A stretch of 32,000 bases of DNA from Corynebacterium amycolatum (GTDB lineage Bacteria; Actinomycetota; Actinomycetes; Mycobacteriales; Mycobacteriaceae), in assembly GCF_049243625.1 (NCBI RefSeq), contig NZ_CP046975.1; one strand, given 5' to 3'. The notes beneath the pieces are model-generated. The model made no database searches. It was not told the origin of the DNA and was given only the letters and a program-made list of their open reading frames with translations. Positions within the stretch are counted from its first letter, which is position 1, and each line of letters starts with the position of its first letter. This document shows, in pieces, positions 1 through 32,000 of the stretch. The position numbers and the translations under genes were made by a program.

Positions 1-1
1 T

Positions 2-529
2 GCGCTGCGCTCCGACCTGGAACTTGTACCACTGCGTGGAAACATCGAAACCCGCATGGGGCGCGTCTCTGAGGACTTGGACGCTGTCATTCTGGCTCGC
101 GCCGGACTGGAGCGTACGGGGCGTCTCGGAGAGATTGCGGAATCCCTGGACGTGGACGTCCTCATGCCGGCCCCGGCGCAGGGCGCCCTGGCGCTGGAGT
201 GCCGCACTGCTGACCGCGAAATTGTGGATATTCTGCGGAAGATTGACCACCCGGTGTCCCATGCCCGCGCTGTCGCTGAGCGCGCTGTACTCAATGAGCT
301 GGAAGCGGGCTGCACCGCCCCGGTTGCGGCCTACGCAACCGTGAGCGATAGCGGTGAACTCACCCTGCGGGCGGGGGTGTTCGCAGTCGACGGATCGCGC
401 CAGTTGCTCGAGACCGCTACCGCAACCGTGGATAAGGCCGATGAGCTTGGCCGGAAGGTTGCGGCGGCCCTGCTTGAACAGGGTGCTCATGAGGTAATGG
501 GCGATACCCTGCGGGAATCTCAAAAGTAG
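2..529 (+). CDS. hemC: Porphobilinogen deaminase (hydroxymethylbilane synthase), C-terminal part; the 5' end lies upstream of the window
   Basis: The frame is open from base 2 (ALRSDLELVPLRGNIETRMGRV...) and continues into track ORF 56..529. LRGNIETR and DAVILARAGLERTG are typical HemC segments. hemD and hemB follow. Confidence 0.9.
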   Translation, partial: ALRSDLELVPLRGNIETRMGRVSEDLDAVILARAGLERTGRLGEIAESLDVDVLMPAPAQGALALECRTADREIVDILRKIDHPVSHARAVAERAVLNELEAGCTAPVAAYATVSDSGELTLRAGVFAVDGSRQLLETATATVDKADELGRKVAAALLEQGAHEVMGDTLRESQK

Positions 530-733
530 CCGGTTAGTTAATTTGGCTCAAACCCTTTATGCTAATAGGCCTGTATGCATGCCGTTGGGATAAGGGTTTC
601 CTTCGTGTGCTCGCATGTGAGATTCAGGTGTCTACCTGCCCCTCACATGTGTTGGCGCATGTCCGCTTTCTTCCTTAGTGACTCATCGGCACGAAAAGTG
701 AACAACCAATAGAAAAGAAATCACTCCGCAACG

Positions 734-2401
734 ATGAACACCTCCCTCCCCGCAGCAACGGGACGCATCCTGTTCGTCGGCGCTGGTCCTGGAAATCCCG
801 ACCTGCTGACGCTTCGCGCCCGTGAGATTCTCGCAGACACCGCTATCGCCTACGTCGACGCCGATGTCATGCCGGGGGTTCGAGAACTCGTCGCAACCGA
901 TGTGCCTGTTCCTCCCAAGCTGCTGAAGGAAGCCGAGGAAGAGTACGAGCGCATGTGCGCCGCAGCCAAGGCCAAGGGATCTCGTCGTAAGCCACCGCGT
1001 CCGGCACCGCCGACCGCCGCAGATTTGCGCGAGCCTATCGACGATCCCAAGAAGATGGCCGCCCTGCTCGTCGAAGAAGCAGCCAAAGGCAATGACGTAG
1101 TGCGTTTGGTGGCCGGAAATCCGCTGACCAACGATTCGCTGCTGGCCGAAATCAACGAGGTCTCGCACGCCGAGGTTGAGTTCCAGATCGTCCCTGGTAT
1201 GTCCGTGCCCTCCACCGTCCCGGCATTTGCCGGTATCGCGTTGGGTTCGACGTACACGGAGACCGATCTCGGTCGCGCCGATGTGGACTGGGACGAGTTG
1301 GCGCAGGCACCGCAGCCGCTGGTGCTGCAGGCCGTGCAGGATGACCTGTCCGCGATTGCCTCCGAACTCGGTGAACGCGGTCTGCCGTCGGCGTTGCCGG
1401 TGTCGGTGACTGTCAACGGTACTACTCGTCTGCAGCGCACCTACGACGTCACGCTGGGCACCTTGGCGCAGCTTTCGGGTGACCTGACCGGTCCGCTGGT
1501 GGTTACGCTTGGCAAGGGTGTGGACAATCGCTCGAAGTACTCGTGGTGGGAAAACCGGGCCCTCTACGGATGGAAGGTGCTGGTCCCACGCGCCAAGGCG
1601 CAGGCAGGGCCGATGAGTGCTCGTCTCGTTGGGCACGGCGCCATCCCGATTGAGGTCCCGACCATCTCAATCGAGCCACCACGTAGCCCAGCGCAGATGG
1701 AACGCGCCATCAAGGGGCTTGTCGACGGCCGTTACCAGTGGGTTGTCTTCACTTCCGTCAACGCTGTCACCGCAGTGTGGGAGAAGTTCCAGGCATTCGG
1801 CTTGGACGCGCGCTCGTTCGCTGGAGTCCGCATCGCAGCCGTCGGGCATCGCACCGCTGCTGCCATCCGTGATCTCGGCATTACCCCGGAGCTGCTTCCG
1901 GACGACACTCGTCAGAACGCCGCGGGCATCGTCGACGTGTTCCCGGAGTACATCGAGGATCTCGATCCGGTCAACCGCGTATTGCTGCCACGCGCCGACA
2001 TCGGCACCGACGTGCTTGTCGACGGTCTGATTGACCTGGGCTGGGAAGTCGATGATGTGGTCGCTTACCGTACCGTGCGGGCAGCGCCACCGAGTGCGGA
2101 CATCCGCGACATGATTAAGTCCGGTGGCTTCGACGCAGTGTGCTTTACCTCGGGGTCGACGGTGAAGAACCTGGTCGGCATCGCGGGTAAGCCGCATGCT
2201 CGCACCATCATTGCCTGCATCGGGCCGATGGCCGCAGCCACGGCTCGCGAGTACGGTCTGCGTGTAGATGTCGTGCCGGAGCGGGCAAGCATCTCGGAGC
2301 TGGTGGACGCGCTGGCAGAGCATGTTGCGCAATTGCGGGCTGCAGGGCAACTGCCACCGCCGCGCAAAAAGCGTCGTCGTTCGCGTAAAACCAAGGCCTA
2401 A
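734..2401 (+). CDS. hemD: Bifunctional-type protein: N-terminal tetrapyrrole (SUMT/CobA-like) methylase fold fused to C-terminal uroporphyrinogen-III synthase (HEM4)
   Basis: The N-terminus GRILFVGAGPGNPDLLTLRA resembles the SUMT G-loop. The C-terminal half (WKVLVPRAKAQAG...WVVFTSVNAV...VCFTSGSTV) resembles HemD repeats. The gene lies between hemC and hemB, as in the actinobacterial cysG/hemD fusion. It has a basic C-terminal tail, PPPRKKRRRSRKTKA. Confidence 0.85.
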   Translation: MNTSLPAATGRILFVGAGPGNPDLLTLRAREILADTAIAYVDADVMPGVRELVATDVPVPPKLLKEAEEEYERMCAAAKAKGSRRKPPRPAPPTAADLREPIDDPKKMAALLVEEAAKGNDVVRLVAGNPLTNDSLLAEINEVSHAEVEFQIVPGMSVPSTVPAFAGIALGSTYTETDLGRADVDWDELAQAPQPLVLQAVQDDLSAIASELGERGLPSALPVSVTVNGTTRLQRTYDVTLGTLAQLSGDLTGPLVVTLGKGVDNRSKYSWWENRALYGWKVLVPRAKAQAGPMSARLVGHGAIPIEVPTISIEPPRSPAQMERAIKGLVDGRYQWVVFTSVNAVTAVWEKFQAFGLDARSFAGVRIAAVGHRTAAAIRDLGITPELLPDDTRQNAAGIVDVFPEYIEDLDPVNRVLLPRADIGTDVLVDGLIDLGWEVDDVVAYRTVRAAPPSADIRDMIKSGGFDAVCFTSGSTVKNLVGIAGKPHARTIIACIGPMAAATAREYGLRVDVVPERASISELVDALAEHVAQLRAAGQLPPPRKKRRRSRKTKA

Positions 2402-2448
2402 ACCAGGGCGAATCGGGGCGAGTTCGCGTTTTGATTAAGGTTGTCTTT

Positions 2449-3507
2449 ATGACTACATCTGGAGCTTCTGAATCATCCCGCGAAATCGATCTCGAACAGT
2501 TTGGATTTCCTCTCCCGATTCGTCGCCCACGCAGGCTGCGCACCAACCCGGTGATGCGTGCGATGACGGCAGAGACGACACTGACTCCGAAGAATCTCAT
2601 CCTTCCCATGTTTGTTGCAGATGGGATTGATGAGCCGAAGCCAATCAGCTCCCTGCCCGGGGTAGTGCAGCACACCGAAGACTCCCTGGTGGAAGCTGTG
2701 CGCGAGGCTGTTGAGGCAGGTATCTCGGCGGTTGACCTCTTCGGTGTCCCGCTCGATGCGGATAAGGACGGCGAGGGCTCTGAATCCTGGAATCCGGAGG
2801 GCGTTCTCAACCGCGCTCTGCGTCGTCTCCGCGACGAGTTCGGGAATGACATTCTGATTATGGCCGACACCTGTCTGGATGAGTTCACTGACCACGGCCA
2901 CTGTGGCGTACTGGGCACGGATCGCTTCGGCAACACGGTCGTTGAGAATGACCGCACGCTGATTAACTACGTCAAGATGGCCGTTGCCCAAGCCGACGCC
3001 GGTGCACATATCGTGTCCCCGTCGGGCATGATGGACGGCCAGATTGCCGCTATTCGTGAGGGGCTGGACGCCGCTGGCCATGAGGATGTCTCCATCATGG
3101 CGTACTCGGCAAAGTACGCCTCCGCCTTCTACGGTCCATTCCGTGAAGCCGTGGGCAGCTCGCTACAGGGCGATCGCCGTACCTACCAGCAGGATCCTGC
3201 AAACCGTCGTGAGTCCCTGCTCGAAGTGCAGCTCGACGTTGACGAGGGTGCGGACATGGTGATGGTCAAGCCGGCCATGAGCTACCTGGACATCCTGCGC
3301 GAGGTCGCAGACATCTCGCCGGTGCCGGTTGCTGCCTACCAGGTCTCTGGTGAGTACGCGATGATTCACGCCGCTGCCGCCAACGGGTGGATTGACCTGG
3401 ATGCTGCGATGATGGAAGCAGTGCTGAGCATTCGCCGTGCCGGTGCGGAGCAGATTTTGACCTACGCAGCGGTGGACTTGGCGAAGAAGCTGCGCGCCCA
3501 GTTCTAA
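2449..3507 (+). CDS. hemB: Porphobilinogen synthase (delta-aminolevulinic acid dehydratase)
   Basis: RRPRRLR near the N-terminus, the metal-site segment DTCLDEFTDHGHCG, the active-site region MVKPA, and YQVSGEYAM. I prefer the ATG at 2449 over the track's TTG at 2431. Confidence 0.92.
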   Translation: MTTSGASESSREIDLEQFGFPLPIRRPRRLRTNPVMRAMTAETTLTPKNLILPMFVADGIDEPKPISSLPGVVQHTEDSLVEAVREAVEAGISAVDLFGVPLDADKDGEGSESWNPEGVLNRALRRLRDEFGNDILIMADTCLDEFTDHGHCGVLGTDRFGNTVVENDRTLINYVKMAVAQADAGAHIVSPSGMMDGQIAAIREGLDAAGHEDVSIMAYSAKYASAFYGPFREAVGSSLQGDRRTYQQDPANRRESLLEVQLDVDEGADMVMVKPAMSYLDILREVADISPVPVAAYQVSGEYAMIHAAAANGWIDLDAAMMEAVLSIRRAGAEQILTYAAVDLAKKLRAQF

Positions 3508-3552
3508 TTCGCTGAGGCGAACGTGCAGTAATAAACATCGAGAAGTGGACGG

Positions 3553-4197
3553 ATGACTAAAGAAGAGAAGAAGCCCGCAATTCCCGAGCAGGTCGAGGGA
3601 GCTAGGCAGGCGTGGCGGGTTACGGCCGTGTTGCAGCTGCTCCTCGCTGCAGTAGCCACGGTGACCTACTGGCTGCATCCGGAAATGCTGATGAGCCCCT
3701 CAACCGCTAAGGAGAGTTTCCCGGGTTTCAGCGAGGGCCAGATTGATGCCGCCATGAAGGCGAGTATCGTTATCGCGTTCTTTTTCGCAGTGGGGCTTTG
3801 CATCGCGTTCTTCGCCATCATCGAGCGAATGCGCAAGGGGAGCGAAGGTGCTCGCACCGTGCTGGTTATCGGCTCGCTTTACCTGGCACTGTCGGCGCTG
3901 ATGTCCTTCTTCTCTTCTACGGCTTCAGAATCGGGAGTGCCATCATCCCTTGTTCTTATCAGCGGAATTGTGCGAATCGCCTCTGCCACTGCCGCGGTAG
4001 CTGGCCTGGTGCTCGCCGCCTCGAAGGAGTCCAAGGACTACTTCAATCATCAGCGCCCCTCGAAACCGTGGACTCCGTCCGCGCCGAAATCGCATCTGCC
4101 GGGAGCGTCGAAGCATGGCGCTGATACAAAGCAGCAACAGCAGCTGGACCAGTCACAGCCCAAGCAGCCCAAGCAGCCTGAGGAGTCCAAGCAATGA
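3553..4197 (+). CDS. Hypothetical integral membrane protein (about 4 TM) with a Gln/Lys/Pro-rich C-terminal tail
   Basis: Four hydrophobic segments are visible in the translation. The stop overlaps the next start (ATGA at 4194-4197). I recall two uncharacterised membrane-protein genes (Rv0513/Rv0514) following hemB in M. tuberculosis. No recognisable catalytic motif. Confidence 0.6.
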   Translation: MTKEEKKPAIPEQVEGARQAWRVTAVLQLLLAAVATVTYWLHPEMLMSPSTAKESFPGFSEGQIDAAMKASIVIAFFFAVGLCIAFFAIIERMRKGSEGARTVLVIGSLYLALSALMSFFSSTASESGVPSSLVLISGIVRIASATAAVAGLVLAASKESKDYFNHQRPSKPWTPSAPKSHLPGASKHGADTKQQQQLDQSQPKQPKQPEESKQ

Positions 4198-4574
4198 TGT
4201 CCCTGCCGAGTCGGCCCTGGCAGTGGGTGCTCTTCGTCGCGCTCATCGCCCAGATTGTCCTGAGCTTGATACTGGTCACCGGAGATTACTCGCAGGCTCC
4301 CGCTGCCGTTGGCCGCGATATCTACATCGTCGCCGGTGTGACGCTGGTCTGCTCGCTCATTGGTAGCGGCTGCTTGCCGACGGCCACTGAGTTCAAACTC
4401 TCCCGGAACTGCCTGCTCATCATGGTGATTGTCACGGCTCTCGCCATGTTCTTTGCCATTATGGCCGGTGCGCTGACTGTATGGGTTATCGTGCCCAGCC
4501 TGGCGATGGCGTGTGGACTACTGTTGCTCTATCGTGAATTAGCGCTCACGCGCGCCAATCAGCCACAGGATTAG
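4194..4574 (+). CDS. Hypothetical integral membrane protein (about 4 TM)
   Basis: 126 aa, almost entirely hydrophobic helices. The start overlaps the upstream stop by 4 bp. The gene lies 20 bp upstream of the ATPase-like gene. Confidence 0.6.
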   Translation: MMSLPSRPWQWVLFVALIAQIVLSLILVTGDYSQAPAAVGRDIYIVAGVTLVCSLIGSGCLPTATEFKLSRNCLLIMVIVTALAMFFAIMAGALTVWVIVPSLAMACGLLLLYRELALTRANQPQD

Positions 4575-4593
4575 ACGGAAAGTTTCAAAGGCC

Positions 4594-7185
4594 ATGAGTG
4601 ACACCGGTGAGTTTGATTTCTCTCTGGACAATCGCGTTGAACAGGCGATTGTGGATGCCAAGGTCGCTGCTCGTAAGGCATTGCCACGAAGCCGTCAGGA
4701 TATCGACGAAGAAAGTGCCCATCAGCGGCTTGCACACCGCAGAGGCCAGTCCAACACAGCTTTCGCACTCATCCTGGAAAACTTGGAAAACGCCGAGAGC
4801 GCTGAGCGTGCTGAGCATGTTTTGGAATCCTTTCCAGATGTGACAGCCTCTGTGGTTTACAAGCCCGGACGCGCGTGGATTACAGCGCCCGATACCATCG
4901 ATCCGAATCAGTTCATCGAAGCTCTCCGCGAAATCGGGGTCGAGTCGTACCTCACGCGCAGCACGCTTCGTCGTCGTGCAACTCGGCTGGATGTGTCACA
5001 ACATCGCCGTCCCGCTGTTCCGGCTGCCGCTCAACAGAATGAGGAGGAGCGCATTCGCCGTCGTGAAGCGGCCTTGCGCCGAAGCGGCGGCGGTGCGGAG
5101 GTACTGTTCACGGCGCGTGAACTGGTGACCAAGCAGCGCTTTTGGGGCAGCCTGTTCCTATCGATTCCGGTGCTGGTGACGTCGTTGAACGTCAACTGGC
5201 AGTTCCCGGGCTGGCAGTGGATGTGCCTTGTGCTGACCACGATTGTGGTGTGGTGGGGTGGCTGGCCGTTCCACCGGGCAATGGCGGCGTCCCTGCGTCG
5301 GCGGATGTCGGCGCTGGATGGGGCGAGCTCCATTGCCATTCTGCTGGCGTGGCTGTGGTCGCTGGCGCAGCTTATCTTTGGTCCCGCGGGACAGATTGGA
5401 TATACCACTGCGCCCACGTGGTTTGCTTTCAACTACCGGGAAAGCGCCTCGGCAGAGGTGTTTTTCGACGTTGCTTGCGGCCTGACCGTGCTGTTGCTAA
5501 CAGGCCGTATGTTTACGCGCTACAACAAGGTGCGTACTGGACAGATTTTGCGCAACCTGCGCATTCCAGCTGAGCGAAATGTGACGGTCGTGCGCAAGAG
5601 CGCCAAATCCGCGGAGCCGAAACGAGTGGAGGTAACGGTCGCCGAGCTCAATATCGGTGATGACATCGTGGTTCCACCGCACTCGGTGATTCCGGTCGAT
5701 GGCTCAGTCATCGGTGGTGCGTCCACGATGGATGCACAGCTACTCGGTATTGGCGTTGAACCGCAGAAGGTCAAGGTCAACTCCAAGGTTTGGGCCGGCG
5801 CAATCAACCTGGATTCGGAGCTCAAGGTGCGCGTGGAGCGCACCGGTTTCAAGACCCGGGCGTCATCGATAGCGCGCTGGCTGCGTCAAGCGGTTCGAGA
5901 AGAAACGGTGATGCACCAGACCGCAGTGCACTCGGCATCAGAGCTGGTGCCGTGGACGCTGTCATTGGCAGGCGTGGCATTTTGCGGCTGGTGGCTGGCG
6001 ACGGGCACGATGAGCGGTGCCCTCGCGGTGGCGCTGGCCATACTCTCGGGCATCGCGCCGGTGGCATTGGCAATGTCTACGTCGACCGTGCAGCGCATCG
6101 GGATTCTGGCCGGTGCTAGTAACGGAATTTTGATTCGTGGCAATGAGACTTTCCGGAAGTTGGCTACCGCCAATGTGGTGATTTTTAACCGAGTTGGAAC
6201 CCTGACCGAGGGTGACACCCACGTGCTCGGTGTCGCCGCAGAGCGCAATGAAAATCCGGATTTGGTTCTGCGTGTGGCGGGCGCTCTCATGATGGAGAGC
6301 AACCACCCGGCATCGGCGGCCATCGTGCGCGCGTGCCGTGCATCCCGCGACGCCGGTTCCGGCGGTGGCGAGGTGCCGCACTGGATTGAGACCGTGCATG
6401 TCGCAATTGCGGAAGACGGTGCGTTCGTTGGCCAGGTAGAGATTCCGGTGAAGGACTCCGACGACAAGTTGGAGATGCGCTTTGTTGAGGGGCGTGTTTG
6501 GCGTCCACGTGATCTCACTGCACTCAGCGAGAAAATGGCCGTGGCTGCGCTCAGTGGCGGTACACCGATGGTGGTGTCGTGGCGTGGCAAGGTCCGTGGT
6601 GTTATCACCATTGGTGAGGACATTAAGCCCGATGCGGTCGAGAGCATTGACCAGCTGGAGGATATGGGCGTGGACACCATGATGATCACTCGAGATCCGT
6701 ATCCAGTAGCTCGTCGTTTTGCTGACCGGCTGAATATCTCGCGAGTATTCGCGGGCATCATTGCCTCCCGCAAGGCCATTGCGGTGCGTTCGGTCCACAG
6801 TGACGGTGAGACAGTCGTGATGGTTGGCGACAAGGACATCCGGGACTCTCTGCGTGCCGCTGATGTGGGTGTTTTGATGGACAACACCGAAGGCAACCAG
6901 AATCTTGATGTCGATTACGCCGATGTCGTGGCACTGCGCAACAACGTGTTGTCGATTCCGGAGGCCATTGAAATCGCACGTGCTGTGGTGCGGATGATGG
7001 ACTCCAACATCTACTTTGCGTGGTTCTACAACGTTGCAGTCATCCTGCTGGGTATGACCGGTATGATTCACCCGCTCCTGGCATCGCTATTGATGATTTT
7101 CTCCAGCTTGTGGATCGACTGGCGTTCCCGTCGAGTGTCGTCCCGCAGGAAGCATCTATTCAGGGTGAAGCTGGGACGTTGGTAG
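4594..7185 (+). CDS. CopA-like P1B-type ATPase homolog with degenerate catalytic and metal-binding motifs (probable pseudo-enzyme, not an active pump)
   Basis: 863 aa with the complete P1B layout: an HMA-like N-domain, 8 predicted TM segments, an actuator region (GDDIVVPPHSVIPVDG), a P/N domain (VGTLTEG, SNHPAS, MMITRD, VGD...AADVGV), an M5 YN and an M6 MIFSS (MxxSS). The key residues are replaced; see findings. Confidence 0.85.
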   Translation: MSDTGEFDFSLDNRVEQAIVDAKVAARKALPRSRQDIDEESAHQRLAHRRGQSNTAFALILENLENAESAERAEHVLESFPDVTASVVYKPGRAWITAPDTIDPNQFIEALREIGVESYLTRSTLRRRATRLDVSQHRRPAVPAAAQQNEEERIRRREAALRRSGGGAEVLFTARELVTKQRFWGSLFLSIPVLVTSLNVNWQFPGWQWMCLVLTTIVVWWGGWPFHRAMAASLRRRMSALDGASSIAILLAWLWSLAQLIFGPAGQIGYTTAPTWFAFNYRESASAEVFFDVACGLTVLLLTGRMFTRYNKVRTGQILRNLRIPAERNVTVVRKSAKSAEPKRVEVTVAELNIGDDIVVPPHSVIPVDGSVIGGASTMDAQLLGIGVEPQKVKVNSKVWAGAINLDSELKVRVERTGFKTRASSIARWLRQAVREETVMHQTAVHSASELVPWTLSLAGVAFCGWWLATGTMSGALAVALAILSGIAPVALAMSTSTVQRIGILAGASNGILIRGNETFRKLATANVVIFNRVGTLTEGDTHVLGVAAERNENPDLVLRVAGALMMESNHPASAAIVRACRASRDAGSGGGEVPHWIETVHVAIAEDGAFVGQVEIPVKDSDDKLEMRFVEGRVWRPRDLTALSEKMAVAALSGGTPMVVSWRGKVRGVITIGEDIKPDAVESIDQLEDMGVDTMMITRDPYPVARRFADRLNISRVFAGIIASRKAIAVRSVHSDGETVVMVGDKDIRDSLRAADVGVLMDNTEGNQNLDVDYADVVALRNNVLSIPEAIEIARAVVRMMDSNIYFAWFYNVAVILLGMTGMIHPLLASLLMIFSSLWIDWRSRRVSSRRKHLFRVKLGRW

Positions 7186-7220
7186 GGCAGGGTAGCCCTT
7201 AATCCGAGTGGCCGTCTACG

Positions 7221-8567
7221 ATGGTCACCGTGACTCAAGACATTAATGCTCCTCATGTCCCAGAAAACGTTGAGCTCACCGAGCGTTCGGCAGAGTTCTT
7301 TACGCAGGCTCAGGCAGTGACGCCGGGTGGCGTGAACTCGCCGGTCCGCGCCTTCGGTTCCGTCGGTGGCACCCCACGTTTCATTGACCACGCCGCGGGC
7401 TCTCGTCTCGTGGATGTTGATGGCAACGAATATGTGGACTTGGTCTGCTCGTGGGGTCCAATGATTCTGGGCCACGCCCACCCGGCAGTGGTGGAGGCCG
7501 TTCAGAGTGCCGCCACTCGCGGGTTGTCTTTCGGCGCTCCGACGACGGCTGAGACCGATCTGGCTCGTCACATCGTTGAGCGCACGTCGGTAGATGAGGT
7601 GCGTCTGGTCAACTCCGGCACTGAGGCCACCATGTCCGCAGTTCGCCTGGCTCGCGGTTTCACTGGCCGTTCCAAGATCATCAAGTTCGCCGGCTGCTAC
7701 CACGGTCACGTGGACGCGCTGCTGGCATCGGCCGGTTCTGGTGTCGCTACTTTTGGTCTGCCGGATTCGCCGGGTGTCACCGGTGCATCGGCTGCCGACA
7801 CCATTGTTGTTCCTTACAACGACATTGAGGCGGTCAAGGCCGCATTTGCTGAGAACCCGGGCGAGATTGCCTGTGTCATCACTGAGGCGGCAGCGGGCAA
7901 CATGGGTACCGTCGCACCGCAGGACAACTTCAACGCGAAGCTGAAGGAAGTCTGCCACGCAGACGGCGCTCTGCTGATCCTCGATGAGGTTATGACTGGC
8001 TTCCGCGCTTCCTACAACGGCTGGTACGGCATTGATGGTGTGGCCGGTGACCTGACCACCTTCGGCAAGGTCGTCTCCGGTGGTTTGCCGGCCGCTGCCT
8101 TCGGCGGTCGCCGCGATGTCATGGAGTATCTGGCCCCGAATGGTCCGGTGTACCAGGCAGGTACGCTCTCCGGTAACCCGGTCGCTATGGCAGCTGGCCT
8201 GGCCAACCTGGAAAACGCCACGAAGGATGTCTATGACACCGTTGCGGCCAATGCGGATTGCCTGGCCACGATTCTGTCCGATGCCCTGACCAAGCAGGGC
8301 GTGGCCCACCACATTCAGCGTGCGGGCACGATGCTCTCGCCGCGCTTCGCCGAGGGTGAGGGGCACAACTTTGAGCAGATGCAGGCAGCGGATACTTTCC
8401 GCTACCCGGCCTTCTTCCACGCACTGCTGGCCAATGGTGTCTACCCGCCGGCTTCTTGCTACGAGACCTGGTTCGTCTCCGCCGCACTCACCGACGCCGA
8501 CTTCGAAATCATCGAGCGTGCAGCAGCCCGCGCGGCCGAGGCGGCGGCAGCCGCCAAGCCGGAGTAG
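7221..8567 (+). CDS. hemL: Glutamate-1-semialdehyde 2,1-aminomutase
   Basis: [12 protein letters not shown], the class-III aminotransferase body, [11 protein letters not shown] and [11 protein letters not shown] (PLP-lysine region) are typical HemL. Confidence 0.93.
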
Positions 8568-8574
8568 GTGACAC

Positions 8575-9309
8575 GTGTCGAACAAGACCGATTCGCAGGC
8601 CGAGCAGCAGGCAGCACAGCAAGCCACACCGCAGGCAGCACCGCAGGCCGCGCAGCCGGTACAGCCGGAGAATCAGGCAGCTAAGCGTGCGACAAAGCAC
8701 GCCAAGACCACGGTTGTGCATCTCGTCCGCCACGGCGAGGTTTATAACCCGGATAAGATTCTCTACGGACGTCTGCCCGGCTGGCACCTGTCAGAGCGTG
8801 GTCAGCGCCAGGCAGCGGCCACGGCCTCGTCCTTCGAAGGCCACGACATCCGCTACTTCGCCTGCTCTCCACTGCAGCGCACGCAGGAAACATCACGGCC
8901 ATTCACCGAGGTAATCGGCACGAAGCCAATCCTGGATGAAGATTTGCTAGAGGCGGGTAACTCCTTTGAGGGGTTGCACATCAAGGGCATTGACTCCGCA
9001 CTGTGGAATCCGAAGTACTGGCCACGGCTGCGTCGTCCGAGCGTGCCCAGCTGGGGCGAGCCCTACGAGGAGATTGCGGACCGCATGTTCCATGCCATCG
9101 AGCGAGCCCGCGAGGCCGCCGAGGGAGCGGAAGCGGTGCTGGTGACCCACCAGCTGTGCATCATTGCCGCTCAGCGTCGTGCGCGGTACTTGAAGCTCGC
9201 GCACAACCCGGCAAACAGGCAGTGTGATCTGGCGAGCGTGACCTCCTTAATCTTCGTCGGAGACACCATTGTCGACGTGCGTTACAGTGAGCCGGCAAGT
9301 CACCTGTAA
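8575..9309 (+). CDS. Histidine phosphatase family protein (phosphoglycerate mutase-like)
   Basis: RHGE motif (VHLVRHGEVYNP) and LSERGQRQA. It sits directly after hemL; I recall a phosphoglycerate mutase-family gene (Rv0525) at this position in M. tuberculosis. GTG start. The N-terminus is a Gln/Ala/Pro-rich low-complexity stretch. Confidence 0.8.
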   Translation: MSNKTDSQAEQQAAQQATPQAAPQAAQPVQPENQAAKRATKHAKTTVVHLVRHGEVYNPDKILYGRLPGWHLSERGQRQAAATASSFEGHDIRYFACSPLQRTQETSRPFTEVIGTKPILDEDLLEAGNSFEGLHIKGIDSALWNPKYWPRLRRPSVPSWGEPYEEIADRMFHAIERAREAAEGAEAVLVTHQLCIIAAQRRARYLKLAHNPANRQCDLASVTSLIFVGDTIVDVRYSEPASHL

Positions 9310-9362
9310 GGTGAATAAATAGTTTTGTTGAAGTTTCACTGACCCCGGAAGGTGGCACCCAG

Positions 9363-9977
9363 GTGGCCAAGGTCTCATCGTCCCGAATTGCAGCAACGCT
9401 GGTGGCAGCAACTCTGTCTCTGTCGCTCGCGGCATGTAACCCCGGAGAGTCGGTGGGACACGACGCCGTCGCCGTTGGCGGTCAGTTCGAGTTTGTTTCT
9501 CCGGGTGGTCAGCAAATCATTGACTACGCACCAGAGGAGCGCAAGCCGGTCGGCAATGTCTTCGGTCCTTCTCTCGAGGACGATGACAAGGAAATCTCTC
9601 TTGATGACTTCAAAGACCAGATTGTGGTTCTGAACGCCTGGGGCCAGTGGTGCGCACCGTGCCGCTCCGAGTCTGATGACCTGCAGTACGTTCAGGAACA
9701 GATGGAAGAGCAGGGAATCGGCACCGTCCTCGGCATTAACGTCCGCGACAACGTCCGCCAAGCTCCAATCGACTTTGTGAAGGACAACGGCATCACCTAC
9801 CCGTCGATCTATGACCCGGCTTTCGTCAACGCCGGTGCACTCGGCGGCATCCCGGCGTCGGTGATTCCGACGACCATCATCCTGGACAAGCAGCACCGCC
9901 CGGCGAAGGTATTCCTCCGCGAGGTCGATCACACGATGCTGATGAAGGCTGTCGATGAAGTGAAGGCGGAGGGCTAG
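9363..9977 (+). CDS. Thioredoxin-like thiol-disulfide oxidoreductase lipoprotein (ResA/TlpA/CcsX type) for cytochrome c maturation
   Basis: Signal peptide with lipobox LSLAAC, the redox motif WGQWCAPCRSE (CxxC), and a position immediately upstream of ccdA-resB-ccsA. Confidence 0.85.
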   Translation: MAKVSSSRIAATLVAATLSLSLAACNPGESVGHDAVAVGGQFEFVSPGGQQIIDYAPEERKPVGNVFGPSLEDDDKEISLDDFKDQIVVLNAWGQWCAPCRSESDDLQYVQEQMEEQGIGTVLGINVRDNVRQAPIDFVKDNGITYPSIYDPAFVNAGALGGIPASVIPTTIILDKQHRPAKVFLREVDHTMLMKAVDEVKAEG

Positions 9978-9985
9978 GCCCCGGC

Positions 9986-10861
9986 ATGGGAACTTTTGCC
10001 ATGGACACGATCTATTTTGCCGATGGCATCGGCCAGCAGTTCGCCGACGTCGCCACCGGCGGTCCCATTGTGTTGGGGCTGCTCGCCGCTGCACTGGCCG
10101 GTCTCGTCTCCTTCGCTAGCCCGTGCGTTATCCCGCTTGTGCCAGGTTATGTCTCCTATCTCACCGGTATTTCCGGAGCATCGGGGGCGCAGGGCAACGG
10201 CGTGACGACGGGAGTTGCGGACGCAACCTCCGTCGATAAGCATGACGGCGATGGAGGTCGTGGCCAGCGTTCCTCAACAGCCCGCGTCGGCCTGGCCGCG
10301 TTGCTGTTCGTGTTGGGTTTTACTGTCATTTTCGTGCTGGGGTCGGCCTCGATTTTCGGGCTCGTGTCCACGTTGCGTCTGCAGGCGCGCACGCTGACGA
10401 TTGTCGGTGGCGTGGTGACCATCGTGATGGGGCTTGCCTTCATGGGCATGGTGCCAGCGCTGCAGAAAGACACCCGCATGGCGCCGAAGCGCTGGACCAC
10501 CTGGCTGGGAGCGCCACTGCTCGGCGCGGTGTTCGCGCTGGGGTGGACGCCGTGTCTGGGCCCGACGCTGACTGCAATTATTTCGGTGTCCGCAGGTACA
10601 CAGGGCATGACTGCGGCCAGGGGAGTGGCGCTGATTATCGCTTACTGCCTGGGGCTGGGGCTGCCGTTCATTTTGGTGGCGCTGGGGTCGGCACGTGCGA
10701 TGCGGGGAGTGGACTTCCTGCGTAAGCACTCGCGAACCATTCAGCTCATCGGTGGTGTGGCGCTGGTGCTGGTCGGAATTGCCCTGGTCACGGGACTGTG
10801 GGATGTTTTTGTTGCCTGGGTTCAGGCCGCTTTTATTACTGATACGGTAACGCCAATTTAG
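9986..10861 (+). CDS. ccdA: Cytochrome c biogenesis thiol-reductant transporter CcdA (DsbD-family membrane protein)
   Basis: Two conserved Cys-containing TM motifs, FASPCVIPLVPGY and GWTPCLGPTL. A multi-TM protein in the System II context. Confidence 0.85.
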   Translation: MGTFAMDTIYFADGIGQQFADVATGGPIVLGLLAAALAGLVSFASPCVIPLVPGYVSYLTGISGASGAQGNGVTTGVADATSVDKHDGDGGRGQRSSTARVGLAALLFVLGFTVIFVLGSASIFGLVSTLRLQARTLTIVGGVVTIVMGLAFMGMVPALQKDTRMAPKRWTTWLGAPLLGAVFALGWTPCLGPTLTAIISVSAGTQGMTAARGVALIIAYCLGLGLPFILVALGSARAMRGVDFLRKHSRTIQLIGGVALVLVGIALVTGLWDVFVAWVQAAFITDTVTPI

Positions 10862-10876
10862 TGAAAGATTTCTTCG

Positions 10877-12565
10877 ATGTCGGTGAATTGGAATAAGGTA
10901 CGACAGCCCTTCCAGCAGGTCTGGAACTGGTTGACCAGCATGCGCACGGCGCTGATTCTGCTGTTCATTCTCGCTTTCGCAGCGGTTCCGGGTGCCCTGT
11001 TGCCGCAGCGCTCGCTGAATAAGGACAAGGTCGACCAGTATCTTGCCGCCAACGGCAAGACCGCCGAGATCATGGATAAGCTGCAGCTTTTCGATGTCTT
11101 CTCGTCCGTCTGGTTCGTCGCCATCGTGGCATTGCTACTGATTTCCCTGGTCGGCTGCATTATTCCGCGCACCATCGACCACTACAAGGCCATGAAAACG
11201 CCGCCGGCTAGGGCGCCGAAACGGTTGGCGCGTCTTCCGCTTCACGACGAAGCCGTCGTCGATGCCCCCGCGGACGAAGTTTCTAAGCGGGTGCGTGAGC
11301 GCCTGAACAAGTGGGCATTGACCGAAACCCCAGCAGATGAAGACCGCGCCGGGGCACGCTCCTTTTCTGCAGAGAAGGGCTACCTGCGCGAGTTCGGCAA
11401 CCTGGTATTCCACCTGGGCATTGCGCTGCTGATTATCATCGTCGGCTTGGGCCGCATGATTTATTACGAGGGCCAGGTCATTTTGCTGACCAACACCGGC
11501 ACCGAAATTTCTGATGACAACGTCAACAGCGCGGTGGTCGTTCCGTTCTGTAACACCGCAGCGGCAAACTATGACTCGCTGCGCTCGGGCAACACCTTCG
11601 ACGGTACGACTCTGAACCCGTTCTGTATTCAGGTGGAGGACTTTGCCGCCGATTACCTGCCGAACGGCCAGGCCAAGATGTTCACCTCGCACATCCGATT
11701 CGCAGAAGAAGAGGATATGCGTAAGCCTGTCGATGAGTGGGAGAAGACCACGCTGCAGGTCAACCACCCTCTGCGCATCGCCGGTGACCGCGTCTACCTG
11801 CAGGGGCACGGCTTTGCCCCGGCCTTTAAGGTGACCTGGCCGAATGGTGAGTCGCGTACGTCGATTGTCCAGTTCCGCCCGGATGACCCGACCTTCTTCC
11901 TATCCTCGGGTGCGCTGCGTTTCGACCCACCGGCGGGCATGTACCCGGACTTGTTCGAGCGCCGCCAGAACCAGATTGCAATCGAGGGCCTGTTCGCCCC
12001 GACCGCTGAGTTCACTGGCGAAAAGGGTGCCCTGCTGCAGTCCTCCTACCCGGCTATGCAAGACCCGGCGGTGGCTGTCGATATCTACCGTGGCGACGCG
12101 GGCCTGGACACTGGTCGCTCGCAGGGCCTGTTCTCCCTCGACCGCGACCTGATGCACTCGGGTCAGCTGGCTAAGGAAGCCCGCGTCAACCTCAAACAGG
12201 GCGAATCCACCGAGCTTGCCGACGGCACCAAGATTGAATTCCTCGGTGCGAAGGAATTCGTCAACTTGCAGGTTTCGCACGATCCCACGCAGTTCTGGGT
12301 GCTGGTGGCAACTGTGGCCGCACTGGCGGGCATGGTGATGTCGCTGGGTATTAAACGCCGGCGTGTTTGGGTGCGCATGTTCCCGCTGGAAGATGGCCGC
12401 ACTCGCGTTGAGTTCGGTGGCCTGGCCCGCACTGACAAGGCCGGTTGGGGCGAGGAGTTCCAGTACATCGTTGACGACATCCTGGAACGTGACAGTGATG
12501 ACGAGGATGCTGCCGACAACAATACTGCGACCAACGAGAGCGCGGACAACAAGGCCAAAAGCTAA
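10877..12565 (+). CDS. resB: Cytochrome c biogenesis protein ResB (Ccs1/CcsB)
   Basis: The N-terminal LTSMRTALILLFILAFAAVPGALLPQR is the ResB signature. It has a large extracytoplasmic domain and a C-terminal TM, and lies between ccdA and ccsA. Confidence 0.85.
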   Translation: MSVNWNKVRQPFQQVWNWLTSMRTALILLFILAFAAVPGALLPQRSLNKDKVDQYLAANGKTAEIMDKLQLFDVFSSVWFVAIVALLLISLVGCIIPRTIDHYKAMKTPPARAPKRLARLPLHDEAVVDAPADEVSKRVRERLNKWALTETPADEDRAGARSFSAEKGYLREFGNLVFHLGIALLIIIVGLGRMIYYEGQVILLTNTGTEISDDNVNSAVVVPFCNTAAANYDSLRSGNTFDGTTLNPFCIQVEDFAADYLPNGQAKMFTSHIRFAEEEDMRKPVDEWEKTTLQVNHPLRIAGDRVYLQGHGFAPAFKVTWPNGESRTSIVQFRPDDPTFFLSSGALRFDPPAGMYPDLFERRQNQIAIEGLFAPTAEFTGEKGALLQSSYPAMQDPAVAVDIYRGDAGLDTGRSQGLFSLDRDLMHSGQLAKEARVNLKQGESTELADGTKIEFLGAKEFVNLQVSHDPTQFWVLVATVAALAGMVMSLGIKRRRVWVRMFPLEDGRTRVEFGGLARTDKAGWGEEFQYIVDDILERDSDDEDAADNNTATNESADNKAKS

Positions 12566-12605
12566 CTGACCACTAAGCCTGGTCCATCCCTGCCACAGGC
12601 TGAAT

Positions 12606-12642
12606 GCGCGGAGGCGGAAAATGCGCCTCCGCGCAACTTTTT
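12606..12642 (+). terminator. Rho-independent terminator downstream of resB
   Basis: An 11-bp perfect GC-rich stem, gcgcggaggcg (12606-12616) paired with cgcctccgcgc (12624-12634), with a 7-nt loop, followed by aacTTTTT (12635-12642). It lies 40 nt after the resB stop. Confidence 0.6.
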
Positions 12643-12740
12643 GCGTCCCCCGTGTCTCCGGTCCCCTTTTGCTTAGTCCCGCTTTAGTACTAGGGTTTGA
12701 AGAAGTATTCCGCTAATTCCACATTTTTGGAGCCAAGTAC

Positions 12741-13751
12741 ATGCTCGTCAATAAGACACTGGCGCAGTTTTCGGACTGGTCGTACTTCACGGCCTTCGCC
12801 TTTTATCTTGTGGCCTTTGTTGTATCCATTGCCTACTACAGCCGTCGTATCGCGACCGCTGAAGCTAAGAGCCAGGTTGCGGAGCGCGAGCTGGTAGCCG
12901 CCGGTGCTGGTGATGGAGCTACCACCGCTAGTGTCGCTGACTCGGGGGAGTCGGAGACGAAGGCGTCGGCAAGCGAGCCTAGGAACCAAGCGCTGACGAA
13001 CCGACTCGGCGTTGTGACGGAAATGCTGATTTACGTCGGTGTAGCCGTGCACTTTGCATCGGTGCTATTGCGTGGCCTGGCCGTGCAGCGTTTCCCGTGG
13101 GGCAACCTCTACGAGTACGTATCAGTTTCAATCCTCTTTGCTATGGCAATTGCAGCTGGCGTACTGCATCGTGAGGCCATGCGCGTGTTCTGGCCGTGGA
13201 TGCTGGCACCGATTCTGGCGCTGATGTTCTACGGGGGTAAGAACCTATATGTTGAGGCTGCTCCAGTGGTGCCGGCACTGCAGTCGATTTGGATTCCGAT
13301 TCACGTCTCGATTATTTCTATCGGCTGCAGTATTGCACTGATTTCCGGTGTCGCGTCGATTCTCTACATGCTGCGGATGTACAACCGCAAGGACAACGAA
13401 AAGGGTTTCCTGGGCAAGCTGGTCGCGCCGCTGCCGGACGCGCAGAAGTTGGATGCAATTGCTTACCGCACCGCTATTTGGTCTTTCCCGTTGTTCGGTC
13501 TGGGCATTGTGCTGGGCGCTATTTGGGCGGAGTCCGCATGGGGCCGCTACTGGGGCTGGGATCCGAAGGAGACCACGGCTCTGATTACCTGGATTATCTA
13601 CGCTCTGTACCTGCACGCTCGCGCGACCTCGGGTTGGCGTAATACCAAAGCCGCGTGGATTAATATCTTCGGTTTCGCGACCATGGTGTTCAACCTCTTC
13701 TTCATCAATATGGTGGTTTCGGGTCTGCACTCGTACGCTGGCCTGAACTAA
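12741..13751 (+). CDS. ccsA: Cytochrome c biogenesis heme-handling protein CcsA (ResC)
   Basis: Trp-rich WWD motif WGRYWGWDPKETTALITW. A multi-TM protein with a GGAG about 10 nt upstream of the ATG. Confidence 0.9.
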   Translation: MLVNKTLAQFSDWSYFTAFAFYLVAFVVSIAYYSRRIATAEAKSQVAERELVAAGAGDGATTASVADSGESETKASASEPRNQALTNRLGVVTEMLIYVGVAVHFASVLLRGLAVQRFPWGNLYEYVSVSILFAMAIAAGVLHREAMRVFWPWMLAPILALMFYGGKNLYVEAAPVVPALQSIWIPIHVSIISIGCSIALISGVASILYMLRMYNRKDNEKGFLGKLVAPLPDAQKLDAIAYRTAIWSFPLFGLGIVLGAIWAESAWGRYWGWDPKETTALITWIIYALYLHARATSGWRNTKAAWINIFGFATMVFNLFFINMVVSGLHSYAGLN

Positions 13752-13802
13752 GCTTTCATACTTGTACAAGCCGGTATCGCCGGGTGAACTAGAATCGCTT
13801 CC

Positions 13803-14795
13803 ATGCGTGTTCTCGTCACCGGTGGTGCCGGCTTTATTGGTTCCAACTTTGTCCTCCGTACTCTGGCCACGCGGCCGGATGTGAATGTCACGGTGCTGGA
13901 CGCTTTCACCTATGCCGCGAACCCTGCGAGCTTGGAAGGCGCGGACTGTGAAATCATCCGCGGCGATGTTCGTGACGCGGAGCTGATCGATCGCCTCGTG
14001 CCCCGCTTCGACGCCGTCGTCCACTTCGCCGCCGAGAGCCATAACGACAACTCGCTAGTGGATGCCGATCCCTTCGTCACCACCAACGTCATGGGCACTG
14101 TGAATCTGGCGAAGGCCTGCGCCACCCACGATGTTCGCCTCCACCACATCTCCACAGACGAGGTCTTTGGCGATCTCGCTCTCGACGACCCAGCACGCTT
14201 TACGACGGCCACCTCGTACAAACCCTCCAGCCCCTATTCGGCCTCCAAGGCGTCTGCGGACCACTTTGTCCGGGCTTGGGTACGTAGCTTTGGACTGGCT
14301 GCGACTATTAGTAACTGCTCGAATAATTACGGCCCGCGGCAGCATCCGGAGAAACTGATTCCTCGGCAGATTTGTGGTCTGCTGCGCGGTCGTAGCCCTC
14401 GCGTGTACGGCACCGGCGAGAATATTCGGGACTGGATTCACGTCGATGACCACAACGATGCGGTCTGGACAATCCTGGATTTCGGCGAGGTGGGGGAGAC
14501 CTACCTCATCGGTGCCGATGGTGAGCGTTCCAACCTCGACGTGGTCGGAGACATCCTGGAGGGATTCGGGCGTGAGCGATCCGATTTCGTTCATGTCACT
14601 GACCGCCCGGGGCATGACCGTCGTTATGCGATTGATCCTGCATCCATCCGCAGCCTTGGCTGGCAGCCGCGCTACCAAGACTTTTCCGCAGGCCTCGCCG
14701 AGACCATCGACTGGTATCGCGCCAACGAGTCCTGGTGGGCTGCGGCCTATGATGCCGCTGAGGCTGGCTACGCTGAGCGCGAGCAGGAGTTGTAG
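13803..14795 (+). CDS. rmlB: dTDP-glucose 4,6-dehydratase
   Basis: MRVLVTGGAGFIGSNF Rossmann motif, the catalytic YSASKASADHFVRAW (YxxxK), and SNNYGPRQHPEKLIP, typical of RmlB. Confidence 0.92.
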   Translation: MRVLVTGGAGFIGSNFVLRTLATRPDVNVTVLDAFTYAANPASLEGADCEIIRGDVRDAELIDRLVPRFDAVVHFAAESHNDNSLVDADPFVTTNVMGTVNLAKACATHDVRLHHISTDEVFGDLALDDPARFTTATSYKPSSPYSASKASADHFVRAWVRSFGLAATISNCSNNYGPRQHPEKLIPRQICGLLRGRSPRVYGTGENIRDWIHVDDHNDAVWTILDFGEVGETYLIGADGERSNLDVVGDILEGFGRERSDFVHVTDRPGHDRRYAIDPASIRSLGWQPRYQDFSAGLAETIDWYRANESWWAAAYDAAEAGYAEREQEL

Positions 14796-14801
14796 TTCTG
14801 A

Positions 14802-14846
14802 TTGGGCTGGTTTGGGTTGGTTGGGTTGGTTTGGGTTGGTTGGGCT
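14802..14846. repeat. G/T-rich microsatellite-like tandem repeat (alternating 9- and 10-bp units: TTGGGYTGG / TTTGGGTTGG)
   Basis: Read directly: ttgggctgg tttgggttgg ttgggttgg tttgggttgg ttgggct. It starts 7 bp after the rmlB stop. Confidence 0.9.
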
Positions 14847-14857
14847 CTGCCTAGCCA

Positions 14858-14893
14858 GCACCCCGGTTACTTGGTGCACCCCGGTTACTTGGT
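14858..14893. repeat. Perfect 18-bp tandem duplication (gcaccccggttacttggt x2)
   Basis: 14858-14875 and 14876-14893 are identical. Confidence 0.95.
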
Positions 14894-14977
14894 ACGCCCC
14901 ATGCGTCACTTCAGCCACGCCTGCAATATAGTTCCCATGCGCACCAGGTAAAGGGCTCAAAACAGGCCCAAAATACC

Positions 14978-15067
14978 CAGACTCGCATGTTTGGTGGCAT
15001 TTTCGGGCTTTTGGGTGAATCTGACCTGGGAGTTTCTAATCTGAAGCCCACCAAACATGCGAGTCTG
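14978..15067. repeat. Hairpin A: 20-bp perfect inverted repeat with a 50-nt loop
   Basis: cagactcgcatgtttggtgg (14978-14997) is the exact reverse complement of ccaccaaacatgcgagtctg (15048-15067). Confidence 0.95.
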
Positions 15068-15150
15068 CGTCAAAACACCCCTTGTGAATGTCGTTAAACG
15101 TTGTTTTCGTATTCAGGATTAACAAATAAGCCTCAAATTCGGGCCATTTT

Positions 15151-15246
15151 CCCTAAGGTCTCGACTTGTGTGGGCTTCAGATTAGAAACTCCCAGGTCAA
15201 GAAGTGTGGATTCACTTAAAAGGGCACACAAATCGAGACCTTAGGG
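15151..15246. repeat. Hairpin C: 22-bp inverted repeat (21/22) with a 52-nt loop
   Basis: ccctaaggtctcgacttgtgtg (15151-15172) against cacacaaatcgagaccttaggg (15225-15246), with one C/A mismatch. Confidence 0.95.
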
Positions 15247-15359
15247 CAACAACCCCCGCATGAATGCCGTTAAGCGCTAATTTCGGCTCGGCGACTACCC
15301 AGCTCACACCCAACCCACCACCAGCCCGAACCCGTCCCTCGCGTCTACACTTGTTACCC

Positions 15360-16049
15360 ATGAGCCCTGAGAGCACATTCCAGCCCACTTCCATCGACGG
15401 CGTTTTCACCTTCGAGCCGGTCATCCACGGCGACAGCCGCGGTAGTTTCCACGAGTGGTATCGCCTCGACGCATTCGCCGAGGCCACGGGCTACCCGTTC
15501 TTTCCGGAGCAGGCCAACATGAGTGTCTCCGCGGCGGGCGTTGTCCGTGGCCTTCACTTCGCCGACGTCAGCACCGCGCCAGATGGTCATCCCGGCCAGG
15601 CGAAGCTGGTCACCTGTCCCGCGGGCCATATCCTCGACATCGCGGTTGACCTGCGTCGCGGCTCTGACGCATTCGGCAAGGTTGAGGTCTTCGAGCTCGA
15701 CAGCAAGACCCGCCGAGTGGTCTATCTGCCCAACGGCATCGGACATGGTTTCGTCTCGCTTGCCGACGACTCCGTGCTCACCTACCTCACTTCCACCGGC
15801 TACAATCCGGAGGCTGAACGCGCTGTTAGCATCCAGGACCCGACGCTGGGAATCGACTTGGCCGCGTTGCTGGCCAAGGGTGGTCTCACCGAAGCGGACA
15901 TGATTCTCTCCGAGCGCGATCAGAAGGCCCCGACGATCGAGCAGTTCGAGGCGCAGGGCAATAAGCTCCCCAGTGAGTTTGACTGCAAGGACCTCGAAAA
16001 CATGGCTCGCGACGAGTGGGCAATCGCCAACGAAGCGGCCGGGCAGTAA
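15360..16049 (+). CDS. rmlC: dTDP-4-dehydrorhamnose 3,5-epimerase with a C-terminal extension of about 45 aa
   Basis: [38 protein letters not shown] and [10 protein letters not shown] are RmlC cupin motifs. I prefer the ATG at 15360. The track start at 15264 adds 32 aa that read through the repeat region. Confidence 0.85.
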
Positions 16050-16069
16050 GGCAGAAAGGCGCGAGCACT

Positions 16070-16945
16070 ATGAAGGGCATCATCCTCGCAGGTGGCACGG
16101 GCTCTCGGCTGTTTCCAATCACGCTTGGTGTCAGCAAGCAGCTGGTTCCCGTCTATGACAAGCCCATGATCTACTACCCGCTGAGCACGCTGATGCTCGC
16201 GGGAATCAGGGACATCCTCGTCATCACCACGCCACATGATGCCCCGCAGTTTGAGCGCCTACTTGACGACGGCTCGCAGTGGGGTCTCAACCTCACCTTT
16301 GCCACCCAAGACGAGCCCCGTGGTCTCGCGGAAGCATTCATCATCGGTGCTGACCACATCGGCGATGATTCCGTTGCGCTCATCCTCGGCGACAACATCT
16401 TCTACGGCGCCGGCCTGGGCACACAGCTGCGCCGCTTCCATGACGTCGATGGCGGAGCAATCTTCGCCTACTGGGTCGCAGATCCCACCGCCTATGGAGT
16501 CGTGGACTTCGACCAAAGCGGCAAGGCCGTGGCGATTCAGGAGAAGCCGAAGAAACCACGCAGCCACTTCGCGGTGCCTGGATTGTACTTTTATGACGCC
16601 GATGTTGTTGAAATAGCTCGCTCGCTGCAACCGTCGTCACGCGGCGAATTGGAAATCACGGATGTTAACCGCGCCTACTTGGAGCGTGGAAAACTGCAGG
16701 TAGAGGTGCTGCCGCGCGGCACGGCGTGGCTGGATACCGGCACGGTGGACAATCTGATGGCCGCGGGCGATTTCGTGCGCACGATTGAGCAGCGCCAGGG
16801 GCTAAAGATTGGCTCGCCGGAAGAGGTGGCTTGGCGCATGGGATTCATCGACGATGCAGCGCTTAGCGCGCGTGCCGACGCCCTCAGCGCCAGCGGCTAC
16901 GGGGAGTACCTGCAGCAGTTGTTGCTGCGAGGCAAAGACGTTTAG
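16070..16945 (+). CDS. rmlA: Glucose-1-phosphate thymidylyltransferase
   Basis: [18 protein letters not shown] (the GxGxRL nucleotidyltransferase motif), [16 protein letters not shown] and [11 protein letters not shown] at 16070, 20 bp after rmlC. Confidence 0.92.
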
Positions 16946-17244
16946 TCGGTTTCGCCGGGATTGTCTGGGCTATCGGGCCTATTTGGTTTATCTCCCTGGT
17001 TATCCCGGTCACGAGTCTCGCGTTCGCGCCGTTCCTGTAGCTCTTGCTCACGCTTGCGGCGATCGAATTCGGCCTTCTTGAGCTTCCAGAGGAACTCCGG
17101 ATCATCGTCGGGAGCAAGCGGGCGGGGCTCCGGTTGCGGAGCAGAAATACGACGCATGCCGTTGCCACGACTGCCAGGGCCAAATGCCTTCCACAGCATG
17201 ACTACGACAAGGACGATGAACAGCAGCAGAATGAGCCGACCCAT
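16942..17244 (-). CDS. Small membrane-anchored protein (one N-terminal TM, highly charged Arg/Glu/Asp-rich C-terminal tail)
   Basis: AGGAGG lies about 9 nt upstream of the ATG (reverse complement of ...cctcctgg at about 17259-17266). The N-terminus [15 protein letters not shown] is hydrophobic. No family recognised. Confidence 0.55.
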
Positions 17245-17438
17245 GTAATAGCTAACCTCCTGGATTTACCGACTAGAATACGCAACGAGTCCCGTAGTGC
17301 CCACGAGGGGTATCGCAACGCAAGGCGGTACGGCGTACAGAGTTCGTTAGGGCACAAAGGAACGTTGGACACGAACAGCCATGGGGCGCTAACAACGTCG
17401 GGCGCAGCACAGGCGTAATACGTAGAGGTGAGGGTGTA

Positions 17439-17798
17439 ATGACCAATCCAGCAGAGCAGGACAAGTTGGCTTCTGACGCTCAGACGCCAGTAGCTCCGGT
17501 GACCAAGAATGCTGGTCGCGGCAATGCCATGAAGGGACTGTTCTGGTACGGCCTTGCGCGTCTGCTGCTGTTCCTGGTGCTGTTCTTCATCCTGCTCGCG
17601 ATTATCTACCTTGTTGGCGTGCGGATTCCGGCCGCAATTACGGCTGTGTTTGCACTAATTATTGCGATGCCACTGTCGGTGTTTGTGTTCCCGAAGCTGC
17701 GCGTTCAGGCCAATGAGTCGGTTGCCGTGTGGTCGGAGAACCGCCGTGCGCACAAAGAATACATTGCGCAGCAGATTAAGGACCGCGAGGAAAATTAG
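17439..17798 (+). CDS. Small two-TM membrane protein (resembles the DUF4229-type proteins found near men genes in actinobacteria)
   Basis: A purine-rich SD (gaggtgaggg) lies upstream of the ATG. Two hydrophobic helices (LFWYGLARLLLFLVLFFILLAIIYLV and AAITAVFALIIAMPLSVFVF) are followed by a charged tail. The family assignment is from memory and was not searched. Confidence 0.6.
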   Translation: MTNPAEQDKLASDAQTPVAPVTKNAGRGNAMKGLFWYGLARLLLFLVLFFILLAIIYLVGVRIPAAITAVFALIIAMPLSVFVFPKLRVQANESVAVWSENRRAHKEYIAQQIKDREEN

Positions 17799-17807
17799 CG
17801 CTCCGCT

Positions 17808-18977
17808 CTAGCTTCTTTTCTGAACTTTCTCCAGCACCCGCTCGATTGCCTGGTTCACCACATCCGGAGCCTCCAGCGGCAACATGTGGCCGGCCCCGTC
17901 GACTTCAACTAGCTCGGCGTCCGGCCACTTTTCCATAATTAGGTCTGCTTGCTTGCGGGGAGTGACATCGTCCTTCGTGCCCACCAGTACCGCTCCCGGC
18001 AGACCCTCTAAGTGAGGTCCGGCCGCGAACTCGTCATGGTCCTGCAGGTCGTCGAGGTATCCCACGAAAGTTTCCAGCGGTGTTTCATTAATCATGGCCG
18101 CGTGGAACTCGATGATCTCGTAGTCCGTGCGCCGGGCGAACACCGCAACTGCCAACGACGGCGCCATCAGTGACGCGATTGCCTCGCGGAACTTGCGGAT
18201 CTCCTTCGGCGAGGACTCAATCGCATTGCGCGCCGCATCCGCCACCGGGGACGCGAGAATCTGCGGTACCCCCTGGGCGGCAAGCTTGTCGATAGACGTG
18301 GAAATCAGCACTACGCCTGCGATCCGACGGCGAATACTTTCCTCGGCAGCGCGCACCATGTGCAGTGCGATCAAACCGCCCAGTGAATGCCCAACCACGA
18401 TGAGTTTTCCGGTCCCGGCGCGCTCTGCAATCACGGCCAGCGCATCGGTCGCAGCACCTTCGACCGTGCAGAGTGAAGCCGGAACCGCGCCGGTCTGGCC
18501 GTGGCCGCGTAGATCCATGGTGAGCAGGCGTGCTTCCGGGTGTGACTTCCGCAGTGCGTTGAACTGTTGGTACCAGGACTCGCCAGCCAGGGTGAAGCCG
18601 TGGATAAAGACGATGGTCACAGGTTCTTTGGCGGGCTCGCCTGGTTCAACCTCGTACCAGTGCACCGGAATATCGGTGGTGACAGCATCCGGTTTGTCGC
18701 TGGCCTTTCGCTCGTCATCCTTGGCCGCAATGTCGGCTGTGACCGGTGTGGTCTTGATATGTACTACGCCGGTGGCCGTAAGATCAGTCAGGCCTGGTTC
18801 ACGGGTCTGTGAATGCAGCGCGCCGTGCTCCAGTGCCAGTCGCCGACGCCCCGAACTGGTCAAACGCAGAGCAGCGCTGCGGACGAAAGCTGGAGCCTTG
18901 GCTGCTGTGTCACCTACTCGGGTTGCGGCCTTCTGGACGTCGTCAAGCGTCTTGTGCGTCAGTGCGCGGAAGTCCAT
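17808..18977 (-). CDS. Alpha/beta-fold hydrolase with an N-terminal extension of about 110 aa
   Basis: The HGF oxyanion segment (VTIVFIHGFTLAG), the nucleophile elbow VVGHSLGG, and a C-terminal GAGHMLPLE (catalytic His region). The start is 9 bp downstream of the menA stop on the same strand. Confidence 0.85.
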   Translation of the reverse strand: MDFRALTHKTLDDVQKAATRVGDTAAKAPAFVRSAALRLTSSGRRRLALEHGALHSQTREPGLTDLTATGVVHIKTTPVTADIAAKDDERKASDKPDAVTTDIPVHWYEVEPGEPAKEPVTIVFIHGFTLAGESWYQQFNALRKSHPEARLLTMDLRGHGQTGAVPASLCTVEGAATDALAVIAERAGTGKLIVVGHSLGGLIALHMVRAAEESIRRRIAGVVLISTSIDKLAAQGVPQILASPVADAARNAIESSPKEIRKFREAIASLMAPSLAVAVFARRTDYEIIEFHAAMINETPLETFVGYLDDLQDHDEFAAGPHLEGLPGAVLVGTKDDVTPRKQADLIMEKWPDAELVEVDGAGHMLPLEAPDVVNQAIERVLEKVQKRS

Positions 18978-18986
18978 CGGTACCCC

Positions 18987-19883
18987 TTAGCTGAGTGCGA
19001 GTGCGAGTGCCGTGATGACGGACCAGGCAAGCATCATCTTGCCGGTAAGCCCCAGTACCGGGATGAGCTCCTTGCCCTTCTTATGCATGCGGATTGGCTC
19101 GGAGGCCCTCACCCACAGCGGCACGATGAGCAGACCCACCAGCGCCCATGGGTGCCAGAAAGCGATAAAGATACTGGCCAGGGCAGGCATGATGGAGAGA
19201 ATCTGCCAGACGATGCGGGTGCGGAAGTCGCCCAGGCGAACTGCCAGGGTGATCTTGCCGGTGGCAGCGTCGGTGGGAATATCGCGCAAGTTGTTCGCCA
19301 GGTTTACGGCAGAGGACACCGAACCGATACCGATTGCGCAGGCCAGGCCGACCCAGGACAGGGAGCCGGTCTGGGTGAACTCCGTACCGAGCACCGCGAC
19401 GAGACCGAAGAAGACGAAGACCGAGACCTCGCCAAGTCCGCGATAACCGTAGGGGTTTTTACCGCCGGTGTAGAACCACGCCGCCGCAATGCACAGCGCG
19501 CCGACCAGAATGAGCCACCACGCGCTCATCAGAGACAGCGCTACACCGGCAAGACCCGCGACACCAAAGGCGCCGAACGCCGCGTACTTCACAACCTTCG
19601 GCTCCACCAGCCCAGAACCAGTCAGGCGCAGCGGGCCCGAGCGGTCATCGTCAGTACCGCGGATGCCATCGGAGTAGTCGTTGGCGAAGTTCACGCCCAC
19701 AATCAGCGCCCACGCGACAACCAGCGCGAGCACCGCACGTCCCCAGATAATCGGCGCGTGCGTCGATGCCGCTCCGACACCGACGATGACCGGCGCAAAC
19801 GCATTCGCCCAGGTATGGGGGCGCGCGCCTTCCAGCCAATCGCTTAACGACGCCGTTGCAGGACTCTTTGGTGCTTCAGACAT
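18987..19883 (-). CDS. menA: 1,4-dihydroxy-2-naphthoate polyprenyltransferase
   Basis: A UbiA-family membrane protein with the first Asp-rich motif NFANDYSDGIRGTDD and a second motif region, NNLRDIPTD. It sits in the men gene neighbourhood. Confidence 0.9.
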   Translation of the reverse strand: MSEAPKSPATASLSDWLEGARPHTWANAFAPVIVGVGAASTHAPIIWGRAVLALVVAWALIVGVNFANDYSDGIRGTDDDRSGPLRLTGSGLVEPKVVKYAAFGAFGVAGLAGVALSLMSAWWLILVGALCIAAAWFYTGGKNPYGYRGLGEVSVFVFFGLVAVLGTEFTQTGSLSWVGLACAIGIGSVSSAVNLANNLRDIPTDAATGKITLAVRLGDFRTRIVWQILSIMPALASIFIAFWHPWALVGLLIVPLWVRASEPIRMHKKGKELIPVLGLTGKMMLAWSVITALALALS

Positions 19884-19968
19884 GAATTAATAATAGGACG
19901 TGACACCAAATGCCTTGAACTAATGCGGGTTCGAGTGGCTTAAAGGCTGGAGGACACAAGTCCAAAGG

Positions 19969-21129
19969 CTAAAAGAGCGCCGCGACTTTCTTCCGGTCGA
20001 CCTTGCCCGGCCCAATTAGCGGTAGGGCCTCCACGCGACGCAGGTCCTTGGGAATCATCCAGTGATTGATTCGCCCGGCGTCTTCAGCATCGCCGAGCCC
20101 GTCCATGACATCACCGAGCTCAGCGGTGCCTTCATACGCTGCGACGATAGCGTGGCCGAGCCGTGGGTGTGGCACGCCCACCACACAAGCTCCCGTAACT
20201 CCATCGATGGCGAGCAGTTCACGCTCGAGGACTTCGGGGTGCAGTTTCAGCCCGCCGGAGTCGATGATGGTGTCCAGACGTCCCGTGATGACGAGCCGGC
20301 CATCGCGGATCTCGCCCGCATCGGAGGTGGCGAACCAACCTGGTTTATGGAAATCCTCGTGACCGGGCGCATTGCGGTAACCGTGTGCAATCATCGGCCC
20401 GCCCAGCCAGACGCGACCATTTTCGATGGCGACCTGTGCGCCTTCAATAGGCTGCCCGTCATAGACGCAGCCGCCGGCTGTCTCGGAGGAGCCATAGGTG
20501 GTCACGACGTTAATGCCGAGCTCTTCCGCACGTGCTGCCACCTGCGGGTTCAAGGCCGCGCCGCCGACGAGGATGGCGTCGAAGAGGCGCAGGGCTGCCA
20601 CGCCAAAGGGTTCTTCCATGGCCTTCGCCAGCTGCATGGGAGCTAGCGAAGTGTAGGCGCGGTCGCCGGCACCGGCACCAGTGAGGGCCTCGGCACCGTC
20701 AGCGAATGCGGCTACATCAAAACCATCGGTCACATCCACACACACCGGATCCGTGCCCGCGAGCAGCGAACGGATGAGAACCTGCAGGCCAGCGATATGG
20801 TAGGCCGGCATCGCCAGCAGCCACTGTCCTTCACCACCGAGCCACTGATGTGTAGCGGTAGCAGAGGAGACCAAGTTATCCACCGTCAGCTGTGCACCCT
20901 TCGGTGTGCCGGTGGAACCGGAGGTGCCGACAACAAGTGCGATGGACTCATCAATTGGCTCACCTGCGCGTTGCGAGTTCCGCAAGATTGAGGCTCGCGT
21001 GCCGTCGTGAAGCGGAACGGGGAGCAAAGAGACCTCGCCGTCCAGCGCGGCACGGAGGTCGGGCAGGATATCGGTCGAGTCGTGGGGATTGACGGAAAGC
21101 AGGCTGAGCGTACGCACAATCCAAACCAT
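19969..21129 (-). CDS. menE: o-Succinylbenzoate-CoA ligase (adenylate-forming enzyme)
   Basis: AMP-binding motif I VVGTSGSTGTPKGAQL, TTYGSSETAG, and the short (about 386 aa) MenE-type size, next to menA. I prefer the ATG at 21129 (MVWIVRTL...). The track start at 21234 would leave only 29 bp to the divergent msrA. Confidence 0.8.
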   Translation of the reverse strand: MVWIVRTLSLLSVNPHDSTDILPDLRAALDGEVSLLPVPLHDGTRASILRNSQRAGEPIDESIALVVGTSGSTGTPKGAQLTVDNLVSSATATHQWLGGEGQWLLAMPAYHIAGLQVLIRSLLAGTDPVCVDVTDGFDVAAFADGAEALTGAGAGDRAYTSLAPMQLAKAMEEPFGVAALRLFDAILVGGAALNPQVAARAEELGINVVTTYGSSETAGGCVYDGQPIEGAQVAIENGRVWLGGPMIAHGYRNAPGHEDFHKPGWFATSDAGEIRDGRLVITGRLDTIIDSGGLKLHPEVLERELLAIDGVTGACVVGVPHPRLGHAIVAAYEGTAELGDVMDGLGDAEDAGRINHWMIPKDLRRVEALPLIGPGKVDRKKVAALF

Positions 21130-21263
21130 AGCCCGTGTTGTGCCGTAGTTTCTGGTGACGAGGCGTGTGAAACGTGAGTGTGGCGGTGGTGACGGGCGGA
21201 ACAATCGTCGCCGCGGACGCGTTGCGCAGAGCATAGGAAGTCATAGATAGAAAGGCATCGAAG

Positions 21264-21920
21264 ATGGGTTGGTTTTTTGGTAGGTCGGCGGAGCTTGTGC
21301 CGGAAGGTGAGGCGCTAAAGGGCGGCTCGCACCCGGTGCTGGAGAATCCGAAGCCGCATGCGGTGCTCGGCACGCCTATTACCGGCCCATGGGAGGATGG
21401 CCAGGAGGTTGTCTACATCGGTATCGGCTGCTACTGGGGTGCTGAGAAGCTGTTTTGGGAAACCCCGGGCGTGCTCAGTACGTCGGTCGGGTTCGCCGGT
21501 GGCGTGACGCCAAATCCCACTTACCGAGAGTCCTGCACCGGTCGGACCAACCACACTGAGATTGTGGAGGTTGTCTACGACCCGGAGCAGATTAGCTTCG
21601 ACCAGCTGATCGCGAAGGCCTTCGAGGCCCACGATCCCACTCAGGGCTACCGTCAGGGTAATGATGTCGGCACGCAGTACCGTTCCGCGATTTACACGAC
21701 GACGCCCGAGCAGGCGCGCCGGGCGCAGGAAATCTCCGATGCGTACGCGCCGAAGCTTGCCGATGCTGGCCTGGGGCCCATTACCACGGAGATTAAGCCA
21801 CTCGCGGAGACTCCGGCAGGGGAGTACTACCGAGCCGAGGACGAGCACCAGCAGTACTTGTTTAAGAATCCGAACGGCTACTGCCCGGTGCATTCAACCG
21901 GCGTGGCCTGCGGGATTTAA
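21264..21920 (+). CDS. msrA: Peptide-methionine (S)-S-oxide reductase
   Basis: The active-site motif IGIGCYWGAEKLFW (GCFWG type), with GYRQGNDVGTQYRS and EDEHQQYL conserved segments. GAAAGG lies upstream of the ATG. Confidence 0.93.
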   Translation: MGWFFGRSAELVPEGEALKGGSHPVLENPKPHAVLGTPITGPWEDGQEVVYIGIGCYWGAEKLFWETPGVLSTSVGFAGGVTPNPTYRESCTGRTNHTEIVEVVYDPEQISFDQLIAKAFEAHDPTQGYRQGNDVGTQYRSAIYTTTPEQARRAQEISDAYAPKLADAGLGPITTEIKPLAETPAGEYYRAEDEHQQYLFKNPNGYCPVHSTGVACGI

Positions 21921-21942
21921 AGGCGAAATTTCGTAGAACGCT

Positions 21943-21954
21943 TAATCGCGATTA
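21943..21954. promoter_or_regulatory. Perfect 12-bp palindrome TAATCGCGATTA in the AT-rich spacer upstream of the YkvI-like gene (candidate operator)
   Basis: Read directly. It lies 66 bp upstream of the GTG at 22020. No binding protein is identified. Confidence 0.2.
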
Positions 21955-22019
21955 GTAAAACTCACTGAGAAAAGTAAGGTGGTTATATCAATCAGATAGT
22001 TGAATAGGAGTGAACCCTT

Positions 22020-23201
22020 GTGGTGAAGCAAGTACTGCGCGTTGCATTTGCTTTTGTCGGCGTAGTCGTCGGCGCGGGCTTTGCGACGGGTCAGGAAATC
22101 ATGCAATACTTCGTCGCCTTTGGCATCAATGGTGTCTGGGGTGCCGTTCTCTCAGCGGTGATTATGAGCCTGATGGCGATGATCATTTTGCAGCTGGGAA
22201 GCTATTTCCAGGCCAGCGAGCACGGCGAAGTTTTCCGACGCGTATCGCATCCCATCTTTTCGCGCGTACTGGACATCGGCGTGATTATCACGCTCTTCGC
22301 CACGGGGTTCGTCATGTTCGCCGGTGCGGGTGCCAACATGGAGCAGCAGTGGGGCATCCCCGTGTGGATTGGTGCCGTGATTATGATGCTGGTGACCATC
22401 GCGGCTGGTTTCCTCGACGTCGATCGCGTGACCACCGTGATTGGTTCGATTACGCCGTTTATCGTCGGTTTTATCCTGCTGGCCAGTATTTATACGCTGG
22501 CGTTTACCGATGCCACCCCAGCCGCGGAGCAGGCAGCTGCCGTTGCGGAAGTCCCGACCACTCTGCCGAACTGGGTTGTCGCCGCGGTGAACTACGTGGG
22601 CTTTAACCTGATGGTTGCGGTCTCCATGGCGATTGTTATTGGCGGCAGCCTGTTCAACCCCCGCGCTGCAGGAGCCGGTGGCTTTGTCGGCGGTTTGGTG
22701 TACTCCGCAATGCTGCTGATTACCACCATCACGCTGTTCCACACCGTTGGTACTGTCGCAACCGATGCCGTGCCGATGCTCACCGTTATTAACCGCTTGC
22801 ACCCGTGGCTGGGCCAGGCCATGGCCGTGGTAATCCTTGGCATGATCTTCAACACGGCACTTGGCATGTTCTACGCACTGGGGCGTCGCGTCACCGCAAA
22901 TCACCCGGAAAAATTCAAGATTGTCTACGTTGCTCTGGTCCTGCTCGGTTTCGCCTTGAGCTTTATGGGCTTCCAGAACCTAATCGGTTGGGTCTACCCA
23001 ATCCTGGGCTACATCGGTCTTTTGCTCATTACCGTCATGCTCGTTGCTTGGCTGCGCGGTCGTGAGCGTATCAGCGAAGAGACTTCCCGCCGTAAGCGCA
23101 TCTTCCGCCTTGTTCGCCGTGGTCGGAAGAAGGAAGCTCGCAAGGAAATCGAAGACTCCAACCTCAGCGTCGAAGAGGTCCGTGAGGCTATCGAGGAGTA
23201 G
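22020..23201 (+). CDS. YkvI-family-like polytopic membrane protein (putative transporter of the APC-like superfamily)
   Basis: The N-terminal FAFVGVVVGAGFATGQEIMQYF matches my memory of the YkvI-family signature. It has about 11-12 TM segments and a charged cytoplasmic tail. GTG start. Confidence 0.65.
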   Translation: MVKQVLRVAFAFVGVVVGAGFATGQEIMQYFVAFGINGVWGAVLSAVIMSLMAMIILQLGSYFQASEHGEVFRRVSHPIFSRVLDIGVIITLFATGFVMFAGAGANMEQQWGIPVWIGAVIMMLVTIAAGFLDVDRVTTVIGSITPFIVGFILLASIYTLAFTDATPAAEQAAAVAEVPTTLPNWVVAAVNYVGFNLMVAVSMAIVIGGSLFNPRAAGAGGFVGGLVYSAMLLITTITLFHTVGTVATDAVPMLTVINRLHPWLGQAMAVVILGMIFNTALGMFYALGRRVTANHPEKFKIVYVALVLLGFALSFMGFQNLIGWVYPILGYIGLLLITVMLVAWLRGRERISEETSRRKRIFRLVRRGRKKEARKEIEDSNLSVEEVREAIEE

Positions 23202-23235
23202 GCGGGCTGGCGCGTGGCTGCAGTCAGCGTCGCTG

Positions 23236-24669
23236 TCAGCTCAGGAATCGGATGGCTTTCAGCGACGTTGCCCGCGCCCAGGCCACGAATGCCCCGGTCA
23301 CAATGGTGGATACGAGAACCATCAACGGCCACCGCTCGGGGTAATCACGGACCACCCAGGTCCATCCCCATTCCGAGGTCCACCACAGCGGTGAAGCACT
23401 GAGGACATCACCGCCAACCAGCACCGCCCAACCGCCGAGCGCGACCGAGGCAAAAATCGCCGCTGCCACACTTCGACGCGCAATCAATCCGGTCACGGCC
23501 ACAATCATTGCGGCCACAAGAGGCGCGATGACCGCCTGGTACGGCCAAGGGTTGATGTCGGTCTCGCTGCTGGCTTCGCCGCCCGCGCCACTGATAATCA
23601 CCGCAACCACGAGCACCGGTACGAGAAACGCCATATCCAAGGCAAACAGCCGGAGCGTGATGCTCCCCCGCGAGCGTCGATACATCAGCGCTGGCCAGGC
23701 ATCAGCTTGCGAGGTCCACGTCATGATGGCGACCACGGTTGCGGCCGTCGGCACGCAGACGAAACTCAGCAACCCCATCGCATACTCCGGGTTCCACACC
23801 ACACGCACGACCGCAAGCCCGGCAAGCATCAGCGCTGCGAGGCTCCACCAGGTGCGCCAGGGCAGGGTCGCGCTCATGCCATGGCTTAACGACGAAGTGC
23901 TGCGTTCCCGGCCCGTCGGCAAGCTGAGAGATTTTCCGTGCGCAGCCAATGCGATGACAAAGAAGCCTAGCCCGAGGAGTAAATGCAGCAGCGCGGGCGG
24001 CAGGATGGCAATGTCCCAGATTTCGCTGTCTGCGGGAGCCGTGATGGAATTAGCCTGCACTCCGTGGATAGGTAACGTTGGGCGGATTGCCCAGGTCCAC
24101 GGGAGAACTTGCCAGTTTGGGCTCATGGCATCCAGTGTTCCTGCGATGGCCCAAGCGATGGCAGCGAGCGGAGCAAGGAAGAGAGCTGCGCGTGGCACAA
24201 GGCGCCATAGGGCAAGGCCGAATGCCCAGAACACGAAGAATGACAACGTGTTGAAGATCGTGAATTGCAATGCGGTGCTCACGCTCCGGGCAAGGAGAGT
24301 GGCCATCAGTGCGTGGCCGAGGGCCGTGGAGGCGATGACAGTGGCTGCGCGTGCCAGGAGTACCCGAATGCTCGAAATATTGCGCCAGATTAGGCCACCT
24401 TGGCGGAGCTTTTCTTCACGTTTTTGGCCAATGACGGACGTAATAGCAGCCAGGGGAGGGAGCAGGATAAGCGAGTAGATGTGGGCGCTCGCCATGGCGG
24501 TGGCATCAACGCCTGTAGAAAAGACCATGCTGACCAGAGCGATTGCCACCATGATGATGGGCAGGAACATGGTGAGCGACCACTTCGCCCGCAGTAGTTC
24601 GGCGCGGAAGTAGTGTCGCGTAGGAACAGCGCGCGTGTTAAAAGTGCGTGTGTGCGGTTGAGCGCTCAT
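23236..24669 (-). CDS. Double-length ABC-2-type permease (two tandem roughly 6-TM halves)
   Basis: 477 aa and highly hydrophobic. The start overlaps the ATPase stop by 4 bp. Each half ends with a similar Trp-rich segment (NWQVLPWTWAIRP and PLWWTSEWGWTWVVRD), suggesting internal duplication or fusion. Confidence 0.7.
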   Translation of the reverse strand: MSAQPHTRTFNTRAVPTRHYFRAELLRAKWSLTMFLPIIMVAIALVSMVFSTGVDATAMASAHIYSLILLPPLAAITSVIGQKREEKLRQGGLIWRNISSIRVLLARAATVIASTALGHALMATLLARSVSTALQFTIFNTLSFFVFWAFGLALWRLVPRAALFLAPLAAIAWAIAGTLDAMSPNWQVLPWTWAIRPTLPIHGVQANSITAPADSEIWDIAILPPALLHLLLGLGFFVIALAAHGKSLSLPTGRERSTSSLSHGMSATLPWRTWWSLAALMLAGLAVVRVVWNPEYAMGLLSFVCVPTAATVVAIMTWTSQADAWPALMYRRSRGSITLRLFALDMAFLVPVLVVAVIISGAGGEASSETDINPWPYQAVIAPLVAAMIVAVTGLIARRSVAAAIFASVALGGWAVLVGGDVLSASPLWWTSEWGWTWVVRDYPERWPLMVLVSTIVTGAFVAWARATSLKAIRFLS

Positions 24670-25409
24670 CGGGCAACACCTACTGCGGCAAAGAAAGCCT
24701 GCTCGAGGGATTGACCAGCAGCCGCAAAGTCCGTCAGCGGGCCTTCGTAGACCAGCCGGCCACCAGCGAGAACTCCCAGGTGGTCAACACTCTTTTCGAC
24801 CTCACCGAGCTGATGCGAAGACACCACAACTGCTTTGCCGCTATCGGCGAGATTCCGCAACAAGGTACGCAGGCTCACGATAGCTTCGGGGTCGAGGCCG
24901 TTAGTGGGTTCGTCGAGAAGCACAATGTCGGGGTCGGTGAGCAGCGCCATCGCCAGTGAGAGACGAACCTTCATGCCCGTTGAGAAAGCGCGGACACGCT
25001 TGTTACCAGCATGAAGCCCGACCAAGTTGAGGACTTCGGCGATACGGCTCCTGTCCGTGCCGGTCAAGTGTGCGTGCACTTTGAGGTTGTCGGTGGCCGA
25101 GAGTTGCGGGTAGAACGCCGGGCCATTGATAGAGGCGCCGATGTGGTCTAGGTCGGCAATGGACCACGGGCGTCCCGCAATACTGATTTCACCGGAGTAG
25201 GGAACAAGGCCAAGCACAGTACTCATCAGCGTGGACTTACCTGCGCCGTTGAGTCCCAATAGTCCGTAGACCTCACCGGCGCGAACGCTCATGTCGAGAC
25301 CGTTCAGGACCGGTTCGTTCTTGCCGTAGGCGACGGTGATGTCGCGCAGTTGGAGGAGAGGAGCAGCGGCATCTGCGGAAGGGCCTGGGGTAGGAGTTGG
25401 TGCGTTCAT
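24666..25409 (-). CDS. ABC transporter ATP-binding protein (ABC-2/DrrA-like subfamily)
   Basis: Walker A GLNGAGKST, a signature-like FSTGMKVRLS, Walker B IVLLDEPTNGLD and the H-loop SSHQL. Confidence 0.9.
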   Translation of the reverse strand: MNAPTPTPGPSADAAAPLLQLRDITVAYGKNEPVLNGLDMSVRAGEVYGLLGLNGAGKSTLMSTVLGLVPYSGEISIAGRPWSIADLDHIGASINGPAFYPQLSATDNLKVHAHLTGTDRSRIAEVLNLVGLHAGNKRVRAFSTGMKVRLSLAMALLTDPDIVLLDEPTNGLDPEAIVSLRTLLRNLADSGKAVVVSSHQLGEVEKSVDHLGVLAGGRLVYEGPLTDFAAAGQSLEQAFFAAVGVAR

Positions 25410-25525
25410 GCCTTAAGTAATAGGAGTGCTTGGAGCGGTTCGCGCCCTCCCTGAGGATGAGTTGGTGGAAATATCCTCCCCAGGGAGGAGGCGCTAGCGA
25501 GGGTGACGGCACCAGCGAGGAGAAT

Positions 25526-26233
25526 CTAAAGCATCCCGTTTTTCGCAGCCCAAATGACAAGATTCACGCGACTGCGTGAGCCCGTTTTTGTTAGTAGCGC
25601 TTTCACATGGGTTTTCACGGTCGTCGTGGCGACCACCAACCTGCGAGCGATCTCATCATTGGAAAGCCCCTGGCAGACGAGGTCCAAAATCTCCTGTTCT
25701 CGGGGTGTGAACTGGGTTTCTGCGTCAGTGGGGTCTGAGCCATCGCCATGTGTCGAGGAAGCGCTTGCTGACTGCTCGAAGTGGGTTGTGCGCGGTGAAA
25801 CGTGTCGCAACACCATTGGCGTCACCTTCGGATCGATGACTCCTTCACCGCGGTGGATACGCATGATGGCCGAAAGTAACTCACGGGGATCGGAGTCTTT
25901 GAGTAAAAAGCCTGCGGCTCCAGCCTCTAAAGCGCCAAGTACGAGGGATTCTTCGCGGAAGGTGGTCAGTACCAGGACTTTCGGAGCGGATGCGTGGGTC
26001 GCGCCTCCGGACGATGCCCCTCGCACGATTTGCCGCGTGGCCTCGATACCGTCCATCACTGGCATACGAATGTCCATGACGACCACATCTGCGCCGGAGG
26101 CAAGACGCACAGCCTCAGCACCGTCGCCCACGGCGCCAATGACTTTCATCTGCGGGTGGGCATCAATAAGCTGCGCAAAAGACTGCCGAATCAGCGCTTG
26201 ATCTTCAGCGACTAAAACTCGAATTACACCCAT
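25526..26233 (-). CDS. NarL/FixJ-family response regulator (REC + LuxR-type HTH)
   Basis: IRVLVAEDQALIRQ, a phospho-acceptor region DVVVMDIRMP, and a C-terminal FTPREQEILDLVCQGLSNDEIARRLVVATTTVKTHV. The interdomain linker is unusually long and Ser/Asp-rich. Confidence 0.9.
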   Translation of the reverse strand: MGVIRVLVAEDQALIRQSFAQLIDAHPQMKVIGAVGDGAEAVRLASGADVVVMDIRMPVMDGIEATRQIVRGASSGGATHASAPKVLVLTTFREESLVLGALEAGAAGFLLKDSDPRELLSAIMRIHRGEGVIDPKVTPMVLRHVSPRTTHFEQSASASSTHGDGSDPTDAETQFTPREQEILDLVCQGLSNDEIARRLVVATTTVKTHVKALLTKTGSRSRVNLVIWAAKNGML

Positions 26234-26268
26234 TGCTCGTCTTTCTATGCAGTGTCAATAGTTAGACC

Positions 26269-26284
26269 TGCTTTGGCCAAAGCA
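26269..26284. promoter_or_regulatory. Perfect 16-bp palindrome TGCTTTGGCCAAAGCA between the histidine kinase stop and the response regulator start
   Basis: Read directly. It starts 1 nt after the HK stop codon and ends 35 nt upstream of the RR ATG on the minus strand. Confidence 0.25.
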
Positions 26285-26285
26285 C

Positions 26286-27539
26286 TTATAGCTGAATGCT
26301 GACGCGGAACATACCGTCGCTTTCACCATAAGTCATCTCGCCACCGAGCTGCGCCACGCGTTCATCCAGACCAATCAGGCCAGCACCAGCTCGCTTCCTG
26401 TGTGCCAAGGCGTCGCTCACAGCCCGATTTGCGGTCACCAAATGAACCCGCGCCGGGCTGATATCGGCATCGGCAGATGGGGCAATAGGCGACTCAGTAG
26501 GCGATTCAATCGTCAACGTGAACTGACCAGCGCCCGATGAGTGCTTGGCCATATTCGCGGCCAACTCCGTCACTGCCCGCACCAGAGTCAAACGCTTCGC
26601 GAGTGGCCAATCCGCCAGCGCCTCATAAGACTCCGGCAGAGTCACCGAAACATCGCGACCCGGCGGACAAACAGCCGCAACCAGACGTGGAATCTCATTC
26701 GGGTCAGCGCTAATCTCGCCGCCTTCACGTAGTGCATCGACAAGCGCATGCACATCTCGCAACGATTGTTCTGCGGTCTCGGCAATACCTTCCAGCGTGG
26801 TCTTTTCAGCAGCGCGTTCCGCTCGTGAGTCATTCATCTCCGCCAGGTACAGTGCGGTTTGGGCCTGAACTTTAATAGAGGTGAGTCCGTGACCCACGAC
26901 ATCGTGAAGCTCCCGGGACAACTCCAACTTGTTGAGCGCCACGACGTTCTCCAACTCCGCGGCATGTTCCTCGGCGTTGATGCGCAGCCACAGCGGCACT
27001 GCGTACGCGCTCGCCGTGATGAGCACCGCGGGCAGACCGAAGACCAACAGCCGTTCCGGAGTAAAACCGAAGGCTGGAACCGCTGGGTTGAGGAAACTGC
27101 CAATCAACCCTAAAAAGAGCCCAACTATGCCCCAGGTGCGATTCTGTTCCCACCTGGTCACAGCCCATAACGATAATGGGGCGGCAACAATAATAGGGTC
27201 TACCCCAAGGTTCACCGGGGATAGCCACACCAGCAAGGCGAGGCCCGCTAGGGCACTGTATGTAACCACAAACGATGCGCGCACTGCTTTACGACGAAAC
27301 GCTGCGGCGCCGGCAATCATCGCGGACAGAACCAGATTGGTGACATAAGTGAAGCTCGGGCCATAAGTAAATAGCGGCGTCGTGCTCAACCAACAGCACA
27401 GCAGGAAAGCAGCCGCAATAGCGAGATCGGCAGCTGGGAACGAGCCGACGAAGTAACGCACCCGGCTGTGCCAGTCGAGTGGGGCAGGAGTCTGCGCGGT
27501 GGCAGACTGCGCGGGTGTAGGAGCAATGGTGCGCTGCAT
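26286..27539 (-). CDS. Intramembrane-sensing histidine kinase (HisKA_3 / NarX-DesK-LiaS type)
   Basis: About 5-6 N-terminal TM helices without a large extracytoplasmic loop, the H-box LSRELHDVVGHGLTSIKVQ, the N-box ELAANMAKHS and a G-box GAGLIGLDERVAQLGG. Confidence 0.88.
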   Translation of the reverse strand: MQRTIAPTPAQSATAQTPAPLDWHSRVRYFVGSFPAADLAIAAAFLLCCWLSTTPLFTYGPSFTYVTNLVLSAMIAGAAAFRRKAVRASFVVTYSALAGLALLVWLSPVNLGVDPIIVAAPLSLWAVTRWEQNRTWGIVGLFLGLIGSFLNPAVPAFGFTPERLLVFGLPAVLITASAYAVPLWLRINAEEHAAELENVVALNKLELSRELHDVVGHGLTSIKVQAQTALYLAEMNDSRAERAAEKTTLEGIAETAEQSLRDVHALVDALREGGEISADPNEIPRLVAAVCPPGRDVSVTLPESYEALADWPLAKRLTLVRAVTELAANMAKHSSGAGQFTLTIESPTESPIAPSADADISPARVHLVTANRAVSDALAHRKRAGAGLIGLDERVAQLGGEMTYGESDGMFRVSIQL

Positions 27540-27572
27540 GTGTCTAGGCTAGCGGTCGGTGACTTGCGCGGT

Positions 27573-28253
27573 TTAGTGTGAGTTTTCCACTTGCCGAAAA
27601 GTGATATTGATGCGGCCCTCTTTAAGCCCGCACCCCTCCGGCAAAGTGTCCGGACGAGTCTTGGGCACACCATGAAACGCAAGCCGCTTGGGACCACCAA
27701 ACACAATCACATCCCCGCTGGCGAGAGTCACGTCATCCCAGGGTTTGTTGCGGTTTTCAGTCCCGCCAATGCGGAACAGGGCCTCGTCACCGATAGAGAG
27801 CGACACAATTGGGGCAGGGGAGTTTTCGTTGCGATCCTGGTGCATCCCCATGGTGGCCCCGGGTGGGTAGTAGTTGACCAACGCCATGTCGGGCCGAAAA
27901 GTGGCAGGCCACTGGCTGAGGGATTCGTCGTAAAGCGCGGCGGCACGAAGTGCTTCGGTGGCGAGCTGCAGCAGATTGTCAGGCACAGGCGGGACGCGAA
28001 CGCCGCCTGCGTGCGTGACGTAGCGGTACGGATTCGTGGCCCACATGCGCCCCAGATGCAGCATGAAGACCTGCATCTGACCACTTTTGAGCTGCGGGCG
28101 AGTCATGGCCAGGGGAGTGCCGGCAACGTCGCGGGCGATGTCGCGGAGTTGCGTGATGATGCCGGCCTGCCGCTCCAATGGAAGCCACCCCGGAAGATGA
28201 ACAACTCCCGGCGTGATGCGGGCATCGTCGCGCGGGAGCTGATCGAAGAGCAT
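27573..28253 (-). CDS. alkB: AlkB-like Fe(II)/2-oxoglutarate-dependent dioxygenase
   Basis: HxD in MGMHQDRNE, a second His in LAFHGVP, and RINITFRQ (the RxNxTxR 2OG-binding motif). I prefer the ATG at 28253 (MLFDQLP...). The track start at 28454 overlaps the SDR gene. Confidence 0.78.
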   Translation of the reverse strand: MLFDQLPRDDARITPGVVHLPGWLPLERQAGIITQLRDIARDVAGTPLAMTRPQLKSGQMQVFMLHLGRMWATNPYRYVTHAGGVRVPPVPDNLLQLATEALRAAALYDESLSQWPATFRPDMALVNYYPPGATMGMHQDRNENSPAPIVSLSIGDEALFRIGGTENRNKPWDDVTLASGDVIVFGGPKRLAFHGVPKTRPDTLPEGCGLKEGRINITFRQVENSH

Positions 28254-28269
28254 AGGTCTAGTTTGCCTC

Positions 28270-29052
28270 TTAACCCGCGATGATTGCGTTAACCGGGCGG
28301 GACAGGAACTGCGGACCAATCTTGCCCAGGTAGCGCAGGATAAAGTCCGCTGCCGACACCGAGTAGAAGTGCCGCTGGCGCTCAATGAAGTTCTGCGGAT
28401 GCGTTGCCTTCCACACGGCATCTGCGACCTGATCCGGCGTGATGCGCACGCCAAGACGGCGGGTCGAACCAGCGGAAACGTCCGCCAGCTTGGTCTTCGC
28501 CCACAGCGGCATGATGGCGACGACGCGGATCTTGTCCTTGCGCCATTCCAAATCCAGAGCTTGCGTTAGACCCGAGACGTAGAACTTCGACGCAGAGTAC
28601 GGCGCGATGTGCGGCTGACCGTAGATACCCGAAGCCGAACCCATGTTGACCAGGTGAGACCCCTTGGTGCGCTTCAGGTACGGATGCGCCGCCTTCGCAC
28701 CCAGCGTCAGGCCGGTGCAGTTGATGTCCACCTGCGCGTGAATAATCTCCGGCGACTGGTCAGTGATATCGCCATCGCCGATGATGCCCGCGTTATTGTC
28801 CAGCACCGTCAGCTTGCCGCCGGTGTGGGAGGTGAAGTCCGCAAGCGCGTCCTCCCACTGCTTAAAGTCCGTCACGTCCAGCTTGCCGACGATTACCTCC
28901 GGGCGCTCAGCCTTAAGCTTCGCCAGGGCATCCTCGTTGATGTCGTAGACGCCTACGGTCCAGCCCGCGGCCAGGAACTTCTCGGCCACCGCGCGGCCAA
29001 TGCCCTGCGCGCCGCCGGAGATGAAAATGGACGGGGAATCAGAAGTAGCCAT
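28270..29052 (-). CDS. Short-chain dehydrogenase/reductase (SDR) family oxidoreductase
   Basis: The cofactor motif ISGGAQGIGRAVA (TGxxxGIG type), NNAG, and the catalytic YSASKFYV (YxxxK). Confidence 0.88.
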   Translation of the reverse strand: MATSDSPSIFISGGAQGIGRAVAEKFLAAGWTVGVYDINEDALAKLKAERPEVIVGKLDVTDFKQWEDALADFTSHTGGKLTVLDNNAGIIGDGDITDQSPEIIHAQVDINCTGLTLGAKAAHPYLKRTKGSHLVNMGSASGIYGQPHIAPYSASKFYVSGLTQALDLEWRKDKIRVVAIMPLWAKTKLADVSAGSTRRLGVRITPDQVADAVWKATHPQNFIERQRHFYSVSAADFILRYLGKIGPQFLSRPVNAIIAG

Positions 29053-29191
29053 AGCGCCTCAATCCTGTCTTTTCCTGCTGTTTTTATAAGTGGATAAATG
29101 TTATTCGCCAGCTTAGATGAGCATTTGTTGTTTAACAGCGGATTGGGGGAAACGCGCCCTGATTACAAACGCGCCCTCTACACTGGCCACC

Positions 29192-29635
29192 ATGAAACCC
29201 CTGAAGATTCCACCAGGTCCCGGCATCCCAAAGGGCCTCGTCATCCCCGCGGCGGAACTCACCGAACGCTTCGCGCGCTCCGGTGGACCGGGCGGTCAGG
29301 GCGTTAACACCACCGACTCCAAGGTGCAGCTATCGGTCGATATTGCCGAGCTCACCGTGCTTTCCGACGTCCACCGCCGCCGCGCTCTCCAGAACCTTAG
29401 CCACCGACTCGACGGCACGACACTCACAGTGTCCGTCACCACCCAGCGCTCCCAAGTGCGCAACCGCGCGGAAGCCCGGCGTCGCTTGGCGGAACTCATT
29501 CGGGAAGCCGTGCAGCCACCGCCTCCGAGACGCCGGCGGACTCGACCAAGTCGGGCCTCGATTGCCCGTCGTAAAGCGCAGAAGCAACGCCGCTCTGAGC
29601 TCAAAGCCAGCAGGCGCCGACCCAGCTCCTACTAG
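29192..29635 (+). CDS. arfB: ArfB-like peptidyl-tRNA hydrolase (RF-1 domain, GGQ) with a basic C-terminal tail
   Basis: SGGPGGQGVNTTDSKVQL (GGQ motif), a size of about 147 aa, and an Arg/Lys-rich tail PPPRRRRTRPSRASIARRKAQKQRRSELKASRRR, as in ribosome-rescue factor ArfB. I prefer the ATG at 29192 over the track start at 29117. Confidence 0.8.
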   Translation: MKPLKIPPGPGIPKGLVIPAAELTERFARSGGPGGQGVNTTDSKVQLSVDIAELTVLSDVHRRRALQNLSHRLDGTTLTVSVTTQRSQVRNRAEARRRLAELIREAVQPPPPRRRRTRPSRASIARRKAQKQRRSELKASRRRPSSY

Positions 29636-29676
29636 GGGAATATGGGATTTTCACGCATTCGTTGCAATATAGAGGA

Positions 29677-30603
29677 ATGAGCGAAAATCAGGCCCCTACC
29701 GAAAAGGCAGCTGAAGCCGTCGCGGAGTTCAACCGCGTGCCCTCGATCCTGTCCATCCAGTCGCATGTGAGCTACGGCCATGTGGGTAACTCCGCTGCCG
29801 TTTTCCCGCTGCAGCGCGCAGGTTTTGAAGTGTGGCCGGTCCACACCGTCGATTTCTCCAACCACACCGGCTATGGCCAGTGGCGCGGCCCGATGATTCC
29901 GGCCACGGATGTGCGCGAGGTTATCAAGGGTATCGATGAGCTGGGCAAGCTTGACGACGTCGATGCGATTATCTCTGGCTACCAGGGCGGTAGCGATATT
30001 GCGGATGTCATCATCGAGGCCGTGGCGCTGGCCAAGGAGCGCAACCCGAAGGCCATTTACTCGTGTGACCCGGTGATGGGAAATGCCAAGAGTGGCTGCC
30101 ACGTCTCGGATGACATTCCGCCGCTGCTGCGCGACAAGGTCGTGCCGGTGGCAGACGTGATTACGCCGAACCAGTTTGAGCTGGGATACCTGACAGGCCG
30201 CGAGGTCAGCGACCTGGAGTCCACCATTGCGGCAGCCCATGCTGCTCGTGAGATGGGCCCGGAGGCCGTGCTGGTCACCAGCGTGCTGCGTCCGGAGCGC
30301 AAGGAGGGCGAGATTGAGATGCTCGCCGTCAACGGTTCGGGCGCATGGCTGGTGGCGACACCGTACCTGCCGCTGAAGCGCAACGGTTCCGGTGATGTCA
30401 CGGCCGCGCTGTTCGCGGGTAACCTGCTGCGTGGTCGCGGTATTGACGGTGACCTTTCGGTCGCACTGGGCAACACAGCGGCCAGCATCTTTGAACTGCT
30501 GAAGGTCACGCACGAGTCCGGCTCTGGCGAGCTGGAGCTCGTTCGTGCGCAGGAGGCCTACGTCAACCCGGAGCAGCGGTTTGAGGTTACGAAGGTTCAG
30601 TAG
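29677..30603 (+). CDS. pdxY: Pyridoxal kinase
   Basis: ILSIQSHVSYGHVGNSAAVFPLQRAGFEVWPVHTVDFSNHTGYGQWRG is closely PdxY-like. The ribokinase-fold C-terminus has GSGD (NGSGDVTAALF). I prefer the ATG at 29677. Confidence 0.88.
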   Translation: MSENQAPTEKAAEAVAEFNRVPSILSIQSHVSYGHVGNSAAVFPLQRAGFEVWPVHTVDFSNHTGYGQWRGPMIPATDVREVIKGIDELGKLDDVDAIISGYQGGSDIADVIIEAVALAKERNPKAIYSCDPVMGNAKSGCHVSDDIPPLLRDKVVPVADVITPNQFELGYLTGREVSDLESTIAAAHAAREMGPEAVLVTSVLRPERKEGEIEMLAVNGSGAWLVATPYLPLKRNGSGDVTAALFAGNLLRGRGIDGDLSVALGNTAASIFELLKVTHESGSGELELVRAQEAYVNPEQRFEVTKVQ

Positions 30604-30624
30604 GGCTGGGGTGCAGTAGGGCTG

Positions 30625-30639
30625 GGGGGCTCAGCCCCC
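30625..30639. terminator. Short GC hairpin between convergent pdxY and menB (weak bidirectional terminator candidate)
   Basis: gggggc (30625-30630), tca, gccccc (30634-30639). There is no U-tract on either strand, hence the low confidence. Confidence 0.3.
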
Positions 30640-30643
30640 GCGC

Positions 30644-31612
30644 CTAGTAATAGAACGGGAATTCTTCCCAGTTCGGGGCACGCTTCTCCAAGAACGCTTC
30701 CTTGCCCTCGACGGCTTCGTCGGTCATGTAGGCCAGGCGAGTAGCCTCGCCCGCGAAGACCTGCTGGCCCATCAGGCCGTCGTCGGTTAGGTTGAAGGCG
30801 AACTTCAGCATGCGCTGCGCCGTCGGGGACTTACCGTTGATCATGCGACCCCACTCGACCGCGACATCTTCCAACTCAGCGTGGTCGGCGACCTCGTTCA
30901 CGGCGCCCATGCGGTGCATGGTCTCAGCGTCGTAGGAGCGGCCGAGGAAGAAAATCTCGCGGGCAAACTTCTGACCAACCTGCTTTGCCAGGTAGGCCGA
31001 GCCATAGCCGGCGTCGAAAGATCCCACGTCAGCGTCGGTCTGCTTAAAGCGGGCCTCCTGGCGCGATGCGAGCGTCAGGTCACACACCACGTGCAGGGAG
31101 TGTCCGCCACCTGCGGCCCAACCGTTGACCACGGCAATGACAACCTTCGGCATAGTGCGAATTAGGCGCTGCACCTCCAGGATGTGCAGGCGACCTCCCT
31201 CGACCTTGGCTCGCGCGGTATCGATGGTGGATGCGTCCGCGGTGGCGTCGTCATGCTCGTGAGACGTTGCGTACTGGTAACCGGAACGACCACGAATGCG
31301 CTGGTCGCCGCCCGAACAGAATGCCCAGCCACCGTCCTTGGTGCTCGGGCCGTTACCGGTCAGCAGCACAACGCCGACATCCGGAGTGCGACGCGCGTGG
31401 TCGAGCGCGCGGTAGAGCTCATCGACGGTATGCGGGCGGAATGCGTTACGAACCTCCGGGCGATCAAACGCAATACGCACAATGCCGTTCTCGCGGCCCT
31501 CGCCGACGTGGCGGTGGTAGGTGATGTCGGTCAAATCCTCAAAACCATCAACCGTCTTCCACTGCTCGGGGCGGAAGGGGTTATCGGTCGAGTACTTCGC
31601 GGTATCAGTCAT
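30644..31612 (-). CDS. menB: 1,4-dihydroxy-2-naphthoyl-CoA synthase
   Basis: Crotonase fold: VVLLTGNGPSTKDGGWAFCSGGDQ, GWAAGGGHSLHVVCDLT, QTDADVGSFDAGYGS and a C-terminal FLEKRAPNWEEFPFYY. I prefer the ATG at 31612 (MTDTAKYSTDNPF); ATGs at 31624 and 31639 are alternatives. The track N-terminus up to 31933 is antisense to menC. Confidence 0.9.
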   Translation of the reverse strand: MTDTAKYSTDNPFRPEQWKTVDGFEDLTDITYHRHVGEGRENGIVRIAFDRPEVRNAFRPHTVDELYRALDHARRTPDVGVVLLTGNGPSTKDGGWAFCSGGDQRIRGRSGYQYATSHEHDDATADASTIDTARAKVEGGRLHILEVQRLIRTMPKVVIAVVNGWAAGGGHSLHVVCDLTLASRQEARFKQTDADVGSFDAGYGSAYLAKQVGQKFAREIFFLGRSYDAETMHRMGAVNEVADHAELEDVAVEWGRMINGKSPTAQRMLKFAFNLTDDGLMGQQVFAGEATRLAYMTDEAVEGKEAFLEKRAPNWEEFPFYY

Positions 31613-31637
31613 GGCTTCCAGCATAAAGGTCTCTAGC

Positions 31638-32000
31638 ATGAGGGGTATGTCTGTGTCCGCTGCGCCCAACATCCAGTTTCCGCCAATCGATGGCATTCTC
31701 GACCGCGCCCACGTCGTGGCGCTACCCATGGCGGTGAAATTCCGCGGCGTCACCACCCGCGAGGCACTCCTCATCGACGGCCCCGCCACCTGGGGCGAGT
31801 TCGCGCCCTTCCTGGAGTACGAGGCGCCCGAAGCTGCCGCGTGGCTGCGCTCGGCCATCGAATGCGCATACGTTGGCCTGCCCACCCCGAAGCGCGAGTT
31901 TGTCGAGGTCAACGCCACCATCCCCGCCGTCACGCCCGAGCAGGTGCCGGAGGTCGTGGGGCGTTACCCCAGGTGTCGCACGTTCAAGGTCAAGGTCGCA
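31638..32000 (+). CDS. menC: o-Succinylbenzoate synthase, N-terminal part (runs off the window, so it is absent from the ORF track)
   Basis: The frame is open from the ATG at 31638 (or 31647) to base 32000 in exactly 121 codons: MRGMSVSAAPNIQFPPIDGILDRAHVVALPMAVKFRGVTTREALLIDGPATWGEFAPFLEYE... This resembles the short actinobacterial MenC N-terminus (from memory). It is divergent from menB. Confidence 0.72.
   Translation, partial: MRGMSVSAAPNIQFPPIDGILDRAHVVALPMAVKFRGVTTREALLIDGPATWGEFAPFLEYEAPEAAAWLRSAIECAYVGLPTPKREFVEVNATIPAVTPEQVPEVVGRYPRCRTFKVKVA

Follow-up and report, generated by a model that had tools for sequence, protein, structure and literature searches.

The 32,000-nucleotide stretch of Corynebacterium amycolatum DNA analysed here (the window) carries, between hemB and hemL, a gene for a copper-pump-like protein whose mechanistic residues have been replaced. 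With slightly better than even confidence, the protein is interpreted as a catalytically dead paralogue of the CtpA/CtpB-CopA-type Cu(I) P1B-1 ATPases, of single origin and under purifying selection, that has been recast as a putative ligand-binding switch or scaffold. Since the residues needed for handling ATP and copper are lost and the gene is nevertheless strongly selected, some other job must exist for its product. A C. amycolatum protein with 99% identity is named "heavy metal translocating P-type ATPase" in the database, a name that is probably wrong for this family.

Fold and motif substitutions

In Pfam searches, the E1-E2_ATPase domain (PF00122) matches residues 340–508 (E = 3.7e-26) and the HAD Hydrolase domain (PF00702) matches residues 529–747 (E = 4.7e-12). 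The phmmer alignment of LpCopA (3RFU) to the protein has E = 2.8e-49, and a TIGR01494 score of 107.9, above the cut-off of 62.3, places it among P-type ATPases by descent and fold. No specific P1B model of NCBIfam reaches its trusted cut-off: TIGR01525 scores 297.6 (cut-off 346.25), TIGR01511 scores 237.7 (cut-off 397), and the CopA equivalog NF007952 scores 160 (cut-off 1316); identity to real pumps is only about 30%. The AlphaFold (AF2) model (pLDDT 83, pTM 0.69) has a confidently predicted membrane domain of eight helices, and its best rigid Foldseek match is the E1 state of AfCopA (7r0g; target-normalised TM-score 0.84), with ATP7B next. The profile and pairwise alignments and the predicted structure confirm the complete P1B-1 (CopA-type) fold, and the initial annotation was right that the P1B scaffold is complete and that the residues defining the mechanism are replaced.

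Table 1. Features of the pseudo-ATPase gene and of the two membrane ORFs preceding it (positions in the window; residues of the pseudo-ATPase).
Feature	Position	Strand	Remark
First 4-TM membrane ORF, 214 aa	3553..4197	+	46 nt after hemB; no Pfam family
Second 4-TM membrane ORF, 126 aa	4194..4574	+	No Pfam family; overlaps the first by 4 nt
Pseudo-P1B ATPase ORF	4594..7185	+	863 aa plus stop; frame open throughout
N-terminal HMA-like ferredoxin fold, residues 54–120	4753..4953	+	No metal ligands
CxxC replaced by N66-A-E-S	4789..4800	+	GMTCASC aligns to N-L-E-N-A-E-S
Arg-rich linker, residues 121–176	4954..5121	+	Family-specific invariant L125, R127, L171/T173; pLDDT partly low
MA/MB helices and platform, residues 177–236	5122..5301	+	QFxGWQW and WPFHRA
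L241	5314..5316	+	At the cytoplasmic Cu-entry Met (LpCopA M148)
M2 motif F-F-D-V-A-C, residues 290–295	5461..5478	+	D292 at the exit-site Glu (LpCopA E189)
Actuator (A) domain, residues 323–420	5560..5853	+	
TGE replaced by G385-I-G	5746..5754	+	In the A domain
M4 C-P-C replaced by A488-P-V	6055..6063	+	Both Cys gone
Phosphorylation motif D-K-T-G-T replaced by N532-R-V-G-T	6187..6201	+	Aligned motif column
N-domain SEHP replaced by S569-N-H-P	6298..6309	+	His kept
T-G-D replaced by T699-R-D	6688..6696	+	Followed by family motif xYPVA
K727, P-domain catalytic-site lysine	6772..6774	+	Kept; invariant in family and genuine pumps
Hinge GDGxNDxP replaced by G745-D-K-D-I-R-D-S	6826..6849	+	One-residue deletion; ND pair gone
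M5 Y-N, residues 812–813	7027..7032	+	Kept; P1B-1 signature
M6 M-x-x-S-S (MIFSS), residues 834–838	7093..7107	+	Kept

The reference set for the motif columns consisted of LpCopA and 65 genuine actinobacterial CopA-type pumps, aligned by MAFFT; motif counts refer to the 121 sequences of the family alignment, and recurrence was judged in the best 120 homologues. Each of the substitutions initially listed aligns to its motif column, and the substitutions recur in all 120 homologues, so they are not due to chance. In the phosphorylation motif, Asn532, Arg533, and Gly535 are each found in 121/121 sequences, while genuine pumps have D, K, T, G, and T at 100%. With Asn532 at the nucleophile position, the nucleophilic Asp of HAD motif I (DxD/DxT) is missing; HAD motifs II and III are present (Ser/Thr699 in 121/121, K727 invariant). 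Arg700 and Asp701, in the former TGD motif, are likewise found in 121/121 sequences, and Y703 and V705 are invariant. The loop that in pumps carries TGE and catalyses dephosphorylation is variable across the family, with indels, and is unconstrained. Both P-domain motifs for Mg2+ and phosphate coordination, TGD and GDGxND, are altered. In the hinge, the Gly is kept by all 121 sequences and the Asp by 101, the other positions being variable; substitution of this motif had been correctly recognised, with its end placed 3 nt short. H571 of the N domain is retained in 95% of the family, the upstream Glu (E457 in AfCopA) is replaced by M566, and the GxG glycines (G608, G610) are gone. The DKTG motif, already reported as missing from the translation, is absent from all six frames of positions 4000–7800, and CPC and GDGxND are absent both from the protein and from the other frames, so the idea that the motifs have shifted elsewhere was rejected.

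According to DSSP analysis of the AF2 model, the HMA-like region has a beta-alpha-beta-beta-alpha-beta order (pLDDT 80–94); Pfam HMA gives no match even at E ≤ 1, and the CxxC column is not conserved within the family. The following linker has a mean length of 70 aa and a net charge of +8.3, versus 41 aa and −4.5 in genuine pumps. Residues Q203, F204, W207, Q208, W209, P225, F226, H227, and R228 of the MA/MB region are common to both groups. At position 241, equated with M148 by numbering from the phmmer alignment of LpCopA, Leu is invariant in the family and Met in genuine pumps, and all three entry-site residues (M148, E205, and D337) are lost. In M2, 98% of family members carry D292 and 100% carry C295, at positions occupied by E and A in genuine pumps; of the four Cys in the protein, C295 alone is invariant. 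M4 retains Pro489 in 121/121 sequences, with Ala in 108/121 and Val in 112/121 at the former Cys positions. Survival of the YN and MIFSS signatures, as initially described, holds for most of the family: Y in 121/121 and N in 119/121 for M5, M in 118/121 and the two Ser in 96/121 and 99/121 for M6.

From these alignments we infer that a non-phosphorylating, non-pumping pseudo-enzyme is the best reading. By the established chemistry of P-type ATPases, the protein would be unable to form the aspartyl-phosphate intermediate, and therefore to go through the E1-E2 cycle or to pump copper.

Selection, phylogeny, and genomic neighbourhood

Against a 95%-identical orthologue (locus L001), the dN/dS ratio is 0.059 at a dS of 0.38. 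For the same pair, hemB gives 0.035, ResB 0.068, and ResC 0.126, and the pseudo-ATPase value is similar to that of ResB and inside the range of the neighbouring housekeeping genes. Intact copies occur in more than 120 Corynebacterium protein clusters and at 17 genomic loci; about 90 columns are invariant among 39 diverse family members, and 72 of the 260 columns that are at least 95% conserved in genuine pumps are kept. The MA/MB region has the lowest entropy of all family regions (1.27), and the N domain is also more constrained than in pumps (1.34 vs. 1.65), whereas the A domain is much less so (1.87 vs. 0.96) and has changed its net charge (+3.4 vs. −5.6). The family as a whole is fast-evolving: it has diverged as much inside the genus as real pumps have across the phylum.

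A pseudo-enzyme is recognised by the loss of its catalytic residues, together with purifying selection and fixed replacements, and all three are found here. The proposal that the protein is non-hydrolysing and has been repurposed, and that the gene is no fresh pseudogene, is thus upheld by the low dN/dS, the intact frames, and the invariance of the replacements. The findings named beforehand as arguing against it, namely an intact motif elsewhere, frameshifted orthologues, or a dN/dS near 1, were all looked for, and none was made.

The family is monophyletic, with Corynebacterium otitidis (Turicella) included, and all its named members belong to Corynebacterium. No orthologues were found in other Mycobacteriales or Actinobacteria, and the initial expectation of orthologues across Corynebacteriales has to be narrowed to this genus. 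Below 40% identity, matches from named genomes outside Corynebacterium are all genuine pumps bearing CASC, TGE, CPC, DKTGT, and GDGVND. A few degenerate singletons occur further down the homologue list. A single origin, in the common ancestor of Corynebacterium, would have been followed by purifying selection up to the present.

The C. otitidis orthologue P0131 (31% identity) groups in the same clade and is found at the same locus, with hemB and two small membrane ORFs before it and hemE after it; it shares FFDVACG, (S/T)RDxxPVA, and xRxG with the pseudo-ATPase. It differs in having an Asp at the phosphorylation position (DRSGAL) and in the loss of K727, His571, YN, and MxxSS. P0131 shows which features of the family are truly universal; since it keeps the Asp and has lost K727 and His571, a "fixed pocket" is not among them.

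The neighbours, confirmed by Pfam, are a hemD/TP_methylase fusion, hemB, and the two membrane ORFs on the 5′ side, and hemL, a histidine phosphatase, a thioredoxin-like protein, a CcdA-like protein, ResB, and ResC on the 3′ side. In the family, the order is always hemB, one or two 4-TM ORFs (at most loci), the pseudo-ATPase, and hemE or hemL; this synteny is kept in 15 loci and in C. otitidis, with start/stop overlaps to adjacent genes. From hemB to the end of resB, no terminator-like site with a strong (10-GC-pair) stem was found, weaker consensus matches lying within coding sequence, and the promoter/terminator scan places one strong terminator after resB. Corynebacterial genomes generally keep their gene order, and adjacency to hem genes is therefore weak functional evidence. 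By synteny, the C. glutamicum orthologue is the gene directly upstream of hemE (cg0516). The one paper matched by locus tag in the literature search (PMC7337898) gives cg0516 as hemE, and its supplements are silent on cg0513–cg0515.

The second 4-TM ORF ends 19 nt before the ATG of the pseudo-ATPase and, in several species, abuts or overlaps its start codon. Most of the 14 scanned loci have a comparable 4-TM ORF after hemB (exceptions: L007, L009, and L010). An HMM built from the second ORF matches only ORFs adjoining pseudo-ATPases and none beside the 65 genuine pumps, for which reason the small ORFs were rejected as ancestral pump subunits. Since the second ORF is missing at some corynebacterial loci, it is not an obligate partner.

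Possible functions

The favoured reading, a dead paralogue turned into a ligand-binding switch or scaffold, implies the following mechanism. The phosphate pocket would have been rebuilt from the fixed residues Asn532, Arg533 (formerly Lys), Arg700 (formerly the Gly of TGD), Asp701, Lys727, and Gly745-Asp746. To judge from conservation, constraint would now be strongest in the MA/MB platform and in the N and P domains, the actuator domain having been freed. The pocket would bind, but not turn over, an anionic ligand, phosphate-bearing or otherwise and possibly a nucleotide; that it may bind a ligand at all is suggested by which residues are fixed. Half of the residues of the CopA N-domain adenine pocket are lost (the Glu and the GxG glycines), so ATP is perhaps not this ligand. 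Within the membrane, the protein would serve as a scaffold or as a switch whose conformation depends on the ligand, probably in partnership with the putatively co-transcribed 4-TM proteins, and would retain ancestral outer-face elements, i.e., the QFxGWQW loop, D292/C295, and YN/Met.

Because the gene's place in the hemB-...-hemE/hemL operon dates back to the root of the genus, the output of such a switch most likely, if speculatively, concerns heme or cytochrome homeostasis. Speculative options include a HemX-like membrane regulator of pathway flux and a metal or porphyrin sensor; the role in heme or copper cofactor insertion that was proposed initially is also speculation, with the strictly conserved operon position as its sole support. 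A literature search on P-type ATPases together with heme genes, pseudoenzymes, and heme regulation found no description of the pseudo-ATPase and no experimental data on it. The full version of this idea, that we are dealing with the first natural conserved dead P-type ATPase family, serving together with the 4-TM proteins as a heme/cytochrome sensor-regulator whose Asn/Arg/Arg pocket would bind a nucleotide or another phospho- or anionic ligand but not hydrolyse it, and whose points of control could, for example, be GtrR/HemA stability, coproporphyrin flux, or the matching of copper and heme supplies for the bc1-aa3 supercomplex, is put forward tentatively, being rather doubtful as a whole.

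The outer face invites a different, unlikely explanation: a receptor for copper or for a partner, which would retain the ancestral docking surface and ligands of the exit side and would hand over or sense Cu(I) for cytochrome aa3 (CtaC/CtaD) or contact ResBC/CcdA, in either case without pumping. The QFxGWQW loop between MA and MB, on the extracytoplasmic side, is conserved to the same degree as in genuine actinobacterial pumps, D292, C295, M834, Y812, and N813 are kept, and the ResA-CcdA-ResB-ResC genes lie downstream. However, the best-conserved residues peculiar to the family lie on the cytoplasmic side, in the N and P domains, which would not be expected for a purely outer role, and in this arrangement hemL is followed by the genes for cytochrome c maturation. 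The hemB-hemL region of M. tuberculosis has the same order without the ATPase, so the proximity of cytochrome c genes is possibly inherited.

The same kept outer half of the P1B-1 ion path (YN, Met, the E189 to D292 exchange, and the new C295), along with the confidently predicted eight-helix membrane domain, might suggest a still working transporter, either an unconventional ATP-driven pump or a passive Cu(I)/metal channel or uniporter operating via YN, Met834, D292, and Cys295. We regard this as quite improbable: Asn is unable to accept phosphate and there is no alternative DKTG, both CPC cysteines and all entry-site residues are gone, the M5-M6 region is relaxed compared with pumps (entropy 1.57 vs. 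0.63), and C. otitidis has dispensed with YN and MxxSS too.

A regulatory subunit of a real P1B pump, with the dead paralogue forming hetero-oligomers with an active CopA/CtpV-type ATPase and tuning it as pseudokinases tune kinases, is very unlikely. The protein is a paralogue of actinobacterial copper pumps with the platform and overall fold kept, and dimers occur in other P-type ATPases, an MgtA dimer being among the Foldseek matches. But no active pump or copper regulon gene is found nearby in 16/16 examined loci, there is no evidence of co-variation, and the identity left to real pumps is low. Finally, a decaying pseudogene, i.e., a former copper pump that recently lost its function and now drifts, would fit the loss of every catalytic motif and the faster evolution of the family than of real pumps, but is refuted for practical purposes by the dN/dS and the invariance of the substituted residues, the 2.6-kb frame being intact here and in its orthologues and the invariant columns spanning diverse members.

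Comparison with known systems

If the favoured interpretation of a dead, selected family is correct, it would mean that the E1-E2 scaffold of P-type ATPases, which are among the best-studied membrane enzymes, can be reused beyond pumping, and ligand-induced conformational change could be studied, free of turnover, in a natural "D-to-N" protein. The gene is found throughout a genus that includes pathogens (the C. diphtheriae group, C. jeikeium, and C. amycolatum) and the industrial C. glutamicum. Since the family is named "heavy metal translocating" or "copper-exporting" ATPase, one copper pump too many is counted in metal-resistance inventories of Corynebacterium and in models of its metabolism or transport. 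If the protein does act in heme or cytochrome homeostasis, this would help to close a gap in what is known of post-transcriptional control in the coproporphyrin-dependent pathway, a poorly understood subject.

With P1B-1 pumps (LpCopA, 3RFU/4BBJ; AfCopA, 7R0G; human ATP7B; CtpA/CtpB) the pseudo-ATPase shares the HMA-like domain, the MA/MB platform, six core TM helices, and the A, P, and N domains, as well as YN, MxxSS, the WPFHRA platform, and the QFxGWQW loop of actinobacterial members. Unlike them, it is devoid of the phosphorylated Asp, TGE, CPC, CxxC, ND, and the entry-site Met/Glu/Asp, and has a fixed Arg at the Lys of DKTGT and at the Gly of TGD. To our knowledge, no conserved, naturally dead family of P-type ATPases has been described. 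None is mentioned in a 2023 survey of the families of this superfamily; FUPA24 (mycobacterial CtpH/CtpI) was rejected as a counterpart, being a different, oversized family.

HemX, encoded in the hemAXCDBL operon of Bacillus and Staphylococcus, is a polytopic membrane protein that lowers the level of GtrR (HemA) (PMC10991733). It has no sequence or fold relation to the pseudo-ATPase, and the analogy is one of genomic context alone: both are non-enzymatic polytopic membrane proteins of an early heme operon in Gram-positive bacteria with a coproporphyrin-dependent pathway.

Pseudo-enzymes of other kinds include HAD-fold pseudo-phosphatases that serve as binding modules (such as the FCP1-like domain of Tim50), degenerate ATP sites of ABC transporters that do not hydrolyse ATP, and pseudokinases. 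The pseudo-ATPase resembles them in that the fold is kept, the nucleophile is lost, and purifying selection acts on the replacements in the former active site, a pattern that usually marks a pseudo-enzyme used for ligand binding or scaffolding.

The P1B scaffold and its substituted motifs

The CopA-like pseudo-ATPase of Corynebacterium amycolatum carries Pfam E1-E2_ATPase (residues 340–508, 3.7e-26) and HAD hydrolase (residues 529–747, 4.7e-12) domains. It passes the general P-type model TIGR01494 (107.9 bits, cut-off 62.3) and fails all specific heavy-metal models, including TIGR01525 (297.6 versus a cut-off of 346.25) and the CopA equivalog model (160 versus 1316). Among solved structures, its closest relative is LpCopA, the copper pump of Legionella (3RFU, E = 2.8e-49), and a residue-by-residue alignment with this protein bears out the motif substitutions proposed in the initial annotation: CPC reads APV, DKTGT reads NRVGT, TGE reads GIG, SEHP reads SNHP, TGD reads TRD, and GDGvNDAP reads GDK-DIRD with one residue deleted. 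The coordinates proposed for these motifs were likewise correct, apart from the end of the hinge motif, which is 6849 and not 6846. NAES indeed sits where CxxC of the HMA domain is expected, because GMTCASC of 65 genuine actinobacterial pumps, recovered from related loci, aligns on N-L-E-N-A-E-S. The reported YN (812–813) and MIFSS (834–838) are present as well, and DKTG does not occur in any of the six frames of the region.

An AlphaFold2 model that draws on 39 family members (mean pLDDT 83, pTM 0.69) contains a beta-alpha-beta-beta-alpha-beta domain at residues 54–120, the MA/MB helices, six more transmembrane (TM) helices, and the A, P, and N domains. The top Foldseek matches of the model in the PDB are P1B pumps only, with the best rigid superposition on the E1 state of AfCopA (7r0g; target-normalised TM-score 0.84, rmsd 4.5 Å) and a target-normalised TM-score of 0.76 for ATP7B D1027A. 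The pump scaffold is thus complete.

Genuine pumps share 260 columns conserved to at least 95%, of which the family conserves only 72. All catalytic motifs are lost, as are both CPC cysteines and CxxC; the three cytoplasmic entry-site residues of LpCopA are gone (M148 is replaced by an invariant Leu241, while E205 and D337 became variable), and the N domain lacks the adenine-pocket Glu and the GxG glycines. The family keeps the extracytoplasmic MA–MB loop QFxGWQW and the WPFHRA platform, the exit-side acid (E189 of LpCopA, D292 here, 98%), YN and the Met of MxxSS, the invariant P-domain Lys727, and, in 95% of its members, His571 of SEHP. New family-specific invariants include Arg533, Arg700, an N-domain cluster (R582, R585, D586, W597, G609, W636, P638, G656, P658), and Cys295 in M2, one helical turn from D292 and the only invariant one among the four cysteines of the pseudo-ATPase. 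The pattern of constraint is inverted. Genuine pumps conserve the N domain least of all regions, with the A domain and M5–M6 among the best conserved; the family constrains the MA/MB platform, N domain, and P domain most and has a relaxed A domain. The net charge of the A domain shifts from −5.6 in the pumps to +3.4 in the family, and the HMA-to-MA linker is long and Arg-rich. Within this linker, L125 and R127 are invariant, R128 is nearly so, and an LFTAR motif is found.

Features of the window and the orthologous locus of C. otitidis
Feature	Coordinates	Strand	Remarks
TP_methylase–HEM4 fusion ORF	734-2401	+	555 aa; N-terminal tetrapyrrole methylase (TP_methylase) fused to uroporphyrinogen-III synthase (HEM4)
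First 4-TM ORF	3553-4197	+	214 aa
Second 4-TM ORF	4194-4574	+	126 aa
Pseudo-ATPase ORF	4594-7185	+	863 open codons
HMA-to-MA linker	4954-5121	+	~30 residues longer than in real pumps; ~16 Arg, net +8
CcdA-like membrane ORF	9986-10861	+	no Pfam match at E <= 0.01
Terminator-like hairpin	12605-12635		12 pairs, 10 GC, T-run
Candidate menaquinone genes	17808-21234 and 30644-31933	-	menA-, menE-, and menB-like
2OG-Fe(II) oxygenase (AlkB-like) ORF / preceding ORF	27573-28454 / 28270-29052	-	listed start TTG; Pfam match from residue 83
C. otitidis orthologue P0131	L081:8001-10367

Conservation, selection, and origin of the family

The pseudo-ATPase is 99% identical to one C. amycolatum entry, and its best 120 homologues are 40–99% identical, every named one being from Corynebacterium. 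None of these 120 has DKTG at the phosphorylation position, CPC, or an in-register GDGxND. The residues that took the place of the motifs are fixed as well: among 121 aligned sequences, Pro489, Asn532, Arg533, Gly535, Arg700, Asp701, Gly745, and Tyr812 are each found in 121/121, followed by Asn813 (119/121), Met834 (118/121), Val490 (112/121), Ala488 (108/121), and Asp746 (101/121). The TGE loop, by contrast, is variable and bears indels across the family. Against a 95%-identical orthologue (locus L001), dN/dS is 0.059 at dS = 0.38, beside 0.035 for hemB, 0.034 for hemL, 0.068 for ResB, and 0.126 for ResC. Purifying selection is strong, so that a decaying pseudogene, a reading left with practically no probability, is refuted, and the earlier view that this is no fresh pseudogene holds.

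When loci were scanned in one genome per species, 15 corynebacterial ones were recovered, and the motifs are degenerate in every one of them. Below them, identity drops abruptly to 32% or less, and the matches are genuine pumps of other Actinobacteria (Microbacterium, Kytococcus, Mycobacterium, Tsukamurella, Gordonia, and others) that carry CASC, TGE, CPC, DKTGT, and GDGVND. A profile search of 1.84 billion representative proteins returned 12 full-length family clusters at 963 bits or more, together with fragments; next came the protein P0131 of C. otitidis (formerly Turicella) with 568 bits, and real pumps reached at most 481 bits. In a neighbour-joining tree, the family including C. otitidis is monophyletic on its own branch, and its divergence within the genus (0.85) equals that of real pumps across the phylum (0.88). 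The simplest history is that a CtpA/CtpB-type copper pump was duplicated once in the genus ancestor and that catalysis was lost thereafter. P0131, the most divergent orthologue, reads D-R-S-G-A-L at the phosphorylation site, with Asp kept, and lacks K727, His571, YN, and MxxSS; FFDVACG and SRDxxPVA are still present. Its degeneration may have followed a different route, or an intermediate one.

The profile matches also contain P1B-like proteins that degenerated independently (P0143, P0207, P0184, P0224), with examples such as ARSGT/CPT, GKTGT/CPR, and a Streptomyces sp. SPB162 protein with GPC. Most are singletons, encoded on short contigs from metagenomes. P1B pumps may have lost catalysis repeatedly; alternatively, these proteins may be pseudogenes.

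The operon and its surroundings

The genes in the window follow the order hemC′, hemD/TP_methylase fusion, hemB, two 4-TM ORFs, pseudo-ATPase, hemL, histidine phosphatase, thioredoxin-like protein, CcdA, ResB, and ResC, all on the plus strand. Gaps in the hemB–hemL stretch do not exceed 46 nt, and no strong-stem terminator-like site was found before the hairpin after resB; weaker consensus matches upstream of it lie inside coding sequence. This hairpin, the strongest terminator-like one in the first 14 kb, would separate both System II partners, resB and resC, transcriptionally.

The order hemB – small membrane ORF(s) – pseudo-ATPase – (hemE – hemY) – hemL is found in 15/15 loci. The genes inserted in C. 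lemuris are hemE and hemY, in agreement with C. glutamicum cg0516 (hemE) and cg0517 (hemY), and in C. otitidis, the pseudo-ATPase stop and the hemE start overlap by 17 nt. The second 4-TM ORF abuts or overlaps the pseudo-ATPase start in several species; its HMM matches only beside pseudo-ATPases and beside 0 of 65 genuine pumps, and it is missing at a few corynebacterial loci. The 4-TM ORFs evolve very fast (16–38% identity across the genus) and have two motifs in common, MPSMFPxM...DPNR at the N-terminus and YRP at the C-terminus; in a few species there is just one such ORF, or a single one of 322 aa. Judging by M. tuberculosis, the surrounding order hemB ... hemL-ccdA-resBC is older than the insertion of the pseudo-ATPase, whose closeness to the cytochrome c genes may therefore be a matter of inheritance and not of function.

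Several further observations concern the neighbourhood. The TP_methylase–HEM4 fusion also occurs in C. otitidis, where the positional counterpart of the CcdA-like ORF gives a weak DsbD_TM match only; the C. amycolatum ORF looks like a divergent CcdA. Candidate menaquinone genes encode a UbiA-family prenyltransferase, an AMP-binding enzyme, and an enoyl-CoA hydratase-family protein, with an alpha/beta hydrolase alongside, so that the window would group heme, cytochrome c maturation, and quinone genes. The first ~60 codons (~185 nt) of the AlkB-like ORF overlap the preceding ORF, and its true start is probably further downstream.

Possible function and known systems

Post-Albers chemistry is established for P-type ATPases. 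With Asn at the nucleophile and the dephosphorylation loop, Mg2+ ligands, and transport cysteines gone, the pseudo-ATPase would not be phosphorylated, cycle, or pump. The old phosphate pocket appears to be lined now by the fixed Asn532, Arg533, Arg700, Asp701, Lys727, and Gly745–Asp746; the removal of a carboxylate and the addition of two guanidinium groups would be expected of a site that binds phosphate or another anion and does not transfer it. D-to-N mutants of Ca2+-ATPase bind ATP more tightly. Half of the adenine pocket is altered, and therefore the ligand need not be ATP. The constrained N and P domains and platform, together with the released A domain, would fit a ligand-dependent switch or scaffold, a reading that conservation suggests.

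The conserved outer-face loop and the D292/C295/Met834/YN cluster may point to an extracytoplasmic receptor for Cu(I) or a partner; that such a receptor serves cuproenzyme or cytochrome biogenesis is unlikely, yet it is the least improbable of the alternatives. A residual transporter or channel is somewhat more doubtful, since the cysteines and the entry site are gone, M5–M6 is relaxed in the family, and the remaining ligands are lost in C. otitidis. Slightly less credible still is a pseudo-subunit regulating an active pump, as the pseudo-ATPase is encoded near one at none of the 16 loci compared.

The family, annotated in databases as a heavy-metal or copper pump or as "HAD family hydrolase", fits best among the pseudo-enzymes, as a derivative of P1B-1 ATPases. 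Neither this protein nor any conserved family of dead P-type ATPases was found described in the literature, whose coverage was incomplete, so that this is absence of evidence; such a family is not in a 2023 survey of P-type ATPase families, nor is the pseudo-ATPase described in a 2024 review of heme-pathway regulation (PMC10991733). The dead-pump observation is solid and would be surprising to a P-type ATPase specialist, and it opens concrete experiments in a tractable organism.

What suggests a link of the putative switch or scaffold to heme/cytochrome homeostasis is its operon position, conserved in 16/16 cases. In genomic context, its closest analogue is HemX, a membrane protein encoded in the hemAXCDBL operon, by which GtrR levels are controlled (PMC10991733).

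What the first reader, a model, noticed from the sequence alone, without database searches (positions are those of the whole stretch)
14951..15290. Two tandem ~176-bp units, each a long hairpin, with the same 30-nt core in their loops in opposite orientation
Two long hairpins lie side by side.
- Hairpin A: 14978-14997 pairs 20/20 with 15048-15067, with a 50-nt loop.
- Hairpin C: 15151-15172 pairs 21/22 with 15225-15246, with a 52-nt loop.

The sequences flanking the hairpins are diverged direct repeats with a 176-bp period.
- gggctcaaaacaggcccaaaataccc at 14953 matches agcctcaaattcgggccattttccc at 15129.
- tgaatgtcgttaaacgttgttttcg at 15085 matches tgaatgccgttaagcgctaatttcg at 15261 (20/25).

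The loop content is nevertheless inverted: 15022-15051 (tgacctgggagtttctaatctgaagcccac) is the exact 30/30 reverse complement of 15170-15199. A perfectly conserved 30-mer inside units whose flanks have drifted suggests selection on the core.

The geometry allows three readings:
1. In an rmlB-rmlC read-through RNA, two stem-loops with fully complementary loops. These could form a kissing complex, or a 30-bp long-range duplex that competes with both local hairpins.
2. DNA inversion of the loop segment across the stem inverted repeats, captured in both states by a duplication.
3. A MITE/REP-like hairpin element.

I do not recognise it as any known ncRNA family.
Basis: seen in the sequence. Interest (0 to 1): 0.62.

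Follow-up and report, generated by a model that had tools for sequence, protein, structure and literature searches.

The report
Two palindromic repeat elements, opposite loops
The two side-by-side hairpins between rmlB and rmlC are two copies of a hairpin-shaped intergenic repeat family scattered through Corynebacterium genomes, so they look like selfish or structural repeat DNA of the REP/MITE kind rather than a dedicated RNA switch, although the family itself seems not to have been described.

Summary
Both long hairpins, the exact 30/30 inverted core and the 176-bp direct repeat of the flanks are real and far beyond chance.

They are not specific to the rml genes. The genome, Corynebacterium amycolatum-like, has a third copy elsewhere. 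Related species carry 2 to 9 copies at unrelated intergenic sites. C. lactis-like relatives have an empty 40-63-nt rmlB-rmlC spacer. C. amycolatum SK46 lacks exactly unit 2, a 176-bp gap with break points in the repeated 25-mer.

A covariance model and the loop motif GACCTGGGNTTTT tie the units to a genus-wide hairpin family:
- The motif occurs in 230 of 320 Corynebacterium genomes, up to 56 copies per genome.
- In some species it forms tandem arrays with an 83-85-bp period.
- There is no Rfam match.
- No Y1 transposase (RAYT), parent IS or target-site duplication was found.
- The elements show no orientation bias relative to genes.
- G·T and A·C stem mismatches are about equal, so nothing shows RNA-level selection.
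- A small ORF through the core is not conserved.

Best reading: two adjacent members of a REP/MITE-like palindromic repeat family. Their loop flipped relative to the flanks at some point in evolution. Orientation is fixed in all 8 assemblies seen, so I see no active switch.

The scan had noted this spacer before as a possible insertion.

The parts
14947..15109 (+). Unit 1: one copy of the palindromic repeat element (stem type S1), with the core reading forward on the + strand
   Evidence: R1 covariance-model hit at G000:C1:344968-345081 (+), 116.5 bits. It is 84% identical to the third copy at G000:C1:2304077-2304216. Its limits come from the alignment with that copy.
14975..14997 (.). Hairpin A, 5' arm
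   Evidence: Inverted repeat I3, 23 nt, 96% complementary to 15048-15070.
15048..15070 (.). Hairpin A, 3' arm
   Evidence: I3. As RNA the hairpin folds at -51.6 kcal/mol.
15022..15051 (+). 30-nt core in loop A (TGACCTGGGAGTTTCTAATCTGAAGCCCAC). It contains the family-wide motif GACCTGGG.
   Evidence: Exact inverted repeat I1. It differs at 0 to 3 positions in all 17 copies found in 7 genomes.
15085..15109 (+). 25-mer flank motif M, copy 1 (TGAATGTCGTTAAACGTTGTTTTCG)
   Evidence: 20/25 identical to 15261-15285. In the genomes searched M occurs only next to these hairpins. It holds the left break point of the SK46 deletion.
15118..15285 (-). Unit 2: second copy (stem type S2), with the core reading forward on the - strand
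   Evidence: R1 hit at G000:C1:345140-345253 (-), 115 bits. Solo S2 copies exist at other loci in G058. Its limits come from the alignment with those copies.
15148..15177 (.). Hairpin C, 5' arm
   Evidence: Inverted repeat I2, 30 nt, 87% complementary to 15220-15249.
15220..15249 (.). Hairpin C, 3' arm
   Evidence: I2.
15170..15199 (-). 30-nt core in loop C, the reverse complement of 15022-15051
   Evidence: I1.
15261..15285 (+). 25-mer flank motif M, copy 2
15102..15277 (.). The 176-bp segment (one repeat period) that is missing in C. amycolatum SK46 / G403
   Evidence: Alignment of the rmlB-rmlC spacers of five assemblies.
14796..15359 (.). The whole rmlB-rmlC spacer. It is an insertion-rich stretch that C. 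lactis-like relatives lack (their spacer is 40-63 nt).

Best explanation
**What it is.** The two units are two neighbouring members, with stem types S1 and S2, of a Corynebacterium-specific family of non-coding, hairpin-shaped intergenic repeat elements. In the C. amycolatum clade each element is an extended imperfect palindrome of about 165-175 bp:
- an outer 25-mer (M), which in the fullest copy is present as an inverted repeat;
- a 20-23-bp near-perfect stem;
- an asymmetric loop of about 50 nt that carries the family motif GACCTGGG(N)TTT. In this subfamily the motif is widened to a 30-mer.

**Shown.**
- The family is dispersed, intergenic and variable in copy number.
- Copies are gained and lost between close relatives.

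**Inferred.**
- The elements behave as DNA-level repeats of the REP/MITE kind, selfish or structural.
- They spread and are reshuffled by recombination. Stems and loops are exchanged as modules between copies. Recombination across the palindromic arms, within or between copies, can set the loop in either orientation relative to the flanks.
- The direct 25-mers then allow unequal recombination, as in the 176-bp loss in SK46.
- In a read-through rmlB-rmlC transcript the pair would form hairpins or a duplex of about 45 bp. I take this as a by-product, not the reason the elements exist.
- The agent that copies the elements, and the reason the loop motif is kept, are unknown.
For: **Dispersal**
- A third copy lies between a fadB-like gene and an unrelated gene.
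- 17 distinct copies in 7 of 320 genomes of the genus were found by BLAST.
- The 26-nt degenerate core pattern (CTGGGAGTTTNTNATNTGNAGCCCAC) occurs only in C. amycolatum, C. lactis, a '1285_CVIT' strain and two MAGs among 185,579 species genomes.
- The covariance model R1 finds more diverged members: G058 about 7, G483 about 9, G441 at least 7, G482 about 5, G675 about 4.

**Gain and loss**
- The rmlB-rmlC spacer is empty in G482 and G483.
- Unit 2 is absent in SK46.
- The pair at G640 contig C30 is absent from the same site in G000.
- One locus, downstream of fadB, holds S1 in G000, S2 in G058 and S3 in G483.

**Unit limits**
- The G441 copies share only the 105-nt hairpin; their flanks are unrelated.

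**Genus-wide motif**
- GACCTGGGNTTTT occurs in 230 of 320 genomes, against about 0 for the reversed control, with up to 56 copies and tandem arrays.
- 70 of 107 motif sites lie in the loop of an inverted repeat, against 0 of 107 after shuffling, and with the same geometry.
- Other genera have 0-3 sites per genome, occasionally up to 8.

**Modular exchange**
- S1 stems occur with two loop types.
- G441 has copies with hybrid arms.
- At an orthologous locus one species has the 30-mer type loop and the other the general type.

**Not an RNA gene or a protein gene**
- No Rfam hit.
- 36 G·T against 29 A·C stem mismatches.
- No orientation bias relative to genes.
- No promoter or terminator on the + strand of the spacer; one promoter-like site on the minus strand.
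- The ORF is broken in two copies and lies in a different frame in another subfamily (and my own reading of the G441 copies).
Against: - No mobilising enzyme was found. There is no Y1_Tnp/RAYT in 10 genomes, no PF05635, no parent IS sharing the ends and no target-site duplication.
- The core is identical in copies whose stems differ by about 40%. That could instead mean strong purifying selection on a functional RNA or a protein-binding site.
- Within the amycolatum-type subset, G·T exceeds A·C 19 to 7, and the core-forward strand folds 5-15 kcal/mol better in 16 of 18 copies. This is a weak hint of a strand-specific single-stranded form.
- All four pairs seen are in opposite orientation.
- The link between the window's elements and the array-type units rests on a 13-17-nt motif and the shared geometry. 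Model R1 does not score the arrays.
Confidence: 0.6

Rival explanations
1. A family of structured small RNAs or cis-acting RNA modules. Each hairpin would be transcribed on the core-forward strand, u1 from the + strand and u2 from the - strand, so that they converge. The conserved loop would be a seed or a protein-binding platform, or an intrinsic-terminator-like module formed by an inner hairpin ending in CCUGGG followed by a U-run.
For: - Stem P1 shows double changes in 16 of 30 predicted pairs.
- The core-forward strand folds better in 16 of 18 copies.
- G·T exceeds A·C 19 to 7 in the amycolatum-type subset.
- The invariant small helix GUUUC/GAAGC contains a U·G pair.
- About half of the family's units have an inner hairpin CCGGGU...ACCUGGGG followed by UUUU.
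- The same 13-mer forms plain terminators next to tRNA genes in G000.
Against: - There is no asymmetry over the whole family (36 G·T against 29 A·C).
- No conserved promoter lies inside the repeated unit. The G441 unit is the bare hairpin.
- Orientation relative to the upstream gene is about 11 same and 8 opposite.
- Old copies decay in stem and motif alike.
- The two substitutions seen in the small helix are not compensated.
- No Rfam match.
- Palindromic DNA gives the same 'covariation' without any RNA.
Confidence: 0.17
2. A classical non-autonomous transposon (MITE), or a REPIN-like element, moved by an enzyme encoded elsewhere or now lost. The stem arms or the 25-mer would serve as terminal inverted repeats.
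For: - Small, non-coding, bounded by inverted repeats, dispersed and intergenic, with near-identical copies within a genome such as G441.
- The 25-mer forms inverted repeats around the third copy.
- Copies are rare in divergent promoter spacers, about 1 in 30.
Against: - No target-site duplication.
- No longer element with the same ends.
- No Y1 transposase.
- The conserved part is the loop, not the ends. That is the reverse of what a transposase that binds terminal repeats would leave.
Confidence: 0.15
3. An active invertible DNA switch. The loop would flip between the stem inverted repeats, and the two units would show the two states.
For: - The flanks are direct while the loops are inverted.
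- 20-30-bp inverted repeats bracket a 42-50-bp segment.
- S1 copies exist in both loop-versus-flank states at different loci.
Against: - Loop orientation is the same at each orthologous locus in all assemblies: 7 with the pair, and SK46/G403 with unit 1 alone.
- The stem sequences differ between copies, so no common recombinase site exists.
- No recombinase gene lies among the neighbours.
- The segment is very short for known invertases (my own knowledge).
Confidence: 0.03
4. A docking site for a DNA-binding protein, for example a nucleoid, gyrase or FtsK/TraB-type motor protein. The protein would recognise GACCTGGG in an extruded hairpin, and the arrays in other species would be multi-site platforms.
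For: - The loop motif is conserved across subfamilies with unrelated stems.
- Some species carry tandem arrays of units.
- From memory, the 8-mer resembles the GACCCGGA sites recognised by TraB of Streptomyces plasmids.
Against: - No protein partner is identified.
- G000 has only three copies.
- The resemblance is recalled from memory, not tested.
- The motif decays in old copies.
Confidence: 0.05

Closest known systems
REP / BIME / REPIN elements of proteobacteria (repetitive extragenic palindromes, moved by RAYT transposases)
   Same: - Short, non-coding, hairpin-forming repeats confined to intergenic DNA.
- Found as singles, as pairs in inverted orientation and as clusters.
- Copy number varies between species.
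- Lie in 3' regions and between convergent genes.
   Different: - No RAYT (Y1_Tnp) gene in any of 10 carrier genomes.
- No conserved GTAG tag.
- The stems are 20-29 bp with a 45-50-nt loop, so much larger.
- The conserved part is in the loop while the stem sequence is free.
- G000 has only 3 copies.
Bacterial MITEs such as Correia elements (Neisseria), ERIC/IRU (enterobacteria) and RUP (Streptococcus pneumoniae)
   Same: - 100-175-bp imperfect palindromes, non-coding and dispersed in intergenic DNA.
- Present or absent between close relatives.
- Able to form long RNA hairpins when co-transcribed.
   Different: - No target-site duplication found.
- No parent IS with matching ends.
- The ends vary between subfamilies while the centre is conserved.
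MIRU-type intergenic minisatellites of Mycobacterium
   Same: - Related host group (Mycobacteriales).
- In some Corynebacterium species the same motif-bearing unit forms head-to-tail arrays of 5-11 units (72-85 bp) at many intergenic loci.
   Different: - As I recall, MIRUs are not hairpins with a conserved loop, and they are oriented with the operon.
- The window's two units are single copies with opposite loops, not an array.
Hairpin origins recognised by HUH nucleases (nonanucleotide loop of CRESS-DNA viruses, double-strand origins of rolling-circle plasmids)
   Same: The logic is the same: a free stem sequence combined with a conserved loop sequence.
   Different: - The loop here is about five times longer.
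- The elements are chromosomal and there is no Rep gene nearby.
- This is an analogy only and was not tested.

Membership tests
REP/REPIN-RAYT system | A RAYT (Y1 transposase, PF01797) gene in the genome | tested here: not met
   0 of 10 carrier genomes, including G000 and the high-copy genomes G534, G658 and G524. The control genomes gave hits.
REP/REPIN-RAYT system | Short intergenic palindromes, often as inverted pairs | tested here: met
   All copies are intergenic. Four pairs were seen, all inverted.
REP/REPIN-RAYT system | Conserved stem sequence with a 5' GTAG tag | tested here: not met
   The stems differ between subfamilies and none carries a shared GTAG.
MITE | Terminal inverted repeats, under about 300 bp, non-coding | tested here: met
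   Arms of 20-29 bp and units of 100-175 bp. The ORF is not conserved.
MITE | Target-site duplication at the insertion | tested here: not met
   None at seven G441 copies nor at the filled-versus-empty site of G640 and G000. Few clean empty sites were available.
MITE | An autonomous IS with the same ends | tested here: not met
   In G000 and G441 the arms and the 25-mer occur only at the hairpins. Plasmid and phage collections gave no match.
Invertible DNA switch (inverton) | Both orientations at one locus | tested here: not met
   One orientation per orthologous locus in all assemblies.
Invertible DNA switch (inverton) | A site-specific recombinase nearby | tested here: not met
   The neighbours are ResB, CcsA, RmlB, RmlC, RmlA and a hydrolase. 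At the third copy they are a FadB-like protein and a protein with a weak AbiEi_4 match.
Any Rfam RNA family | Covariance-model match | tested here: not met
   Only chance microRNA-precursor hits far below their gathering scores.
Intrinsic terminator | GC-rich stem with a short loop followed by a T-run | tested here: not met
   None found in 14700-15450. An inner terminator-like hairpin exists in about half of the family units in other species.
Hairpin cassettes enclosing a PF05635 gene (lead from earlier notes of this scan) | A PF05635 gene in the carrier genomes | tested here: not met
   0 of 5 genomes.

The most novel reading that the evidence does not exclude
The Corynebacterium hairpin family (free stem, fixed loop motif GACCTGGGNTTTT, singles, inverted pairs and 83-85-bp arrays) could be a new kind of self-propagating or host-used single-strand element. 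It would be recognised through its loop by an enzyme or protein not yet identified. That could be a RAYT-independent counterpart of REPINs, or a family of small terminator-bearing RNA modules. The exactly conserved 30-mer of the amycolatum subfamily would then be the functional recognition site.
Probability: 0.15. Interest if true: 0.7.

Novelty: new variant of a known kind. Interest (0 to 1): 0.4.

Why it matters
For the rml genes the finding matters little. The pair is an insertion that sister lineages do without.

The wider result is of moderate interest. Corynebacterium, including clinically relevant skin species, carries an apparently undescribed family of hairpin repeats in most genomes. 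In some species the units form many tandem arrays, and none of the known mobilising enzymes is present.

Possible uses and consequences:
- Such repeats are useful strain-typing markers. The spacer also holds a variable 18-bp repeat.
- They are hot spots for deletion and rearrangement, as the 176-bp loss shows.
- They can alter mRNA stability or operon coupling.

If the loop motif proves to be a recognition site, it would point to a new way of propagating repeats in Actinobacteria.

Tried and rejected
1. **Known ncRNA.** Three Rfam scans at permissive thresholds gave nothing.
2. **Small protein.** An ORF reading DLGVSNLKPT runs through the core in most copies. It has a stop in unit 1 of G058 and a frameshift in the G403 third copy. 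Third codon positions do not vary. By my own reading of the G441 copies, the shared motif lies in another frame there. Rejected.
3. **Strand-specific RNA inferred from wobble pairs.** An early signal did not hold over 34 members.
4. **Simple opposite-orientation insertion of a fully symmetric element.** I favoured this at first. The flanks match only in direct orientation, so a flip of the loop relative to the flanks is needed.
5. **REPIN/RAYT system.** No Y1 transposase.
6. **PF05635 hairpin cassettes,** a lead from earlier notes of this scan. Absent.
7. **Parent IS, plasmid or phage source.** None found.
8. **A gene flanked by inverted units in G534.** The second site was a chance motif inside a membrane-protein ORF.
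9. **Terminator function inferred from orientation.** No bias.
10. **Literature.** Four searches found no description of the family, and the stem-loop survey PMC2267715 gives only counts for C. diphtheriae.
12. **Model R1 on array units.** No hits. A structure-aware model of the wider family was not built because MAFFT could not align arms of different length.

Full report

Yes. The repeat finder reports three features in the spacer:
- Hairpin A has arms at 14975-14997 and 15048-15070 (23 nt, 96% complementary, 50 nt apart).
- Hairpin C has arms at 15148-15177 and 15220-15249 (30 nt, 87% complementary, 42 nt apart).
- 15022-15051 and 15170-15199 are an exact 30-nt inverted repeat.

The flanks are similar in direct orientation. 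The right-hand 25-mers (15085 and 15261) match 20/25, with z = 6.7 against shuffles. The left flanks match with z = 4.3. In inverted orientation the flanks do not match, with z = -0.8 and 1.7. A stricter local test had found only the right flank significant.

The neighbours are RmlB (13803-14795), RmlC (15360-16049) and RmlA.

**2. The units are not specific to this locus.**

- The window is G000:C1:330001-362000 of a complete 2.47-Mb genome.
- A third copy lies at 2304077-2304216. It is 84% identical to unit 1, with the same stem, and sits between a FadB-like gene and an unrelated gene.
- BLAST over 320 genomes of the genus finds the elements in 7 of them, with 2-3 copies each.
- A sample of 400 genomes from the family adds nothing outside the genus.
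- A 26-nt degenerate core pattern scanned over 185,579 species genomes occurs only in C. amycolatum SK46, C. lactis, strain 1285_CVIT and two Corynebacterium MAGs. It occurs in no viral contig.

**3. Anatomy of the copies.**

With the core in one orientation, the copies line up as: 5' arm, a T-run, about 17 variable bases, the 30-mer, 3' arm. There are three stem types:
- S1: AGACTCGCATGTTTGGTG
- S2: TAAGGTCTCGATTTGTGTG
- S3: TCAATTCTCAATTTGTGTGG

The stems differ at about 40% of positions, yet each pairs almost perfectly with its own partner arm.

**4. Gain and loss.**

- C. lactis-like genomes G482 and G483 have only 40-63 nt between rmlB and rmlC. Their elements lie elsewhere, for example between the hydrolase gene and menA.
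- SK46 and G403 lack exactly window 15102-15277 (176 bp). The break points lie inside the two direct 25-mers. The more distant G058 has both units, so this is most simply a deletion by unequal recombination.
- G640 carries a further pair at a site that is empty in G000. The difference is about 370 bp and there is no clean duplication.
- The spacer downstream of fadB holds an S1 element in G000, an S2 element in G058 and an S3 element in G483.

**5. A wider family.**

A covariance model built from 15 copies (R1) finds only the three copies in G000. In other species it finds diverged members: G058 about 7, G483 about 9, G482 about 5, G441 at least 7, G675 about 4, and the G640 pair. These share the architecture and a loop motif, (C/T)GACCTGGG(N)TTTTGC.

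At an orthologous locus, G483 has the 30-mer type loop and G482 the general type, with homologous stems. The 30-mer is therefore a derived form of the general loop.

The G441 copies share only the 105-nt hairpin, and their flanks are unrelated.

The 13-mer GACCTGGGNTTTT behaves as follows:
- It occurs in 230 of 320 Corynebacterium genomes, against almost none for the reversed control. About 19 genomes have 10 or more copies, and the maximum is 56.
- In G534, G658 and G414 it marks tandem arrays of 5-11 units with a period of 83-85 bp (or 72 bp), at many loci.
- In those genomes 70 of 107 sites lie in the loop of an inverted repeat, against 0 of 107 after shuffling. The geometry matches the window's elements.
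- Other genera of the family have 0-3 sites per genome, occasionally up to 8.

One caution applies here. R1 does not score the array units, so that link rests on the motif and the geometry alone.

**6. RNA, protein or DNA?**

*Against a known RNA.* There is no Rfam match.

*For an RNA.*
- The stems covary.
- The core-forward strand folds better in 16 of 18 copies.
- The amycolatum-type subset has 19 G·T against 7 A·C mismatches.

*Against an RNA.*
- A DNA palindrome gives the same covariation.
- Over 34 members the mismatch count is 36 G·T against 29 A·C.
- The repeated unit holds no conserved promoter.
- Orientation relative to the upstream gene is about even.
- Old orthologous copies decay in stem and motif alike.

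*Against a protein.*
- An ORF through the core is open in most copies.
- It has a stop in one copy, a frameshift in another and no third-position variation.
- By my own reading of the G441 copies, the shared motif falls in a different frame there.

About half of the family units have an inner hairpin ending in CCUGGGG followed by a U-run, like a terminator. The same 13-mer forms plain terminators next to tRNA genes in G000. The window's spacer has no terminator-like site.

**7. Why direct flanks with an inverted loop?**

In the genomes searched, the 25-mer M occurs only beside these hairpins. At the third copy it stands on both sides as an inverted repeat, with z = 3.7. The full element is thus an extended palindrome of about 170 bp.

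Simple insertion in the opposite orientation is not enough, because unit 1 and unit 2 flanks match only directly.

S1-stem copies occur in both loop-versus-flank states: unit 1 and the third copy in one state, G640_C30b and G058_C15b in the other. S1 stems also occur with two different loop types. G441 has copies whose two arms come from different subfamilies.

I infer that stems and loops are exchanged by recombination between copies. I also infer that recombination across the palindromic arms has flipped the loop at least once.

Nothing suggests an active switch:
- Each orthologous locus has the same orientation in every assembly.
- The stems share no common site.
- No recombinase gene is nearby.

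**8. The RNA reading.**

A 361-nt read-through RNA is predicted to prefer the long loop-loop duplex. The duplex alone is -75.7 kcal/mol, the hairpins are -51.6 and -42.8, and the whole fold is -130 kcal/mol with z = -5.4. This follows from having two inverted copies and is not evidence of function. SK46 does without unit 2.

**9. Comparison with known classes.**

It works like REP/BIME and MITE elements: intergenic, palindromic, dispersed, paired or clustered. It fails their defining tests:
- No RAYT in 10 genomes.
- No GTAG tag.
- No target duplication.
- No parent IS.
- No plasmid or phage source.
- A lead from earlier notes, hairpin cassettes around a PF05635 gene, was tested and is absent.

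The unusual trait is that the loop is conserved while the stems are free. I found no paper on the family in four searches.

**10. Verdict.**

The MITE/REP-like reading is the right one in kind. Inversion is plausible only as history. The RNA kissing idea is unsupported.
- The specific finding is ordinary. The family behind it seems undescribed and is moderately interesting.
The mobilising agent and the role of the loop motif remain unknown.

Noticed in passing
window 14858-14893: The 18-bp unit GCACCCCGGTTACTTGGT varies in copy number: 1 copy in SK46/G403, 2 in G000, 3 in G640 and G679. The GT-rich 9/10-bp array at 14799-14846 also varies in length between these genomes.
   Followed up: partly
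window 14815-14854 and 15295-15319: GT-rich and CA-rich stretches form an imperfect inverted repeat that brackets the whole insertion-rich spacer (I5 and I6).
   Followed up: no
L002 about 1715-1760 (G000:C1 about 2304290-2304335): Two DnaA-box-like 9-mers (TTATCCACA and CTATCCACA) lie about 20 bp apart just downstream of the third copy. They are conserved in G058 and upstream of a 430-aa gene with a weak AbiEi_4 match.
   Followed up: no
L149-L163 (G534, G658, G414): Many intergenic tandem arrays of 5-11 hairpin units (72 bp or 83-85 bp). Each unit carries CGACCTGGGGTTTTGC in its loop, and there are at least 10 arrays per genome. They look like an undescribed minisatellite class in some Corynebacterium species.
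   Followed up: partly
L164 about 2896-2982 and L165 about 2949-3035 (G441): Hybrid hairpins whose two arms come from different subfamilies (4-6 mismatches between the arms). One has the loop in the opposite orientation. This is evidence of recombination between copies.
   Followed up: partly
G000:C1:601410 and 2038940: The same 13-mer, GACCTGGGNTTTT, forms the 3' half of plain intrinsic terminators next to tRNA genes. This hints that the family's loop motif may derive from a terminator.
   Followed up: partly
window 14952-14925 (minus strand): The only promoter-like site in the spacer (TTTACC, 16 nt, TATATT) points towards rmlB on the antisense strand, just left of unit 1.
   Followed up: no
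L101 1401-1470 (G058 contig C15): Three tandem copies of a unit of about 21 bp (GGGCGATCCGTGCTCGGTTGC) lie directly upstream of another inverted pair of elements. Short tandem repeats seem to gather next to these hairpins.
   Followed up: no
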